Positions 1-64,000 of a stretch of 64,000 nucleotides of DNA are shown piece by piece (within the stretch, counting starts at the first letter, position 1; every line of letters begins with the position of its first letter). The stretch is from Chloroflexota bacterium (lineage in GTDB: Bacteria > Chloroflexota > Dehalococcoidia > Lucifugimonadales > Australimonadaceae). The notes beneath the pieces were generated by a model. The model made no database searches. It was not told where the DNA came from and worked only from the letters and a program-made list of their open reading frames with translations. The position numbers and the translations under genes are program-made. The stretch is from assembly GCA_028874795.1 (NCBI GenBank), contig JAPPHT010000060.1:15498-79497 (forward strand), in the 5' to 3' direction.

Positions 1-356
1 GGGATGACCGGCACCGCCGCCCAGAGCCCGAGACTCCAGGAGAAGGACATGAAGTACTGTCCCCAGATGACGCGTCTGCGCGGGAAACCCGCGAACCGGG
101 GGTCCACCTAGCGCCCTCCGCTCGCGGGGACCGCGCCGGTCCCGCGCCAAGCGAGGGCGACCACTGGCGTAAACAGCGGGGAGGAAGCGCGGGTTAGAGC
201 GGTGCGGGACACGGCGGGAGTCTACACCTTTGCTGCTCCGCTCCCTCGCTGCCTGCTCAAGACTCACCGGGCTATACTGTGTGGTGAGCCGCAGCGCCGC
301 CACCGCCTCCCGCAGTGCTTGCAGGTGCGTGTCCGACGGCGCCCCCGGAGGGCGAT

Positions 357-557
357 ATGCCGAAGCAGTACCGGCTGCCGTATACGTTGAAGGGGCCGTC
401 TGAGGAGACGGAGGAGATGTACCTGGCGGAGGTCCCCCTCCTGCCCGGTTGCCGGGCCTGGGGCGCGACCGCCGACGAGGCACTGTTCAACTTGGAAGGC
501 GTCGCCGCCGATTTCATCGCGTCCTACAAAGACCACGGAGACACGCAGCTCACATAG
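357..557 (+). CDS. hicB: HicB-family (UPF0150) antitoxin-like protein
   Basis: Internal ATG of ORF 315..557. The 66 aa sequence MPKQYRLPYTLKG...YLAEVPLLPGCRAWGATADEALFNLEGVAADFI has the typical HicB N-terminal domain pattern (xVPxLPGCxxxGxTxEEA). Confidence 0.6.
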   Translation: MPKQYRLPYTLKGPSEETEEMYLAEVPLLPGCRAWGATADEALFNLEGVAADFIASYKDHGDTQLT

Positions 558-704
558 ATGGACAGGACAAAGGTGGTGGAACTGCCCGGGTAAGGCGTCA
601 CGAACTCTGATCCTGCCGGCCACGAGCGTCTCCCTGAGAGATGTTTCGACTACGCCTCAGGCTACGCTCAACATGACATACATGAACAGGATAGGGGTGG
701 ATTG

Positions 705-1220
705 ATGCTGCGCAGCCTCGGCGGGAAGAGCCCGCAGGTCCACCCCACCGCGTTCGTGAGCGAGTTCGCCTACGTCGTCGGCGACGTGCGCATCGGCCCG
801 TACGCGTCCATCTGGCCCGGCGTCGTCCTCCGCTCGGACCGCGGCACGATGACCATCGGCGAGGGCACCAACATCCAGGACGGCTCCATCTGCCACGCCG
901 ACGGGGACCTCACCATCGGCGACTACGTAACGCTCGGCCACGCGGTCGTCTGTCACGCCGAGACGGTGGGCGACCACTGCCTGCTGGGCAACAACTGCAC
1001 CCTCAACGACAAGTCAACGGTGGGCTCGTGGTGCATTGTTGCGGCGGGCGCTGTGCTCCTGGAGGGCCGCAGCGTGCCCGACAACTCCATCGCCGCGGGC
1101 GTTCCGGCTAAGGTGCTCGGCCCGCTCACCGACAAGCACCACGAGCTGGTGCAGTTCAACGCTGACGAGTATGTCAAGCTCGGCCAGGAGTACAAGGCGG
1201 AAGGGATGTTGGAGGGGTAG
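705..1220 (+). CDS. Gamma carbonic anhydrase family / left-handed beta-helix (hexapeptide repeat) protein, YrdA/PaaY-like
   Basis: ORF 702..1220, with ATG at 705. It has hexapeptide repeats (IGPYASIWPGVVLRSD, IGEGTNIQDGSICH, IGDYVTLGHAVVCH) and the typical C-terminal helix PAKVLGPLTD...EYV. Confidence 0.85.
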   Translation: MLRSLGGKSPQVHPTAFVSEFAYVVGDVRIGPYASIWPGVVLRSDRGTMTIGEGTNIQDGSICHADGDLTIGDYVTLGHAVVCHAETVGDHCLLGNNCTLNDKSTVGSWCIVAAGAVLLEGRSVPDNSIAAGVPAKVLGPLTDKHHELVQFNADEYVKLGQEYKAEGMLEG

Positions 1221-1238
1221 GGAGGTTGCCAGTCGGCC

Positions 1239-1583
1239 TCAGCCGAGTCCCAGGACGAAAGAAAGACTGTCCGCTATCTCCGCCAGGCGTGCATCGTTCA
1301 CCTGTCCCATGCGGTGGGAGAGTTTGGCCGTGTCCAGCACGCGGATGTTGTAGCAGAGTGCGACTGAATCCTGCCGAAGTCCCCCTTCACCGGCAGGGAC
1401 GTCCACTGTCACGGCGGGTTGCCTGCGCTGCGGCTGGGAAGTGAGCGGAACGACGATGGTGAGGTTCGGTGCGTTGGCTGCATCTTCCTTGACGATGACG
1501 ACGGGTCGCTGCATCGCCATCTCTCTGCCGGTCGGTTGGCCCAGGTCCGCGAACCAGACTTCTCCACGCAGGGGTTCGGCCAT
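1239..1583 (-). CDS. mazF: Type II toxin, MazF/PemK family endoribonuclease
   Basis: 114 aa with RGEVWFADLGQPTGREMAMQRPVVIV...IVVPLTS, matching the PemK/MazF signature. Confidence 0.85.
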   Translation of the reverse strand: MAEPLRGEVWFADLGQPTGREMAMQRPVVIVKEDAANAPNLTIVVPLTSQPQRRQPAVTVDVPAGEGGLRQDSVALCYNIRVLDTAKLSHRMGQVNDARLAEIADSLSFVLGLG

Positions 1584-1586
1584 GCT

Positions 1587-2084
1587 TCAACGGGCCTCGG
1601 TTTCGTTGTACTCCGCTTGCAACCGAGCCTCTTCACGAAGCAGGAGCGCGGCGTAGTCCTGGAGCCCCGCATCGGCGAGCAACACGTCTTCCTCGGTGAC
1701 GTTTACATGCACCACGGAATGAGGTTCCCGCTTGTAGATGCCCGCCCGGTGCCCAGCTGCCGACGCGGCCTTCGCGTAGTCTGCGGCGCGGTCAGCCTGC
1801 CTCGCAGCTCGCTCCATCGCCTCCGGCGTCCCTTCCTCAAGGGAGCCAACCGCGGCAGAGAACTGCTGCGACCACAAGCCAAGCGCAGCGTCGATCTCGC
1901 GCAGTGCAGCATCCCCCAGCCTCGCGGCCCCCAGGCGACGCTCCACCCTGCGGGCGGTGTGGAGGCTGGACATGAGGGCGTTGCCGCCGTCCACGCCGAG
2001 GCGCTCGTGGGCCTTGGGCGCCAGCGCCTTGACGAAGGCGTCGTCCATATCAGCGGTATAGGTGTGCTTTGCGGCGTCGACCAT
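1587..2084 (-). CDS. Putative cognate antitoxin of MazF (atypical, about 165 aa, no domain recognised)
   Basis: Internal ATG (MVDAAKHTYT...) of ORF 1587..2132. It stops 3 nt before the mazF start on the same strand. The call rests on position only. Confidence 0.45.
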   Translation of the reverse strand: MVDAAKHTYTADMDDAFVKALAPKAHERLGVDGGNALMSSLHTARRVERRLGAARLGDAALREIDAALGLWSQQFSAAVGSLEEGTPEAMERAARQADRAADYAKAASAAGHRAGIYKREPHSVVHVNVTEEDVLLADAGLQDYAALLLREEARLQAEYNETEAR

Positions 2085-2239
2085 GTCTGGCTCCTCGATG
2101 GCGAGGCTATAACACAAGCGTATCCCATGCAAGTGGAAGGGTGGTGGCGATTCGACCGTTTCACTTCTCGGAAGTGGCGCTGCGACCGCGGGTACGGACT
2201 GGTCGTAATGTCATCATACCGTAAGCGCACTATGGGCAG

Positions 2240-3742
2240 ATGTCACTCCAATGTCATAAAGCGTGCCTATGCAGCAGGGCTTCTTCCGTGTACTGTGAGA
2301 TTCGAGCCGTCTGCTCAGCGGGGCGGCCCCACAGCTTCCGCCATGGAGGGCATCCCATCTCCGCCCCCGCCCACTTCGCCGCAGCCCTGCTCGCGCTCGT
2401 AGCCCTGTCCCTGGTGGCCTGTGCTCCTGTCGAGGCGGACCTCGAGGGCACTGTCGAGGCCCAGGTTCGTGAGCGGGTACAGGCGACCATCGATGCGATG
2501 CCCACGGCCAGTCCAACGCCAACGCCCACGGCTGTCCTCACACCGACGGCTACTCCGACACCCGTGAGCACGCCAACGCCAGCCGTTATGGCGACGCTCA
2601 CGAGCGCACCGACGCCGACGCCGGTGCAGTCGGGCCGCGATCCTTACACAGACGGCCAGCCGCCGCGCTTCCTGTGGCACTATCCAGACCCGCCAAGAGG
2701 ACTGACCGCAAGGGGCGTCTCAGGAGACAGCGTCATACTCGAATGGGAACCCACCTATGGAGCGTCCGGGTACGACGTCCTGTACTACGCCTACACCGAG
2801 GCCCTTACTCACGAGGAGCTGGCGAACAGCGAAGACCACGCTCTCTTCGATAGCGCATTCGCCTCCACGGGGGACCTGTTTACGACAGAGGCATCCCAGG
2901 AGATATCGGGCCTGGACTGTGAACAGACATACCTGTTCGAGGTCCGCGCCCTGGGCGGCGGCGTCTACATCGATACCGTCTATCCGGCCCGGAAGGACTA
3001 CGGCCCGCCCTCCAGGGTGGTCGTCTCGCCCTGCGACACCAGGCCAGCGATGTCTGAGACCCATACCGGACTGTTCCCGGACGGCGGGGACGACTGCCTG
3101 ACCCGGTTGGGGCACTGGCCGCCGTTCCAGGCGGTCTACTCGTACTTCCATCCCGAGAGTTGGACACACGATTGTGCGGACGGGGAGTACTACGAGTCCA
3201 GGCTGCAGCTCAAGCACATCGACTACAGGGGACCCGTCGATCACCGGACAACCGTGATCGCGGACCTGGACTGGGCGCACGATGACGTGCGCTGCAGCGG
3301 CGGGGGAGTCGCGCTGGACGGCGTCGGGTCGTACGAAGAGCAGAAAGGGTTGGTCCACACGACCTACGACGCGATAGACGTTCGCGCTCATGTCGAACGC
3401 GGAAAGGTGCTTTCCGTCAACTTCGGTGGCGACCTCACCTCGAACCTCTACTATGTCGAGGGCATCTATGGACGAGACAACGCGCTGGCAGAGGCGGCAC
3501 TCCTCCTGTTGGGCATCGACCCTTCGGTGGGCATCGAGCGGCCGGAAGGCGTCACGGAGGACCATGACGGCGTCTGCTACCGGAACGTGTGCGCGTCAGA
3601 GGATGCGGCCATACGGTTCGGTGACGACCTCGTAACGAATGACCGGTTCCAGATCCCGTTGGCGTTGCAGAGCGTGTCGCGCACCGGCGATTCGATCAGG
3701 GTGCACATGCTCTGGATAGACGCGGAGCGGGAGGTCCGGTGA
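2240..3742 (+). CDS. Secreted lipoprotein with Pro/Thr-rich linker and FN3-like domain, unknown function
   Basis: Hydrophobic segment AALLALVALSLVAC (lipobox-like LVAC), then a PTPTPT linker, then LTARGVSGDSVILEWEPTYGASGYDVLYY (fibronectin-III-like). The start is uncertain; an in-frame GTG at 2288 is plausible. Confidence 0.6.
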   Translation: MSLQCHKACLCSRASSVYCEIRAVCSAGRPHSFRHGGHPISAPAHFAAALLALVALSLVACAPVEADLEGTVEAQVRERVQATIDAMPTASPTPTPTAVLTPTATPTPVSTPTPAVMATLTSAPTPTPVQSGRDPYTDGQPPRFLWHYPDPPRGLTARGVSGDSVILEWEPTYGASGYDVLYYAYTEALTHEELANSEDHALFDSAFASTGDLFTTEASQEISGLDCEQTYLFEVRALGGGVYIDTVYPARKDYGPPSRVVVSPCDTRPAMSETHTGLFPDGGDDCLTRLGHWPPFQAVYSYFHPESWTHDCADGEYYESRLQLKHIDYRGPVDHRTTVIADLDWAHDDVRCSGGGVALDGVGSYEEQKGLVHTTYDAIDVRAHVERGKVLSVNFGGDLTSNLYYVEGIYGRDNALAEAALLLLGIDPSVGIERPEGVTEDHDGVCYRNVCASEDAAIRFGDDLVTNDRFQIPLALQSVSRTGDSIRVHMLWIDAEREVR

Positions 3743-3845
3743 CGTACCCTACAGGAAGCGAGCCTATCGGAAGCTGGGTGACATCAGCCTGCCGGGGACC
3801 GAGAGCACCAAACGTCTGTCACCATAGACCTCAGGAGGACCACTG

Positions 3846-5738
3846 ATGCGCCTGGCCGCCTTGCTCACACCAGCCCTGCTCGCAGTACTGCTTGTTCCTG
3901 CGGCTGGCTGTGACGGCCCGGCGCCTACAGCAACGCTCGTCGCAACACCACTGGTGACGCCGACGCCGAGCACGACGCCTACGCCCATCGCGACGCCTGT
4001 GCCCTTGCCGACGCCCGCACCCCTGGTGATACCCGCGCCCCTGGTGATACCTACGGCCACTGTGACGCCGACCGGGACGCCCACCCCAACTCCCACGCCA
4101 ACGCCCACTCCGACCGCGACTGCGACGCCTACGCCAACGGCGACGCATACACCGACGCCCACACCGGTGCCGGCCGTACCGGTGGAGATCAAATCGGACG
4201 GCGAGCTGATCATCCACGGCAGGGGCACGGCCCGCTTCAGGATGCAGCTAGAGGCCGCACCGCATTACTTTGACTTCGGGATGTGGGACGCGACCGGCGC
4301 GGAGCAGAGCGCGGATGCCGCGGAGGTCACCTTCGGGCCGGCGACCGTGTTTGCAGGCATAGCGCGGGACCAGTACCGCAGGCAGAGGCACGACGTCAAC
4401 GAGAGCTGGATGGCGAACGGGGAGACGGAGGTCTTCATCAAGGCGGGGCCCGACGACCTGTGGTTCTTCTTCATCGCCGGGCCGGACAACAGTCCGAGAG
4501 AACTGGTGCTCGTGCCGGACGCGCCGCCGTACGCGCCCACCCCGTGGCTCAGCTATACGGACGGCGGCAGGCGGCTGGCCTTCCTGTATGAGGAGCACCC
4601 GGACGCGGTGAAGCGCATCAGGGCGCTGCCGTGGGCCGTCGACGGGCTGGGGCCGATGCCCTCGGCCAGACATGAGGCCGCGTGGGGACTCGCCAACGCT
4701 AGGTGGGCCGGTGAAGCGCCGTTCGAGCGGCTCATGGCCAAGGAATGGGTACAGGACGAGGAGATCACGTACGCGGAGGCGTTCGCCATCGACGACCTCG
4801 CGAGTATCGGCCACCACTCGCCTGAGAGCGTGGAGCAGTTGCTCGGCATGCCGTTCCTGGACACCGTGGAGACGCTCGACTTCTGGGCGCTCAGCGCGCT
4901 GCAGTCTCTTGCGCAGGACGGTGGGCTCGAAGACCTCCTCGCACACCCCGCGCTGGCCGGCGGCATAACGGACGAGCAGACGGACATCATCACGTTGCTG
5001 GGCAGCTATTCGGCCTATCGCGCGTCCGACCTGTTGGACACCGACCGCGTGGTCACCGTGCGGCGCACCGTGGACCTGCCCCTGCAGGATGGGGTGCCGT
5101 TCTCGGTCATATGGCCCGGCGGTTCTGGCACGGTCGCGAAGGCCGAGCGGACGATGGAGATCGCCATCGATGCGGTGACGCTGTTCGAGGAGTACATGGA
5201 CACACCGTACCCGCGGCCATACGTCATCGTTGTGGTGGCTGACCGGACGGGCGGGGGCGGCGGCAGGATCAGCGTGAACCGGCAGTACCACGACAGCGAG
5301 GACATCCTGTCGCACCAGGCGGCGCGCACGTACTGGTCGTTCTGGCCGAGCTGGATCGCGAACGGGGGGGCCACCTTCATGAGCCTCTACTACCAGAGCA
5401 CCCGTGCCGACCGGCCGCTGCCGGCGCCGGACGTGTGCGACAGCTTCGCCAACATCAGGCAGTTCGAGGCCGCGGAGGTGTCGTACAACCACCCCTGCAG
5501 CTACAGCCTGGGCTCAGCGCTGTTCCTGGACCTCTACGCTGCGACGGGCCACAACCCGTTCCGGGAGGCGTTCGGCCGGCTGTACACCTGGCTGGACGAG
5601 TTCGCGCTCTTCGCGCGGTGCGGACGCCTCGAGGGAAAGGGCGAGTGCTACGTCAGAACCGCGTTCGTGGAATACATGCCTGAGCACGCAGCCGTCACCG
5701 AGGAGATCATCAACCGGCATTTCCACGGTGGGTCGTGA
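3846..5738 (+). CDS. Secreted lipoprotein with long Pro/Thr-rich linker, unknown function
   Basis: MRLAALLTPALLAVLLVPAAGC signal/lipobox, about 90 aa of (T/A)P repeats, then a roughly 500 aa globular region with no motif I recognise. Confidence 0.6.
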   Translation: MRLAALLTPALLAVLLVPAAGCDGPAPTATLVATPLVTPTPSTTPTPIATPVPLPTPAPLVIPAPLVIPTATVTPTGTPTPTPTPTPTPTATATPTPTATHTPTPTPVPAVPVEIKSDGELIIHGRGTARFRMQLEAAPHYFDFGMWDATGAEQSADAAEVTFGPATVFAGIARDQYRRQRHDVNESWMANGETEVFIKAGPDDLWFFFIAGPDNSPRELVLVPDAPPYAPTPWLSYTDGGRRLAFLYEEHPDAVKRIRALPWAVDGLGPMPSARHEAAWGLANARWAGEAPFERLMAKEWVQDEEITYAEAFAIDDLASIGHHSPESVEQLLGMPFLDTVETLDFWALSALQSLAQDGGLEDLLAHPALAGGITDEQTDIITLLGSYSAYRASDLLDTDRVVTVRRTVDLPLQDGVPFSVIWPGGSGTVAKAERTMEIAIDAVTLFEEYMDTPYPRPYVIVVVADRTGGGGGRISVNRQYHDSEDILSHQAARTYWSFWPSWIANGGATFMSLYYQSTRADRPLPAPDVCDSFANIRQFEAAEVSYNHPCSYSLGSALFLDLYAATGHNPFREAFGRLYTWLDEFALFARCGRLEGKGECYVRTAFVEYMPEHAAVTEEIINRHFHGGS

Positions 5739-5773
5739 TGGGTCCTTCATTCACACGGATTGCCCCGACGGTC

Positions 5774-5859
5774 CCGGCCCACTCACCGACAAGCACTACG
5801 AGTTCGTCAAGATGAACGCGGACGAGTACGTGAACGCGGTGGGTAGTACAGGCCCGTAG
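5774..5859 (+). pseudogene. 3' remnant of a second gamma-carbonic-anhydrase-like gene
   Basis: The translation GPLTDKHYEFVKMNADEYV... parallels the C-terminus of the intact gene (GPLTDKHHELVQFNADEYV, nt 1119..1185). The DNA is roughly 80% identical by eye over about 60 nt, and no upstream LbH repeats are present. Confidence 0.6.
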
Positions 5860-6015
5860 GAACGTCGGAGGGGCTTGAACATCGATGGACAGGATGGGCA
5901 GGATAAGGACTAGTGCGTGATGGCGCTGGAATGGCGGGCGATATCGCTGAATACACTGTGTGTGTCCCGGGATGCGGAGACAGTGTCGATGTACACTAGG
6001 GCACGGAGGCTGGGA

Positions 6016-6264
6016 ATGAACGCCGCATACGTCCAATACAAGGTTAGCCTTACCTGGGACGAGGAAACGAACCAGATGGACGCCGCCATCCCCACGCTCG
6101 GCATCGGCGACTGCGGTCCCGACACCAACACGGCCCTCGATTATCTGCGCGAGATGGCCGCCTTCCACATCGAGTGTCTGTTGGACGAGGGGGAGCGGTT
6201 GCCCGAGTCTGATGAGGGTGAGGGCGTGTACATCCGCGTCCCGCTTCCGGTACGTGCCGGTTAG
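6016..6264 (+). CDS. hicB: HicB-family antitoxin
   Basis: Internal ATG ([53 protein letters not shown]) of ORF 5917..6264. It lies directly upstream of, and overlaps, a HicA-like ORF. Confidence 0.65.
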
Positions 6265-6469
6265 ACCCCTCCCACCGCGCGAGGTGCTGCGCCGCCTCCA
6301 TCGCGCAGGTTTCGTCGAGGTACGCCAACGAGGCAGCCACCTGCGCCTGCGCCACGTCAACGGCAGGAACGTGACCGTGGCCCTCCATCCGGGCGATCTG
6401 ACGCCGCTGAGGATTCGCGACGTACTCCGACAAGCCGGTCTTACCGAGGAAGAATGGGACGATCTGTAA
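6254..6469 (+). CDS. hicA: HicA-family mRNA interferase toxin
   Basis: [27 protein letters not shown]...[25 protein letters not shown] matches the HicA/YcfA pattern (GSHxxxxH, lkqagl). A GTG at 6254 overlaps the hicB end by 11 nt. Confidence 0.7.
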
Positions 6470-6490
6470 CGCCGCTCCCGGCGCGCGGCG

Positions 6491-6880
6491 TCAGCGGTCG
6501 CTGGCGAGCGGGTGGTCGTAGACGATGCGCCGTTTCCAGTAGGGGTGCTGCTCAGAGATGGAGTCGAGCCCGTCGATCATCTCCTCATAGCGCGGGAGTT
6601 CCTTGATAGAACGCCACCGGCCCGCTTGCTCGTCGAAGTACTTCCATCTCGATGGCGGCCCGGACCTCCCGGTGGCGATCCTGTAGGCCGTGCCGGGATA
6701 GTAGGCCATCCCTTCGGGCAACTCGTCCTCGGGCCTGGGGTCGGCCAGCCGTACGCCTCCGTTCGGCTGGAGGACGGCGTAGTGCTCCCGGCCATCGCAC
6801 TCGGCGACGATGGGAATCGCGTCCGTTGACGGCGCAGAATCGCCTGCGCAGCGGGACTGAGGTGCTGGACCGTCGAGCAT
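6491..6880 (-). CDS. Hypothetical protein
   Basis: Internal ATG (MLDGPAPQ) of ORF 6491..7003. It shows coding-like codon usage but no recognisable domain. Confidence 0.4.
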   Translation of the reverse strand: MLDGPAPQSRCAGDSAPSTDAIPIVAECDGREHYAVLQPNGGVRLADPRPEDELPEGMAYYPGTAYRIATGRSGPPSRWKYFDEQAGRWRSIKELPRYEEMIDGLDSISEQHPYWKRRIVYDHPLASDR

Positions 6881-7026
6881 GGCTCCTCCGTTCGGGCGGA
6901 GTATAGCCCTGCGACGGGGCGGGGCCGCCTTGAAGCCGCTCCCCTGCCGCCCGTATAATTGGGCCTGCGCCCGCTCGACGTTCCACCGTCGTCGCGCGTG
7001 CATCCCCTACCGAGGAGGCCATTCGT

Positions 7027-8142
7027 ATGGCGAACCTGCGATTGCCCGGCCCCACCCCCGTCCCCCCGGACGTCTACGAGGCGATGAGCAAGGAGATGAT
7101 CGATCACCGCGGCGTCGAGTTTGCCGACATCCTCCGCCGCACGACCGCCAATCTCAAGCGCGCCTTCCAGACCGAGAACGACCTCTACGTTCTCACGTCC
7201 TCCGGAACGGGAGCGATGGAGGCCGCCATCGTCAACACGCTCTCACCGGGCGAGCGCGTCCTCGGGGTCACCATCGGCAACTTCGGGGACCGCTTTCTCA
7301 AGATCGCCGCGGCCTACGGCGCCAGCGTCAACGAGCTCAAGTTCCCGGACGGCGACGTCGCCGATCCAGAGCAGGTGCGTCAGGCGCTGAAGGACGACCC
7401 GGACGTGACCACCGTGCTCGTCACCCACAACGAGACGTCCACCGGCATCACGAACGATCTGGAGACCATTGCCGGCATCGCGAAGGGCGAGTTCGACAAG
7501 ATGGTGCTCGTCGACGCCATCTCGTCGCTCGGCTCCATCAAGCTGCCCGTCGACGAGTGGGGCCTTGACGTGGTGGTCGCGGGCTCCCAGAAGGGCTGGA
7601 TGTGCCCGCCGGGCCTCGCCATGATCAGCTTCAGCGAGCGCGCGTGGAAGGCCGCCGAGACCTCGAAGATGCCGAAGTTCTACTTCAGCATGACAGAGGC
7701 TGAGAAGTCGCTGAAGGCGGGTCAGACCCCGTGGACGCCGGCGATCTCGCTCCTGTTCGGCATGGACTACGCCGTGCGGCAGATGCTCTCCCGCGGCGAC
7801 ATGCAGGCCGTCTACGACTTCCACCAGGAGATCGCCCAGTACACCCGCGACGGCCTCAAGGCCATGGGCATCGGGCTCGTCGCCAAGGACGAGCGTTTCG
7901 CGTCCAACACGGTGACCGCCGCCTGGGTGCCGGAGGGCATCACCGACGAGGCGCTGCTCGCAACGCTCCGCGACGACTACGACATCATCGCTGCTGAGGG
8001 ACGCGGCCTCCTGACGGGGCGGGTGTTCCGCATCGGCCACATGGGGTACGTGAACCAGGAGGACATTGACGACGTGTTCGGCGCGCTGAAGGACGCGTTG
8101 CCGAAGCTCGGGCACCAGCCCGCGGCGGTGGGGCAGGCGTGA
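7027..8142 (+). CDS. PLP-dependent class V aminotransferase (serine-pyruvate/alanine-glyoxylate family; possibly acts as phosphoserine aminotransferase)
   Basis: 371 aa with PGPTPVPPDVYEAM...LTSSGTGAMEAAIVN...SQKGWMCPPGLAMISFS, typical of the AGXT/SerC-like class V fold. It lies upstream of serA. Confidence 0.85.
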   Translation: MANLRLPGPTPVPPDVYEAMSKEMIDHRGVEFADILRRTTANLKRAFQTENDLYVLTSSGTGAMEAAIVNTLSPGERVLGVTIGNFGDRFLKIAAAYGASVNELKFPDGDVADPEQVRQALKDDPDVTTVLVTHNETSTGITNDLETIAGIAKGEFDKMVLVDAISSLGSIKLPVDEWGLDVVVAGSQKGWMCPPGLAMISFSERAWKAAETSKMPKFYFSMTEAEKSLKAGQTPWTPAISLLFGMDYAVRQMLSRGDMQAVYDFHQEIAQYTRDGLKAMGIGLVAKDERFASNTVTAAWVPEGITDEALLATLRDDYDIIAAEGRGLLTGRVFRIGHMGYVNQEDIDDVFGALKDALPKLGHQPAAVGQA

Positions 8143-8183
8143 TCGTCACGCGCCCCCACGACACCCTCCCGCAGGGCCTGGTT

Positions 8184-8427
8184 CACCCTCACCCGCCGCG
8201 CAAGCGCGTCGACCTCTCCCAAGGGGAGAGGTGGGTAGTCGGCCTGAGAGATTCCTCGACTCCGCTGCGCTTCGCTCGGAATGACAAACAAGGGGCGGTT
8301 CGCGGGGACGTTGTTCCTGCCTGCGCAGGAACGACAGGGCACCACGCCCCACCCCGGTTCGCCCTCACCCTAACCCTCTCCCTCAGGAGAAGGGACCAGA
8401 CGAGGTTCTTGCCTGCGCAGGAACGAC
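8184..8427. repeat. Cluster of GC-rich hairpin modules (REP/MITE-like), order F1-F4-F2-F5-F2
   Basis: F1: caccctcacccgccgcgcaagcgcgtcgacctctccc..ggagagg. F4: gattcctcgactccgctgcgcttcgctcggaatgac. F2: gttcctgcctgcgcaggaacgac (twice). F5: ccctcaccctaaccctctccctcaggaga. Copies of these modules recur at 10 other loci in the window. Confidence 0.85.
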
Positions 8428-8464
8428 GGAACGGGGCGGTGCAGCGCGCCGCCTGGAGGATGAC

Positions 8465-10087
8465 GTGGGCAGGGTCCTCGTAGCCGACCCAATTGACGAG
8501 CTTGGGATCGCGCGGCTGAAGGCCGCCGGACACCGGGTGGACGTCCGCAAGGGTCTCAGCGAGGACGACCTGTGCGCCATCGCCGGCGACTACGAGGCGA
8601 TGGTCGTTCGCAGCGAGACGAAGGTCACCGCTCGCGTCATCGAGCACGCGACGAGGATGGTGGGCATCGGCCGCGCGGGCGTGGGCGTCGACAACATCGA
8701 CGTGGACGCGGCCACGCAGCACGGCATCGCGGTCGTGAACTCGCCGACCGGCAACACGATCGCCGCGGCCGAGCACGCGTTCGCGCTCATGATCTCGCTC
8801 GCCCGCAACATCCCGCAGGCGGACGCGTCGATGCGCCGCAGCGAGTGGACGCGCTCCCGCTTCATGGGCGTTGAGCTGCGCGGCAAGACGCTCGGCATCG
8901 TCGGGCTCGGACGCGTCGGCTCGGAGGTCGCGCACCGGGCGCGTGCCTTCCAGATGCACGTCATCGCGTATGACCCCTACGTGTCGATGGAGCGCGTGCG
9001 CAGCCTCGGAGTGGAGTCCGTCTCCATGGAGCGCCTGCTCCGCGAGTCGGACTTCATCAGCATCCACACGCCGCTCACCTCCGGCACGAAGAGCCTCATC
9101 GGCGGGCCGGAGTTCGCGCTGCTCAAGCCGGGGGTCCGCATCGTGAACGCGGCGCGCGGCGGGCTCGTGGACGAGCGTCTGCTGCAGGAAGGGCTTGCGA
9201 GCGGCAGGGTCGGCGGCGCCGCGCTGGACGTCTATCCCGTCGAACCGCCGCAGGACCTGCCCCTGCGCGAGGAGCAGCGGGCGGTGCTCACACCCCACCT
9301 CGGTGCGTCCACGGAGGAGGCGCAGGTGGAGGTGGCGTTGGAGGTGGTCGACCAGTTGCTGGCCATCCTGGGCGGCGGCGCGGCGCAGTACACCGTCAAC
9401 ATGCCGTTCGTTCCGCGGGAGGTGATGGAGGCGCTCGGGCCCTACCTGCCTGTCGCCACGACCATGGGACGCCTCGCCATCCAGCTCGCCGACGGCCAGC
9501 TGGAGACTGTCGCGGTCCGCGTGGCCGGGGAGATAGCGCATCACGACAGCGAGATACTCGCCTCGGCGGCGCTGGTGGGCGTGCTCGGCGTGGCGACGGA
9601 CATGCGCATCAACCTCGTGAACGCCCAGGCGATGGCACAGGAACGCGGCATCAGGATCGTCGAAGAGAAGGACCCCGAGGGAGCCGAGCAGTACCTGAAC
9701 CTCGTGGGCGTCGAGGTGCGCTCCACGGGCGGCACGGTCTACACCGCGGGGACGTCGGTGCACGGCACGGTGCACCTGAACCGGCTCAACAGCTTCTCCC
9801 TGGACATGGAGCCGAGCGCGCCCTACATGCTCTTCACCACCCACACGGACCAGCCGGGCATGATCGGTAAGGTCGGCACGATAGCGGGGCAGCACGACGC
9901 CAATATCTCGTTCATGGAGGTCGGCCGCGCTGCGCCGCGCGGCGCAGCCACGATGATCGTGGGGTTCGACGACCCCGTCACGGACGAGATGCTCGCGGAC
10001 ATAAGGTCCATAGAGGGCATGACCGCCGCCCGGCTCGTGACGTACCAGATCTCGGAGCCGGTGCAGCCGCGTCTGCGGGGAACGTAG
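8465..10087 (+). CDS. serA: D-3-phosphoglycerate dehydrogenase with C-terminal ASB/ACT regulatory domains
   Basis: 540 aa with a GTG start. It has the GIVGLGRVGSEVA Rossmann motif, RGGLVDE, a HLGAST catalytic His region, and a long C-terminal regulatory extension. Confidence 0.92.
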   Translation: MGRVLVADPIDELGIARLKAAGHRVDVRKGLSEDDLCAIAGDYEAMVVRSETKVTARVIEHATRMVGIGRAGVGVDNIDVDAATQHGIAVVNSPTGNTIAAAEHAFALMISLARNIPQADASMRRSEWTRSRFMGVELRGKTLGIVGLGRVGSEVAHRARAFQMHVIAYDPYVSMERVRSLGVESVSMERLLRESDFISIHTPLTSGTKSLIGGPEFALLKPGVRIVNAARGGLVDERLLQEGLASGRVGGAALDVYPVEPPQDLPLREEQRAVLTPHLGASTEEAQVEVALEVVDQLLAILGGGAAQYTVNMPFVPREVMEALGPYLPVATTMGRLAIQLADGQLETVAVRVAGEIAHHDSEILASAALVGVLGVATDMRINLVNAQAMAQERGIRIVEEKDPEGAEQYLNLVGVEVRSTGGTVYTAGTSVHGTVHLNRLNSFSLDMEPSAPYMLFTTHTDQPGMIGKVGTIAGQHDANISFMEVGRAAPRGAATMIVGFDDPVTDEMLADIRSIEGMTAARLVTYQISEPVQPRLRGT

Positions 10088-10258
10088 GGGAGTGGGGCTG
10101 CCGGTTCCTCGTCGACGCTCGGGAGGGCGGTGGAGAGGGGCTGGGCGTGAGGGTTGGTAAGGTGCGGGGCTGCCCCTGCACGTTGCCCGTCATGCGCTAT
10201 CATGGAGGACGCCTCGCGACGCACGGGGCGATCCTCTATCCGAAAGGCATCGCACGCA

Positions 10259-10705
10259 ATGGACTTCCACTACACGTACAAGGTCAACACGCCGCCCGAC
10301 GCGCTCTGGGCGTTCGTGACCGACATCCCTGCCGTCGGCATGTGCATCCCAGGTGCCGCGGACGTTACTGAGACGGACGGGACCTACACCGGCATCGTGA
10401 AGGTGCGCGTCGGGCCCGTGGCGCTGGGGCTGATGGGCAAGCTGCGGGTGGACTCGCGCGACGACGCGGCTATGCGCGTCTCGATGACGGGCGAGGGGGC
10501 TGACAGCAAGGTACCGGGCAACGTGCGTGTGAAGATCGATATGGCTGTCGAGGACGCAGGCGACGGCGGGAGCAACCTCGTCGTGCACTCGGACGCGAAC
10601 ATCATGGGCAAGCTGGGCGAGTTCGGGCAGGGCATCATCAAGCGCAAGACGGACGGCATCATGCAGGAGTTCGGGCGCAACCTGACGAAGAAGGTGAGTG
10701 GCTGA
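10259..10705 (+). CDS. SRPBCC-fold protein, CoxG (carbon monoxide dehydrogenase subunit G)-like
   Basis: Internal ATG of ORF 10154..10705. MDFHYTYKVNTPPDALWAFVTDIPAVGMCIPG...KLGEFGQGIIKRKTDGIMQEF matches the CoxG family pattern. Confidence 0.8.
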   Translation: MDFHYTYKVNTPPDALWAFVTDIPAVGMCIPGAADVTETDGTYTGIVKVRVGPVALGLMGKLRVDSRDDAAMRVSMTGEGADSKVPGNVRVKIDMAVEDAGDGGSNLVVHSDANIMGKLGEFGQGIIKRKTDGIMQEFGRNLTKKVSG

Positions 10706-10711
10706 GGCTAT

Positions 10712-11542
10712 CTACTCTCCCATGCCGAAGAGCCGGTCGCGGCGGAAGCCGAGGTAGTGTTCGGAGATGAAGCTGAGCGGCTTCTTCGCGTCCGGGATGC
10801 GGGCCTCCAGCGTGCGGTGGACAGTCGACATCTCCCCGGTATCGTATCGCGCCGCGTGGGCGTACATCTGCGCCGCGACAGTCTCGTACTCCTCCGTGCT
10901 CAGCCTCCGTCGGTAGGAAGACTGCGCTCGCAGGGCGCCCGTGCCCGGATAGCGGTGCGCGGTTGCGGCAAAGTCGGGGAAGATGCCAAGGATGAGCAGG
11001 CAGAGGTCGCCGGTCCGACGGTAGAGCGGGAGGCGCTCGTGCTCCTCGGTCTGCTGGATCAGCCGCAGCATCGAATGAACGTCCAGGTCGCTGTAGCGCA
11101 CCTTCCGCACCACGCCGCGCCGCACCCAGACGCGCTCCGTGTGGCTGTGCACCTTGGTGAACGACGCCAGCATCCCTGCGAGGTAGTGAAGGATGCGCGG
11201 CTGGGCTGCGAACGCCGCCACGTCCGCCGCGTCGAACACGGGCACGCGCTCGCCGGAGCGCGAGCCGGTACGCTCGAACGTGTGCTGCGCGCCCCGCAGT
11301 TCGTCCACCGCACGCCGCAGCAGCGCCTCGAAGTAGAGCCGGGGAGAGACTGGCGCGAGCGACCCGTCGTGCGGCAGTAACGCGTCGAACAACCGCTGGC
11401 TGCCGAGCAACTCCGCGCGGCGTTCCTCCTCCGCAAGGAGCAGCGGCATCTCGTCTTCCGCGGGAGCATCCGTCCCGAGCGCCTCGCGGATAAAGGCGAT
11501 ATCGGCGTAGGTCAGGCCCCTGTCGACGTTCCGCAGCTGCAT
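10712..11542 (-). CDS. Conserved hypothetical protein
   Basis: Start taken at MQLRNVDRG. The upstream 31 codons of ORF 10712..11635 translate a hairpin repeat (RWIPAFAGMT) and are not believed to be coding. Confidence 0.5.
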   Translation of the reverse strand: MQLRNVDRGLTYADIAFIREALGTDAPAEDEMPLLLAEEERRAELLGSQRLFDALLPHDGSLAPVSPRLYFEALLRRAVDELRGAQHTFERTGSRSGERVPVFDAADVAAFAAQPRILHYLAGMLASFTKVHSHTERVWVRRGVVRKVRYSDLDVHSMLRLIQQTEEHERLPLYRRTGDLCLLILGIFPDFAATAHRYPGTGALRAQSSYRRRLSTEEYETVAAQMYAHAARYDTGEMSTVHRTLEARIPDAKKPLSFISEHYLGFRRDRLFGMGE

Positions 11543-11591
11543 GCCGTGAGCGTAGCACAGGGCGTGGCGCTGGCATGGTGAGTGAAGCTCC

Positions 11592-11708
11592 GTCATTCCC
11601 GCGAAGGCGGGAATCCAGCGTGACCGGCAGGTCACACGGTGAGGGGGCGCGGTGAGTGCCTTATCCCCTCTCCTGAAGGAGAGGGTGCCGCGTAGCGGCG
11701 GGTGAGGG
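11592..11708. repeat. Hairpin-module cluster (F3 inverted, plus a short palindrome, plus F1-like inverted)
   Basis: Contains gtcattcccgcgaaggcgggaatccag, gtgaccggcaggtcac, and cccctctcctgaaggagagggtgccgcgtagcggcgggtgaggg. Confidence 0.8.
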
Positions 11709-11878
11709 CTGGTAGAGGCACCCGGCAGCCGTGTGACACCTGCCGCTTACGCCGTCGCCTCTGCATCCGCTATGCTGAGCATATGGCTGAGCCGCCTGCT
11801 CCTATAGATTGCATCTATGGCAGACCCGCGCAGCTATAGAGAACGCCTATGGGAGCGGAGCGGAAGTTCGAAAACGAT

Positions 11879-12028
11879 GAAATCTTGATGCCTCGGTCGC
11901 GGAAAGCAGGCCACGGCCTTGGAAACACCCCATATCAAGATTTCAAGATCCCAGATCCACCGGCTCTTCCACTCGTAAGATGCCGAGCAAGATTTCAACG
12001 GCCCCCGGATATTGAAATCTTGCTCGGC
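11879..12028 (+). promoter_or_regulatory. AT-rich structured leader/operator region upstream of the MBL-fold gene
   Basis: A perfect 17-bp inverted repeat gccgagcaagatttcaa (11982..11998) / ttgaaatcttgctcggc (12012..12028) with a 13-nt spacer. A second 11-bp inverted repeat gaaatcttgat (11879..11889) / atcaagatttc (11934..11944) shares the same core. Confidence 0.5.
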
Positions 12029-12057
12029 CCATCTCCGGCGTATGGAAGGAGGACGCC

Positions 12058-12846
12058 ATGCCGACGGTTGAGGTCCTGCTGCACGGAGAGTCCATCGCCA
12101 CGAACTACGGCTCCATCGGCTACTGCAGCACGCTGCTCGTGCGCGGCGACCGCAACATCGTCGTGGACACGGGGCACGTCGGCAGGCGGCGCGCGCTGCT
12201 CGAGGCCTTGGCCGAACGCAGCCTGGCGCCTTCCGACATCGACGTCGCGGTGATGACCCACTCGCACTGGGACCACGCACAGAACTACGACGTGCTCGAT
12301 TCCGCCGAAGTGCTGATCCACGAGTGGGAACGCCGCTATGCCCGCAACCCCCACCCCAACGACTGGGCGACACCCCTCTGGACGAGCGCCATGCTCGACA
12401 CCATCCCGAACCTCAAGGAGGTCGAGGATGGCTACGAGATCGAGAAGGGCGTTCGCATGCTGCACACGCCGGGCCACTCCGCGGGCACGATGGCCCTCAT
12501 CGTCGATACCTCGGAGGGGCCCGTGGCCATCACGGGCGACGGCGTAGCGAACGCCCAGGTCGCGGTGACGAAAGTGAACGCGAACGTCTTCTGGAGCGAG
12601 GAGGCCTCGCGGAGGAGCATCGAGCGCGTGCTGGAGGAGGCGGAGGTCATCTATCCGGGCCACGACCGTCCGTTCCGCGTGCTCCGCAGCGGAGGTGTGG
12701 AGCACATCGCAGCGCGGCAGCTCGTGTTCATGGGGGTCGATCTCGAGGACCCCAACGTGTCCGTCACCGCCGAGCGCCGCCCGCCGTATGTCATGCCGGG
12801 CCTCGACGGCCAGACGCTGGAACGCCTGGGCCTCAGCGGAGAGTAG
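12058..12846 (+). CDS. MBL-fold metallo-hydrolase (lactonase-like)
   Basis: The HSHWDHAQN metal-binding motif, HTPGHSAG, and GDGV...ANVFW are typical of the metallo-beta-lactamase superfamily. An RBS ggaaggagg precedes the ATG. Confidence 0.85.
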   Translation: MPTVEVLLHGESIATNYGSIGYCSTLLVRGDRNIVVDTGHVGRRRALLEALAERSLAPSDIDVAVMTHSHWDHAQNYDVLDSAEVLIHEWERRYARNPHPNDWATPLWTSAMLDTIPNLKEVEDGYEIEKGVRMLHTPGHSAGTMALIVDTSEGPVAITGDGVANAQVAVTKVNANVFWSEEASRRSIERVLEEAEVIYPGHDRPFRVLRSGGVEHIAARQLVFMGVDLEDPNVSVTAERRPPYVMPGLDGQTLERLGLSGE

Positions 12847-12861
12847 GGCCGGCGGTCTTGT

Positions 12862-12900
12862 CTCTTCCCCCTTGATGGAGGAAGGTCGGGATGGGGGTGG
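12862..12900. repeat. Single hairpin module (F6, inverted orientation)
   Basis: cttcccccttgatggaggaaggtcgggatgggggtgg is the reverse complement of the F6 copies at 30818, 38633 and 41543. Confidence 0.7.
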
Positions 12901-12971
12901 ATCGGACGGGCGGATGGGTGGAGGCGCCCCCGACGCAAGGGGGTTGACAGGCCGATGCCCAACCGGCCCGC

Positions 12972-13014
12972 TATTGATACTGACACTCTTGAACAGAAGA
13001 GTCAAGTATCAATA
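12972..13014. promoter_or_regulatory. Imperfect inverted repeat (candidate operator)
   Basis: The outer 10-bp arms tattgatact / agtatcaata are perfect, with inner actctt / aagagt arms. It sits in an AT-rich stretch of a 500-bp intergenic region. Confidence 0.35.
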
Positions 13015-13057
13015 TGCGAGTGGCGGCAAAACTGCGCTGAAATCGGCTCGAAACCGC

Positions 13058-13087
13058 TTGACAGTGCTTTAACGCGCTGCTTAAGAT
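13058..13087 (+). promoter_or_regulatory. Sigma-70-like promoter candidate
   Basis: ttgaca (13058..13063), an 18-nt spacer, then taagat (13082..13087). Confidence 0.35.
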
Positions 13088-13093
13088 TCATCT

Positions 13094-13208
13094 TGTCCTG
13101 AGTGACTGTGGTTTGAGTGAGCCGCAGGATGAGGTGGTCCCGGGGGACTGGGGGGCCGACTCCGAACGGCGATCTCGGGCGCCCCAGTTGCTCAGGACAC
13201 CTCTTTTA
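13094..13208 (+). ncRNA. Candidate structured small RNA or 5' leader (unclassified)
   Basis: It begins about 7 nt after the putative -10 box. A terminal helix tgtcctgag (13094..13102) / ctcaggaca (13191..13199) encloses an inner helix actgggg / ccccagt and is followed by cctctttt. No known RNA family was recognised. Confidence 0.25.
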
Positions 13209-13353
13209 ACACAGTCGTGGGGTCTTATACACGAACCCCGGCATCCGCGCCACCCCCTCCCTCCACATCCATCCTGCTCCGGCCATCGCCTTCTTCTGCC
13301 GCCAGCCGGCGTTATGCGCTATCCTCCGCCTCGCACTGGAGGAGGGAACACCC

Positions 13354-13767
13354 ATGGAACCCTTGCGACTTGACGAGGCGGTACGGATGCTCGAGGCGGG
13401 ACGTTCGAAGGCTGAGGAGCTCGGTATCCGCGTCAGCATCGCCGTGCTCGACCCGCGCGGCGACCTCGTCGCGCTGAACCGCATGGACGGCGCACTCTGG
13501 CGCAGCGTCCCCATCTCCCAGGGCAAGGCTGCGGCTTCGGCTGCCTGGGACATGCCGAGCGGCGACCTGGCCGACCGATGGGACCAGCCCGTCGTCCGCG
13601 CGCTCTCCATGATGGAGAACGGACGCCTTATTCCGTGGCAGGGCGCCTTGCCCATCCGGAGGGCGGACGGCACGATGATCGGTGCGATAGGCGTGAGCGG
13701 CGCTCGTCCGGCGGAGGATGAGGCGGTCGCCGTTGCCGGCCTCGCCGCGTTGGAGGCGCGCGGGTGA
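13354..13767 (+). CDS. GlcG/HbpS-like (DUF336) heme-binding protein
   Basis: 137 aa with VSIAVLDPRGDLVALNRMDGA...SQGKAAASAAW...GALPI...GAIGVSGA, matching the GlcG family pattern. Confidence 0.8.
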   Translation: MEPLRLDEAVRMLEAGRSKAEELGIRVSIAVLDPRGDLVALNRMDGALWRSVPISQGKAAASAAWDMPSGDLADRWDQPVVRALSMMENGRLIPWQGALPIRRADGTMIGAIGVSGARPAEDEAVAVAGLAALEARG

Positions 13768-14858
13768 CGCAGAGCTTCCACATCCGCGAGGAGGACGCGG
13801 TCCGCGTACCGGCCGGGCCGCTGCGGGAGGCAACCGAGGCACTGTTCCGGAAGGTGGGCCTTGCTGATGCTGACGCCGCGCTCGCGGCGGACGTGCTCAT
13901 CACCGCCGACCTCCGGGGCGTGGACAGCCACGGTGTCTCCAACATGCTGAAGGTCTACCTGGAGCGCTACCAGAACGGGGTGCAGAAGGCCGATCCCCAG
14001 TGGCGCATCGTGCGGGAGCGCGCGGGCTCCGCGAACATCGACTGCGACCGGGGGCTCGGCGTCATCATCGCGCCGAAGGCGATGGAGATCGCCATCGAGA
14101 AGGCGAGGAACACGGGCATCGGCGTCGTGACGATGTTCAACGGCGGGCACGTCGGCATGGCCGCCTACCACGCGATGCTTGCGCTGCCCCACGACATGAT
14201 CGGCGTCTGCATGACTGCGACCGGCCCGGATGTCGCGCCGACGTTCGGCCGCGCCCCGCGCCTCGGCACGAACCCTATCGCCATCGCCGCTCCCACGCTG
14301 GAGGAGCGCCCGTGGGTGTTCGACATGGCAACGAGCGTCGTGCCGGTCAACAAGGTGCGGAACGCCCGTCGGATGGGGACGCTGCTGCCGCCGGGGACCA
14401 TCGCCTCCGAGGACGGCACCCCGGTGATGGAGCCCGCCCCTGTGCCGGACGACTACATCCTGCTGCCGCTCGGCACGAACCGCGATGCCGGTTCGCACAA
14501 GGGATACGGCCTCGCCGTCGCGGTCGAGGTACTCTGCTCCCTGCTCGCAGGCTCGGACTACGGCATGCGGGTGGGGCGGCAGAACTACCGCCACTACGTG
14601 GCGGCGTACAACATCGACGCGTTCAGCGACGCGGGCGAGTTCAAGGCGCGGATGGACGACTTCATCCGCGAGTTGAAGGCGACGCCTCCGGCGACGGGCC
14701 ACGACCGCGTGCTCGTGGCCGGCGATCCGGAGTGGGACGCGCTGGAAGAGCGCTCGGCGCGAGGCATCCCGTTGCATCGCGATGTGGTGGAGTGGTTCCG
14801 GGGCGTCTGCGCCGAGTTCGACGTTGAGTGCAACATCCAGGGGCAACCGGAAGCATGA
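13764..14858 (+). CDS. Ldh_2 family oxidoreductase (malate/L-lactate/sulfolactate dehydrogenase type 2)
   Basis: 364 aa with ADLRGVDSHGVSNMLKVYLERYQNG and GSHKGYGLAVAVEVL, which are Ldh_2 hallmarks. Its GTG start overlaps the upstream stop (GTGA). Confidence 0.85.
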   Translation: MTQSFHIREEDAVRVPAGPLREATEALFRKVGLADADAALAADVLITADLRGVDSHGVSNMLKVYLERYQNGVQKADPQWRIVRERAGSANIDCDRGLGVIIAPKAMEIAIEKARNTGIGVVTMFNGGHVGMAAYHAMLALPHDMIGVCMTATGPDVAPTFGRAPRLGTNPIAIAAPTLEERPWVFDMATSVVPVNKVRNARRMGTLLPPGTIASEDGTPVMEPAPVPDDYILLPLGTNRDAGSHKGYGLAVAVEVLCSLLAGSDYGMRVGRQNYRHYVAAYNIDAFSDAGEFKARMDDFIRELKATPPATGHDRVLVAGDPEWDALEERSARGIPLHRDVVEWFRGVCAEFDVECNIQGQPEA

Positions 14859-15844
14859 GAGCGGCGTGGTATGAGCGGTACGGCCCGGCGCGGGATGTCT
14901 TCCACGTTGGCGAGATGCCGGACCCGGCGCCGGGGCCCGGCGAGGTGCTGGTGAAGGTCCACGCCTCCGGTGTGAACCCCTCCGACTGGAAGTCGCGCAC
15001 CGGCTCCCGTGGCCCGCAGATGCCGTTCCCTCGCATCGTCCCGCACAGCGACGGCGCGGGCGTCGTCGAGGCGGTCGGCGCGGGTGTGGACGCATCACGC
15101 ATCGGCGAGCGAGTCTGGCTGTTCGAAGGGCAGTGGCAACGCCCCTTCGGCACCGCCGCCGGGTACATCGCGCTGCCGTCGACCCATGCGCCTGCGCTCG
15201 CTGAGAGTGTGACGTTCCAGGAAGGCGCCTGCATCGGCATACCCGCCATGACAGCGCACCGCTGCCTCTTCGCGAGCGGACCTGTGGACGGTATGACCGT
15301 CCTCGTGACCGGGGGAGCCGGCGCCGTGGGGCACTGCGCCATCCAACTTGCCCGCTGGGGAGGCGCGACGGTCATCGCCACGGTGAGCTCGGACGAGAAG
15401 GCGGGACACGCGCTGCGCGCCGGGGCCGACCACACGATCAACTACCGTACGGAGGACGTGGGAGAGCGGGTGCTGGAGCTCACCAGCGGAGAAGGCGTCG
15501 AGCGCATCGTCGAGGTCGACTTCGGCGGGAACCTCGCCGCCAGCAAGCGCGCGCTCGCCCTGAACGGCGTCATCGGCTGCTATGCGTCCACCGGCGACCG
15601 CGAGCCCGCGGTGGAGTACCAGGCGTTCTCCCGGAAGAACGCGACCGTGCACTTCGTCCTCGTCTACTCGGAGCCGGAGGCTGCCAAGCGGCAGGCGGTG
15701 GACGACATCGCGAAGGCGATCGCGGACGGTGCGCTGACGCATCCTATCGCTGCCGTCATGCCGCTCGACGACATAGCCGCGGCGCACGAACTGCAGGAGA
15801 GCAACACTGCCATCGGCAATATCGTCCTGGACCTCTCGCGCTGA
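14855..15844 (+). CDS. NADPH:quinone reductase / zinc-independent MDR family oxidoreductase
   Basis: Internal ATG (MRAAWYERYG) overlaps the upstream stop (ATGA). PGPGEVLVKVHASGVNPSDWK and VLVTGGAGAVGHCAIQLA are typical of zeta-crystallin-like MDRs. Confidence 0.85.
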   Translation: MRAAWYERYGPARDVFHVGEMPDPAPGPGEVLVKVHASGVNPSDWKSRTGSRGPQMPFPRIVPHSDGAGVVEAVGAGVDASRIGERVWLFEGQWQRPFGTAAGYIALPSTHAPALAESVTFQEGACIGIPAMTAHRCLFASGPVDGMTVLVTGGAGAVGHCAIQLARWGGATVIATVSSDEKAGHALRAGADHTINYRTEDVGERVLELTSGEGVERIVEVDFGGNLAASKRALALNGVIGCYASTGDREPAVEYQAFSRKNATVHFVLVYSEPEAAKRQAVDDIAKAIADGALTHPIAAVMPLDDIAAAHELQESNTAIGNIVLDLSR

Positions 15845-15922
15845 AAGCGTAATCTGCTACGCTAGAAGCGCCGCGGAGGTCCCCGCCGCCGTCACGACGA
15901 TTCGGTACATGGGAGGGCCGAG

Positions 15923-16423
15923 TTGGAGAGCGAGTTAGCCCATAGCGAGTTGCTCCGGGGTTTCGGCCCCATACAGATCGAGCGTTTCCAGGACCTGGCC
16001 ACCATCATCACCGTCGAAGCGGGCAGCGAACTCTTCAAGAGCGGTGACTACGCGCAGCACCTCTACGTCGCGCTCGATGGCGAGGTCGAACTGCACATGG
16101 ACGTCCCGGAGTGGTGGGGCATAGACACGCCGCACCGCAAAGTATCCACAGCCAAGGCGGGGCAGATACTCGGCTGGTCGGCGCTCGTTGAACCTTTCGT
16201 CTACTCCCTCACTGCCGTCTGCGTCACGGACGCGACCCTCGCGCGGTTCGAGGGCTCGCAGCTGGCTGACCTGAGCGTGCGCGACCCGCATATCGGCTAC
16301 CGGTTGCTCAGCCAGGTACTCAAGGTGGTGTCCGGCCGGTTCCACACGCTCGCGGAAGCCGTCATGGCGCAGCGGGCCGTCCAGGTGTCGCAAGCGGCGA
16401 GCCGCGCCCACCCCGCGGACTGA
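15923..16423 (+). CDS. Cyclic nucleotide-binding domain protein (stand-alone cNMP-binding/Crp-like sensor domain)
   Basis: 166 aa; LLRGF...VEAGSELFKSGDYAQHLYVALDGEVEL...GQILGWSALV fits the cNMP-binding beta-barrel. No DNA-binding HTH was recognised. Confidence 0.65.
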   Translation: MESELAHSELLRGFGPIQIERFQDLATIITVEAGSELFKSGDYAQHLYVALDGEVELHMDVPEWWGIDTPHRKVSTAKAGQILGWSALVEPFVYSLTAVCVTDATLARFEGSQLADLSVRDPHIGYRLLSQVLKVVSGRFHTLAEAVMAQRAVQVSQAASRAHPAD

Positions 16424-16439
16424 GGAACGACCGGGGCGC

Positions 16440-17996
16440 ATGTTCGATACGCTCATCGTCAACGGGAAGGTGATCGACGGCGCGGGACGCGCCTGGTTCC
16501 GCGCCGCCGTCGGTATCGAGAGCGATACCGTCACGGTGCTGGAAGGCGACGTGTCGAACGTGGAGGCGGGGCGCACGATAGACGCGTCCGGCATGGCGGT
16601 CTGTCCCGGCTTCATCGACATGCACTCCCACTCGGACTTCGCGCTGCTGACGGCGCCGCGCCACGAGCCGAAGGTGAGCCAGGGCGTGACGACCGAGGCG
16701 CTGGGACAGGACGGCCTCTCCTATGCGCCCATCTCCCCCGTCAACCGGCAGCACCTCGTAGACTACCTCGCCGCCGTGAACGGACGCCCGCCAGAGGGGA
16801 CCGAGTGGACGTCGGTCGCGTCGTTCCTCGACCTGTTCGAAGGGGCGTCTTCGTGCAACGTCGTCTACTTCGTGCCGCACGCGGCGCTCCGCATCGAGGC
16901 GATGGGGTGGGCGAATCGCCTGCCCACGGACCAGGAGCTGGCACGGATGCGGGGGATGGCCGAGCAGGGGATGCGCGACGGAGCCTTCGGCTTCTCGACC
17001 GGCCTCACCTACGTGCCGAACATCTACAGCGACACCCACGAGTTGACCGAGATAGCCCGAGCGGTCGCGCCCTACGGCGGGATCTACGTGACGCACAGCC
17101 GCTATGCGCTCGGCGACGGGCTGCTGGACCCGTTCCGCGAGGCGGTCGCGGTCGGGCGAGAGTCCGGCGCGCCGGTGCAGATATCGCACTACCACAGCCC
17201 CGTCCCCGGCATGGGCGAGCGGATGGTGGGACTCGTTGACGAGTCGCGCTCGGCTGGCGTCGACGTGACGTTCGACCAGTACCCGTACCCCGCGGCGAGC
17301 ACGATCCTGCTGTCGCTGATACCGGCGTGGGTGCACGAGGGCGGGCCGGAGATGCTGCTGCGGCGCATCGCGGACAAGGACGTTCGCGATCAGATAGCGG
17401 ACGGCGTCTACCCGCAATGGGGCGGCTCGCTTGCTGACTACATGTTCGCCCACGTCGGCTCGGAGAAGAACAAAGAGTGGGAGGGGCGCTCGCTGCAGGA
17501 CATGGCGGACGCCCAGGGGAAGCGGATGGTGGACACCATCTGCGACCTGCTCATCGAGGAGCGGCTGGAGGTCGCGTTCGTCGCCCGCACCGGCAACCCG
17601 GACAACGTGCGCACCATCATGGCGCACCCCGCGCAGATGGTGGGCAGCGACGGCCTGATGACCGGCGAGATGCCGAACCCGCGGACCTACGGCACGTTCC
17701 CGTACCTGCTGGGTCAGGCGGTGGAACAGGGAACGCTGCGGCTCGAGGACGCCGTGCACAAGATGACCGGCGCTCCGGCGCGACGGCTAGGGCTGCGCGA
17801 CCGCGGCGTCCTGCGCGTCGGCGCGAAGGCGGACGTGGTGGTTTTCGACCCGGAGCGCGTGCGCGCTCTCGCCACGTTCGAGGAGCCGAAGCAGTTAGCG
17901 GCCGGCATCGAGTACGTGTTCGTCAACGGCACGCTCGTGTGGGAGCAGGGCCGCCACACCGGCGCGCTCCCTGGCCGCGCGTTGCGGAAGTCGTAA
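16440..17996 (+). CDS. D-aminoacylase (N-acyl-D-amino-acid deacylase), amidohydrolase superfamily
   Basis: 518 aa with MFDTLIVNGKVIDGAG...CPGFIDMHSHSD and a C-terminal ADVVVFDPERV...GIEYVFVNG, the characteristic D-aminoacylase architecture. Confidence 0.88.
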   Translation: MFDTLIVNGKVIDGAGRAWFRAAVGIESDTVTVLEGDVSNVEAGRTIDASGMAVCPGFIDMHSHSDFALLTAPRHEPKVSQGVTTEALGQDGLSYAPISPVNRQHLVDYLAAVNGRPPEGTEWTSVASFLDLFEGASSCNVVYFVPHAALRIEAMGWANRLPTDQELARMRGMAEQGMRDGAFGFSTGLTYVPNIYSDTHELTEIARAVAPYGGIYVTHSRYALGDGLLDPFREAVAVGRESGAPVQISHYHSPVPGMGERMVGLVDESRSAGVDVTFDQYPYPAASTILLSLIPAWVHEGGPEMLLRRIADKDVRDQIADGVYPQWGGSLADYMFAHVGSEKNKEWEGRSLQDMADAQGKRMVDTICDLLIEERLEVAFVARTGNPDNVRTIMAHPAQMVGSDGLMTGEMPNPRTYGTFPYLLGQAVEQGTLRLEDAVHKMTGAPARRLGLRDRGVLRVGAKADVVVFDPERVRALATFEEPKQLAAGIEYVFVNGTLVWEQGRHTGALPGRALRKS

Positions 17997-18005
17997 CTTC
18001 CGGGA

Positions 18006-18902
18006 CTACTTCGCCCTCGCGATGATCTGCTCGCCGAAGGCGGGGATCTGCTCGTCGATGATGTCGTTCTGGAACTGCACGTGGAAGGTGTCGACGCCGG
18101 CCTCGCGGCATTGCTCCACGATCTCCAGCACCTGGTCCGCCGTTCCCATGAGCCCGCCGCGGTTGCCGAACACCTGCGCGAGCTTCGTGGCCGGGTCCTC
18201 GTCGCCGACGTAGGCGTTGCAGTTCAGCACGCGGTGGATGGTGCCGGGGTCACGCCCGGCTGCGCCAGCTGCCTCCTCCATTGTGGCGACCTGCTCACGG
18301 TACGCGTCGAAGTCCGGCGGCCATCCGCCGTTGCGTATCCAGCCATCGGCCACCCGTCCAGCGAGCCGGAGCATGCGGGGGCCTCCCGAACCGGTGAAGA
18401 TGGGGATGGTGCCGTTGACCGGCTTGGGCGTGACCGTGGCCTCGGTCACGCTGTAGCGCTTGCCGGTGTAGGTGAACTGCTCGTTCGCCCAGGTGCCGCG
18501 CAGTATCTCGATGGCGTCGGCCAGGCCGTCCACGCGCTCACCGGGCGCGCCGAACTCGAGGCCGTAGGAGGTGAAGTGCGCTTCCTGCCCGCCTGCCCCC
18601 AAAGTGAGGATGAGGCGGTCGCCGCCCGTCATGTGGTCGAGAGCGGTCGCCATCTTGGAGAGCAACGCGGGGTTGCGGAACGGGACGTTGAGCGTGGAAT
18701 GCGTCACGCGGATGCGGCTGGTCTGCATCGCAACTGCTGTCGCCAGCGTCCAGCCCTCGAGGTTGTCCTCGGGCGGCCTGTCGCTGAACGAGATGTTCTG
18801 GAAGCCTGCGGCCTCGGCGGCCTTTGCCACCGCGACGATGCGGTCGTAGGGGAGTCCTCGCGGGTTGAGTCCGAACCTGATGCTGTTGCTGCTGCGCGCC
18901 AT
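18006..18902 (-). CDS. LLM-class (luciferase-like) flavin/F420-dependent oxidoreductase
   Basis: 298 aa with RFGLNP...AEAAGFQNISFSDRP...LILTLGAGG...EFG, typical of luciferase-like monooxygenase TIM barrels. Confidence 0.85.
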   Translation of the reverse strand: MARSSNSIRFGLNPRGLPYDRIVAVAKAAEAAGFQNISFSDRPPEDNLEGWTLATAVAMQTSRIRVTHSTLNVPFRNPALLSKMATALDHMTGGDRLILTLGAGGQEAHFTSYGLEFGAPGERVDGLADAIEILRGTWANEQFTYTGKRYSVTEATVTPKPVNGTIPIFTGSGGPRMLRLAGRVADGWIRNGGWPPDFDAYREQVATMEEAAGAAGRDPGTIHRVLNCNAYVGDEDPATKLAQVFGNRGGLMGTADQVLEIVEQCREAGVDTFHVQFQNDIIDEQIPAFGEQIIARAK

Positions 18903-18991
18903 GCTGATTCCTCAAGAGTGTTGGGCTGTGGCGAGCATACCAGCAGGCGGGGGTCTGTCAACGCGGCGGGCGCAGGCGTTACCATGGAGAC

Positions 18992-19423
18992 ATGATTCCG
19001 GTCACCGACGACATCAGCCTGGCCGAGCACGAGTTGGAGTTCCACTACGTCACGTCCGCGGGGCCCGGCGGACAGAACGTGAACAAGGTTGCCACCGCCG
19101 CGCACCTCCACTTCAACGCCGCGGCATCGCCATCGCTGCCTGAAGACGTGAAGCGACGCCTGCGGAGCGCCGCTGGACGGAGGCTCACTCCAGAGGGCGT
19201 CCTCGTCATCAAGGCGCAGCGCTACCGCAGCCAGGAGCGCAACCGGGACGACGCCGTCGAGCGGCTACTGAGCATCCTGCGCACCGCCGCCGTTCCACCG
19301 CGCCAGCGCCGGACCACGCGGCCGTCCCAGGCATCTGTCGAGCAGCGGCTGGCGGAGAAGCGCCGCCGCGGCACCCGGAAGCAGTCGCGCTCGTCCCTCG
19401 ACGGCATCGACGAGGAGGAGTAG
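18992..19423 (+). CDS. arfB: Alternative ribosome-rescue factor ArfB (peptidyl-tRNA hydrolase, GGQ motif)
   Basis: 143 aa with SAGPGGQNVNKVATA and a basic C-terminal tail (RRTTRPSQASVEQRLAEKRRRGTRKQSR). Confidence 0.9.
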   Translation: MIPVTDDISLAEHELEFHYVTSAGPGGQNVNKVATAAHLHFNAAASPSLPEDVKRRLRSAAGRRLTPEGVLVIKAQRYRSQERNRDDAVERLLSILRTAAVPPRQRRTTRPSQASVEQRLAEKRRRGTRKQSRSSLDGIDEEE

Positions 19424-19427
19424 CCCA

Positions 19428-20606
19428 ATGCCGAGACTCGAAGACCTGCCCGATCTGACCCGGCAGGGGATGCTCAACTTCCCCGCCTTCGATCACGACG
19501 ATGCGCCTTGTGCGCGGATGACCAGACCGCTGGCCGAGGCGAAGATCGCCCTCGTCACGACGGCCGGCCTGCACCTGCGCGACGACACGCCGTTCTCGGG
19601 CGGGGACCAGACGTACCGCGTCATCCCGTCGTCCACGCCCGCCTCGGGGATCATCCAGAGCCATATGAGCATCGGGTTCGACCGCACCGGCATCATGCGG
19701 GACGTGAACGTCACGTTCCCCATCGACCGGCTGAGTGAGATGGCGGAGCGCGGGGAGATAGGCTCGGTCACCGGGAACTACTACTCGTTCATGGGGGCGC
19801 AGCGCAGCCCGCGACGGATCGAGGAAGAGACGGGGCCGGAGGTCGGCCGGCTGCTGCTGGAGGAGGGCGCCGACGCCGCCTTTCTGACGCCGACCTGACC
19901 GAACTGCACGCACACGGTCAGTGTGCTCGCTCGGGCCATCGAAGAGGCGGGGTTGCCCACCGTCACGGTGGCGCTCATCAAGGAGCACGCCCAGCGGGTG
20001 AAGCCGCCACGCACGCTGTGGGTGCCGTTCCCGTTCGGGTTCGCGCTCGGCAACCCGGACGACCCGCCGTTCCAGCAGAAGGTGCTCTCCGCTGCGCTGG
20101 GCCTGCTGTCGGAGAACGACGTGCCCGTGCTCGCCGAGTTCCCGGAGGACGCCGACGCTCCGCCGGTGCTGCTGCAGGCGAGCGCCGCGCAGGCGGAGGC
20201 GGCGAACCGCGACGGCGACCCCGCCGACGAGGTGACGGCGCTGCGCGGCTACTACGAGCGGTGGGTGGACGAACACGAGGGCAGGACGATGGTGGGGCTG
20301 AGCGGGGTGCCGCAGAGGCAGTTCCGGGGCCTCGTGCGCTACCTGCAGGCATTCGCCGGTGGAGAGGACGCGGCATACGACCGTGCGCCGGAGGGGGTGG
20401 AGCCTGTCCGGTTCCTGCGGCTCGCGACGGACGACCTCAAGGCGTTCTTCATGGAGGCGCGCTTCTCCCAGCGACCGAGGGACCGGGACGAGGAGCTGCA
20501 GCGGTGGTTCTGGTCCGAGACGGCGATGGGGAACCTCATCGCGGCTGTGGCGTCGCGCCTCACGGAGCAGGGCGAGGCGCAGACTGCGAACGGCATCGCG
20601 CGGTAG
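19428..20606 (+). CDS. Glycine/sarcosine/betaine/D-proline reductase selenoprotein B family protein (GrdB/PrdB-like), with UGA-encoded selenocysteine at 19896..19898
   Basis: ORFs 19428..19898 and 19923..20606 are in the same frame and are separated only by one TGA. The junction reads FLTPT-U-PNCTHTVSVLARAIEEAGLPTV (a U-x-x-C motif as recalled for GrdB). The N-terminal part has DVNVTFPIDRLSEMAERGEIGSV..YYSFMG, typical of the family. Confidence 0.8.
19899..19930 (+). promoter_or_regulatory. SECIS-like recoding hairpin
   Basis: gcacac (19910..19915) / gtgtgc (19921..19926) forms a perfect 6-bp stem with loop ggtca. The stem starts 12 nt after the UGA, and the loop contains GGUC as in the E. 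coli fdhF SECIS apical loop. Confidence 0.6.
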
Positions 20607-20612
20607 GAGTGC

Positions 20613-20909
20613 TCAGGCCGGACGTGTGCGCTCCTTGACGAGTTCGACGCGAAGCTGGAGGCCGAGAGCCCTGGCGATGTCGTAGACCGTTTCCAGCCGT
20701 GGACTGTGCTCGCCGGACTCCAGACGGCTGACCACCGTCTTTGTTACGCCGATGCGCTCGGCCAGCTCCCGCTGGCTGAGGTGGTTCTCCTTCCTGGCTT
20801 TCACGATTGCGTCGATTAACTCGAACCGGGGGCCGAGCCGGTCATACTCACGCTGAAGCTCAGGGTCTTCCGAGCGGAGTTGTTCAAACAGTTCTTTCGC
20901 GTTACGCAT
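20613..20909 (-). CDS. XRE-family helix-turn-helix transcriptional regulator (HigA/antitoxin-like)
   Basis: 98 aa from the internal ATG (MRNAKELF). LSQRELAERIGVTKTVVSRLESGEHSPRLETVYDIARALG is a classic XRE HTH. No adjacent toxin ORF was seen. Confidence 0.8.
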   Translation of the reverse strand: MRNAKELFEQLRSEDPELQREYDRLGPRFELIDAIVKARKENHLSQRELAERIGVTKTVVSRLESGEHSPRLETVYDIARALGLQLRVELVKERTRPA

Positions 20910-21004
20910 GATGTCTACTCTCTGAGTTGGAGGAGCCTCCTCCTGGCGCGGTCGACGCTTTGCTGCGCCGACCGATAACATTAATGTGGTCAGACTGCAA
21001 GTTT

Positions 21005-22294
21005 CTAGCTTGCCCGCGCGGCGCGGGCGCGGGCGGGGAGCGGAGGACGGCGGGCCAGGAAGAACGTCAGCGAGCCGACTATGGTGACCGTACCGAGCGA
21101 GAGGAACGCGAACGTGTAGTCCCCCTGGGCGTTGTACATCCAGCCCGCGTAGATCGGCCCGATGATGCTGCCGGTCGCCGTGATGATGTTCGACCACCCC
21201 GCGATCTTGCCGAGCTGCCGCAGGCCGAAGTAGTCCGCGCGCAGCGCCATCATCAGCGGGCCGCGCATACCCCACGCCACGCCATGCAGCGCTATCGCGA
21301 GGACCACCGCGGGGACGCTCGTGGACAGCGCGAGGATGCCGATGCCCATGCCGTGGCCGAGCATCGCCGCGCCCGCGAGCATGCTCTTGGAGTACCGGTC
21401 GCCCATGAAACCGCCGCTGACCTGCCCGACGATCTGCGCCACCATCAGCCCCGGGAAGACGAACGCGGCGTGCACGAGGTCCCAGTCGTTGTCCTTGAGG
21501 TGCCCGGGCAGGTGCAGAGGGACGGTGGCGACCACCAGCAGCGCGAGGCCGTGGCCGCTGGAGACGAGCCAGAAGGAGCGGTCGCGGATCGCCTCACGGA
21601 CCGTGAAGTCGTAGTCCGTCCCGGCGGCGCGGCGGGCCGCCGCGTGGCGGGCTGCGTCCTCGTCGTTGTCGCCGTCCGGGTTCAGCCCGAGCTCGCGGGG
21701 GCTGCGCCGGAAGAGCTGCGCGATAGGGAAGCCGATGCAGAACGAGAGGATGCCGGAGAAGATGGCGGTCTCCCGCCATCCGAAGGTGGTGATGGACCAG
21801 GCTATGACCGGGGCGACGACCGCGCCGCTTGCGAAGCCGATGGACGTGACGGACATGGCACGGGCCCGCTTGCGCACGAACCAGTGCGCGATGGCGGTGT
21901 TGATGGTGAGGAAGCTGGCGAAGCTCGTGCCGATCGCGATGACGGTCAGCGCGGCGAAGAGGTGCCAGAGCTCCTGGATGAGCCCGAGCAGGATGAAGCC
22001 GGAGCCGAACAGGAACGTCCCGAGGTACATGGGCAGCCGCGGGCCGAACCGGTCCAGCATCCAGCCCTGGACGGGCCCGAGGAGGCCGGTCTCGATGCGG
22101 AGCAGGCCGAACGCCCCCGACACGGCGCCCCGGCTCCAGCCGAAGGCTGCCTCGAACTGCAGGAGGTAGAAGCCCTGCGAGAGGAAGAGCAGGGACGACT
22201 GCATGATCTGGTTGCAGAACGCCGCCGCGACCATGCGCCAGCCGTAGAAGACACGGTGGCGCATAGCGAGGATGCTTCGGACGGATGCGGCCAT
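21005..22294 (-). CDS. MFS transporter
   Basis: 429 aa with about 12 hydrophobic segments and an MFS-type loop motif (MLDRFGPRL). Confidence 0.85.
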   Translation of the reverse strand: MAASVRSILAMRHRVFYGWRMVAAAFCNQIMQSSLLFLSQGFYLLQFEAAFGWSRGAVSGAFGLLRIETGLLGPVQGWMLDRFGPRLPMYLGTFLFGSGFILLGLIQELWHLFAALTVIAIGTSFASFLTINTAIAHWFVRKRARAMSVTSIGFASGAVVAPVIAWSITTFGWRETAIFSGILSFCIGFPIAQLFRRSPRELGLNPDGDNDEDAARHAAARRAAGTDYDFTVREAIRDRSFWLVSSGHGLALLVVATVPLHLPGHLKDNDWDLVHAAFVFPGLMVAQIVGQVSGGFMGDRYSKSMLAGAAMLGHGMGIGILALSTSVPAVVLAIALHGVAWGMRGPLMMALRADYFGLRQLGKIAGWSNIITATGSIIGPIYAGWMYNAQGDYTFAFLSLGTVTIVGSLTFFLARRPPLPARARAARAS

Positions 22295-22307
22295 TCGGAC
22301 GTGCCGC

Positions 22308-22844
22308 TCAGTCGTACCACTGGCCGGTGATGGTGCGCACCTCGGGGTAGGAGGGGTCGTCTATCGTGGTCTTGAAGGGCGGGAAGAGGAGGTCTATGAG
22401 CAGGCCGGGACCTCCCGCGGGCCCTCTGGCGTTCCGCGCCTGGTGCTGCAGCGCGTCGATCTGCTCCTGGAGCGTCTCGGCGATGCGGAGCAGGGACTCG
22501 ACCTCAGCCGAGCCGGTCTTCAACTGCGAGCGCAGCAGCGCGACGCCGTCCGCTACCTCCCGGGCCTTGCTCGCCTGCACCTCGGCTGCGCCGCCGTGCC
22601 ACTCGCCGGGAGGGTGCCACGTGATGAACGGCGTCATGTCGCCGCCCCAGCGGAAGGAGAGCTCGCCCGTCTCGTGGCTGTGCCGCACGCCGGGCTCACC
22701 CGGTATCTGGAGGAGCGCGGTGACGAGCACCTGGTCCGTCTCCAGCACGGTGTAGACGCGCCGCCGCGGGCGTCCGTGGACCTCGATGCCGCGCCAGCCC
22801 TTCTGGTCGTCGGGCAACTGGAACGGGTTGATCTCGATGGCCAT
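22308..22844 (-). CDS. Cupin domain protein with C-terminal coiled-coil-like region
   Basis: Start at MAIEINPF. PGVRHSHETGELSF fits cupin motif 1 (HxH...E). It lies 13 nt upstream of the MFS gene on the same strand. Confidence 0.55.
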   Translation of the reverse strand: MAIEINPFQLPDDQKGWRGIEVHGRPRRRVYTVLETDQVLVTALLQIPGEPGVRHSHETGELSFRWGGDMTPFITWHPPGEWHGGAAEVQASKAREVADGVALLRSQLKTGSAEVESLLRIAETLQEQIDALQHQARNARGPAGGPGLLIDLLFPPFKTTIDDPSYPEVRTITGQWYD

Positions 22845-22997
22845 CGCTCTCCTCCGTTCGCCAACCATCGCGGGATGGGGGTTGCCACGTTCACTCGCGG
22901 CGCGCTCCACTATACTGCATACGCTCCCGGGCCTGGATGCCGGTCCGGCCTGCCCGCCGAACGCTGACGCGGCGGGGCATCGAGAAGGAGATATACC

Positions 22998-24857
22998 GTG
23001 GCACTGCTCATCCTGTTACTGGCGCTGGTCCTCGCGCTCCTGCAGAGCAACTGCGAGAGAAGCGCCCCGGCGCCGTCCCAGACTCCCACTCCCGTCCCCG
23101 TGGCCACGCCCACGCCTGAGCCGCCACCTGCGCCGGACCCCGAGACGCAGGAGGAGATCGTCGCGCGGCTGCGCGGCAACGCCGACAGCTTCGAGTACGC
23201 GGTCGGCACGCACGGCGGGACGATTACCTACTCGACCATCAGCGAGCCGCTGACGTTCAACCTGCCGCTCGCGAACGACTCCGGTTCGTCCGGCTACCTG
23301 AGCTACGTGTTCGAGGGGCTGACCGAGACCTCGTGGCTGGACGATAGCATCGAGCCGTTGCTCGCGGAGTCGTGGGAGCACTCGGACGATGGGCTGGAGT
23401 GGACGTTCCACCTGCGGCGGGACGTCACCTGGCACGACGGCGAGCCGTTCACCGCGCACGACGTGGAGTTCACGTTCAACCGCGTCGTCTACAACGAGGA
23501 CATCCCCACCAACGACCGCGAGGGGTTCATCTTCGTCTACACCGACGAGGCGACCGGCGAGCAGGTGGACGGCCGGATGACCGTGACCGCGCTGGACGAC
23601 TACACGGTGCGGTTCGTGCTGCCGGTCTCGTACGCGCCGTTCCTCCGCTCCATGGGCTACCCCATCTACCCGAAGCACATCCTCGATCCCTACGTCGAGG
23701 CCGGCACGTTCACGGAGTTGTGGGACGTCGAGACCGACCCTGCGGAGGTCATCGGCACCGGGCCGTTCACCATCACGAGCTACACGCCGGGAGAGCGGCT
23801 CACGCTGGGGCGCAACCCGGACTACTGGATGCGGGACAAGGCGGGGCACATCCTCCCGTACATCGACGAGATCGTCTACCTCATCGTCGAAACGCTGGAG
23901 GAGGAGTTGACGCTCTTCCAGGCTGGCGAGACGGACGCACACGGCGTGCTCGGCGATGAGCACCCCGTGCTGGAGCCGCTGCAGGGGGAGGGCAACTTCA
24001 CGATCCACCGGCGCGGTCCCGGCTTCGGAACGACGTTCCTCACGTTCAACGTACACCCGGGCATGAACCCGGACGGGACGCTGTACATGCGACCCGAGGC
24101 GCGCGCGTGGTTCGAAACACTGGAGTTCCGGCAGGCGGTGGCGCACAGCGTGGACAAGGACCGCGTCGTCGAGGAGGCGCTCGGCGGACTCGGCTACCCG
24201 CAGTGGTCGTCCATCAGCCCCGCCACGGGCGACTTTCACAATCCCGGCGTCCGGCGGTACGAGCACGACGTCGACGCCGCGAACGCGCTGCTCGACGGCC
24301 TGGGCTGGACCGACACGGACGGCGACGGCGTCCGGGAGGACGGTGCGGGCAACCCCATCGCGTTCACGCTCGTCACGAACCAGGGCAACTCGGTGCGCGA
24401 GGAGGCGACGCGCATCATCGCGGAAGGGATGGAGAGCATCGGCCTCGGCGTGGACCTCCAGGTCATCGACTTCGGGGTCATCGTGGAGCAGCTGACCGCG
24501 ACCTACGACTGGGAGGCGGTCGTCATCGGCTTCGGCGGGGGGCCGGACCCGTACGGCGCGAGCTCTTTCTGGCGCAGCGACGGGGACTTCCACCTGTGGT
24601 ACCCGAACCAGCCGGAGCCCGCGACGGCGTGGGAGGCGGAGATTGACGAGTTGTACAACGCTGCTGGCCAGGAGCTGGACCACCAGGAGCGGGTGCGGAT
24701 GTACCACCGCGTGCAGGAGATAGCGGCGGAGCAGACGCCCGTCGTCTACACGGGGCTGTCGGAGCGGCTGACCGCAGTGCGCAACGTGTTCGGCAACGTC
24801 ACGCCCACGCTCTACGGCCTGTGGGACGACCGGTACGTGTACCGCACGGACCAGTAG
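22998..24857 (+). CDS. ABC transporter substrate-binding protein, family 5 (peptide/nickel/opine type), lipid-anchored
   Basis: 619 aa with a GTG start after gaaggag. It has an N-terminal hydrophobic segment and Cys, a Pro/Thr linker, then a DppA/OppA-like body (LTFNLPLANDSGS..., RNPDYW, VTNQGNSVREE). No permease or ATPase genes are adjacent. Confidence 0.85.
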   Translation: MALLILLLALVLALLQSNCERSAPAPSQTPTPVPVATPTPEPPPAPDPETQEEIVARLRGNADSFEYAVGTHGGTITYSTISEPLTFNLPLANDSGSSGYLSYVFEGLTETSWLDDSIEPLLAESWEHSDDGLEWTFHLRRDVTWHDGEPFTAHDVEFTFNRVVYNEDIPTNDREGFIFVYTDEATGEQVDGRMTVTALDDYTVRFVLPVSYAPFLRSMGYPIYPKHILDPYVEAGTFTELWDVETDPAEVIGTGPFTITSYTPGERLTLGRNPDYWMRDKAGHILPYIDEIVYLIVETLEEELTLFQAGETDAHGVLGDEHPVLEPLQGEGNFTIHRRGPGFGTTFLTFNVHPGMNPDGTLYMRPEARAWFETLEFRQAVAHSVDKDRVVEEALGGLGYPQWSSISPATGDFHNPGVRRYEHDVDAANALLDGLGWTDTDGDGVREDGAGNPIAFTLVTNQGNSVREEATRIIAEGMESIGLGVDLQVIDFGVIVEQLTATYDWEAVVIGFGGGPDPYGASSFWRSDGDFHLWYPNQPEPATAWEAEIDELYNAAGQELDHQERVRMYHRVQEIAAEQTPVVYTGLSERLTAVRNVFGNVTPTLYGLWDDRYVYRTDQ

Positions 24858-24862
24858 GGGGG

Positions 24863-24944
24863 CACCCTCACCCGCCGCACAAGCGCGTCGACCTCTCCCG
24901 GAGGGCGAGGTGGGATGCGGGGTTCCTGCCTTCGCAGGAACGAC
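24863..24944. repeat. Hairpin-module cluster (F1-F2)
   Basis: caccctcacccgccgcacaagcgcgtcgacctctcccggagggcgaggtggg followed by gttcctgccttcgcaggaacgac. Confidence 0.85.
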
Positions 24945-24951
24945 GGCCAAA

Positions 24952-25338
24952 CTACGCATCGTCAAAGAAGGCGAGGCGTTCGGAGGGGAGGATGCGGGCC
25001 TCTGCAAGCGGCTGGCGCGCTGGACAGCGGCAGGCCCTGTCCCGGACGAAGCGCACTTCGGCAAAGCCGTGGACGATGGCGGTCATGACGCGGGCGGGGT
25101 CGGGGACACGGCCAGTCCTGGCGCACTGCCGCAGGTAGGGGTCCACGGAGGCGATGGTGAGGATCGGAACATCCTCCGCCGCAGCTGCCTCGACGAGATC
25201 CAGTGTGTCGGGCAAGGGGTTGCCGCTCTCCATGGCGTCGGACCAGCGGTCGATGTAGTCCTCCACGATGGGAAAGAGGGTTACCTGGGCGAGTTGACAG
25301 ACGAGGTAGCGTTCCAGTGCGTCTATGCCACCGGGCAT
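24952..25338 (-). CDS. Hypothetical protein
   Basis: 128 aa ORF located 10 nt downstream of the HTH gene on the same strand, with no recognisable domain. Its 3' end runs into a repeat cluster, so the true stop or length is uncertain. Confidence 0.4.
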   Translation of the reverse strand: MPGGIDALERYLVCQLAQVTLFPIVEDYIDRWSDAMESGNPLPDTLDLVEAAAAEDVPILTIASVDPYLRQCARTGRVPDPARVMTAIVHGFAEVRFVRDRACRCPARQPLAEARILPSERLAFFDDA

Positions 25339-25348
25339 GGGGTCCTCC

Positions 25349-25855
25349 TTATTTCACGTTCTTGAGCAGGGTGAGAGCCTTCTGGAGCTGGTTGAGGCGA
25401 CGGCTGTTCCTTGCGGCCTCCCCAAGCTTGATCTCGGCGTCAATGGCAATGCGTACGGCCTGCGTCCTGACGCGGGGGTTGGGGTCTTCCAGCAGGTTGG
25501 CGAGAATGGCCGTGCTCTTGAGGGCAAGGCCGTTGAGTTCGACATGGGCGAGGCTGGCGGCGTCCTCGCGCAGCCTTCGGAGCTCGTCACGGAAGACAGA
25601 GTCCTGCCGCCAGCGGGTGAGCGTGGAGATGCTGATCTGCGCCATCCTCGCGCCCTCTTCGTTCGTAGCCGCAGCAGCAAGGTAAGGGAGGGCAGTGACC
25701 TGCCTGTCAGAAAGTTCGGGCGGGAAATTCTGCTCTTTTCTGCTCACAGGGCTGTTTTCCACTCGTAAAGCCGGCGTTTCGGGTGGGCAGTCCGGCTGCT
25801 CATTTCTGCTCATTCGCTGTTCTTTTCTCATCAGTTTCTGCTTTTTCCCGCTCAT
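25349..25855 (-). CDS. Helix-turn-helix protein (phage/mobile-element-like regulator or small-terminase-like)
   Basis: 168 aa with a Lys/Gln/Arg-rich N-terminus, an HTH-like segment GARMAQISISTLTRWRQDSVFRDEL, and a helical C-terminus (LEDPNPRVRTQAVRIAID). Confidence 0.5.
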   Translation of the reverse strand: MSGKKQKLMRKEQRMSRNEQPDCPPETPALRVENSPVSRKEQNFPPELSDRQVTALPYLAAAATNEEGARMAQISISTLTRWRQDSVFRDELRRLREDAASLAHVELNGLALKSTAILANLLEDPNPRVRTQAVRIAIDAEIKLGEAARNSRRLNQLQKALTLLKNVK

Positions 25856-26005
25856 CTCTTACCAACTCCTTCCGTCCGTGCGCGGCGGGGTCCTGCAGGC
25901 GCGCATACACAGGGTAGGGAGAGCGATATCGTTGGCACAATGGGCAGGTGTCACAAATGTGACAGAGGGAAGGGCAGGGTGGAGCACACACGCCCGCCGC
26001 CCTGC

Positions 26006-26147
26006 TAACCCTCACCCGCCGCACAAGCGCGTCGACCCGTTCGGCAGGCTCAGGGCAGGCTCTCTCCCAGAGGGCGAGGTGGGCCTCCGCCCCCCGCCTC
26101 ACGTGACCTGCCCGGTTACCCTGGATTCCCGCCGGTGCGGGAATGAC
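26006..26147. repeat. Hairpin-module cluster (F1 variant-F3)
   Basis: aaccctcacccgccgcacaagcgcgtcgac...ctctcccagagggcgaggtggg and ctggattcccgccggtgcgggaatgac. Confidence 0.85.
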
Positions 26148-26153
26148 GAAGGC

Positions 26154-27104
26154 CTACTGGGCGTTGTGGCGGAGGTGCTCGACGTAGGCGGCGATGCCGG
26201 AGTCGATGTCGTGCTCGGGGGCGTAGCCGACGTCCTCGCCGATGCGCGAAAGGTCCATCACGGGGTTGTGCGCGTTGGACGGGGTGCGTCCGGGCTTGAG
26301 CGCGGAGCAGACCGCGTCCGGCAGCGCCTTCTGCACGGCCTCGAAGACGCGCTTCGTCGAGGTCGCCGCGCCGGAGCCGATGTTGTAGGTGTCGTGCGAC
26401 AGCGATCCGGCGGTGTGCACGAGCTGGATGCCGCGCGCGAGGTCGCCGACGTAGGTCCAGTCGCCCTCGTCGTCCTCGTTGATCCCGCCGCCGGGCCTGT
26501 CGGAGAAGTCGGGGTCCTCGCCCTTGAGGGCGGCGTGGCACATGCGGCTCATGGGGTTGAACATGCTGTAGTAGTAGGGGCCGTAGATGCTGCCGATGCG
26601 GAGCGAAACGACGTTCACGTTTGCCCTTGCGGCGTAGTGGAAGGCGTGTATCTCCATGCCCTTCTTGAACGCCTCCACCTGGGTGCCGGAGTGGACGGGC
26701 AGGGGCATGTCCTCGCGGAACGGCCCCTCCGGGATGCTGCCGTAGACGGACGTGGAGCTGGCGAGCGAGACGCGGCGCATGCCGAGGATGCGCGCCGTCT
26801 CCAGGATGTTCTGCAGGCCGGCGGTGTAGATGCGGTAGTCCTCCTGCGGGCTGATGCCTCGCGCTGGCGGGGCGGCGAACGAGATGATGCTGTCGGCCTT
26901 GTGGCGGTTCGCGACGTCCAGCACCTCGTACAGCTTGGTGACGTCCATGCGGTCGACGAAGGCGCGCTCGTTCAGGTGCGGGGTCAGCGCGTCGGGCACG
27001 CGGTTGGCGCTGTGCTGCGTGATGACGACGCTCTCGCCGGTGTCGAGCAGTCGCAGCGCCGTGTTCAGTCCGATGAAACCCATCCCGCCGATGATCAGGA
27101 TCAT
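26154..27104 (-). CDS. NAD-dependent epimerase/dehydratase family (extended SDR)
   Basis: 316 aa with N-terminal MILIIGGMGFIGLNTALRLL (GxxGxxG) and a YGxxK-like catalytic region. Confidence 0.85.
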   Translation of the reverse strand: MILIIGGMGFIGLNTALRLLDTGESVVITQHSANRVPDALTPHLNERAFVDRMDVTKLYEVLDVANRHKADSIISFAAPPARGISPQEDYRIYTAGLQNILETARILGMRRVSLASSTSVYGSIPEGPFREDMPLPVHSGTQVEAFKKGMEIHAFHYAARANVNVVSLRIGSIYGPYYYSMFNPMSRMCHAALKGEDPDFSDRPGGGINEDDEGDWTYVGDLARGIQLVHTAGSLSHDTYNIGSGAATSTKRVFEAVQKALPDAVCSALKPGRTPSNAHNPVMDLSRIGEDVGYAPEHDIDSGIAAYVEHLRHNAQ

Positions 27105-27197
27105 GTGCTCGTTCTCCCGTCAGTGGTTGTGCCGCCTTCGGCGACCTTCTTGTTTTACCACGAGCGAGGGATGCGTGGGTGGGGAGAGGGAGGGATA

Positions 27198-29705
27198 TCA
27201 CTGCTTCCGGAGTGGTTCAAGATAGGTAAGGATTCCTTTCGGGTTCAGCCCAAGTTGTACTAACGACTTCTCAATTTGGGCCAGGAGGCTGTCGTCGCTC
27301 ACGCTCGTTGCAGTTACGTCTCGAAACAGCGAACGGGCTCTCTGTATCAGCAGATCCAGATTGTTGAAAGTGAGCGCAAAGGTGTCACCTGGGGTGACAT
27401 TGTTCGTCACTAGCGGCACCGAGTTAACGATTACACCCTGGGCCGTGTGAGCGGGATAGTGCACGGAGAACCACTTCATTGCCTCAAGCAACTGGCCGTG
27501 GTCCGACTTGTTCGCTGGCCTTCTATCCATCTTTCGGCTCTTGGCCTCAATCACTAGGGCTTCGGTCGAACTCAACAGCCACAAGACATCAGGTCCGATG
27601 TTGTCCTCGTCATCAGGGCGGCTCGTGCTGTAACCCAGGAGTCTGCCAAGATTCTTGAGGGACTCCTCAAACTGGTTACTCGAAGACTTGGGCGTCAGCC
27701 AATCAACCCACTCCTCAAATTCTGCGAGGAGGCCCCGGCGTGGGCTGTAAGCACTTAGCTGATTCAGTATCTGCTGTGACTGGACCGTTGGTGAAGTCAT
27801 TGGTGTGTGGTGGAAACCGACTCGTGGCCTGAGCAGCATCTTGTTGGAATGATATGCCTGTCGCTGTAGCTCGTCGGACTTCTCGTGGTGGCCCCACAGC
27901 CAAGCGGCTCGCGCAGATTGCTGGCAAAGCCATCCCTTTACCTTGCCATCCACGGCCGGAGTATCTTCGATAAAGGCACCGTGAGTGTCAATGGCTTTGT
28001 CAAAATAGCCGTCAAGTAGGAGCCGGAAGAATCGCCTCTCCTGTCCTGCAACAAGCAAGTTGGTCTTGTTGATGGAAGGACTTGAAGTTTCTTCTGCCAG
28101 AACCTGTGCTTGATACTCCACCCAAGCTTGGTCACGGTTGAAGGATTGGAGTACTGTTTTCCCAAGTTGGTCCAATGAGTAGATTTCTTCGCTGATAGAA
28201 ATGCCCAATTCTAACTGAACACGAGTCGGTGATGTAAGTAAGGAACGGTTCGCATGATTGCTAATCCACTTGGCTAGCGCGTTATCCGCAAGGACAACCA
28301 CACAATGGTCGCCAGCACCTCGAGTTCCTCTTCCCATCCCCTGTTCGATTCTCTGTGCAATGGTGGTGTTAATGGTTGCGCTACCTTCAAGCACAGTTGC
28401 TCTGTATAAGTCGTACGAATTGCTACCAGCAGGCAGTCCGTTTAGCACCAAGAGTCGGCAACTGTCACCTGGTAGGTCAATTCCGTCGTACCTATTGGCC
28501 ATGACTATCGGGCCGTTCTTTGACCTGCGGACTAGGTCATCAATTGCATCAGCTACGGAATCACCATCTACAGTCTCGGCGATCTCCTCCCATGCCTGCG
28601 CTTGCCTTGTTGAGGGTACAAGTATCACAGTTCCGGCTTTCCCTGCCGCCCATGTGACGAGTCTCCGTAAGGCCGGTTCAACCTCCGCCCGGTCAATGCC
28701 CATGAGGTTAGGCACAAGAATCATTCGTTCACCGACACCAGCAAGGGACAAAGGGGCAATGGGTGATGAGACTGAAGAGGGGTCGGCTCCAAAGGTTCGT
28801 ACGATTGAACTGTCGTCAGCAACCGTAGCGGACATGTATATCCTGCGGGGGCACTCAGCGAAGGACGGAAACATGTCTACGTTAGGGTACAAGAGCGTAA
28901 TTGCGAAGTCGCGACGGCTCACGAACGCGTGGCACCTGTCAAAATGGTCACGCAGCAGCGGCCACTGCCACGGGAAATGCTTAGCCTGAAGAGAAGCCAG
29001 TTGCTGCCGGATTTCCTGATGGCTTGTCGACCAACTCCAGTATGGAACTTCAATTACTCCCTCGTCTCTGGCTTCTGTGATGTCATCGAAGGTACCCTGC
29101 TTGCCGATTTCCTCAAATGCGTGGCGAAAGCATTGTGTGAGCTCTCGGTAAGTGTCGGGCAATTGTTCTCGCCCTATGGCTATTGAGAACTGATCCCGAA
29201 CGACAGAAAATGCAGTATGTGCATCATCTAATATGATTGCAGTTGGATGGACTATGTCTCTCCTGCCACCCGCTACTCCAAACTTGCTTAGGCCATTAAA
29301 TAAGGCTTGATATGAGGCAACCATGATTGCCTTGCCACTGAGAAAGTCACCATCTAAGTCTTGCCCGGCTATATATGGGACCACGCGGATACCAAATGGT
29401 GTCGCATGAGAAACTGTCTGCTGGACCAATTGGTTAGTAGCACATAGGAATAGAACAGGACCACCGTTTTCAGCCAACGTGGATTGCGCCATCAGCAGCC
29501 CTACTAAAGTCTTCCCGCCACCCGTATTCAGTTTGAGCACGAGATCTCGCTGGTCTCTCCTACCGAACCATTCGTCAAGCGCCTCGGCCTGGCTCTGCCA
29601 TAGATCGTCTATTCCTTCCGGCTTCGGTAGACGCAAGAAGATATCCTTTGGGTGAACTACCTTGGCATTCGAGCGGGCTCTTCTAAGTCGATCAAAGTCG
29701 ACCAT
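27198..29705 (-). CDS. SF2 (DinG/Rad3-like) helicase fused to a C-terminal PD-(D/E)xK-type nuclease-like domain; candidate single-gene defence protein
   Basis: 835 aa. Motifs are Walker A TGGGKT (aa 61-66), motif II DDAH (aa 160-163), SAT (MSATV), DinG-type C-terminal helicase motifs (ANRYDGIDLPGDSCRLLVLNGLP; QRIEQGMGRGTRGAGD), then GPD(706)VLW...LVIE(720)AK(722)S. G+C is clearly lower than in the flanks. Confidence 0.75.
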   Translation of the reverse strand: MVDFDRLRRARSNAKVVHPKDIFLRLPKPEGIDDLWQSQAEALDEWFGRRDQRDLVLKLNTGGGKTLVGLLMAQSTLAENGGPVLFLCATNQLVQQTVSHATPFGIRVVPYIAGQDLDGDFLSGKAIMVASYQALFNGLSKFGVAGGRRDIVHPTAIILDDAHTAFSVVRDQFSIAIGREQLPDTYRELTQCFRHAFEEIGKQGTFDDITEARDEGVIEVPYWSWSTSHQEIRQQLASLQAKHFPWQWPLLRDHFDRCHAFVSRRDFAITLLYPNVDMFPSFAECPRRIYMSATVADDSSIVRTFGADPSSVSSPIAPLSLAGVGERMILVPNLMGIDRAEVEPALRRLVTWAAGKAGTVILVPSTRQAQAWEEIAETVDGDSVADAIDDLVRRSKNGPIVMANRYDGIDLPGDSCRLLVLNGLPAGSNSYDLYRATVLEGSATINTTIAQRIEQGMGRGTRGAGDHCVVVLADNALAKWISNHANRSLLTSPTRVQLELGISISEEIYSLDQLGKTVLQSFNRDQAWVEYQAQVLAEETSSPSINKTNLLVAGQERRFFRLLLDGYFDKAIDTHGAFIEDTPAVDGKVKGWLCQQSARAAWLWGHHEKSDELQRQAYHSNKMLLRPRVGFHHTPMTSPTVQSQQILNQLSAYSPRRGLLAEFEEWVDWLTPKSSSNQFEESLKNLGRLLGYSTSRPDDEDNIGPDVLWLLSSTEALVIEAKSRKMDRRPANKSDHGQLLEAMKWFSVHYPAHTAQGVIVNSVPLVTNNVTPGDTFALTFNNLDLLIQRARSLFRDVTATSVSDDSLLAQIEKSLVQLGLNPKGILTYLEPLRKQ

Positions 29706-29901
29706 CGTGCGTCTCCTTTCAAGTTAGGCTGCCCTCTGACCGTAAGGAGGAGCTTGCCTGTTCCTGTTTGCCAACATGCATGTGTTGGCGTCTGCGCCAT
29801 GTTCAGGAGTGGTGTCCATTATACGAACCTCCACTCTATCCTATCCTCGTACATGGATATGGCGCCAAGGGATTGCGGAGCTGAGCAGGAGAGGCGGTCG
29901 C

Positions 29902-30396
29902 ATGGCCGAAATCACCTACAGACTCATCAGTGCGGGAGAAGCGGAAGATCTGCACCGCCTTGTGATGCGCGCCTTCGACGAGTTCGTCGCTCCGGACCTG
30001 CCGGAAGGAGGCAGGGAGCATTTCAACGACTACGCGTCGCGTGCCCGGTTGGGAGCGCCGGAGCGCCGGCACGAGACCGTCGTGGCCGTCAGCGAGGGTC
30101 GACCGGTGGGCGTGGGGCGCGTCGGGCGCCGGAACGAAAAGCCGCATATCGACCTGCTGTTCGTGGAGAGGGAGATGCACGGGCAGGGCGTCGGGCGGGA
30201 GCTGGTGCGGCGGCTGCTGGCCATTGCGCGCCGGAGCGATCCAACGGCGGAGCGGGTGACGGTCAACGCAACCCGCTACGCGGTGGCGTTCTACGCTCGG
30301 CTGGGATTCACGCCACGCGGGGAGGAACAGACGGTGGGCGGCATCATCTCGACGCCGATGGAGATCAGGCTGGCTGAGGAACGGCCCATCGCCTGA
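29902..30396 (+). CDS. GNAT family N-acetyltransferase
   Basis: Internal ATG (MAEITYRL). HIDLLFVEREMHGQGVGRELVRRLL...ARLGF fits the acetyl-CoA binding motif A (Q/RxxGxG/A). Confidence 0.85.
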   Translation: MAEITYRLISAGEAEDLHRLVMRAFDEFVAPDLPEGGREHFNDYASRARLGAPERRHETVVAVSEGRPVGVGRVGRRNEKPHIDLLFVEREMHGQGVGRELVRRLLAIARRSDPTAERVTVNATRYAVAFYARLGFTPRGEEQTVGGIISTPMEIRLAEERPIA

Positions 30397-30766
30397 CGCG
30401 GAAGCCCCTGAGTCGCGTGGAGGGGAGCCGCCTGAGCGTCTGGCTATTGGGGTCGACCTCGATGCCCGCGGACTCCAGCGCGGTCACGCCCAGGAGCGGC
30501 TCGGCGTTCGCGTCCCCAATGACGATGGTGGCCCCTACGATCTCGCCCATAATTTCGATCTGAGCGACAGTGACCTCCATGCGTACCTGGCTGCCGTCGG
30601 CCAGGCTGTAGACACGCTCTCCCTTGGGCATCAGGCCGATGGCCTCCAACTGGGGGCGGGGCGCCAGACAGTCGATAGCCCCGGTGTCGACGAGGAAGAG
30701 TCCCTCCCAAGCCTTCTCCGGGTCGGCGGGATTGCGGACGGTGGTGGCTACCTGCGTGATTGCCAT
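30365..30766 (-). CDS. Retropepsin-like (clan AA) aspartyl protease family protein
   Basis: 133 aa with the LVDTGA catalytic motif and a later IGDANAEPLLGVTALE segment. It is convergent with, and slightly overlaps, the GNAT gene. Confidence 0.7.
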   Translation of the reverse strand: MAITQVATTVRNPADPEKAWEGLFLVDTGAIDCLAPRPQLEAIGLMPKGERVYSLADGSQVRMEVTVAQIEIMGEIVGATIVIGDANAEPLLGVTALESAGIEVDPNSQTLRRLPSTRLRGFRVRRWAVPQPA

Positions 30767-30817
30767 ACCTGAAATGTAGGGTTCGCCCGTATACGTGTCA
30801 ATCAGGCCGTGTCAGTC

Positions 30818-31072
30818 CACCCCCATCCCAGCCTTCCCCCGTCGAGGGGGAAGGGACGAAACCCCGCACGACCCTTCCCGGAGGGCCCTCACCCACGCGC
30901 TGAAGCGCGTTGCCCTCTCCCTCAGGAGAGGGCGCGCTAAGGCGCGGGAGAGATTGCTCGACTTCGCTCGAAATGACACGTGCCCCTCCACGCCACTCCC
31001 CGCCGTGTGCTCGGCAGGGCACTCTGGATTCCCGCCTTCGCGGGAATGACGGGAGAGGGCCGGAATGACGGG
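30818..31072. repeat. Hairpin-module cluster (F6-F1 variant-F4-F3)
   Basis: cacccccatcccagccttcccccgtcgagggggaagggac; ggccctcacccacgcgctgaagcgcgttgccctctccctcaggagaggg; gattgctcgacttcgctcgaaatgac; ctggattcccgccttcgcgggaatgac. Confidence 0.85.
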
Positions 31073-31078
31073 GTCTGC

Positions 31079-32377
31079 TTACGCTATTCCCTCGCGGGCG
31101 TTGGCCTCTTCGACGAGGCGGTGGATGCCCCTGATCTGCGCGCTGAACACGAATGCGAGGACGGTGACGGCGATGACGGCCCCGCCGCCGAGCGCTATCG
31201 CGAACGGCGTGCTCGTGTACTGGGCGACGAAACCCGCCTGCAGAGCACCCAGCGGCGCGAGGCTCCACATGACGCCGCGCAGCCCCATGACGCGCCCGCG
31301 GAACTCGGTCGGAACGAGCAGGTTGAGCAGGGTGTTCGAGGCCGTCTGGAACACGGCGTAGAGCCCGCCGTTCGATGCGGCCATCGCGAGCGCGAGCCAG
31401 TACCACTGCATCTGGCCGTTCGCTCCGAACAGCAGCACGGACAGGCCGAGCAGGCCCGCGCCACCGCCAAGCATCCAGGCCTTGCTCTGCTGCTGGCCGA
31501 AGGACGCCGAGAGGAAGATACCGATGAGCCCGCCGATGCCGCTCGCGGTGTGGAGCAGGCCAAGTCCCTCCGGCCCCAGCCCCAGCACGTCTTCCGCGTA
31601 TGCGGGCAGCAGCCACTGGTACGACAGCCCGAAGTAGCCGATGGAGAAGCTCATCATGAGCAGCAGCAGGAAGATGCGGTGCGCGGCGACGAACCGCAGC
31701 CCGTCCGCGATGTCGTGCAGGACGGTGCGCCCCGCCGCACGCGGCAGGTCCGGCAGCCTGATGGTGACGATGGCGATCGCCATCCCGGCGAACCCGGCGG
31801 CGATGAGGAAGAGGGCGACCGCAGCGCCGAAGTGGAAGTCGCCCGTGATGCCGCCCGCGATGGCGATAGGCGCTGTTCCGACCATGGGCGCGAACACGCG
31901 TGTGCCGTTCCAGACGCTCTGGTTGAGCGCGGTGGCGAACATGAACTGCCGCCGCTCGATGAGCGCGGGCCAGACCACGCGGCGGGCCGGCTGGTCCAGC
32001 GAGGTGGAGATGCCGATGAGGAAAGACGAAACGACGACGTGCCAGACCTCGACCTCTCCGATGAGGACGAGCGTTGCCAGTCCGGCGATGATGATGGCGA
32101 CCGTACCCTCGCCGAGCACGATGAGACGGCGCGGGTCCATCCGGTCGGCGAGCGCGCCGGCCACGAGGTTGAAGAAGATGGCGGGGACCGCCTGCGCCGC
32201 TGCAACGAAACCGAGGGCAACCTCTTCGCCGGTGATGTCGTAGACGAGCCATCCCTGGGCGGGGAGGAGGGCCTGGTGGGAGGTGACGCTGGCGACGAGG
32301 CCGAACCAGTAGCGGCGATAGTCCCGCCGCCGGAGGACGGAGAGGAACTCGAAACGTCGAGATACGGTGGAGCGCAC
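31079..32377 (-). CDS. MFS transporter (EntS/MFS_3-like)
   Basis: 432 aa with RRDYRRYWFGLVASV at the N-terminus, typical of this MFS subgroup, and about 12 TM segments. Confidence 0.85.
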   Translation of the reverse strand: MRSTVSRRFEFLSVLRRRDYRRYWFGLVASVTSHQALLPAQGWLVYDITGEEVALGFVAAAQAVPAIFFNLVAGALADRMDPRRLIVLGEGTVAIIIAGLATLVLIGEVEVWHVVVSSFLIGISTSLDQPARRVVWPALIERRQFMFATALNQSVWNGTRVFAPMVGTAPIAIAGGITGDFHFGAAVALFLIAAGFAGMAIAIVTIRLPDLPRAAGRTVLHDIADGLRFVAAHRIFLLLLMMSFSIGYFGLSYQWLLPAYAEDVLGLGPEGLGLLHTASGIGGLIGIFLSASFGQQQSKAWMLGGGAGLLGLSVLLFGANGQMQWYWLALAMAASNGGLYAVFQTASNTLLNLLVPTEFRGRVMGLRGVMWSLAPLGALQAGFVAQYTSTPFAIALGGGAVIAVTVLAFVFSAQIRGIHRLVEEANAREGIA

Positions 32378-32417
32378 GAGGACTACGTTACGCCCGTTCT
32401 CCGTTGGCGTCGAGGAA

Positions 32418-33284
32418 TCAGAGGGACTCGTACCAGCCGGCGAGCGCTTGTCCGACCTCGACGGGCGAGTCCTCCTGGATGAAGTGCAGCCCGCGCACGG
32501 TTACCTCGCGCTGGTTCGGCCACGTCCGGCAGAACTCGCGCTGCGCGCCGGTCAGGGTGATGCCGGGCTCCGCGTTGATGAACAGCTTGGGGACGTCGCT
32601 GGCCGAGAGCCAGTCGGCGTAGCGCCGCACCAGCTCGACCACGTCGGCGGGCTCGCCGTCGAGGGGTATCTGCCGGGGCCACGTGAGGGTGGGGCGACGC
32701 GACTCGCCCGGCTCCATGAAGGGTCGGCGGTAGACCGCGAACTCATCGTCGGAGAGGGTGCGCATGATGCTGGCGGGGAGGACGCGTTCCACGAACAGGT
32801 TCCTCTGCAGGACCATCTCCTCGCCCGCCGGGGAGCGCATCGCCTGGAATATGTTGCGCGCCTGCTCCGGCCACTCGTCCCATGTCATCGGCCGGACGAT
32901 GCCCTCCATGTAGGCGATGCCCTTCACCCGCTCAGGATGGCGGCGACCCCAGTCGAACCCGAGCGCCGAGCCCCAGTCGTGGCCGACGAGCGTGATGCGC
33001 CCTGTCAGGCCGAGGGCGTCGAACCACGCGTCGAGGTAGCGCGCGTGGTCGGCGAAGCGGTACGAGCCGTCGGGCGCCCTGCCGGAGTCGCCCATGCCGA
33101 TGAGGTCGGGGGCGAGGCATCGCGCCAGTCCGGACAGGTGCGGGATGACGTTGCGCCACAGGTAGGACGAGGTGGGATTGCCGTGCAGGAAGACGACCGG
33201 GTCGCCGTCGCCGGTGTCGGCGTAGGTCATCGTGCCGTCGAGGACGGAGGCGGTGTGGCGGGGATGCGGGTCTGCTGCGGTCAT
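32418..33284 (-). CDS. Haloalkane dehalogenase (alpha/beta hydrolase)
   Basis: Start at MTAADPH. VVFLHGNPTSSYLWRNVIPHL and VGHDWGSALGF (nucleophile Asp elbow) are signature haloalkane dehalogenase motifs. Confidence 0.88.
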   Translation of the reverse strand: MTAADPHPRHTASVLDGTMTYADTGDGDPVVFLHGNPTSSYLWRNVIPHLSGLARCLAPDLIGMGDSGRAPDGSYRFADHARYLDAWFDALGLTGRITLVGHDWGSALGFDWGRRHPERVKGIAYMEGIVRPMTWDEWPEQARNIFQAMRSPAGEEMVLQRNLFVERVLPASIMRTLSDDEFAVYRRPFMEPGESRRPTLTWPRQIPLDGEPADVVELVRRYADWLSASDVPKLFINAEPGITLTGAQREFCRTWPNQREVTVRGLHFIQEDSPVEVGQALAGWYESL

Positions 33285-33465
33285 GTGAGGGGCCTTTCGC
33301 GCGGGACCGGAGCCAGACAGGCGGTGCAGGGCCAGCCTGCTTGCAAGGCGTATCCTATCAACAGGGGCGTGGTTCGACAGGCTCACCATGAGCGGTTGAG
33401 TTGACCATGAGCGGGCCTACGCTCGGCCGCTGACATCGTGCCGCGACCGTTGACATCAAGGAGAG

Positions 33466-34314
33466 TTGACCGTGACTGAGCACCCGACACTGGGCGATTT
33501 CATCCTCGGCTTCGAGGGTCTTGGCATCATGCGCTCGTGGACGCTGGACCCGGCGGGTGTGAAGGCGCGGGTGCGGGGCATCGTCGAGATGGCGAGCCGC
33601 CTCGAGGAGGAGCCCTGGTCCAGTCCCGTCGTCGTGGGCGAGAAGGCGGTCACGGACGGCTACGCCGAATGGGCGGCCGTCTACGACGCTCCGGGCAACC
33701 CCGTGGTGTTGGCCGAGGAGCCGGTGGTGCGGGAGGTCGTCTCACGTTACCCCGTGGGCGACGCACTCGACGCGGCCTGCGGCACGGGCAGGCATGCCGC
33801 GCATCTCGCCTCCGCGGGCCACCGGGTCGTCGGCATCGACGCGACGCCCGAGATGCTGGAGCACGCCAGGGCGAAGGTCCCCTCGGCACGCTTCGAGACG
33901 GGGGACCTGACCGCGCTCCCGCTGCCCGATGGCGCCGTGGACCTCGCCGTCTGCTCGTTCGCGCTCACCCACTGCGCCGACCTCGGGCCGCCCGTCAGCG
34001 AGCTCGCGCGCGTGGTGCGGCCCGGCGGACACGTGGTGGTATCCGACGCTCACCCGTTCTCCGTCTACCTGGGGGCGCAAGCCCGCTATCGCGCCGCCGA
34101 GCGGGGTTTCGTCCGCAACCACGTCCACCTGGCGTCCGACTATCTCGCGGCGTTCCAGGCCGCGGGGCTGGAGGTCGTGCGGTGCGTCGAGCCGCTGTGG
34201 GGCGACCGCGAGATCGCGACGTTCGAGTTCGCGGCGGACTTTCCCGACATGCTCGACGCCTCGGTGCGGGGCCTGCCCATCGTCATCGTGTGGGAGTTGG
34301 AGAAGAGGGGGTAG
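33466..34314 (+). CDS. Class I SAM-dependent methyltransferase
   Basis: ALDAACGTGRHAAHLA (motif I), VVGIDATPEML, and VRPGGHVVVSD. It has a TTG/GTG start. Confidence 0.85.
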   Translation: MTVTEHPTLGDFILGFEGLGIMRSWTLDPAGVKARVRGIVEMASRLEEEPWSSPVVVGEKAVTDGYAEWAAVYDAPGNPVVLAEEPVVREVVSRYPVGDALDAACGTGRHAAHLASAGHRVVGIDATPEMLEHARAKVPSARFETGDLTALPLPDGAVDLAVCSFALTHCADLGPPVSELARVVRPGGHVVVSDAHPFSVYLGAQARYRAAERGFVRNHVHLASDYLAAFQAAGLEVVRCVEPLWGDREIATFEFAADFPDMLDASVRGLPIVIVWELEKRG

Positions 34315-34354
34315 CGCAGCGCCCCTCAAGAGACCCCTGGGCAAGCCCCGACGC

Positions 34355-34514
34355 TCCGCCCCTCTCCCTCAGGGCCCTCACCCTAACCCTCTCCCTCAGG
34401 AGAGGGGACCAGACCCCCTGAGAGGATGCTGCGCGCTGAAGCGCGGGCCTGCGCCGGAACGACGAGGTTGCCTCACCGAAGGCAGGCAAGGTCTCCTCAA
34501 GGGGGGAGAGGGGA
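34355..34514. repeat. Hairpin-module cluster (F5 plus degenerate modules)
   Basis: ggccctcaccctaaccctctccctcaggagaggggacc; gcgcgctgaagcgcgggcctgcgccggaacgac; ttgcctcaccgaaggcaggcaa; ctcctcaaggggggagagg. Confidence 0.8.
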
Positions 34515-37500
34515 TCAGCTTGCGGGCGCGGTATCGGGCGCGGGTTGCGGACGGCGGAGGAGCCTGCCCCAGAGCCGGGGGATGCTGTCGTTGAACAGCA
34601 TGTAGACGATCGGCAGGACGAGCAACGTGAGTCCGGTCGAGCTCATCAGGCCGCCGATGACCACCGTGGCCAGCTCCGCGCTGATGAGCCCGCCGCTGCC
34701 CTCGGTGGCCACGGCGAGCGGCAACAGGGCGAAGCTGGTGGTGAGGGCGGTCATCAGGATGGGGCGCAGGCGCACGCGCGCGCCGGAGACGAGGGCGTCG
34801 TAGACACCCATCCCCTTTGCCCGCTGCTGCTCCACGAATGCGATGAGGACAATGGCGTTCGTCACGACGATGCCGATGAGGAGCAGCATGCCCATCATGG
34901 CGGGCAGCCCGAGCGAGCGCCCGGTTACGGCGAGCGCCGCGAACACGCCGATCAGCGCAAGGGGCAGCGTCGTGATGATGACGAAGGGGTTCCGCAGCGA
35001 GCCGAGGCTGGCGACCATGACGAGGTAGACGAGGACGATGCCGACGGCCATGGAGATGAAGACGGCCTGGAAGCCCTCGGCGATGTCGGCGAAGATGCCG
35101 CCGCTCTCGACGCTTACGCCCGCCGGGAGTTGCAGGGCGTCGATCTTCTCCTGGACCCGGACCCCGACGGCCTGCGCGTCGTCCCCGACGATGTCGGCAG
35201 TGATGCCGGCGGAGCGCACGCCATCCGTGCGGCTGATCTCGACGGGGCCCTCGCGCATGGAGAGCTCGGCGATCTGCGCCAGGGGCGCGGAGCCGACCTG
35301 CCCCGCGACGATGAGGGAGCCCACGCCGTCCAGCCCGCCGGCGGCGCGCGCGTCGCCGGAGACCACGACGTCAAGGGTCTGGCCGTCTATCGTCACGGTC
35401 GTCACGGTCTGGCCGACGAGGTAGAGGCTGAGCTGCAGGGCGACCTGGCGCGTGGTGAGGCCCAGGAACGCTGCCTTCTCCGGGTCCACCTCTATCGCGA
35501 CCTCGGGCCGCGCCTGCGTGACGGTGTTCTCCAGGTTGACGATGTCCTCGACGGAACCGAGCGACCCGGCCAGCTCGCGGGAGACGACGGCGATGTCGTC
35601 GTAGTCCGGGCCGGTGACGACGATATCGACGCCGCCTGCCGGCGGGCCGTTCGCGATCTCGGTCACGCTGACCTTCCGGCCCGGCCTGTTGAGCTCTTCC
35701 CTGAGCACCTCGGCGGTGTTCTCAGGCGCATCGTCCCTGAGTGTGACGAAGAACTCCGCACGCCGGGACTGCCCTCCGCCGGAGAAGAAGCCGAACTCGG
35801 AGGCGCCGATGGTCACCGCGTAGAGGTCCGAGACGTCGTTCAGCCGCTCCTCTATCTCGATGACTGTCGCGAGGGTCTGCTCCGGGGCGGAACCAGGCGG
35901 CATGACGACCTCAATCTGCAGGCTGTCGGTCTCGCCGCCGAAGAGGTTGACGGGGATGATGGTAGTCAGGCCGAGGCTGGACACGGTGATCGCGAAGGCG
36001 GCCAGCAGCGTGACCAGCCTGTGACGCAGCACCCACCGGAGGATAACGGTGTAGACGCGCTGCAGCGCGGTCTCCGGCAGGACCAGTTCGCCCTCGTCGC
36101 CAGCTCCCTCCGGCAGGTCGCCGGGGCGCAGCAGGTACGCGCCGAGAACGGGCACCGCCGTCAGTGCGACGAACAGCGAGGCGATGAGCGCGAAGGTGAC
36201 CGTGAGCGCGAAGGGCGAGAAGAACGCGCCGAAGAGGCCGGGGATGAACGCCAGCGGGAGGAAGACGACCACGGTGGTCATGGTGGAGGCGAAGATGGCG
36301 GGGCCGACCTCAGTGGTGGCCTCGAGCGCGGCGCGCCACCGCTCGCGTCCGCCCTGGATGTGGCGGTAGACGTTCTCCAAAACGACGATGGAGTCGTCCA
36401 CGACGCGTCCGACGGAGATGGCGAGTCCTCCGAAGGTCATGAAGTTGAGCGTCATGTCCTGCGAGAACATCAGGAGGATGCCGGTGAGCACGCTGAGCGG
36501 GATGGAGAGCGCGATGACGAAGGTGGGGCGCAGCGTGTTGAAGAAGCCGCGCACGACCGTCGGGCGGATGGTGAACATGAAGGCGAAGACCACGCAGACG
36601 GCGAAGAAGAAGCCGAAGATGGCCTCTCTGGCGAGGGTGTCGATCTGCCGCTGGATGTCGGGGCCCTGGTCCGCGACGACGACTATCTCGACATCGGGCG
36701 GGAGCCCTTCGATGCCGTCAAGCGCGTCGTTGACCGCCGTCGTCACGTCGACGGTGTTGGCGTCAGGCTCCTTGGTGATGGAGACACCAATGCCGGGCTT
36801 GCCGTTCGTGCGGTTGATGCTGTCGGGCGTGCCGTTCCCCAGGGTAACGGTGGCCACGTCCGCAAGGCGCACGGGGCCGGTGGTCGCCGAGCCGCCGACG
36901 ATGAGGTCCTCGATGTCCTGCAGCGACTCCAGCGTGTAGGTCGTCTTGGCGATGACGGCCTGCGAGCCGTCGAAGAGCAACCCGGCGGGGAGCGTGAGGT
37001 TGTTCTCGCGCAACGCACCCGCGACCTGGAACAGGGGGACGCCGTTGGCCGCCATCTTCTCAGCGTCGACGGTGATGCGGACGCTGCGGTCGACGGTACC
37101 GGCAAGCGAAACGTCCATGACGCCATCGAGGCCTGAGACCTCCGGCACGATGCGCGACTGCACGATCTCCTGTATCTCGGGCAGGGGCCTGTCCGATATG
37201 ACGCTCACCTGGATCACCGGGAAGTCGTCCGGATTGAAGCGCCCGACGTCCGGCTCCTGCACACCATCCGGGAACTCGACGCCGCCCACGGCGGCTTCGA
37301 CAGCAGCCTGCGCTTCCGCCATGTCCGTGCCGTAGCGGAAGTTCGCGAATATCGCTGACCTGCCCTCGGACGAGGTGGACTGTATCGACTCGAGCTCCGG
37401 GGTATCGGAGATCGCACGCTCGATAGGGTCGGTGACCGAGCGGACGACGGCCTCAGGGTCGGCGGAGGGGTAGGCCACGAATACAGCCACCAGCGGGAAG

Positions 37501-37625
37501 TCGATCTGGGGGAAGAGCTCGACCTGGAGCGAGCGGTAAGCGGCCACTCCCGAGCCCAGCACGAGGATTATCGCAAGGACCGCCACGGTGGGGCGCCGCA
37601 GGGCCATCGACGTCAGGAAGCTCAC
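34515..37625 (-). CDS. RND superfamily efflux transporter permease (AcrB/HAE-like)
   Basis: 1036 aa with the typical N-terminus (FLTSMALRRPTVAVLAIILVLG), two large extracytoplasmic loops and 12 TM segments. No adaptor or outer-membrane factor gene is adjacent. Confidence 0.92.
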   Translation of the reverse strand: MSFLTSMALRRPTVAVLAIILVLGSGVAAYRSLQVELFPQIDFPLVAVFVAYPSADPEAVVRSVTDPIERAISDTPELESIQSTSSEGRSAIFANFRYGTDMAEAQAAVEAAVGGVEFPDGVQEPDVGRFNPDDFPVIQVSVISDRPLPEIQEIVQSRIVPEVSGLDGVMDVSLAGTVDRSVRITVDAEKMAANGVPLFQVAGALRENNLTLPAGLLFDGSQAVIAKTTYTLESLQDIEDLIVGGSATTGPVRLADVATVTLGNGTPDSINRTNGKPGIGVSITKEPDANTVDVTTAVNDALDGIEGLPPDVEIVVVADQGPDIQRQIDTLAREAIFGFFFAVCVVFAFMFTIRPTVVRGFFNTLRPTFVIALSIPLSVLTGILLMFSQDMTLNFMTFGGLAISVGRVVDDSIVVLENVYRHIQGGRERWRAALEATTEVGPAIFASTMTTVVVFLPLAFIPGLFGAFFSPFALTVTFALIASLFVALTAVPVLGAYLLRPGDLPEGAGDEGELVLPETALQRVYTVILRWVLRHRLVTLLAAFAITVSSLGLTTIIPVNLFGGETDSLQIEVVMPPGSAPEQTLATVIEIEERLNDVSDLYAVTIGASEFGFFSGGGQSRRAEFFVTLRDDAPENTAEVLREELNRPGRKVSVTEIANGPPAGGVDIVVTGPDYDDIAVVSRELAGSLGSVEDIVNLENTVTQARPEVAIEVDPEKAAFLGLTTRQVALQLSLYLVGQTVTTVTIDGQTLDVVVSGDARAAGGLDGVGSLIVAGQVGSAPLAQIAELSMREGPVEISRTDGVRSAGITADIVGDDAQAVGVRVQEKIDALQLPAGVSVESGGIFADIAEGFQAVFISMAVGIVLVYLVMVASLGSLRNPFVIITTLPLALIGVFAALAVTGRSLGLPAMMGMLLLIGIVVTNAIVLIAFVEQQRAKGMGVYDALVSGARVRLRPILMTALTTSFALLPLAVATEGSGGLISAELATVVIGGLMSSTGLTLLVLPIVYMLFNDSIPRLWGRLLRRPQPAPDTAPAS

Positions 37626-37825
37626 TCGCGTATCTCCTTACTCCCGGCTCCGCGCGGGAACAGGAGACAGCCGCGTGGCGTCAACTGCGGGTCCGTACGG
37701 GTTTCTGTCGGGGGACACTGGTCTATCAGTAGCAGCTTAAGGATACCTGATTCCGCCTGGGGGTAGCTGGTCAATATCAGATACGGCGCCCGGTGGACCC
37801 CGGATCTGTCGCGATGCGCATGTCC

Positions 37826-37901
37826 TGGCCCGCCCGGAGGGAATCGAACCCACGACACTCGGTTCCGAAGACCGATGCTCTATCCGCTGAGCTACGGGCG
37901 G
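37826..37901 (-). tRNA. tRNA-Arg (anticodon UCG), CCA encoded
   Basis: Manual cloverleaf fold: acceptor CCGCCCG/CGGGCGG, D arm GCTC-AGCGGATA-GAGC, anticodon arm TCGGT-CTTCGGA-ACCGA, T arm GTGGG-TTCGATT-CCCTC (one U-U mismatch), discriminator G, then CCA. The C1-G72 pair is unusual. Confidence 0.85.
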
Positions 37902-37983
37902 GCGCCTTTTTCGATTGTACTATGCCCCGAGCGTCGCCTGCTCTGGTAGGCTGTCCGCACGATCAGTTGAGGAGCAGGATGTG

Positions 37984-38622
37984 ATGACCAGTCCCGAGGG
38001 GCGCACAGATGCACTGCGCAGGGCGACCGACGCCGTAGCGGAGGCTGACCTCGAACGGATGCTCCTTCACCCCGAAGAGATGCCGTCGGAGCTTGCCGGG
38101 TTCGTCGTCGCCCGTGAGGGCGAACTGGACAACGGAACGATGGCCGAGCACGGCTTTCCAGGACAGACGGAAGAGTCGATCCGGGAGGCTGGCCGCGTCG
38201 GCGGTTATCTGCGGGAGATCAGCCGTGAGTTGGAGGAGGAGCCGGAGGGGGGCCTCATCGTGAGCGCGGGCATGGTGGCGCACCTCTTCAACGACGGGGC
38301 ATCCGTCGAGCGCTGGATAGACGAGACGTTCCTCACGGAGTTCGTGGGCAACGCGGGCCGGGTGCTGGACAACGGCCACGAACTGCTCCACGCGGAGGAG
38401 GTGCCGGTGTCCGGCTTCCACGGGAAGGCGGCAGGCGTCTTCGCCGTGCACGACGTGCCGGTGGGCGTCATCGGCTCCACGATCGTCGACTTTGCGCTCG
38501 GCCGGCTGCTGGGCGTTGCGTTCGTCGTGGCGCTGGGCGGCAGGGAGCACCTGTCGACGGCGCGTGAGCTTGGTCTGCGGATGGAGCGCCGCTTCGTGAG
38601 CGTCGCGCTGGGCGGGGACTAG
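37984..38622 (+). CDS. Hypothetical protein
   Basis: Internal ATG (MTSPEGRTD) of ORF 37915..38622. It shows coding-like composition but no recognised domain. Confidence 0.45.
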   Translation: MTSPEGRTDALRRATDAVAEADLERMLLHPEEMPSELAGFVVAREGELDNGTMAEHGFPGQTEESIREAGRVGGYLREISRELEEEPEGGLIVSAGMVAHLFNDGASVERWIDETFLTEFVGNAGRVLDNGHELLHAEEVPVSGFHGKAAGVFAVHDVPVGVIGSTIVDFALGRLLGVAFVVALGGREHLSTARELGLRMERRFVSVALGGD

Positions 38623-38632
38623 GCGGGGTCTG

Positions 38633-38806
38633 TTCACCCCCATCCCCGTATCGAGTACGGGGCAGGCTCTAACCTTCCCCCGTCAAGGGCTGGCAGGGGT
38701 ATGTAGAGAGCACCAAGGCTGCGGCAGGCAGGTGGCCCCCTCCTCCCACAACCCCACCGCGTGCGCTGCCCGCGCACTCTGGATTCCCGCTTGTGCGGGA
38801 ATGACG
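38633..38806. repeat. Hairpin-module cluster (F6 variant ... F3)
   Basis: ttcacccccatccccgtatcgagtacggggcaggctctaaccttcccccgtcaaggg and ctggattcccgcttgtgcgggaatgac. Confidence 0.8.
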
Positions 38807-38894
38807 AACGCGGTCGACACCCGACTCAGACGCTCCTTGCTCACGCCTGTTTCCGCCCGTTACATGCCCCTGTCAGCCCGTCAGGGGGAAGAGA

Positions 38895-41126
38895 TCAGGC
38901 GTCGCGCTCCCGGAGCGCGCGGTAGACCTTCTCCGCGGTGACCGGCGCATCAGCGATGCGGACACCGACGGCGTCGGCCACGGCGTTCGCCACGGCGGCG
39001 CCGATCCCCTCGATGGCGTACTCGCCGATGCCCTTCGTGCGGTACGGCCCGACGCCCTCCTCGGACTCGACGAGCGCGGTGCGCAACTCGGGAAGGTCGG
39101 CGATCGACGGCATCTTGTAGTCGGCAAGACCGGGATTGACGACCCGGCCGCCCTCGAGGAGGAGCTCCTCGGTGAGGGCGTGCCCGATGCCCTGCACTAC
39201 GCCGCCGTTGATCTGCCCCTGGTGGCCGATGGGATTGATAACCACACCGACGTCGTGGGCGCTGGTTACCTTCAGCAGTTCGATCTCGCCGGTCTCCGGG
39301 TCGACGCGCACCTCGGCGACCTGCGCCATCGCCGATGCCACGGGAGAACGCTCCTCCTCGTTGTTCGTTGCGCTCCCCGTGACGGGCGCGCCGGCCTGCG
39401 CCACGAGCCCGGCCCAGGGCGTCGATTCGCCCGTGTCGGTGCGCCTCACGGCGTCGCCGGACAGCGCGATGCGCTCAGCGGGCCAGTCGAGCAGGCGCGC
39501 CGCGAGCCGGAGCAGCTCGGCCCTGGCGCGCGTGGCGGCCTCGTATGCGGCCGGTCCCGCCACCCGGGTGACCCGGCTGGCGCCGACGCCGGAGTCGAAC
39601 GGCGCGTCGTCCGAGTCCCACGCCCGTACTTCGATGTTCCCCGGAGCGACGTCGAGCGCTTCACCCACGATCTGAGCGAGCGCGGTATACGAGCCCGTGC
39701 CCTGCTCGAACACTGAGGTATGCAGGAGGACGGCGCCGTCGGGCTGGAACGTAACGGCCGCCGAAGAGACGCCCTCTCCCTGGTCCTTGTAGGAGAGCGA
39801 GAAGCCGCGTCCGACGTATTGCGGTTTGGGGTCGTGATAACCGGACGCCCGGACGGCGGCGTCGACGGTCTCTTCGGGGCGCATGATGAGTCCGGGCATG
39901 CCGTTGGCGAGCCCCTCTCCGCCGCGCACGAGGTTCCTTCGTCGCAGTTCGAGGGGGTCGAGCCCGAGGCGTTGGGCGATGACGTCCATGTGGGACTCGA
40001 TAGCGAAGTTGGCCTGCACGGCGCCCGGTCCACGGAAGAAGCCGCCGGGGATGGTGTTGGTGTAGGCGTGGACGGCCTCGATGCGCGTGTGGGGGATGCG
40101 GTAGGGTCCGGCGGCGTGGCTCGCGCCGGGCAGGTTGACCGCCGGGACGGGCTTGAAGCCGCCGTAGGCGCCGCTGTTGAAGAGGATGCGCGCCTCGTGG
40201 GCGGTGAGCGTGCCGTCGCGTTTAACGCCTGTGCGCATCCGTACGACACTGGGGTGGCGGGGGTTGGCCGCGGAGAAGTCCTCGGTGAACGTCATAACGC
40301 TCTTGACCGGCCGGCCGGTCATCCGGGCGAGGAAGTAGCAGGCGGGGATGTCCATGGGCGACCCCTTGCCGCCGAAGTCGCCCCCGATCGTCGAGTGCCG
40401 GACGACGATCCGCTCAGGGTCGAGGCCCAGCGCGCCGGAGAGGTCCTGCTTGAGGCGGTGGGGCGCCTTGTTCGGCGCCCAGACCTGCAGCCGCGCGTCA
40501 TCGTCGATCCATACGACGCACGAGTGCGGTTCGAGGTACGCCTGATGCGCGCGCTGAGTGGTGTAGACGCCCTCCACGATGAGGTCTGCCTCGGCGAATC
40601 CGCGTTCCGGGTCTCCGCGGCCCCACACGTCGCTGGTCAACGCGTTCGTCGGCCGGGGAGCGGGCGCGGGCAGGCCGTGGTAGGTCTGCATGTCCGGATG
40701 CAGGAGCGGAGCGCCGTCGGCGAGAGCGTCCTCGGGCTCCAGCACGGCGGGTAACTCCTCGTACACGACTTCGATCAGGTCGACGGCCCGCTGTGCGGTC
40801 TCGGCGTCGTCGGCAGCCACGGCGGCGACGCGCTCGCCTGCGAAGCGGACGCGTTCGTGGGCGAGCACAGGAACGTCGCGCAGGCGCCGGCCGTAAAGGA
40901 CCCCGGCGACGTCGGCGCCGGTCAGCACGGCGTGAACACCGGGGAGCCGCCGGGCCCTCGAGGTGTCGATGGAGACGATCCGGGCGTGCGGATAGGGGCT
41001 GCGGAGAGCCTTCATCCACAGCATGCCCGGCAGGTCGGTGTCGGCGGCGTAGCGGGCTGCGCCCGTGGTCTTGGCGACACCGTCGACGCGCGGGGCCGCT
41101 GTTCCGATCACATGGTAGGCCTGCAC
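38895..41126 (-). CDS. Xanthine dehydrogenase/aldehyde oxidase family molybdopterin-binding large subunit (CoxL/XdhA-like)
   Basis: 743 aa with N-terminal VIGTAAPRVDGVAKTTGAARYAADTDLPGMLWMKALRSPYPHARI (a/b hammerhead), then FGGKG and Mo-cofactor binding domains. Confidence 0.9.
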   Translation of the reverse strand: MQAYHVIGTAAPRVDGVAKTTGAARYAADTDLPGMLWMKALRSPYPHARIVSIDTSRARRLPGVHAVLTGADVAGVLYGRRLRDVPVLAHERVRFAGERVAAVAADDAETAQRAVDLIEVVYEELPAVLEPEDALADGAPLLHPDMQTYHGLPAPAPRPTNALTSDVWGRGDPERGFAEADLIVEGVYTTQRAHQAYLEPHSCVVWIDDDARLQVWAPNKAPHRLKQDLSGALGLDPERIVVRHSTIGGDFGGKGSPMDIPACYFLARMTGRPVKSVMTFTEDFSAANPRHPSVVRMRTGVKRDGTLTAHEARILFNSGAYGGFKPVPAVNLPGASHAAGPYRIPHTRIEAVHAYTNTIPGGFFRGPGAVQANFAIESHMDVIAQRLGLDPLELRRRNLVRGGEGLANGMPGLIMRPEETVDAAVRASGYHDPKPQYVGRGFSLSYKDQGEGVSSAAVTFQPDGAVLLHTSVFEQGTGSYTALAQIVGEALDVAPGNIEVRAWDSDDAPFDSGVGASRVTRVAGPAAYEAATRARAELLRLAARLLDWPAERIALSGDAVRRTDTGESTPWAGLVAQAGAPVTGSATNNEEERSPVASAMAQVAEVRVDPETGEIELLKVTSAHDVGVVINPIGHQGQINGGVVQGIGHALTEELLLEGGRVVNPGLADYKMPSIADLPELRTALVESEEGVGPYRTKGIGEYAIEGIGAAVANAVADAVGVRIADAPVTAEKVYRALRERDA

Positions 41127-41197
41127 GCGGCCTCCTCGTTCAGTCCTGCGCCACGGGAGCGGACCGCCCCCGGCGTGAGCGTTGCGCCGGGCCGGGG

Positions 41198-41521
41198 CTA
41201 GTTCTTGCGCGGGCCCACGGAGACGTCGCCGTCCTCCACGCTCACCTCGTAGACGGGCAGGGGGATCTCGGCGGGCGGCGCGGTGACCTCACCGGTAAGG
41301 ACGTTGTACCGCGTCCCGTGGCAGTCGCACTCGATCTCATCGAACTCGTCCACCGCGCCGTAGAAGAGGTCGCACTCCTCGTGGGTGCACATGTTGTCGA
41401 AAGCGATGACCTCGCCCCGCAGTTCAGTGACGATGACCTGGTTCTCCCCAACCTGGACGACCTTCAGTTCGTTCGCACTCACTTCGTCGCGTGACGCGAC
41501 GCGCTCGTAGCCTTCCGGCAT
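41198..41521 (-). CDS. Rieske [2Fe-2S] ferredoxin-type protein
   Basis: 107 aa with CTHEEC (CxH) and CDCHGTRY (CxxH) Rieske ligand motifs. Confidence 0.85.
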   Translation of the reverse strand: MPEGYERVASRDEVSANELKVVQVGENQVIVTELRGEVIAFDNMCTHEECDLFYGAVDEFDEIECDCHGTRYNVLTGEVTAPPAEIPLPVYEVSVEDGDVSVGPRKN

Positions 41522-41542
41522 GTCGCACTCTCCTTGTTCAGA

Positions 41543-41583
41543 TTCACCCCATCCTAACCTTCCCTCGTCAAGGGGGAAGGGAC
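41543..41583. repeat. Single hairpin module (F6)
   Basis: ttcaccccatcctaaccttccctcgtcaagggggaagggac. Confidence 0.75.
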
Positions 41584-41590
41584 AGGGGCG

Positions 41591-42334
41591 CTAGAGGACA
41601 GAGCCGCCTCCATCGTTCCTGAGGGTCTGTCCGTAGAGGTGGCGGGAGTCGTCGCTGGCGAGGAAGAGGGCGACGCTTGCCTGCTCCTCCGGGTAACCCG
41701 CGCGACCGCCAACCAGGTTGTTGGTCTGCCGGTCCTCCATCGCGATCATGCCGCCCACCTGGGAGCCGGTGATGCCGGGGGCGATGGCGTTCGTACGGAT
41801 GCCGTACTGCGCAAGCTGCACCGCCATGTCCATCGTCAGCGTCACGATGGCGCCCTTCGCCATGTCGTAGGCGACGCGCTGCTTGTTGCCGTTGAACGCG
41901 GAGCCGGACGAGAAGTTGACGATCGCTCCGCCGCCGCCCTGCTTCACCATCTGCTCAGCCACGTACTTGCAGGTGAAGTAGGTGCCGTTCTGGGTCACCT
42001 CGATGATCTTCCGGTACTCCTCGTCGTCCAACTCGAGCATGGGCTTGCGGTCGGAGATGGCAGCGCAGTTCAGGAGGATGTCGATGCGGCCGTAGTGCTC
42101 CACGACCCTGGCGATCATGTTCTTGACGTCGTCGACCTTCTGCACTTCGCCTACGACGTACATGCACTCGCCGCCCTGCTCCGCGACCTCTTCGGTCACC
42201 GCCGCGGCACGGCTCTCCTCCATGTCGAAGATGGCGATCTTCGCGCCCTCGGAAGCGAAGAGCTTGGAAGAGGCGCGGCCGATGTTCCTGCCGCCTCCGA
42301 CGATCACTGCGACCTTGTCGTCGAGCCTGCCCAT
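41591..42334 (-). CDS. SDR family oxidoreductase (FabG-like)
   Basis: 247 aa with VAVIVGGGRNIGRA (TGxxxGIG-like), NCAA, and the YDMAKGAI catalytic YxxxK. Confidence 0.88.
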   Translation of the reverse strand: MGRLDDKVAVIVGGGRNIGRASSKLFASEGAKIAIFDMEESRAAAVTEEVAEQGGECMYVVGEVQKVDDVKNMIARVVEHYGRIDILLNCAAISDRKPMLELDDEEYRKIIEVTQNGTYFTCKYVAEQMVKQGGGGAIVNFSSGSAFNGNKQRVAYDMAKGAIVTLTMDMAVQLAQYGIRTNAIAPGITGSQVGGMIAMEDRQTNNLVGGRAGYPEEQASVALFLASDDSRHLYGQTLRNDGGGSVL

Positions 42335-42438
42335 GTATGCACCTTCCCGATTCTTGTTTGAGGACGCGCGCCGCGCCCGGCGGCGATTCTATGCGAACGG
42401 GCGTGGACGGGAAAGGGCGCGGGGACGAGCAGGGAGGC

Positions 42439-42515
42439 TGGGGTGAGCGGAGGGAATCGAACCCTCGATCTCCAGGGCCACAACCTGGCGTCTTAACCCC
42501 TCGACCACGCCCACC
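42439..42515 (-). tRNA. tRNA-His (anticodon GUG) with encoded G-1 and CCA
   Basis: Manual fold: G-1 plus GTGGGCG acceptor, anticodon arm CCAGG-TTGTGGC-CCTGG, T arm GAGGG-TTCGATT-CCCTC, discriminator C pairing with G-1. Confidence 0.9.
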
Positions 42516-42712
42516 ACGGAAGGCACATTGTAGCAGAGGAGCAGCCGACACTGGACATCGGCGACTGCAGACGAGGTGGTGAACCGTGCCCGGAAGGCAA
42601 AGAGGCAGCTTTGCGCATCCTTGTCCGGTTCACCAGCGCCTGGCAGACGTATACGCTGTCTTCCTCCCGTGGCGCACGGCCTGAGGGCCGATTCGGGGAG
42701 GGAGGAAGCGTT

Positions 42713-42940
42713 GTGGTGAAGACGACTGGAATAACCCAGTTGATGACCGTCCTTGCCTTGCTGATAGCCCCCGTGGGCATGTTCCTGACGTACAACGGCA
42801 TCGACGACCTCCGCGTTGTCACCGTGACCGCGTTCTCCGTAGCGTGGCTGTCGATGTGGATGCTTGCCTACTACCGGAAGTCGACGCTGCAACGGGTCCG
42901 TGCGTGGAAGCAGTTTCCAACCGTCCCCATTCACAAGTAG
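42713..42940 (+). CDS. Small two-TM membrane protein (hypothetical)
   Basis: A GTG start is preceded by gggagggagga. The 75 aa include two hydrophobic helices (LMTVLALLIAPVGMFL; VTVTAFSVAWLSMWMLAYY). Confidence 0.35.
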   Translation: MVKTTGITQLMTVLALLIAPVGMFLTYNGIDDLRVVTVTAFSVAWLSMWMLAYYRKSTLQRVRAWKQFPTVPIHK

Positions 42941-43098
42941 CGGAAGCCTTCCCTCGAACAGCCGTACGTCTCCAGCAATCGCGTTCCTTCACGTCCCGCC
43001 GACGCAGAAACGCCGGCGGGCGCCGCATGCCGCCCGGGCCTGAGAAGGGTATAGTCTGGGTGAACACGGCAGAGCGGAAACCAAGAGGAGAGGATGCC

Positions 43099-43869
43099 AT
43101 GGCAGAAGAGGTGAGAAGGTTCAGATATCCAGGCCCCTCGGACCCCGGTGGGCGCGACCGCGGCCCCGAGCGGGGCCTTTCGCACGATCTGCTGTACAAC
43201 CACATGGTCATCAGCACGGTACAGGTGATGGGGAAGGGACAGGGCACCGGGCTCCACCACCACAACGACCAGGACGGCTACTGGATGGTGCTTGCGGGGA
43301 AGGCGCGCTTCTGCGGTGAGGGCGACACACACTACGGCGACCTCGGCCCCATGGAGGGCATCTTCATGCCCCGCTACACGCGCTATTCGTTCGAGAGCAT
43401 CGACGATGAGCCGTTGCAGATCCTGCGCGTGAGCCAGCTGCGACCGGTGGAAGGGAAGTCCCAGGCGAGGGCAATGGACACAGGGAACGAGGTGAAGCGC
43501 TTCAGCTACCCGGGCCCCACGGACTCCAGGGCGCGCGACCGCGGTCCGGACAAGGGCCACTCATACGACCTGCTCTACAACGACAGCATGATCAGCACGG
43601 TGCAGATCATCCAGAAGGGGCAGGGGAACGCGCTGCACTATCACAACGACGAGGACGGCTACTGGCTGGTGCTTTCCGGCAGGGCGCGTTTCTTCGGCGA
43701 GGGCGACATCCACTACGGCGACCTCGGGCCCATGGAAGGCATGTACACGCCCCGCTACATCCGCTACGGCTTCGAGTGCATCAGCGACGAGACGCTGCAG
43801 GTCCTCCGCGTCAGCCAGATGCGGGAGATGGAAGGAAAGCCCGGAACACCGGGGATGGTTGTACTCTGA
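43099..43869 (+). CDS. Bicupin protein (tandem duplicated cupin domains), unknown function
   Basis: ATG after gaggagagg. Two units of about 125 aa share roughly 70% identity (EVRRFRYPGPSD...LHHHNDQDGYWMVLAGKARF... versus EVKRFSYPGPTD...LHYHNDEDGYWLVLSGRARF...). Confidence 0.75.
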   Translation: MAEEVRRFRYPGPSDPGGRDRGPERGLSHDLLYNHMVISTVQVMGKGQGTGLHHHNDQDGYWMVLAGKARFCGEGDTHYGDLGPMEGIFMPRYTRYSFESIDDEPLQILRVSQLRPVEGKSQARAMDTGNEVKRFSYPGPTDSRARDRGPDKGHSYDLLYNDSMISTVQIIQKGQGNALHYHNDEDGYWLVLSGRARFFGEGDIHYGDLGPMEGMYTPRYIRYGFECISDETLQVLRVSQMREMEGKPGTPGMVVL

Positions 43870-43881
43870 GCCACGCCGCCG

Positions 43882-45411
43882 TCACGCGACGCTCGCCAGA
43901 TCCTCAACCAACCTGACCAGTGTGCGTGTGGGGACGCCGGTAGCGCCCTTGACGACGTGGCCGCTGGCGCGCTCGGACATGAACGTGCCCGCGATGTCCA
44001 GGTGCGCCCACTCCACGTCTTCCGTGAACTCGCCGATGAAGAGCGCCGCGGTGATGCTGCCCGCAGGGCGGCCGCCCGTGTTCTTGACGTCCGCGTAGTC
44101 GGAGCGGTTCTGGCGCTTGTACTCCTCGAAGAGCGGCAGTTGCCACATCTTCTCGCCCGTCGCCTTCGACGCCGCCAGCACCGAGTCCACGAGCTCCTGC
44201 GACGTTCCCATGACGCCGCTGGCGACGTGCCCGAGCGCAACGACCACTGCGCCGGTGAGCGTCGCGATGTCAACGACGCGGCGCGCCTTCCTGACCTCCT
44301 TGATGTAGCAGATGGCGTCGGCCAGGATGAGCCGCCCTTCCGCGTCCGTGTTGTCGACCTCGATCGTCTTGCCGTTCATGGCGCGGATGATGTCGCCGGG
44401 CCGCTGCGCGGTGCCCGACGGCATGTTCTCCACCGCGGGGACGACTCCGAAGACGTTGATCTTCGGTTTCAGGGCGGCGATGCCCTTCATCGCGCCGATG
44501 ACGGACGCGCCGCCGCTCATGTCTCCCTTCATCTCCCACATGCTGGCCGCGGGCTTGATGGAGATGCCGCCGGAGTCGAACGTGATGCCCTTGCCGACGA
44601 TGGCGACGTTGTTGTCCGGGTGCTCAGGGTCGCCCGCATACTCCATGACGATGAGGCGGGGTTCGTTGGCGCTGCCCTGCGTCACGGCGAGCATCGCGCC
44701 CATCCCGCGCTCCAGCATGTCCTCCCGTCCGAGGACCGTGATGGGGAGCCCCGCGTCGTTCGCCACGTCGGTCGCGACCTCTGCCATTCGGGCGGGGTTG
44801 ACGACGTTCGCCGGCTCGTTGACGAGGTCGCGCGCAAGGATGGCGCACTCCGCGAGGAGCGTTCCCTTGGCCGCCCCTGCCGCGAGCGGTTGCACGCGTC
44901 CCGCGTCCCGCTCCACGATGACGAGCTCGTCGAGCGACTTGCCGTCGTTGCCGTCGCTGCCGTTGGACTTCGTGCGGTAGCGCTTGAACTCGTAGAGGCC
45001 CAGCAGCGTGCCCTCCGCCATCGCCTGCGCCGATGCGCCCGCATCCAGACCGCCGATGCCCGCGCCGTGGGCGATGGCCGCGGCGCGCCTGGCGCCCATC
45101 TGGCGCAGCCGCCGCGCCACCCCACCGGAGACGGCGCGGACCACGTCCGTGTCGAACCGCTCGCGCTTACCGAGTCCGGCCACGACCACGCGCTTGGCCG
45201 GAAGCTTGCCGAACGTATGGATGGTGACGGTCTCTCCCTGTGTGCCGGTGATCTCCTTGTCCGCGATGAGCGCGGAGATGGCGCCGTCCAACGCCTGGTC
45301 CACGGCGCCGGTCCCGCCGCCGGGAGAGGTCACTCCCTGGAACAGGTTGACGACGATGGCGTCCGCTTCGTACTGGGTTATGGAGCCTTCCGCAACTCGC
45401 ACAGTGGTCAT
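43882..45411 (-). CDS. pepA: Leucyl aminopeptidase (M17 family)
   Basis: 509 aa from MTTVRVAEG. It has VGKGITFDSGGISIKP and NTDAEGRLILADA, the signature M17 motifs. Confidence 0.92.
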   Translation of the reverse strand: MTTVRVAEGSITQYEADAIVVNLFQGVTSPGGGTGAVDQALDGAISALIADKEITGTQGETVTIHTFGKLPAKRVVVAGLGKRERFDTDVVRAVSGGVARRLRQMGARRAAAIAHGAGIGGLDAGASAQAMAEGTLLGLYEFKRYRTKSNGSDGNDGKSLDELVIVERDAGRVQPLAAGAAKGTLLAECAILARDLVNEPANVVNPARMAEVATDVANDAGLPITVLGREDMLERGMGAMLAVTQGSANEPRLIVMEYAGDPEHPDNNVAIVGKGITFDSGGISIKPAASMWEMKGDMSGGASVIGAMKGIAALKPKINVFGVVPAVENMPSGTAQRPGDIIRAMNGKTIEVDNTDAEGRLILADAICYIKEVRKARRVVDIATLTGAVVVALGHVASGVMGTSQELVDSVLAASKATGEKMWQLPLFEEYKRQNRSDYADVKNTGGRPAGSITAALFIGEFTEDVEWAHLDIAGTFMSERASGHVVKGATGVPTRTLVRLVEDLASVA

Positions 45412-45518
45412 ATCGCGCTGCCTCACTTGCCGGGGTCGCGTTAGCGTACCACAGGGGAGGGCGGGGGTTAGCGGGCGTCTTCCGCGCTCAGGGACCTTTG
45501 CGTAACCCATCCACCCAC

Positions 45519-45652
45519 GGAGGGCCCTCACCCCCGCATCAAGTGCGGGGCAGGCTCTAACCCTCTCCCCCAGGAGAGGGGATCCGACCCACCCCGCCGC
45601 TGGATCCCTGCCTCCGCCGGCATGACGGAGGCCTTTTCGCAGGAACGACGGG
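45519..45652. repeat. Hairpin-module cluster (F1/F5 hybrid, degenerate F3, half F2)
   Basis: ggagggccctcacccccgcatcaagtgcggggcaggctctaaccctctcccccaggagaggggatc; ctggatccctgcctccgccggcatgac; ttttcgcaggaacgac. Confidence 0.8.
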
Positions 45653-45662
45653 GCGGAGATGC

Positions 45663-46517
45663 TCAGTCCACCGGATGGAAGGCGCAGCCGACGAGTCCGG
45701 GGCCGGTGTGCGCTCCGATGGCGGGCGTGAACTCCGTGATGAACAGTTCCTCGATGCGCAGATGGGACCGCAGGCGCTCCGCAAGCATCTCGGCCTTTCC
45801 CGGCTCGGCGGCGTGCATGACGGCGGCACGCGTGGGGCGGCCCTCCGTGCGCTCTGCGGCGATGGCGGTGAGGCGGGCGAGCGCCTTCGCCTCTGTCCGG
45901 GGCCGCTCCACCATGCCGATGCGCCCGGCGGAGAGCTGGAGGATGGGCTTGAGCTTGAGGATGCTCCCCATCCACATGAAGAGCCGCGGCACGCGGCCGC
46001 CACGCCAGAGGTAGTAGAGCGTGTCGAGATAGCCGATGAAGTGGGTGTCGCCGATGCGCCGCTGTATGCGGACAAGTACGTCGTCCGTGGACGCTCCGGA
46101 AGCTGCGGACCGCGCGGCATCGAGCGCGATGAGCCCCTGCGCCGCACCCGCGCTGCGCGAGTCCACGAGCGAGACGCGCAGGTGCGGCAGCTGCGTCCCT
46201 GCAAGCCGGACGGCCTCTTCCGCCGCGCTGTGGGCCGCACTCAGGTCGGCCGAGAGCGTTATGCAGACGATATCGTCCGCAGCCTCGCCGGCGCGGCGGA
46301 AGGCGTCCAGGAACGCACCGGGAGACGGCGCCGAGGTCGTGGGGAACTCGTCGCTCGACCTCAGCAGTTCGTAGAAGTCGGCAGGAGCGATGTCCACGCC
46401 GTCTGCGTAGACGCGTCCTCCGATGCGGACCTCCAGCGGCGCAAAGAAGAGCGGCAGCCGGTGCGTGACGTCCGCAGGCAGAGAGACGTTGGAATCGGAG
46501 ACGACGGCTGTGGACAT
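45663..46517 (-). CDS. DegV family fatty-acid-binding protein
   Basis: 284 aa with VVSDSNVSLPAD...PTTSAPSPGAFLDAF...ITLSADLSAAHSAA, the typical DegV pattern. Confidence 0.88.
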   Translation of the reverse strand: MSTAVVSDSNVSLPADVTHRLPLFFAPLEVRIGGRVYADGVDIAPADFYELLRSSDEFPTTSAPSPGAFLDAFRRAGEAADDIVCITLSADLSAAHSAAEEAVRLAGTQLPHLRVSLVDSRSAGAAQGLIALDAARSAASGASTDDVLVRIQRRIGDTHFIGYLDTLYYLWRGGRVPRLFMWMGSILKLKPILQLSAGRIGMVERPRTEAKALARLTAIAAERTEGRPTRAAVMHAAEPGKAEMLAERLRSHLRIEELFITEFTPAIGAHTGPGLVGCAFHPVD

Positions 46518-46605
46518 GAGCGTCCGGCATTATAGGGCGCGGGAGGTTCCGTGTACCGCGCCTGGGCGCGCGAGGTTGTTCTTCCCACGCGTCGGTCCGG
46601 GGCTG

Positions 46606-46863
46606 TCAGCCGAGGCTGACGATGGCCCTCTGCAGAATGATGAGCACGATGATGGCGATGAGGGGTGTGAGGTCCAGCATGCCGGCAGCGGGGATGACCC
46701 GCCGCAGGGGGCGGTAGATGGGGTCCAGCGCCATGCTGATGGTCTGGTAGAGACGCATGACCGTGTCGTTCCGGACTCCCGCAAGAAGAAGCCACGAGAG
46801 GAGCGCGTGGGCAAGTATGGTGAGGAACAGGATATTGATGATGAGCAGGGCGAGGTCCTTCAC
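46606..46863 (-). CDS. yggT: YggT family membrane protein
   Basis: 85 aa; ILAHALLSWL...LDPIYRPLRRVIPAAGMLDLTPLIAIIVL matches YggT/Ycf19. Confidence 0.88.
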   Translation of the reverse strand: MKDLALLIINILFLTILAHALLSWLLLAGVRNDTVMRLYQTISMALDPIYRPLRRVIPAAGMLDLTPLIAIIVLIILQRAIVSLG

Positions 46864-47666
46864 CGCTTGCCTCCCAGTTCCTGCGAGCGATGGAACGCGG
46901 CAGTGACGCCCTCGATGAGGGCACTCTTGAACCCCTTGCGCTCCAACTCCCGGAGCGCGGCTGCAGTGGTGCCTCCCGGGGACGTCACCCGCTCGCGCAG
47001 GATGGCGGCCGCTTCGCCGGACTCGGCGGCGAGCCTGGCGGAGCCGAGGGTGGTCTCAACCGCAAGCGTCTGCGCCATGTCTCGCGGCATGCCGACGAAC
47101 ACGCCGGCTTCGGTGAGCGCCTCGATGAAGGCGAACACGTAAGCGGGGCCGCTGCCCGATACCGCGGTCGCCATGTCCAGGTAGTCCTCACTGTCCACGC
47201 GCCATTCACGTCCCAGCGTTCCGAGGAGGGATGCGGCAGCCCGCCGCGCGGTGTCCGGCACCTCGGAGGTCGCCGTCCAGACGGAGATGCCGGCCCCGAT
47301 CTGAGCGGGGGTGTTCGGCATGACGCGGATGATGCGGTCGTGACCCAGCCCGTCGGCGAGCGACCGTATCGTCACGCCAGCCGCGATGGAGAGCACGGTC
47401 TGCTCAGCGTCCAGCGCGCCGTGAAGGTCGTGGTAGACATGGCCCGCATGCTGGGGCTTCACGGCGATGACGACCATCTCAGCGCCGTTGACGGCTGTCG
47501 TGTTGTCGGGGTGGGCGGCGATGCCGTAGCGCTGGCTGAGTTCGGCGCGGCGGGCGGGTATCGGCTCACCGACGGCAACGTCGTCCGCTGCGCACAGGCC
47601 GGAGGCGATCGCTCTGCTGAGCATCGCTTCCGCCATGACGCCCCCGCCCGCAAACCCGACGCGCAT
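46860..47666 (-). CDS. proC: Pyrroline-5-carboxylate reductase
   Basis: Start at MRVGFAGGGVMAEAML. RVMPNTPAQIGAG and SPGGTTAAALRELE are ProC hallmarks. Its stop overlaps the yggT start by 4 nt. Confidence 0.9.
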   Translation of the reverse strand: MRVGFAGGGVMAEAMLSRAIASGLCAADDVAVGEPIPARRAELSQRYGIAAHPDNTTAVNGAEMVVIAVKPQHAGHVYHDLHGALDAEQTVLSIAAGVTIRSLADGLGHDRIIRVMPNTPAQIGAGISVWTATSEVPDTARRAAASLLGTLGREWRVDSEDYLDMATAVSGSGPAYVFAFIEALTEAGVFVGMPRDMAQTLAVETTLGSARLAAESGEAAAILRERVTSPGGTTAAALRELERKGFKSALIEGVTAAFHRSQELGGKR

Positions 47667-47781
47667 ACGCTGTGTCCTCCGTATACGAAGCGCCAGCGCG
47701 ATGTCCGTGCCGGCGCACGCCAGAGTATAGCACCGGGGGGTGGCAGGAGGGGTTCCCGTGACCCGGAGTACCCTCTCTCTG

Positions 47782-47953
47782 GCCCTCTCCCCTTGTAGGG
47801 CGAGGGGATCAGACACCCCAGCCCCACCGGAGGGCCCTCACCCGCCGCGCAAGCGCGTCGACCTCTCCCTCAGGAGAGGTGAGGGGCAAGATTCTCGCGT
47901 TCGCGGAAATGACGGGTGGAGGGATGCAAGGTTCCTGCCTCCGCAGGAACGAC
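47782..47953. repeat. Hairpin-module cluster (F5-like, F1, F3 variant, F2)
   Basis: ccctctccccttgtagggcgaggggatc; ggccctcacccgccgcgcaagcgcgtcgacctctccctcaggagaggtgagggg; gattctcgcgttcgcggaaatgac; gttcctgcctccgcaggaacgac. Confidence 0.85.
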
Positions 47954-47960
47954 GGGTGCG

Positions 47961-48980
47961 TCAGGCGTTGCGGGGGGAGGGAAGACGGCCGGTGCGAGAG
48001 ACCTCCGCGGCATAGCGGATGGCCTCGATCATGCCTTGCGGATCGGCGACGCCCTTGCCGGCGATGTCGAACGCGGTCCCGTGGTCGACGGAGGTCCGCA
48101 GGAAGGGCAGACCGATGTTGAGCGTGATGCTGGCCGCCCAGTCGTGCACCTTGACGGCGATGTGGCCCTGGTCGTGATACATCGCGAGCACGGCGTCGTA
48201 CCGGCCCTCGATAGCCTGGCCGAAGACGGAGTCGGCAGGCACCGGGCCGGTGGCGTCTATGCCTTCGGCGTTGGCGTCGTCGACGGCCGGGCGTATCTCC
48301 TCGATCTCCTCTGTGCCGATGAGCCCGGCCTCGCCGCCGTGGGGGTTGAGGGCTGCGACGCCGATGCGCGGCTCAGGGATGCCGTGCGCGGCGAAGAAAT
48401 CGTTGGTGAGGCGCAGGGCTTCGAGTACACGGTCGCGCGTGACGTGGAGAGCGGCCTCGCGGAGTGGGTGGTGCGTGGTGAGATGGACCACGTTCAGGCC
48501 GTTGGTGAGGAGCATGGTGAGGACACGGGGAACGCCGGCGAGATTCTGGTATATCTCCTGGTGTCCGAAGTCCCGGTGACCCGCAAGTCTCGCCGCTTCC
48601 TTGCTGATCGGCGCGGTGGCGATGGCGTCCACTGCGCCCTCCATCGCGAGGCGGGCAGCGGCAGAGGCCCACTCCACCGCCGCGGCTCCGGCGCGTGGGG
48701 AGGTCTCGCCGTAGGGCAGGGCAGCGAGGCCGTCGTCATCGTGCGGAGAGATGACGTTCACGAGACCCGGTGCGGGGGCTTCCGTGGTGTCGTCGACGCC
48801 TCGAGCGCGCAGGCCGCTTCCCACGAGGTCGAACGCCCTGTCGAGCACGGAGGGCGAGCCGACGACGAACAGCGCTGCATCTTCGTCCATGCCGGGGTGT
48901 GAGAGCGCCCTGGCTACCACCTCCGGCCCGATGCCGGTGGGGTCCCCCAGGGTTATGCCTATGCGCGGGCGTGCGTCCAT
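47961..48980 (-). CDS. pdxA: 4-hydroxythreonine-4-phosphate dehydrogenase
   Basis: Start at MDARPRIGITLGDPTGIGPEV. NPHGGEAG and HDQGHIAVK...TSVDHGTAFDIAGKG are PdxA signatures. Confidence 0.9.
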   Translation of the reverse strand: MDARPRIGITLGDPTGIGPEVVARALSHPGMDEDAALFVVGSPSVLDRAFDLVGSGLRARGVDDTTEAPAPGLVNVISPHDDDGLAALPYGETSPRAGAAAVEWASAAARLAMEGAVDAIATAPISKEAARLAGHRDFGHQEIYQNLAGVPRVLTMLLTNGLNVVHLTTHHPLREAALHVTRDRVLEALRLTNDFFAAHGIPEPRIGVAALNPHGGEAGLIGTEEIEEIRPAVDDANAEGIDATGPVPADSVFGQAIEGRYDAVLAMYHDQGHIAVKVHDWAASITLNIGLPFLRTSVDHGTAFDIAGKGVADPQGMIEAIRYAAEVSRTGRLPSPRNA

Positions 48981-49204
48981 GGTCCGACGTCCTTGTGGGT
49001 GCGCAGGCATTATAGCGGGTTAACGAGGGCGGGCCCCGCGGGATAATACCCAACGGGGCCCGATGGCCCGCTCCCGTGGCGCGTCGAGAGGGGCCTGCGG
49101 AGGAGGGAGACGTGGAAGAGCGCAGGGGAGCGCGCACTTCCGGTCGCTGCAGCCCGAGGGCCGCAGCACGTAAGCGTCGTTATGTTGTCCAGGCGGGAAG
49201 TGGG

Positions 49205-49789
49205 TCAGCCGCGTGCGGCGCTGCCGTCCAACGGCCTCGTCATGCTGGGCCTGCGGCCCCGGCGTCCGGTGCGCTTGACGGGCACCGCGAACTCGTTGGG
49301 GATGAGGGTGAGCTGGCTGACGCCTTCGTCGGAAGATGCCGCGCCGGTGGCCTGGAACTCGCGTATCTCCTCAATGAACCCGTCCAGCGTGTCGTAGTCG
49401 CGGTAGACGCTGGCGTAGCGGACATAGGCGACAGGGTCGAGCTGGCGCAGGCGTTCGAGCGTCAGGTCGCCGATGACGGAGGCGGGGACTTCGGCCTTGC
49501 CGAGGTCCTGGAGGTCGTTCTCGATCTCACCGACGAGCTTCTCCAGCGTGCCGCTGGGAAGAGGACGCTTGGTGCAGGCAAGGCGGATGCTGCGCAGGAG
49601 CTTCTGCTTGTCGAACTCGTCGCGCCGGCCATCGCGTTTGATGACCTGGAGCGTAGCGTGCTGGATGCGCTCGTATGTGGTGAAGCGTACGCCGCACCTG
49701 ACGCACTCCCTGCGCCGGCGGATGTCCTGACCGGTGTCCCGCGAGTCGGTTACGCGGGTGTTGGGGTCTCCGCAGTTCGGACAATGCAT
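49205..49789 (-). CDS. nrdR: Transcriptional repressor NrdR (zinc ribbon plus ATP-cone) with C-terminal extension
   Basis: MHCPNCGDPNTRVTDSRDTGQDIRRRRECVRCGVRFTTYE followed by an ATP-cone (VIKRDGRRDEFDKQKL). Confidence 0.92.
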   Translation of the reverse strand: MHCPNCGDPNTRVTDSRDTGQDIRRRRECVRCGVRFTTYERIQHATLQVIKRDGRRDEFDKQKLLRSIRLACTKRPLPSGTLEKLVGEIENDLQDLGKAEVPASVIGDLTLERLRQLDPVAYVRYASVYRDYDTLDGFIEEIREFQATGAASSDEGVSQLTLIPNEFAVPVKRTGRRGRRPSMTRPLDGSAARG

Positions 49790-50042
49790 CGCGACCCTCT
49801 CGGCTGAGATCGTTCGGTGTCTCCGGAACAGGAGACTCCGTCCGTGCCTTGGACAACAATATAGAGGATTTTAAGGTGCGCGGGCTACCAGATAAAGCCC
49901 TTTTGGCTGACGGCGGCTATTCTTCTGCAACCCGCGCGAAAAGTCAATAGGCAATTTCGCCGATTCTACCAGCAGTATGTAGAAACCGGGCAGCCGGTAG
50001 CACATATTGCGTTAATACATCCATCACGCCGGACAAGCGAAG

Positions 50043-50069
50043 GCCCCCGGAAGGGTCCCTTCCGGGGGC
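50043..50069 (-). terminator. Strong GC hairpin downstream of ftsZ (candidate intrinsic terminator)
   Basis: gcccccggaaggg t cccttccgggggc has 13-nt perfectly complementary arms about 100 nt after the ftsZ stop. The minus-strand 3' flank cuucgcuug is only moderately U-rich. Confidence 0.45.
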
Positions 50070-50165
50070 TTGATCGCCAAACCTGCGGAGCGGGCCTGGG
50101 GAACCTGCCCCGCGCTCCGCCGCCGTGGGGGACAGGCGGCGAAGTTCGGTTGCTCTGGTTGTGCT

Positions 50166-51254
50166 CTACTCCGCCCGCCGGTTGGTGGGGCGGAGGAACG
50201 GCGGCAGGTCGAAGTCGGCTTCGTCGCTGATAGCGCGGCGGAGGAACTCGGCGATGCCGTCGTCGTTGAGGCTCATCTGCTCGATGCTCGGGAGGCCGGT
50301 GGCGATGATGGTGACGCACATCTCGTCCTCCATCTTGGGGTCCGTGACCATACCGAAGATGATGTTGGCGTCCGGGTCGACGGAGTTGGCGATGACGTCG
50401 GCGGCGCGCTGCACTTCCTTGAGGGTCATGTTGGTGCCGCCGGTGATGTTGAGGAGAACGCCCCGGGCGCCTTCTATGTTGACGTCCAGCATGGGGCTGT
50501 GGACGGCGCTCTTGGCAGCCTCTATCGCGCGGTTCTCGCCGTGGGCGGAGCCGATGGACATCCAGGCCGGGCCGGCGCCGGTCATGATGGTCTTGACGTC
50601 GGCGAAGTCCAGGTTGATCTCGCCGGGGACCGTCACCAGCTCCGCGATGGACTTGACGCCGAGGCGCAGCACGTCGTCCGCGAGCTTGAAGGCGTCTTCG
50701 GCGGACAGGTCGTCGTCGCACATGGCGCCGAGGCGGTCGTTCGGGACGACGATGAGGGTGTCGACAGCCTCGCGCAGGCGGGCCAGTCCGTCGTCGGCGG
50801 TCTTGCCGCGCTTTCGTCCCTCGAACCGGAAGGGCTTGGTGACGACGGCGATGGTGAGAGCGCCGGTCTCGCGGGCTACCTCAGCGACGACGGGAGCCGC
50901 GCCTGTTCCGGTGCCTCCGCCCATGCCGCTGGCGATGAAGAGCATGTCCGCGCCGCGGACCGACTCGTAGATCTCCTCGCGGGACTCTTCGGCTGCGGTA
51001 CGACCGATCTCAGGGTCGCCGCCGACACCGAGACCGCGCGTGATCGTGTCGCCGATGCGAATCTTGACCGGCACGTCGAGACGCACGAGGTGCTGGGCGT
51101 CCGTGTTCACGGCGAGGTACTCGACGTGCGGGACACGCTCGCGGTACATGCGGTTAACAGCGTTGCAGCCTCCGCCGCCTACGCCGATGACCTTGACGCG
51201 CGCGATGCCGTCGATATCCGCCTTGTGCTCGTTACCGAAGAGTTCCATTGTCAT
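50166..51254 (-). CDS. ftsZ: Cell division GTPase FtsZ
   Basis: 362 aa with the GGGTGTGAAPVVAE tubulin signature and NTDAQHL. Confidence 0.97.
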   Translation of the reverse strand: MTMELFGNEHKADIDGIARVKVIGVGGGGCNAVNRMYRERVPHVEYLAVNTDAQHLVRLDVPVKIRIGDTITRGLGVGGDPEIGRTAAEESREEIYESVRGADMLFIASGMGGGTGTGAAPVVAEVARETGALTIAVVTKPFRFEGRKRGKTADDGLARLREAVDTLIVVPNDRLGAMCDDDLSAEDAFKLADDVLRLGVKSIAELVTVPGEINLDFADVKTIMTGAGPAWMSIGSAHGENRAIEAAKSAVHSPMLDVNIEGARGVLLNITGGTNMTLKEVQRAADVIANSVDPDANIIFGMVTDPKMEDEMCVTIIATGLPSIEQMSLNDDGIAEFLRRAISDEADFDLPPFLRPTNRRAE

Positions 51255-51374
51255 AACCGTTACCCCTTTGCCCTGGTCCTGGTATTCGGACTGTTGGTGT
51301 GCTGTCTGTCCTGTAACGCCTCATCCGCTCTTTGCCCCGCTATTCCCGCTGCGGGAATGGCTTGTGTGGTCGGC

Positions 51375-52577
51375 TCATGCGCCCACCCCCGTTGGTTCCC
51401 TGGACTTGAACCGTGAGAACCAGCCTCCGGACCGTCCCCGGAGCGCCCCGGCGCCGTTCAGCCCGGTGAGCGCCTCGACGTGCCGTTGACGCATGGCCCA
51501 AAGCAGCAGGCCAACGGCCGTGGAGTAGGCGGGGTCCATCAGCTCATCCGGCAGCCCAAGCGTTGGCGAGGGTGTTCCCAGGCGCACGGGCCTCTTGCCG
51601 TAGTCGGCCACGATGTCCACAAGCCCGGGCAGCTCGGATGCTCCGCCGGTCAGCACGATGCCGCCCGACGGGATGTGTGTGAGCCCGTTGGAGGCGAGGC
51701 GCTGCATGATCATGCGTACGAGCTCCACGGCCCGGTCATGCAGCAACCGGTTCAGCTTCTTCAGGTGGACGGACGTGACACTGCTGCCCAGCCCCGGCTT
51801 CACCTCAGCGGTGTCCCGCTCGGCGAGGTGCTCGAACCAGACCGAGCCCTTGGAGATCTTCACGCGCTCGGCGGCGATGGGCAGCAGGCCCAATCCGGTT
51901 GCGATGTCGGTGGTGAAGTGCTGGCCCGCGACGGGAATGCTGGTGGTGTACCAGGGGGACCCTTCACGGTAGACGACGACGTCGGTGGAACCGCCGCCGA
52001 TGTCCACGAGCACCACGCCCAGTACCCGCTCGTCCGAGTTGAGGACCGCCTCTCCACTGGCCAGGTGCTCAACGACGAGCCCGCGGAGGGTGATACCCGC
52101 TGCCGAGAGGGTGGCGATGAGCGTGTCCACGGGGACCGAGTCGCCCATGATGACGTGTGACTCTTCGAACGAGCGTGGGACAGTCTGGACCACACGCATC
52201 CCGATGGGGTTGTGGGCTATGGACTGCATCAGCCCGTCAACGTTCGACTGGGTGAAGTAGCCCTCGCCATTGACGATGCCGTTCTCCGCGTCATCCTTGC
52301 TGACGTTGTGGGACTGGAAGTGGCTGCCGGTAACGCCGGCGATGGCGGGCGGGAGCCTGCGTCCCAGCGCCTTCTCCGCCTCATTCGCCGATAGACGGAT
52401 GCACTCCTTCATGGCGTCCGGTGTAACGACCAACCCCTTGCGCATACCGGCGGAAGCCGCGTAGCCCCTGGCGAGGACCTCCACCCCGCCGTCCATGCCG
52501 GCCCTCGCGACGAGGGTGACGACCTTCGTCGTGCCGACATCGATGGCGGTATAGAGCTGTTCACGCGAGTTTGTCAT
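51375..52577 (-). CDS. ftsA: Cell division protein FtsA (actin-like ATPase)
   Basis: 400 aa with AIDVGTTKVV and VLVDIGGGSTDVVVY phosphate-binding motifs, and IVLTGGASELPGL. Confidence 0.92.
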   Translation of the reverse strand: MTNSREQLYTAIDVGTTKVVTLVARAGMDGGVEVLARGYAASAGMRKGLVVTPDAMKECIRLSANEAEKALGRRLPPAIAGVTGSHFQSHNVSKDDAENGIVNGEGYFTQSNVDGLMQSIAHNPIGMRVVQTVPRSFEESHVIMGDSVPVDTLIATLSAAGITLRGLVVEHLASGEAVLNSDERVLGVVLVDIGGGSTDVVVYREGSPWYTTSIPVAGQHFTTDIATGLGLLPIAAERVKISKGSVWFEHLAERDTAEVKPGLGSSVTSVHLKKLNRLLHDRAVELVRMIMQRLASNGLTHIPSGGIVLTGGASELPGLVDIVADYGKRPVRLGTPSPTLGLPDELMDPAYSTAVGLLLWAMRQRHVEALTGLNGAGALRGRSGGWFSRFKSREPTGVGA

Positions 52578-53467
52578 CTGTCCCCTTCTGAACTCCCTGC
52601 GTTTTCGGCAACGCGCATCCGCGCACTGCGGCTGCGCCTGTTGCGTGCGACCTCCTCGGGACCCGGCTTGATCACACGCTTCGTGAGGGGGCGGACCGCG
52701 CCGCTGCCCACGAATCGCTTGACCTCGCGGTCCTCGAGCGAGTGGTAGGCGATCGTTACGAGGCGTCCTCCGACATCGAGGACGGAGGCAGCCTGGCTGA
52801 GCCCGCGCCGCAGGTTGCCAAGTTCGTCGTTCGTGGCCATGCGGAGCGCTTGGAAGGTGCGGGTGGCCGGATGCGTCCGGCCTCTTCGGTACCCGGACGC
52901 GCGCGCGACGACCTCAGCGAGCTCGGCGGTGTCGGTCAGCGGGCGGGCCGCGACGATCGCGCGCGCGATGCGGCGTGAGCGCGGCTCCTCCCCGAGCGTG
53001 TAGATGAGGTCCGCGAGCTCCTGCTCAGGCAGGCCGTTGACGAGCTCCGCGGCGGATGGGCCCTCCGGCATGAATCGCATGTCCAGCGGAGCGGAGCGCC
53101 GGAAGCTGAACCCTCGCTCCTCGACGTCCAACTGGCGGGAGGAGAGCCCCAGGTCGAACAGTACGCCGTCGGCAGGCACGAACCCGTAGGCGCTCGCCTG
53201 CGAAGCGACCGTACCGAAGTTGGCATTGACGACGACGGCGCGATCGCCGAAGCGGCGCAGGCGCTCCGTCGCAGGCGGAAGGGCCTCCGGGTCTGCGTCG
53301 AGGCCGAGGACGCGTCCGTCCGGAGCCGAGGCTTCCAGGATGGCGGTGGCGTGCCCGGCGTCGCCGAGCGTACAGTCGACGTAGGCCCCGCCGGGTCGGA
53401 CAGCGAGCCAGGTGACGACCTCGGCGGCCATGACCGGTTCGTGGTGTATGTCGCTGTGCGCGGGCAT
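52574..53467 (-). CDS. rsmH: 16S rRNA (cytosine1402-N4)-methyltransferase RsmH (MraW)
   Basis: HEPVMAAEV...YVDCTLGDAGHA, DLGLSSRQLD, and ITYHSLEDREVK-like (IAYHSLEDREVKRF). Its stop overlaps the ftsA start (ATGA). Confidence 0.92.
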   Translation of the reverse strand: MPAHSDIHHEPVMAAEVVTWLAVRPGGAYVDCTLGDAGHATAILEASAPDGRVLGLDADPEALPPATERLRRFGDRAVVVNANFGTVASQASAYGFVPADGVLFDLGLSSRQLDVEERGFSFRRSAPLDMRFMPEGPSAAELVNGLPEQELADLIYTLGEEPRSRRIARAIVAARPLTDTAELAEVVARASGYRRGRTHPATRTFQALRMATNDELGNLRRGLSQAASVLDVGGRLVTIAYHSLEDREVKRFVGSGAVRPLTKRVIKPGPEEVARNRRSRSARMRVAENAGSSEGDR

Positions 53468-53738
53468 AGGGCTGCTCTTGCTCCGGCGTGGTGTGCCTCA
53501 GTGGCAACGCGTATGAAAACGTTAGACGTTGTCTAAGACTGAATCAATGCGTTTGCATAGCATTCAATCGGGTTTATGCGGCCTGCGCGGGGCCGTCGAT
53601 GAGGCAGTTGCCACGTGAACCACCTGATGGCGCTGCAAGGGATTGCAGACCCCGACGCGCGGGGCCACTACATGTTGTAGATAATTCTCAAACTACTCTC
53701 AGAGGGTCAGCCAGGTCCTGCTGCGTGAACCGGGCAGT

Positions 53739-53747
53739 TGCTATAAT
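53739..53747 (+). promoter_or_regulatory. Extended -10 promoter element (TGcTATAAT) for the downstream aminotransferase gene
   Basis: tgctataat lies about 66 nt upstream of the ATG at 53813, in a locally AT-rich intergenic region. The -35 element is weak. Confidence 0.35.
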
Positions 53748-53812
53748 GCATTGCGCCCGGCGCCCGGGCATCGCCGCTCGCCGGGCATACTCCACACTGT
53801 CGAGAATGCCGT

Positions 53813-54997
53813 ATGACGCTAGAGACCGCTGCCTTCACGCCTCCGTACCGGCTGCTCATGGGGGCTGGACCTTCCAACGTGCACCCTCGTGTACTGCAGG
53901 CGATGAGCACGTCGCTCCTGGGGCATCTGGACCCGAGCTTCCTGGCCGTCATGGACGACGTCCGCAGGCTGCTGCGGTACGTCTTCCAAACAGAGAACGC
54001 GGTGACGATACCCATCTCCGGGACCGGCACGGCCGGCATGGAAGCCGCGATGGTCAACATCATCGAACCCGGCGACACGTTCGTGGTGGGCATCAACGGG
54101 TACTTCGGTCAGCGGCTGGGGGAGATCGCGGAGCGGAGCGGGGCGAACGTCGTCAGGGTGGAGCACGAGCTGGGCAAGCCGGTGGACGCCGACCGGTTGC
54201 GTGAGGCGATCAGGGCGGCGGGGAAGGTCAAGGCGGTCGGCGTGGTGCACGCTGAAACGTCCACCGGAGCAACCACGTCCATCAGGGAGATAGCGGACGT
54301 AGCCCACGAGGCCGGTGCGCTGCTGGTGGTCGATGCGGTGACGTCGCTCGGCGGCGTGGAGTTGCGCGTCGACGAGTGGGGCGTGGACGTGTGCTACAGC
54401 TGTACGCAGAAGTGCATCGGCGCGCCTCCGGGGCTGGCTCCGCTGACGCTGAGTCCGCGAGCGGTGGAGACGCTGCAGAACCGCACGGGCAAGGTGCGGA
54501 GCTTCTATCTCGACCTGACGGAGTTGAGCAGCTACTGGGACCGCCGCGCCTACCACCACACCGCGCCCATCTCCATGATCTACGCGCTGCGCGAGGCGCT
54601 CCGGTTGATCGCGGAAGAGGGGGTGGAGGCTCGTTGGGAGCGTCACACCACGAACGGGACGGCGCTGCGAGCCGGCCTCCAGGCCATGGGACTGAGTGTG
54701 GTTGCGGACCCGGGGGTACAGTTGCCGACCCTCACCGCCGTACGGGCGCCTGACGAGATCGATGAGGCACAAGCACGTCGCTATCTGCTCGACCAGCACA
54801 ACATCGAGTTGAGCGGGGGACTGGGGGCGCTCGCCGGAAAGGCGTGGCGCATCGGGCTGATGGGCCACAACAGCACGGGCCCGAACGTGATGACCGTGCT
54901 GGGCGCGCTGGAAGACGCGATGGGCGACCAAGGCTACGAGACGCAGGCGGGCGCCGGCGTCTCCGCAGCCCAGCGGGTGCTGCGCGGGATCGACTAA
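53813..54997 (+). CDS. PLP-dependent class V aminotransferase (alanine-glyoxylate/serine-pyruvate type), paralogue of 7027..8142
   Basis: 394 aa with LLMGAGPSNVHPRVLQAM, ISGTGTAGMEAAMVN, and SCTQKCIGAPPGLAPLTLS. Confidence 0.88.
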   Translation: MTLETAAFTPPYRLLMGAGPSNVHPRVLQAMSTSLLGHLDPSFLAVMDDVRRLLRYVFQTENAVTIPISGTGTAGMEAAMVNIIEPGDTFVVGINGYFGQRLGEIAERSGANVVRVEHELGKPVDADRLREAIRAAGKVKAVGVVHAETSTGATTSIREIADVAHEAGALLVVDAVTSLGGVELRVDEWGVDVCYSCTQKCIGAPPGLAPLTLSPRAVETLQNRTGKVRSFYLDLTELSSYWDRRAYHHTAPISMIYALREALRLIAEEGVEARWERHTTNGTALRAGLQAMGLSVVADPGVQLPTLTAVRAPDEIDEAQARRYLLDQHNIELSGGLGALAGKAWRIGLMGHNSTGPNVMTVLGALEDAMGDQGYETQAGAGVSAAQRVLRGID

Positions 54998-55001
54998 GTT
55001 C

Positions 55002-55781
55002 CTACGCCTTGACCGCCTTCACGCTCAATACGGGCCAATAGAACTCGATCGTACCGTCCGCACGGGGCGCGATGCCGAAGGCGCCTGTTGCAGCGGGAGG
55101 CGCATCCTCGAGCGCCCGGCCCAGCCGGACGGCCTCTTCCTCCGGCATCCCCGCGCGCTCCGTCCAGTCCGGGTATTCGAGGTCAACGCGCGAGCGTGCC
55201 GTTTCCACAACGTGCAGGCCCGCTCGCTCGATAGCGTTCACCCATTCGGACTCCGTGAGGTTCCGCACATGGGAGGGGTCGCGCCAGATCTCGATGTCGT
55301 GCATCCAGGAGGTGGCCTGGGCGTCGTCGGGAGAGATGGTGTCGATGAGGATGAGCTCGCCGCCGGGCGCCAGCGCCCGATGGACCTCACTCAGCCAGGC
55401 GTCCACATTCAGGAAGTGGTGGGCGGCGGTGCGGCAGGTGACGAGGTCCAGGCTGCCGTCCCGGCAGGGCAGGGACTCGGCTGCCGTCAGCATCAGCTCG
55501 GTCTGCGGCGCCCCGCGGTCGACGCGCAGCGAGCGCGCCTGCTCCAGCATCTCCGGCGTTACGTCGGTCGCGATGACGCGGTCGCAGCGGTCGGCGACGG
55601 CGAACGCAGTGAAGCCGGGCCCGGCGCCGATGTCCATAGCGGTCCCGTAGCGCCGGTCGCTCAGCATGGACTCCGCGGATGCGAGCGCGCCGGGCCGCGC
55701 GTGCGTCCTGCTGGCGCCGTAGGCCCCGGCGAGGCGTCCGAACTGGCGCTGCGAGCTTCTGTCCGGTTGTGCGTTGGCCAT
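55002..55781 (-). CDS. Class I SAM-dependent methyltransferase (Methyltransf_11/UbiE-like)
   Basis: AMDIGAGPGFTAFAVA (motif I), VIATDVTPEML, and LAPGGELILID. Confidence 0.85.
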   Translation of the reverse strand: MANAQPDRSSQRQFGRLAGAYGASRTHARPGALASAESMLSDRRYGTAMDIGAGPGFTAFAVADRCDRVIATDVTPEMLEQARSLRVDRGAPQTELMLTAAESLPCRDGSLDLVTCRTAAHHFLNVDAWLSEVHRALAPGGELILIDTISPDDAQATSWMHDIEIWRDPSHVRNLTESEWVNAIERAGLHVVETARSRVDLEYPDWTERAGMPEEEAVRLGRALEDAPPAATGAFGIAPRADGTIEFYWPVLSVKAVKA

Positions 55782-55793
55782 GGAGCGTTCCCC

Positions 55794-55964
55794 CTAGAAG
55801 GCGAGCCAGGCGAGCGCCGCGGTCACGGCGCCCACGACCAGCCCCGCGACCGTGACCGCCGGCTCCTCGAGCGTTACCGGGCCGAGGTAGAGCAGCGGGA
55901 AGCTGACGATCGTTCCGGCGAGGACGACGTGGCGGAGTTTGCGTTTCGTTGCGGCTGAGAGCAT
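55794..55964 (-). CDS. Small hydrophobic protein (56 aa), hypothetical
   Basis: Not in the ORF track because it is under 60 aa. The sequence atg..tag translates to MLSAATKRKLRHVVLAGTIVSFPLLYLGPVTLEEPAVTVAGLVVGAVTAALAWLAF. It starts 4 nt after the lactate permease stop and has GC-rich third codon positions. Confidence 0.35.
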   Translation of the reverse strand: MLSAATKRKLRHVVLAGTIVSFPLLYLGPVTLEEPAVTVAGLVVGAVTAALAWLAF

Positions 55965-55967
55965 GGC

Positions 55968-57578
55968 CTACCTCGATAGCGCGGGCAGCAGTTCGATGAT
56001 GATGATGGCCTCGATGCCGGCGAGGACGACAAGCCCGAGGATGTACGGGATGACGATGCGGAAGATGTCCCGCTCCTTCCCCGCGAGCCCGACCACCGCC
56101 GCGCCCACGAGCACCTTCGCGGGCGCCATCGGGCTACCGACGGACGCGCCGATGGACTGGATGCTGGAGATGGTGACCGTGCCGATGTCCAGCGCGCGGG
56201 CCGTTTCCAACTGGAGCAGGCCGAACATGACGTTCGAGTTCGTGTTGCTGCCGCTCATGAACGAGCCGAGCAGGCCGATGAACGGCGAGACGAACGGGAA
56301 GAGCGGGCCGGAAGCGTTGGCGATGCCGCGAGCGAGGAGCACGGTCATGCCGCTGTCCGCCATCACGACGGCCATCATCACCATCGTCGTCACGCCGATG
56401 GTGGAGCTGAGGCTCTGCCCGTAGGTGAGCTTCATCGCCTCCCACGCGACGCCCCTCCGCCATCGCTTCGCGAACACGTAGACGATGGCACTGATCACGA
56501 TGCTGTAGAAGATGAGCGGCGCCGGATGGTTGAGCACCCGTATGGGGGCGTAGTCGCTCGCCGCCGCGACGGCGAAACCCTGGGCGGTCTCGAACGCGGG
56601 GTAGTCGAGTGACCACTGTATGCCGCGCACCGCCTCCTTCACCGGACCGATCTGCGATATGACACTGAGCGTGATGAGCAGCAGGTACGGCATGAACGCG
56701 AGGATGAATGGCATGGGCCGGGCCTCGGGCTCGTCCGAAGCGCCCGCGGGTGGGGCCTCGGGCATTGCCTGCGTCTGCGGAGGGCCCAGCAGAAGGGGAG
56801 TGCGGGAGAGCAGAGCGAGCGCCACCATGCCGAGGATGCCCGGGACGGTGGACGCTATCTGCGGCGCCCCGCCCCAAGCGAGGGCGTACATCGCCGCGGC
56901 CATGAGCGCTCCGGTCAACACCACCACGGGCAGGCTCCGCCGCACCGCGCTCAGGCCGCCCTGGATGTGCGCGACGAGCATGCCGCTCGCCACGATGATG
57001 GGCGCGAAGAGGAGCGCCATGTGGGGCGCGATGACCTCACCCTCGATGCCGGTTACCAGTTGGATGGTGTAGTAGGACGATCCCATGGAGCCGAACGTGA
57101 CGGCCCAGCCGTGGCCCACGAGCGCCATCGCGGCGGCGCGGGCAGGCGGGAAACCCAGCATGATGAGCAGTGGAGCGGAGACGGCCACCGGCACGCCGAA
57201 CCCGGTGATGCCCTGGATGAAACTGGAGAAGCCCCACCCGATGAGCAGCGCCTGCACCAATCGGTCGCTCGCAAGCCTCGCCATCGTTCGCCCGATGGCG
57301 TCGATGCCCTTGAGCCGGTCCACCATGTTAAAGAGGTAAACGGACGTCCAGACGATGGTGAGGACGAAGACAGCGAGGCTCAGTCCCTTCGCACTGGCGA
57401 TGGCGACGTGGTCCCGCGCCGCGCCGTAGACGAGGAGCGCCAGCGCGAGGGCGAGAAGCCAAGCGGCGGCCCCGGCGCGCGGTGCGCTCCAGTTCAGCCA
57501 GATGATGGCGACTACGAGGAGGACGACCGGCGAGGCAGCCAGCAGCCAGTTGATGAGCGTGAGGTCTGGGCCTGTCAT
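55968..57578 (-). CDS. L-lactate/glycolate permease (LctP family)
   Basis: ATG at 57578 is preferred over the TTG at 57623. GFGVPVAVSAPLLIMLGFPPARAAAMALVGHGWAVTFGSMG is typical of LctP, with many TM segments. Confidence 0.88.
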   Translation of the reverse strand: MTGPDLTLINWLLAASPVVLLVVAIIWLNWSAPRAGAAAWLLALALALLVYGAARDHVAIASAKGLSLAVFVLTIVWTSVYLFNMVDRLKGIDAIGRTMARLASDRLVQALLIGWGFSSFIQGITGFGVPVAVSAPLLIMLGFPPARAAAMALVGHGWAVTFGSMGSSYYTIQLVTGIEGEVIAPHMALLFAPIIVASGMLVAHIQGGLSAVRRSLPVVVLTGALMAAAMYALAWGGAPQIASTVPGILGMVALALLSRTPLLLGPPQTQAMPEAPPAGASDEPEARPMPFILAFMPYLLLITLSVISQIGPVKEAVRGIQWSLDYPAFETAQGFAVAAASDYAPIRVLNHPAPLIFYSIVISAIVYVFAKRWRRGVAWEAMKLTYGQSLSSTIGVTTMVMMAVVMADSGMTVLLARGIANASGPLFPFVSPFIGLLGSFMSGSNTNSNVMFGLLQLETARALDIGTVTISSIQSIGASVGSPMAPAKVLVGAAVVGLAGKERDIFRIVIPYILGLVVLAGIEAIIIIELLPALSR

Positions 57579-57665
57579 GAGGACGTGGGCCGCAGGATAG
57601 CCGTCCGGGTCGCCCGCACACAATGGACGCAGGGGCGCTGTTACAATCGTCAGAGGTTCCCGCCC

Positions 57666-59522
57666 ATGGTCCTCTCGCTTTCCGAACGCTTATCCCGCGG
57701 TCTCCTGCTCTGCGATGGCGCTACCGGCACGCAGTTGTATGCGCACGGTCTGACGGCTGCGCTGCTGGAACCGGCGAACGTTTCCCAGCCGGACGTCGTG
57801 AAGGGTGTGCACCTCTCCTATCTCCGAGCGGGCGCGGAGCTGATCGAGACCAACACTTTCGGCGCCAACGCGGCCAAGCTCGGCATGCACGGCATGGCGG
57901 ACCGCGTCGAGGAGCTGAACCGCGCGGGTGTCGCTCTTGCCAGGGAAGCGGCGCGGCTGCACGGCCAGAACGTCTGGGTGGCCGGTTCGATGGGCCCGCT
58001 GCCGCCGGACGCGACGGGCGCAGGCCTGTTCTCACCGGCATCGGCTTGGAACGTCTTCGCTGAACAGGCTGCCGCGCTCTCGGATGGAGGGGCAGACCTC
58101 GTCCTCCTGGAAACCTTCACTTCGCTCGCCCAACTGCGGCAGGCCATCGACGCAGTGCAGTCCGTCTCCGACCTGCCGGTCATAGCCGAGATGACGTTCA
58201 CGGGCGACGGCCTGACGCCGGGCGGCGATTACCCGGAGGACGTCGTCGCCGCGCTGAAAGACGCAGGGCTGCTGGCGCTGGGTGCGAACTGCAGCGTGGG
58301 CCCGGACCTGCTGTTGAGCGTCGTGGAGCGCATGGCCGCGACCGCCGACGTGCCGCTCGTCGTTCAACCGAACGCCGGTCTGCCCGCATACGTGAATGGG
58401 CGGCTGGAGTATGCGGCGCCTCCGGAGTATTTCGCGGAGACGGCGAGAGAGATCGCGCGCGCGGGCGCAGTGGCGATCGGCGGATGTTGCGGAACGACAC
58501 CCGCGCACATCGCCGCGGTGCGTGACGCGGTGCGGGGGGTGCTGCAGTCGTCGACGCGTCGGGCCCCTGCTCCGCCCGCCGCGCGACGGCAACTCGTCGA
58601 GGCGCCGGCCGCTCCGCCCACCGGGCTCGCGGAGCACATCGCGCGGGGCGAGTTCGTCGTGACGGTGGAGCTCGCGCCGCCGCGGGGGTTCGACATCAGC
58701 GGAACGCTGGACAAGCTGCGGGGCATCGCCGGGAGTGTGAGCGCAGTGAACGTCGCGGACAGCCCGCGGGCGCAGGGCAGGATGAGCGCTCTCGCCACGG
58801 GAAGCCTGGTGCAGTCGCGGCTGGGAGTCGAGGCGGTCATGCACATGGCAATCCGCCACCGCAACCTGCTGGCGCTGCACTCGGACCTGCTGGGGGCGCA
58901 TGCGCTCGGACTGCGCAACGTCTTCACGGTGATGGGGGACGTTCCGCTCTCTGGCGACTATCCCCAGGCCACCGCAGTGAGCGACGTGTCGGCGTCCGGC
59001 TTGATCCGGCTGATGGCGGGTTTCAACGAGGGCGTGGATGGGAACGGGCGGGAGATCGGGCAGCCGACCTCCTTCTTCATCGGAGCGGCGCTGAACTTCA
59101 ACGCGCCGGACCTGGACAGGGAGCTTCGCGTACTGGAGCGCAAGGTGAAGGCCGGGGCGCATTTCCTGCTGACGCAGCCGGTGTATGCGGCCGAGCACGT
59201 GGAGCGCGTGTGGTCGCTGCTGGGGGGATTCCCGCTTCCGGTCATCATGGGCGTGCTGCCACTGCGCAACGCCCGACACGCACGCTTCCTCCACAACGAG
59301 GTGCCCGGCATCGTGGTGCCCGAGGACGTCATGCGGCGCATCGACCTCGCCGAATACCGCGGCGACGCCGGCGGCAAGGAGGGCATCGCGCTGAGCCGCG
59401 AACTGCTGACGGCGCTCTCCGGGCGCATCGCCGGGGCGTACTTCATGCCGCCGTTCGAGCGGTTCAGCGTCGTGCCGGAGACGATGGAAGGGCTGTCGCT
59501 GCCGGGGTCGGCCCCGGCTTAG
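57666..59522 (+). CDS. Bifunctional homocysteine S-methyltransferase / 5,10-methylenetetrahydrofolate reductase (YitJ-like)
   Basis: In-frame ATG at 57666 of ORF 56967..59522. It has an N-terminal Hcy-binding domain (LLCDGATGTQLY...GGCCGTTPAHI) and a C-terminal MTHFR domain (FVVTVELAPPRG...LLTQPVY). Confidence 0.88.
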   Translation: MVLSLSERLSRGLLLCDGATGTQLYAHGLTAALLEPANVSQPDVVKGVHLSYLRAGAELIETNTFGANAAKLGMHGMADRVEELNRAGVALAREAARLHGQNVWVAGSMGPLPPDATGAGLFSPASAWNVFAEQAAALSDGGADLVLLETFTSLAQLRQAIDAVQSVSDLPVIAEMTFTGDGLTPGGDYPEDVVAALKDAGLLALGANCSVGPDLLLSVVERMAATADVPLVVQPNAGLPAYVNGRLEYAAPPEYFAETAREIARAGAVAIGGCCGTTPAHIAAVRDAVRGVLQSSTRRAPAPPAARRQLVEAPAAPPTGLAEHIARGEFVVTVELAPPRGFDISGTLDKLRGIAGSVSAVNVADSPRAQGRMSALATGSLVQSRLGVEAVMHMAIRHRNLLALHSDLLGAHALGLRNVFTVMGDVPLSGDYPQATAVSDVSASGLIRLMAGFNEGVDGNGREIGQPTSFFIGAALNFNAPDLDRELRVLERKVKAGAHFLLTQPVYAAEHVERVWSLLGGFPLPVIMGVLPLRNARHARFLHNEVPGIVVPEDVMRRIDLAEYRGDAGGKEGIALSRELLTALSGRIAGAYFMPPFERFSVVPETMEGLSLPGSAPA

Positions 59523-59567
59523 GAGTGCGATGGTATCCTGAACCAGCGTCAGGTTACCGGCGCGCGT

Positions 59568-59643
59568 GGGGCCGTAGCTCAGTTGGGAGAGCACCTGCTT
59601 TGCAAGCAGGGGGTCAGGGGTTCGAGTCCCCTCGGCTCCACCA
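59568..59643 (+). tRNA. tRNA-Ala (anticodon UGC), CCA encoded
   Basis: GGGGCCG acceptor with the G3-U70 identity pair, anticodon arm CCTGC-TTTGCAA-GCAGG, T arm CAGGGGTTCGAGTCCCCTC, then ACCA. Confidence 0.95.
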
Positions 59644-60192
59644 GACTTGACGAAATCAAGAACCTTCACGCTGAGGCTCGTCCTAGACCTGAAGGAGAGT
59701 CGGTCTCCGTAGAGTGAACACCACATCTCGCGGCGCGACCTACGGTGTGAGGACAACAGTCATAGCGCGCTTGTCCACGCCGCCGACTTCTTCCGCACCA
59801 GAACCAAACTAGGGAACAGCTGTTGCCACGGCGAGGTTCCAACCCTGAGCGCAACCCATGCACCCCGACCGCCGCCGCCGCGAATAACCCGTCGGCCTAC
59901 CAACCTCCGCTTCGCCTGTCCGGGCGGCGTCGGGCTCGGCGAACCAGTAGCCGAAGCGTGGCGTGGTGAAGATGTAGGAGGGGTTCCTCGCGTCGGCGCC
60001 TAGTTCTGACGCAGTTTATTATGAACGAGCGCAGCAAGCGCTCCTTGACCGTGTGCTGCTGCCGCATGATCGTGGCGTGGCGGCTATGGTGGCGCTGTCC
60101 GCATGGCTTACAGCACGATGTCGTTGCGCAGCATCAAGGTCTAGGAGTTGTCCAGTTGGGTGAACGGACAAATTGTCAGAGCATCGGAGATT

Positions 60193-60606
60193 CTAGACGA
60201 AGGCTATCAGCAACGAGACTCCGACCAACACTAGGAGGGGGATGTAGAATAGGTACAGCCTTGCCGCCACCCCGATGAGACTGTCCGAGCCCTTGGCGCC
60301 TGAGAGCCCTTCCATTTTGAAGTAGCCGTCGCTGCCGTATTCTGGGGGAGGGCCAACTCTCACGGAGTCATACAACCTTCGGAAAGCTCGTTCTTCTGCG
60401 AGGAATCGCGCGTCGAGCATCCACAGCGGAAGAATCGCAGTCCCGGCAATAGCGCCGATTGGGGAATTGGTGCTCGCCGTGAGCGCTACCAACGCCGCCG
60501 TAGCTGCTGCTGCCGTCGACTTGATGGCGAAGGAGTTTCTCCCGAGCCTGTTTACGACCGCCTGGATGAGCTCCAGATGTTCTATTCTGGCCATTTCTTG
60601 GCTCAT
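60193..60606 (-). CDS. Multi-TM membrane protein, candidate effector partner of the TIR-like protein
   Basis: The ATG at 60606 overlaps the upstream TGA (ATGA). The 137 aa comprise an N-terminal helix (IEHLELIQAVVNRLGRNSF), two adjacent hydrophobic helices, the motif WMLDARFLAEERAFRRLYD, and a C-terminal TM (LYLFYIPLLVLVGVSLLIAFV). Confidence 0.6.
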   Translation of the reverse strand: MSQEMARIEHLELIQAVVNRLGRNSFAIKSTAAAATAALVALTASTNSPIGAIAGTAILPLWMLDARFLAEERAFRRLYDSVRVGPPPEYGSDGYFKMEGLSGAKGSDSLIGVAARLYLFYIPLLVLVGVSLLIAFV

Positions 60607-60977
60607 ATCTCGTCCAGTCGTCTGTTGATCTGCTTCCATCTCCAGGGGATGGGATCCTCGACCCCGGCAACTCCAGCGTAGGGTCGCTTCTTCGGTCTAA
60701 CCTGAAGAGTGGGTTTGCCGAAGCTACGCGCCATGTCCACTTCGGTCCTTACTCCCGGGGCGTTGTGGGTGTCCTCGCCAATCAGGACAATCACTACGTC
60801 GCACCCTCGAATCGCCTCTCTCGCCTCTCGTTTCCACTCCTCCGTAGGATAGGCTTCCCTAAGTGAGCAATTCCTGATGCGGTGCTGAGTCTGCAGCTTC
60901 GCCTGTTCGTAGAAACTGTCTCTGAGGTCCCTGTCTTTGTCGAACTCGAAACTCACGAAGATGTCCATCGTAGCCAT
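60603..60977 (-). CDS. TIR-like domain protein (MTH538/DUF1863-type)
   Basis: MATMDIFVSFEFDKDRDL... and CDVVIVLIGEDTHNAPGVRTEVDMARSFGKPTLQV match the pattern recalled for PF08937-type TIR-like domains (vFiSf..D; vvvLiG..T..s.wV..Ei..A...gkP). Confidence 0.7.
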   Translation of the reverse strand: MATMDIFVSFEFDKDRDLRDSFYEQAKLQTQHRIRNCSLREAYPTEEWKREAREAIRGCDVVIVLIGEDTHNAPGVRTEVDMARSFGKPTLQVRPKKRPYAGVAGVEDPIPWRWKQINRRLDEI

Positions 60978-61128
60978 GGGCCTCTTCTCGCCGCATGGAG
61001 TCATATGCCTGCCCGGCCCGCCTTTCTTGTACGAGAAGCCGCGCAAGGCATACTAGCGAGCCAACTGATACTGTACTACGAACCCCCTAGCGGGTAGCGT
61101 CCCTGCGGGCCGATAGCCGGTGGTCCAT

Positions 61129-61147
61129 GCTCCCCTCACAGGGGAGC
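61129..61147 (-). terminator. Short GC hairpin between the desulfurase gene and the TIR-like operon
   Basis: gctcccc tcaca ggggagc has a 7-bp stem. No clear U-tract follows, so its function is uncertain. Confidence 0.25.
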
Positions 61148-61263
61148 GATGCCCTCTGCTAGTGCATACACACCTTGAGCACCAAGGCTAATCTCCCAAG
61201 TCCAATCGACTTGCAGCACTTATGTTAGCGCCGGTTTGAAAATGACCCACCCACGATTGACAC

Positions 61264-62463
61264 TTATCCTGTGGTTAGTCCTGCCACTCTCAGAGACTGC
61301 ACGGCGTTCTTTACGACACGCGCTGCTTCCTCCACATCGCGGTCAGTTGTGAAGCGCCCGAAACTGAATCGGATAGAAGACTCCGCTTGGGCTGATGTCC
61401 GTCCTATGGCTCGGAGCACGTGCGAGGGCTCAGGGATACCAGACGTGCAGGCTGCTCCGGTGGACGCCGCAATGCTTGGCTGGAGAGATCCAAGGACATC
61501 CTGTGCCGCTGCACCTTCAAAACGCAGGTTCGCATTGCCAGGGTGGCGCCAGCTTCCAATGGGCCCGTTGATGGCCATCGAGGGAACGGTGGCTCGCAAG
61601 CCTTCCACGAAAGCGTCACGTTGCCTGGCCACCCTCAGACGTTCAGGGGCGGTATCGGAAGCACAGATCAAGTCCGCCGCTGCTCCCATTCCAACGCATA
61701 GCGGCACTGGCATCGTGCCGGACCGCAATCCGGCTTGCTGCCCACCCCCATAGATGATCGGTTCAATCTGTCCTTGTACATCCCGCCGGATGTATAAGGC
61801 GCCGATCCCTTGTGGGCCGTACATCTTGTGCGCCGACAAGCTGATTAGGTCAGCATGTTCAGCAAGGTGGCGGAGGTCCATGGCGCAGGGGGCCTGGGCG
61901 GCGTCGCAGTGGAAGAGAACACCATGCTCTGCCAACAGAGCGGCGATGCGCGGTAGGTCTTGAATCGTCCCGATCTCGTTGTTGACCGCCATCACTGAGA
62001 CGACGAGAACTGAATCGTCAAGCATGGCCTCTAGGGTTCCCAAGTCAAGGAAGCCCTCCTCATCGACCGGAATGAACTCAACTACGAGGCCCTCTCGCTC
62101 TTCGAGAGACCTAGCTGCCGCCATCACGCACTTGTGTTCGATTGCGCTTACCAAGACCCTAGGACGCTTCGATGATGCCCGGCGGCCCAAGCCCAACAGA
62201 GCGAGGTTGTTCGCCTCAGTGGCGCCTGAAGTGAAGACGACCTCATCGGCGTCGGCTCCGATCAGCGCTGCAACGGACGACGTTGCGCGTTGGACAGCTT
62301 CCAACGAACGCCAACCGACTACATGATCGTTCGAATGGGGGTTGCCGAACAGCTCACGCCAGTAGGGGGCCATCGCCTCAAGGACACGCTGATCTACGGG
62401 CGTCGTCGCCTGATAGTCCGCATAGATTGTTTGCACGCCAGGGGACGGCTGCGTGTCGCTCAT
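61264..62463 (-). CDS. Cysteine desulfurase (IscS/NifS class), DndA/SspA-like by context
   Basis: Start at MSDTQPSPG. TSGATEANNLAL, SLSAHKMYGPQGIGALYIR (PLP Lys) and TGAACTSGIPEPSHVLRAIG (catalytic Cys loop) are present. It is divergent from a DUF4007-like gene inside the low-GC island. Confidence 0.8.
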   Translation of the reverse strand: MSDTQPSPGVQTIYADYQATTPVDQRVLEAMAPYWRELFGNPHSNDHVVGWRSLEAVQRATSSVAALIGADADEVVFTSGATEANNLALLGLGRRASSKRPRVLVSAIEHKCVMAAARSLEEREGLVVEFIPVDEEGFLDLGTLEAMLDDSVLVVSVMAVNNEIGTIQDLPRIAALLAEHGVLFHCDAAQAPCAMDLRHLAEHADLISLSAHKMYGPQGIGALYIRRDVQGQIEPIIYGGGQQAGLRSGTMPVPLCVGMGAAADLICASDTAPERLRVARQRDAFVEGLRATVPSMAINGPIGSWRHPGNANLRFEGAAAQDVLGSLQPSIAASTGAACTSGIPEPSHVLRAIGRTSAQAESSIRFSFGRFTTDRDVEEAARVVKNAVQSLRVAGLTTG

Positions 62464-62775
62464 CGATTTCACCGAGGGACTTATTCCTCTCTCCGATACT
62501 TCCAGCCCATTTGTATCCCGATTGTATAATGCTCTCCTGCTGGTTCGACACATGCGGTGGAAGACATGGCATCGAACGCAGACGCACCAACCTGTCGCGC
62601 AAGCGCCGGAGTTCCGGCTGGGATGAGTCGAGGCCCAACTGTCTGAGGGGGAGCACCCGAAGACATGGGTGGCGCTGGCCCTCCCAAAGCCTCGCGCTCA
62701 AGGCCACCGGCTTCTATACAGCGTACAAGCACCTGTGCTACCGTCCACCCAACGTTCTTTCTAGGAGGAGGGTGC

Positions 62776-63741
62776 ATGCCCCGAGGCCCCCTCTACGAAG
62801 ACGGGTACAGCCCACATCTGTCCGGGCACGAGACGTTTCCCCTCAGGTATGGGTGGTTGAAGAAGGCTTTCGATGCTGTCGAAAGCACAGAAGGTCGTAG
62901 CGAGAGCAACCGGCACGTCTTCTTGGGTCCTCATGCCATCGCCGAGTTCGGCGTGGGCAGGAACATGGTCGCCTCCATCCGCCACTGGGCGACGGCCGCA
63001 GGCGTCATCAAGGAAGGGTCTGAATCCACGCAGATCGAGACTACTCCACTCGGACGGCGTCTGTTCGGTAAGGACGGCCTCGATCCCTACATGGAGGAGC
63101 CAACTACATCCTGGCTTGTTCACTGGAATATTGCGGGCAACTCGAAGAAGACCACTTGGTTCTGGGCCTTCAATCACTATCCAGCCATGGTCTTTGAACG
63201 CGAAGGACTGGTTCAGGCCATCAACGGACTCGCGAAGGAACGGGAGTGGCCCCGGGCCGCCTATGCCACGATCAAGAACGATGTCGCTTGCTTCCTACGA
63301 ACGTATGTGGCTCTGCCTCCTTCTGGGAAGTCCAATTTAGAGGAAGGATTGGAATCGCCCCTCACCGAGCTAGGCCTGATCAGACAGACCGGGACACGGG
63401 AGCGCTATAGATTCGTCCGAGGGCCGAAGCCATCTCTTGGCGTCGGCGCGTTCGGCTACGCCATGACCCAGTTCTGGAATGAACGCTTCCCGAACACCAG
63501 CACCCTATCCTTCGAAGCGTTGGCCCACGAGCCCGGCTCTCCAGGGAGAGTGTTCCTATTGGACGAAAACGAACTGATAGACAGACTATCCAGCATAGAG
63601 AGCGCGACCGACGGCGCCTATAGATGGTCTGAGACCGCCGGCCTCAAGCAAGTGATCCGAGACGCCATAGTGGACAAAGAAGCCGCCACCCGGCTCCTTG
63701 CAAGAGACTATTCTTCGGCGCACAGGCGGAGAGCGGCGTAA
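62776..63741 (+). CDS. DUF4007-like protein (SspB-like component of Ssp-type DNA phosphorothioation, by recollection)
   Basis: ATG after ctaggaggagg. The N-terminal LSGHETFPLRYGWLKKAFDAV matches my recollection of the DUF4007 N-terminal signature. The protein is 321 aa. Confidence 0.5.
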   Translation: MPRGPLYEDGYSPHLSGHETFPLRYGWLKKAFDAVESTEGRSESNRHVFLGPHAIAEFGVGRNMVASIRHWATAAGVIKEGSESTQIETTPLGRRLFGKDGLDPYMEEPTTSWLVHWNIAGNSKKTTWFWAFNHYPAMVFEREGLVQAINGLAKEREWPRAAYATIKNDVACFLRTYVALPPSGKSNLEEGLESPLTELGLIRQTGTRERYRFVRGPKPSLGVGAFGYAMTQFWNERFPNTSTLSFEALAHEPGSPGRVFLLDENELIDRLSSIESATDGAYRWSETAGLKQVIRDAIVDKEAATRLLARDYSSAHRRRAA

Positions 63742-64000
63742 TGACATTGGCAGAGCGTGTCACGGTTACAAGCCGGTTCCAACGGGCAATCCGCATCGAC
63801 CTCGACCTAGGCAGTGCAGATGCCCTGGAGGGATTCATCTGCCCGCAGTCCTCGGCGGAGGTCCTGCAGACCATGGCCCGCCATGTCTCGGAGGACTCTC
63901 ACGGGGCATTCACTTGGACGGGCCCGTATGGCAGCGGCAAGTCGAGCCTGGCGATCGCCCTCAGCGCACTTCTGAATGGAAGGTCGTCTCTGAGAGAGGC
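63741..64000 (+). CDS. P-loop ATPase, 5' partial (SspC/DndD-like candidate), runs off the window
   Basis: The ATG overlaps the upstream TAA (TAATG). It translates to MTLAERVTVTSRFQRAIRIDLDLGSADALEGFICPQSSAEVLQTMARHVSEDSHGAFTWTGPYGSGKSSLAIALSALL, containing Walker A GPYGSGKS. The frame stays open to the window end. Confidence 0.6.
   Translation, partial: MTLAERVTVTSRFQRAIRIDLDLGSADALEGFICPQSSAEVLQTMARHVSEDSHGAFTWTGPYGSGKSSLAIALSALLNGRSSLRE

What the first reader, a model, noticed from the sequence alone, without database searches (positions are those of the whole stretch)
59644..64000. Low-GC genomic island inserted immediately 3' of tRNA-Ala(UGC), stacking at least two defence-type modules
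Base composition drops visibly right after the CCA end of tRNA-Ala (59643). The next 550 bp or so has no intact ORF, only stop-interrupted fragments; for example, the minus strand reads ...NPSYIFTTPRFGYWFAEPD... before stops. After that come the TIR-like/TM pair, a cysteine desulfurase, a DUF4007-like gene and a P-loop ATPase. tRNA 3' ends are classical integration sites for islands, and defence genes cluster in such islands. The island is cut by the window edge, so its integrase, distal att repeat and further cargo are unseen.
Basis: partly seen in the sequence, partly recalled or inferred. Interest (0 to 1): 0.7.

Follow-up and report, generated by a model that had tools for sequence, protein, structure and literature searches.

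The report
Defence gene island beside tRNA-Ala
About 12 kb of foreign, lower-GC DNA carrying anti-phage systems starts exactly at the end of a tRNA gene in an uncultured sponge-associated bacterium, at a site where serine recombinases insert such islands in related genomes; this is a clear example of a known phenomenon, with some new details.

Summary
tRNA-Ala(UGC) ends at 59643. GC falls from 0.67 to 0.58, and GC3 from about 0.88 to 0.57-0.70. The source contig runs 8.4 kb past the window, and GC returns to host level about 12.1 kb after the tRNA.

The cargo is a TIR-like/membrane pair (PADLOC candidate PDC-M50) and one Ssp phosphorothioation system. SspA, SspB and SspC are in the window; SspD follows. 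Next comes a conserved, undescribed trio: a small, possibly GIY-YIG-like protein, a DGQHR/DndB-like protein and an SNF2 helicase.

In 35 of 36 related Dehalococcoidia loci scanned, yitJ-tRNA-Ala is conserved. The DNA after the CCA is hypervariable and often holds other defence systems. None of 42 related loci carries this island's genes there.

No tyrosine integrase or tRNA direct repeat exists. The 24 nt spanning the CCA match a half-site of an att-like site used by large serine recombinases. Their genes abut tRNA-Ala in related genomes and in a sister contig with a 100% identical flank. This copy lacks the recombinase and a detectable distal site.

The same island follows tRNA-Ile in a sister sample. 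That is either real recombination or misassembly.

Verdict: a real island and a new member of a known kind.

The parts
59568..59643 (+). tRNA-Ala(UGC), intact. Its T-arm and acceptor 3' end act as the bacterial half of the attachment site.
   Evidence: ARAGORN; Rfam RF00005, 71.6 bits. yitJ-tRNA-Ala is conserved in 35 of 36 related loci scanned.
59641..59664 (+). 24-nt recombinase-arm half-site CCAGACTTGACGAAATCAAGAACC, whose first 3 nt are the tRNA's CCA. Its reverse complement reads ...VLDFVKSG, the C-terminal peptide of one recombinase subfamily.
   Evidence: Unique in the window; 0 expected by chance. It is 21/24 identical to the arm that overlaps the last codons of an intact recombinase in L053. 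The same arm follows tRNA-Ala in L009 and L013, tRNA-Ile in L002 and tRNA-Glu in L051.
59665..60192 (.). Degenerate, ORF-poor spacer. It holds a short gene fragment on the minus strand (59929-59985, ...NPSYIFTTPRFGYWFAEPD...) that looks like the end of an OmpR-type winged-helix domain. That resemblance rests on my own knowledge and is not confirmed.
   Evidence: No ORF of 100 aa or more. No recombinase remnant by tblastn. No Pfam hit for the fragment. No Rfam family.
60193..60606 (-). 137-aa protein modelled as three long helices (low confidence; probably membrane-spanning); PADLOC candidate PDC-M50A. Inferred to be the effector partner of the TIR-like protein.
   Evidence: PDC-M50A, E 2.1e-21. 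Family of 2,035 representative clusters at E<=1e-3. The single-sequence model shows three long helices at low confidence. It overlaps the TIR gene by 4 nt.
60603..60977 (-). 124-aa TIR-like protein of the ThsB type; a weak match to PDC-M50B.
   Evidence: PF08937 ThsB_TIR, E 5.5e-9, above cut-off. PADLOC ThsB 2.2e-5 and PDC-M50B 3e-4. AlphaFold model pLDDT 75.5. Best Foldseek hits are ThsB (9b7d), B. cereus TIR (8fz9) and EcThsB (8wcf) at TM about 0.5. A Glu aligns with the conserved Glu of EcThsB.
61264..62553 (-). SspA, a cysteine desulfurase and sulfur donor, transcribed divergently from sspB.
   Evidence: PADLOC SspA, E 2.6e-130; PF00266, 2e-78.
62776..63741 (+). SspB (DUF4007). The start is the ATG at 62776, not 62665.
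   Evidence: PADLOC SspB, 5.6e-106; PF13182, 3.3e-86. The 321-aa product is the one on record in four contigs. The 358-aa version is not on record.
63741..64000 (+). N-terminus of SspC (1,128 aa in full; Walker A GPYGSGKS), cut by the window edge. Its start overlaps the sspB stop.
   Evidence: PADLOC SspC, 2.9e-34 for the fragment and E=0 for the full protein on the source contig. Features past the window, in window-equivalent coordinates: SspD 67124-67966; small protein 67993-68445; DGQHR protein 68493-69887; SNF2 helicase 69916-71595; GC change-point about 71715; contig end 72441.

Best explanation
Bases 59644-64000 are the first 4.4 kb of a horizontally acquired defence island. The island runs about 12.1 kb, to window-equivalent position about 71,700. 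It begins exactly at the CCA end of tRNA-Ala(UGC) in a sponge-associated Dehalococcoidia (SAR202-like) genome.

How it got there (partly shown, partly inferred):
- In this clade the 3' ends of tRNA genes that end in CCACCA are attachment sites for a large family of large serine recombinases.
- The recombinase gene's last codons overlap one arm of an att-like site, an imperfect inverted repeat of about 52 bp.
- From the junction sequences I infer that strand exchange occurs in the NCCA just before the terminal CCA. The tRNA therefore stays intact and the element's arm follows the CCA directly.
- In the window that arm is still present (59641-59664), but the recombinase gene is gone. This copy is therefore either a fixed relic or a cassette that only a recombinase supplied in trans could move.

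What it carries:
1. A TIR-like protein plus a small membrane protein, in the arrangement of PADLOC candidate PDC-M50. I infer that the TIR domain responds to infection by consuming NAD or making a signal, and that the membrane partner causes abortive infection.
2. An Ssp DNA-phosphorothioation system. By homology, SspA supplies sulfur, SspD is the PAPS-reductase-like ATP pyrophosphatase, SspB binds or nicks DNA, and SspC is the ATPase.
3. Fused to the Ssp genes in one conserved seven-gene cassette: a small, possibly GIY-YIG-like protein, a DGQHR/DndB-like protein and an SNF2 helicase. I infer these are the modification-dependent restriction arm.
For: Composition: GC 0.668 falls to 0.580. Change-points are at 59575 and about 71715. 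GC3 is 0.86-0.90 in host genes and 0.57-0.70 in island genes.

Source contig: 112,239 bp, 100% identical to the window where they overlap.

Hot spot:
- yitJ-tRNA-Ala is conserved in 35/36 related loci scanned.
- The downstream DNA is syntenic in only 7 loci and unique in the rest.
- At the same site, L010 has Druantia DruE (E=0), L015/L030 an E1-E2 system, and L028 an HKD-SNF2 protein plus a type IIG restriction-modification enzyme.
- No island gene has a homologue at this locus in 42 related loci.

Alternative state: L059 and L060 share 2,685 bp at 100% identity up to the CCA. They then carry a serine recombinase on the minus strand that reads into the tRNA.

Recombinase family:
- Domains PF00239+PF07508+PF13408; 4,486 hits at E<=1e-20.
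- The C-termini fetched end ...VLSTVK(S/F)GG or a close variant. Most then diverge; in several the continuation reads like the reverse complement of a tRNA 3' end.

Att-like site: in L053 it is GGTTCTGTCTACCGTCAAGTCTGG-TGGG-CCGGACTGGACGAAATCGAGAACC. The window arm matches its right arm at 21/24.

Cargo calls.

Cassette: the seven-gene block is conserved in 8/8 contexts examined. One of these is a long contig (2.89 Mb) of a related Dehalococcoidia genome, where the cassette is again a low-GC block.

Precedent: Dehalococcoides ssrA islands have a serine recombinase (DsiB) whose 3' end overlaps attL and ssrA (PMC3146451).
Against: - There is no recombinase gene or recognisable remnant beyond the arm in the 12.8 kb after the tRNA.
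- No second att arm and no tRNA 3' repeat rises above shuffled background.
- The right boundary is not clean. GC rises inside a truncated TPR fragment. The next gene is the C-terminus of a helicase-like protein that is itself common in this clade's mobile elements. The contig ends 0.7 kb later, so the element may be larger than the low-GC block.
- In a sister sample the identical island (99.98%) follows tRNA-Ile behind a 16S gene. At least one junction therefore reflects either rearrangement or misassembly.
- The polarity of the central dinucleotide in L053 does not straightforwardly predict which arm should join the tRNA here (note 6).
- All functions of the cargo are inferred from homology.
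Confidence: 0.8

Rival explanations
1. The island is not a dead relic. It is a recombinase-less cassette that serine recombinases encoded elsewhere in the genome move or swap, in trans, between the CCA ends of different tRNA genes. The two states tRNA-Ala|island and tRNA-Ile|island would then be the products of one reciprocal exchange, possibly a chromosomal inversion.
For: - Three junctions occur among near-identical DNA. They are tRNA-Ala|arm-island (L001), 16S-tRNA-Ile|the same arm-island at 99.98% (L002), and tRNA-Ala|recombinase with a 100% identical flank (L059/L060).
- The junctions share only CCACCA. That is too short for a k-mer assembly join.
- The arm is kept while the recombinase is lost in 4 of 5 L020-type loci and in all L001-type loci. 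This is what one expects if the arm is still used.
- Two elements sit in tandem at one site in L053.
- Cis-mobilizable islands were proposed for the Dehalococcoides ssrA islands.
Against: - The reciprocal junction (tRNA-Ile|recombinase in sample ...213) was not seen and could not be searched for.
- No distal site was found.
- Recombination between two hybrid sites is not the normal reaction of serine integrases (established knowledge).
- Strain mixtures and pruning of assembly graphs could also give these contigs.
Confidence: 0.25
2. The junction is an assembly chimera. The low-GC segment belongs to another organism of the sponge community and was joined to the Dehalococcoidia contig at the conserved tRNA.
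For: - The contig comes from a short-read metagenome assembly.
- tRNA genes are classic chimera points (established knowledge).
- A different organism in the same sample carries a related Ssp cassette (L057).
- The island is joined to a different tRNA in another sample.
- A Logan contig breaks 40 nt after the CCA.
Against: - The island is flanked on both sides by host-like DNA on one contig; GC3 of the right-hand ORF is 0.876.
- The right-flank gene has homologues only in this clade's loci: L025, L021 and L054.
- A long contig (2.89 Mb) of a related Dehalococcoidia genome holds the same cassette, with 90% protein identity for the DGQHR gene. There too it is a low-GC block next to the same helicase-like gene.
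- L057's cassette is only about 72% identical in DNA.
- The junction falls exactly at a recombinase arm that is found at tRNA-Ala in other genomes.
Confidence: 0.07
3. This is a variable 'hot spot' kept diverse by homologous recombination between conserved flanks. No site-specific integration at the tRNA is involved.
For: - Many defence hot spots turn over this way (established knowledge).
- This copy has no recombinase and no attR.
- The region after the tRNA has lower GC in most relatives.
Against: - Divergence begins at the very first base after the CCA in every comparison, including a 100% identical flank.
- There is no conserved right flank for homologous exchange.
- Recombinase genes or their arms sit at the junction in at least 11 loci.
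Confidence: 0.08
4. This is a classical tyrosine-integrase island with a 15-50-nt direct repeat of the tRNA 3' end. The integrase and the repeat would lie beyond the contig end.
For: - This is the commonest architecture of tRNA-linked islands (established knowledge).
- The far end of the element is unseen.
Against: - The 8.4 kb beyond the window hold no tyrosine recombinase and no repeat.
- Every recombinase found at this tRNA in related DNA is a large serine recombinase.
- The junction carries that family's arm.
Confidence: 0.04

Closest known systems
Dehalococcoides ssrA-specific genomic islands (DsiB serine recombinase; McMurdie et al. 2011, PMC3146451)
   Same: - Same bacterial class.
- Low-GC islands sit at the 3' end of a small stable-RNA gene.
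- The integrase is a large serine recombinase lying next to attL on the reverse strand.
- Its 3' end overlaps attL and reads into the RNA gene, so its C-terminus varies (compared).
- Tandem and recombinase-less ('cis-mobilizable') islands occur.
   Different: - The target here is the CCA end of tRNA genes: Ala, with Ile and Glu also seen. It is not the T-loop of tmRNA.
- No 20-bp direct repeat was seen.
- The cargo is defence genes, not reductive dehalogenases.
- Whether a small DsiA-like partner recombinase exists was not tested.
SspABCD-SspE and SspABCD-SspFGH phosphorothioation defence systems (PMC8092258 and references in it)
   Same: - SspA, SspB (DUF4007), SspC and SspD are all present with very strong profile matches.
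- sspA is divergent from sspBCD.
- A cluster of further genes follows directly downstream, where restriction partners sit.
   Different: - There is no SspE, SspF, SspG or SspH.
- A small protein, a DGQHR/DndB-like protein and an SNF2 helicase follow instead.
- Published work notes that 83.9% of sspBCD loci lack a known partner.
- I found no paper that describes this trio.
Thoeris ThsB and PADLOC candidate PDC-M50
   Same: - The TIR-like protein matches the ThsB_TIR family by sequence and by fold.
- The membrane partner matches PDC-M50A strongly.
- The two genes overlap, as in an operon.
   Different: - No ThsA (SIR2/Macro-SLOG) protein is present, so this is not Thoeris.
- The match to PDC-M50B is weak (3e-4).
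- PDC-M50 is an untested candidate, and I found no paper on it.
Defence islands at tRNA-linked integration hot spots in general
   Same: - The content at one conserved tRNA varies between close relatives.
- Several defence systems are stacked there.
- The composition is foreign.
   Different: - The integration machinery is a serine recombinase acting at the CCA end. It is not a tyrosine integrase that duplicates the tRNA 3' half.

Membership tests
tRNA-linked genomic island | Starts at the 3' end of a tRNA gene | tested here: met
   Related and sister sequences diverge at the first base after the CCA (59643/59644).
tRNA-linked genomic island | Composition differs from the host genome | tested here: met
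   GC 0.58 against 0.668 (sd 0.037). GC3 0.57-0.70 against 0.86-0.90. Change-points at 59575 and about 71715.
tRNA-linked genomic island | Absent from the same locus in related genomes | tested here: met
   0 of 42 related loci have homologues of the island genes there. A sister contig with a 100% identical flank has other DNA.
tRNA-linked genomic island | Encodes its own integrase | tested here: not met
   None in the 12.8 kb after the tRNA; only the 24-nt arm remains. Integrases of the relevant family abut the same tRNA in L020, L025 and L059.
tRNA-linked genomic island | Distal attachment site or direct repeat | tested here: inconclusive
   Nothing rises above the shuffled background as far as the contig end. 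The element may extend past the contig end.
Large-serine-recombinase integrative element (Dehalococcoides ssrA-island type) | The recombinase gene's 3' end overlaps the att site and reads into the RNA gene | tested here: met
   Seen in L020, L025 and L059 and in the C-termini of P0004 and P0029. In the window only the arm survives.
Large-serine-recombinase integrative element (Dehalococcoides ssrA-island type) | The att site is an imperfect inverted repeat around a central dinucleotide | tested here: met
   The L053 site has 24-nt arms that match at 18/24 as an inverted repeat, around TGGG. All hybrid junctions have NCCA before the arm.
Large-serine-recombinase integrative element (Dehalococcoides ssrA-island type) | Recombination activity on these sites | not testable with these tools
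   This needs an in vivo or in vitro recombination assay.
SspABCD phosphorothioation system | SspA, SspB (DUF4007), SspC and SspD all present and adjacent | tested here: met
   PADLOC E-values: SspA 2.6e-130, SspB 5.6e-106, SspC 0, SspD 4.4e-135.
SspABCD phosphorothioation system | A known restriction partner (SspE or SspFGH) | tested here: not met
   The three downstream proteins do not match any SspE/F/G/H model. They match DndB (3.6e-14) and SNF2 helicases.
SspABCD phosphorothioation system | Phosphorothioate in the DNA | not testable with these tools
   This needs LC-MS/MS of DNA or iodine-cleavage sequencing.
Thoeris | ThsB (TIR) together with ThsA (SIR2 or Macro, plus SLOG) | tested here: not met
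   A ThsB-like TIR protein is present. No ThsA-like gene is in the island.
PADLOC candidate PDC-M50 | M50A and M50B encoded side by side | tested here: inconclusive
   M50A matches at 2.1e-21; M50B matches only at 3e-4. The genes overlap by 4 nt.
GIY-YIG nuclease (for the 150-aa protein just outside the window) | GIY...YIG...R...E...N motifs and a significant profile match | tested here: inconclusive
   Invariant GVY, YVG, R, E and N are present in 4 homologues. Pfam gives only 8.7e-4, below cut-off, and only for one homologue. A PDB profile search gave nothing relevant.

The most novel reading that the evidence does not exclude
The island is a recombinase-less cassette. Resident large serine recombinases shuttle or swap it between the CCA ends of different tRNA genes (here Ala and Ile), so that defence cargo is reshuffled among tRNA loci. 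Where the sites are inverted, whole chromosome segments would flip in these sponge symbionts.
Probability: 0.22. Interest if true: 0.65.

Novelty: new member of a known kind. Interest (0 to 1): 0.42.

Why it matters
As found, this is a textbook-style defence island in an uncultured lineage. It adds a clean, well-bounded example, not a new principle. Three details could be useful.

1. **Integration machinery.** It documents a very large family of serine recombinases (4,486 hits at E<=1e-20). The members examined come from Dehalococcoidia and other Chloroflexota assemblies. They target the CCA end of tRNA genes and leave a recognisable 24-nt arm. That arm gives a simple marker for finding island boundaries in SAR202-like and sponge-symbiont genomes.

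2. **A candidate partner for Ssp.** The small protein, DGQHR protein and SNF2 helicase are fused to SspABCD in all 8 contexts examined. The DGQHR family has 1,254 homologues at E<=1e-10. The trio is a concrete candidate for the missing restriction partner of the many 'orphan' Ssp systems, and it can be tested directly in E. coli.

3. **Polymorphic junctions.** The differing junctions among near-identical strains from two sponge samples offer a natural test of whether such islands still move.

Tried and rejected
- **SspB start.** The exact-protein look-up of SspB from the first ATG (62665) found nothing. The start at 62776 is the one on record.
- **Distal site.** I searched for a direct repeat of the tRNA 3' end and for a second att arm in L001 6700-19666. 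Only chance-level matches appeared. An 8-nt match (GCTCCACC at L001 18887) near the GC change-point is not significant.
- **Decayed recombinase in the spacer.** I first read the 549-bp spacer as a decayed recombinase gene. tblastn with two recombinase subfamilies finds nothing beyond the arm, so I rejected this.
- **Spacer fragment.** The minus-strand fragment NPSYIF... looks like the end of an OmpR-type domain to me, but Pfam gives no match. It stays unassigned.
- **Phage origin.** The arm patterns gave 0 hits in viral contigs, so there is no support for a phage origin of this arm.
- **Extending the contig.** The right-flank protein found no identical longer copy; the best match was 86% identical.
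- **TPR fragment.** The fragment at the right edge is not related to the TPR proteins that follow the cassette in L056 and L057.
- **Small protein.** A PDB profile search gave only spurious hits. A sequence search of the DGQHR protein against the PDB gave nothing useful.
- **Membrane protein model.** The single-sequence model is too poor (pLDDT 63.5, pTM 0.30) for a fold search.
- **Regulatory signals.** The promoter/terminator scan of 59400-62900 gave background-level results.
- **Literature.** Searches found no description of the Ssp trio or of PDC-M50.

Full report
**1. What is in the window**

ARAGORN and Rfam both place an intact tRNA-Ala(UGC) at 59568-59643 on the + strand. It lies 45 bp after a fused homocysteine-methyltransferase/MTHFR gene (yitJ-like, 57666-59522).

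The composition changes at this point:
- The 59 one-kb bins upstream have mean GC 0.668 (sd 0.037).
- The twelve bins after the tRNA have GC 0.544-0.608.
- The best single change-point is at 59575.
- GC3 falls from 0.86-0.90 (permease, yitJ) to 0.57-0.70 in every downstream gene.

- 549 bp without any ORF of 100 aa or more, holding the minus-strand fragment at 59929-59985.
- A 137-aa membrane protein (60193-60606, -) overlapping by 4 nt a 124-aa TIR-like protein (60603-60977, -).
- A cysteine desulfurase (61264-62553, -).
- A DUF4007 protein (62776-63741, +).
- A P-loop protein cut by the window edge.

**2. Going beyond the window**

The exact SspB protein is on record on four contigs. One is the source contig (ENA ERZ23495471, scaffold_371, 112,239 bp). 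It is 100% identical to the window and runs 8,441 bp further. A window coordinate equals the L001 coordinate plus 52,775.

The added sequence holds, in window-equivalent coordinates:
- the rest of SspC (63741-67127; PADLOC E=0);
- SspD (67124-67966; 4.4e-135);
- a 150-aa protein (67993-68445);
- a DGQHR/DndB-family protein (68493-69887; PF14072, 2.5e-29);
- an SNF2 helicase (69916-71595).

GC then returns to 0.68, with a change-point near 71,715. This happens inside a truncated TPR fragment. It is followed by the C-terminus of a helicase-like gene with host-like GC3 (0.876), and then the contig ends. The low-GC block is therefore about 12.1 kb.

**3. What the cargo is**

The desulfurase, DUF4007 protein and P-loop ATPase are SspA, SspB and SspC. 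With SspD they form one complete phosphorothioation module.

The three genes after SspD do not match SspE or SspFGH. SspFGH is described as having a Walker-A protein and an FtsK-like translocase.

The arrangement is conserved. SspA(-), SspB, SspC, SspD, a small protein, the DGQHR protein and the SNF2 helicase occur together as a block in all eight contexts I could inspect. These are L001-L003, L054, L055, L056, L057, L061 and two JGI contigs. The DGQHR protein identity among them runs from 90% down to 52%, and the gene order is permuted once.

The small protein has invariant GVY, YVG, R, E and N positions. It has only sub-threshold Pfam GIY-YIG matches, so 'nuclease' is a lead, not a result.

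A comparative study notes that SspE is the counterpart of DndB. A stand-alone DndB-like protein with a helicase and a possible nuclease is therefore a reasonable split version of a modification-sensing restriction arm. That is inference.

The TIR-like protein passes the Pfam ThsB_TIR threshold. Its model (pLDDT 75.5) is closest to ThsB structures, and it keeps the Glu that aligns with EcThsB. Its partner matches PADLOC candidate PDC-M50A (2.1e-21) and belongs to a widespread family of small proteins. No ThsA is present, so this is not Thoeris.

The TIR/TM pair is missing from all other copies of the Ssp cassette. It is therefore a separate module.

**4. Is it an island?**

A scan with the YitJ protein returned 42 loci from Dehalococcoidia/SAR202-like genomes at 60-94% identity. 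Several appear to be sponge-derived, judging by isolate names.

- tRNA-Ala(UGC) follows yitJ in 35 of the 36 loci scanned.
- Downstream, seven genomes share one syntenic flank. All the others differ from the first base after the CCA, mostly with lower GC.
- At the same position L010 carries Druantia DruE (E=0), L015/L030 an E1-E2 system, and L028 an HKD-SNF2 protein plus a type IIG enzyme.
- No gene of this island has a homologue at the locus in any of the 42.

The strongest evidence comes from two contigs with the exact YitJ protein. One is from the sister sample SAMN13943214 (L060) and one from MAG GCA_034423295.1 (L059). Both are 100% identical to the source contig for 2,685 bp up to the CCA. 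They then continue with a different sequence: a large serine recombinase on the minus strand that reads into the tRNA.

**5. The integration machinery**

L020 and L025 also have large serine recombinases abutting tRNA-Ala on the minus strand. The family is very large: 4,486 proteins at E<=1e-20, with Resolvase, Recombinase and Zn-ribbon domains.

Nearly all the members I fetched end ...VLSTVK(S/F)GG or a close variant. Most then diverge. In several the continuation reads like the reverse complement of a tRNA 3' end, and in others it reads into an adjoining att arm. This is the behaviour described for DsiB of the Dehalococcoides ssrA islands.

In L053 the intact site is visible: GGTTCTGTCTACCGTCAAGTCTGG-TGGG-CCGGACTGGACGAAATCGAGAACC. 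It is an imperfect inverted repeat. Two intact recombinase genes converge on it, and each gene's last codons lie in one arm.

The 24 nt at 59641-59664 of the window (CCAGACTTGACGAAATCAAGAACC) match the right arm at 21/24. Their reverse complement reads VLDFVKSG, against VLDFVQSG in L053. The arm is preceded by NCCA in every junction examined.

The same arm follows tRNA-Ala in L009 and L013. A sister arm follows it in L010, L012, L015, L017 and L020. The arm also follows tRNA-Glu in a metagenome contig, and it follows CCACCA in four stretches (three distinct sequences) where no tRNA is predicted.

The three tRNAs share GGTTCGAnTCC at a fixed distance from CCACCA. This fits a shorter bacterial half-site (inference from what is known of serine integrases).

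**6. What is missing or unclear**

- This copy has no recombinase and no remnant beyond the arm.
- It has no second arm or tRNA repeat before the contig end.
- The gene at the right edge is a clade-typical mobile-element gene. It also flanks the Ssp cassette in L054, on the other side of the cassette. The element may therefore be larger than the low-GC block.
- In sample SAMN13943214 the identical island (99.98% over 12.7 kb) follows tRNA-Ile behind a 16S gene. The two junctions share only CCACCA. An exchange between two tRNA-linked sites would explain all three junctions seen, but I could not look for the reciprocal product. Misassembly in one sample is not excluded.

**7. Verdict**

The segment is a horizontally acquired defence island at a tRNA-linked integration hot spot.

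The refinements are:
- the integrase type is a large serine recombinase that acts at the CCA end;
- this copy has lost its recombinase;
- the three 'defence-type' genes are a complete Ssp system with an undescribed conserved trio;
- a second module of the PDC-M50 type is present.

In kind it is known. Its closest analogue is the Dehalococcoides ssrA islands.

Noticed in passing
window 27198-29705 (-): A second, isolated low-GC patch (0.49-0.57 against 0.67) consists of a single 835-aa DEAD/ResIII helicase gene. It matches PADLOC single-gene candidate PDC-S28 at E 3e-261.
   Followed up: partly
L001 15218-18820 (window-equivalent 67993-71595): A small protein (possibly GIY-YIG-like), a DGQHR/DndB-like protein and an SNF2 helicase follow SspD in all eight contexts inspected. 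They match no SspE/F/G/H model, and I found no paper describing them. They are a candidate third kind of Ssp restriction partner.
   Followed up: partly
L002 1-800: In a sister sample the same island follows 16S rRNA-spacer-tRNA-Ile(GAU) instead of yitJ-tRNA-Ala. The sequences become identical exactly at CCACCA. The contig also shows a 16S gene followed by tRNA-Ile with no tRNA-Ala or 23S gene after it.
   Followed up: partly
L059 2686-3973 and L060 2686-3121: These contigs have a 100% identical yitJ-tRNA-Ala flank. After the CCA they carry a serine recombinase with an uninterrupted reading frame as far as the contig goes (C-terminus ...VMKSVTGGG) instead of the island.
   Followed up: yes
L053 10001-13300: Two intact large serine recombinase genes converge on one 52-bp inverted-repeat site. 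On the left lies a defence island (type ISP restriction-modification enzyme, GmrSD, PIN/RHH). On the right lies a prophage-like region (S24 repressor, RecT, IstB-like). The gene caller missed the second recombinase.
   Followed up: partly
L010, L015, L030 and L028, downstream of tRNA-Ala: Other defence systems occupy the same tRNA-Ala site in related genomes: Druantia DruE, an E1-E2/ThiF system, and an HKD-SNF2 protein plus a type IIG enzyme.
   Followed up: partly
L057 3039-16252: A contig of a lower-GC organism from the same sponge sample carries a related Ssp seven-gene cassette (about 72% DNA identity). It is followed by a SIR2-STAND-TPR protein. This suggests the cassette circulates within the sponge community.
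   Followed up: no
window 58032-59756 (-): A spurious 574-aa ORF arises from reading through the tRNA on the opposite strand in GC-rich DNA. The same read-through inflates the called lengths of real recombinases (544 to 643 aa and more) in public gene calls.
   Followed up: yes
L046/L047, L050 and L052: The recombinase arm also occurs directly after CCACCA in metagenome contigs where no tRNA is predicted. In L050 it lies next to what looks like an IS21 istB-like gene. These may be secondary sites or decayed junctions.
   Followed up: no
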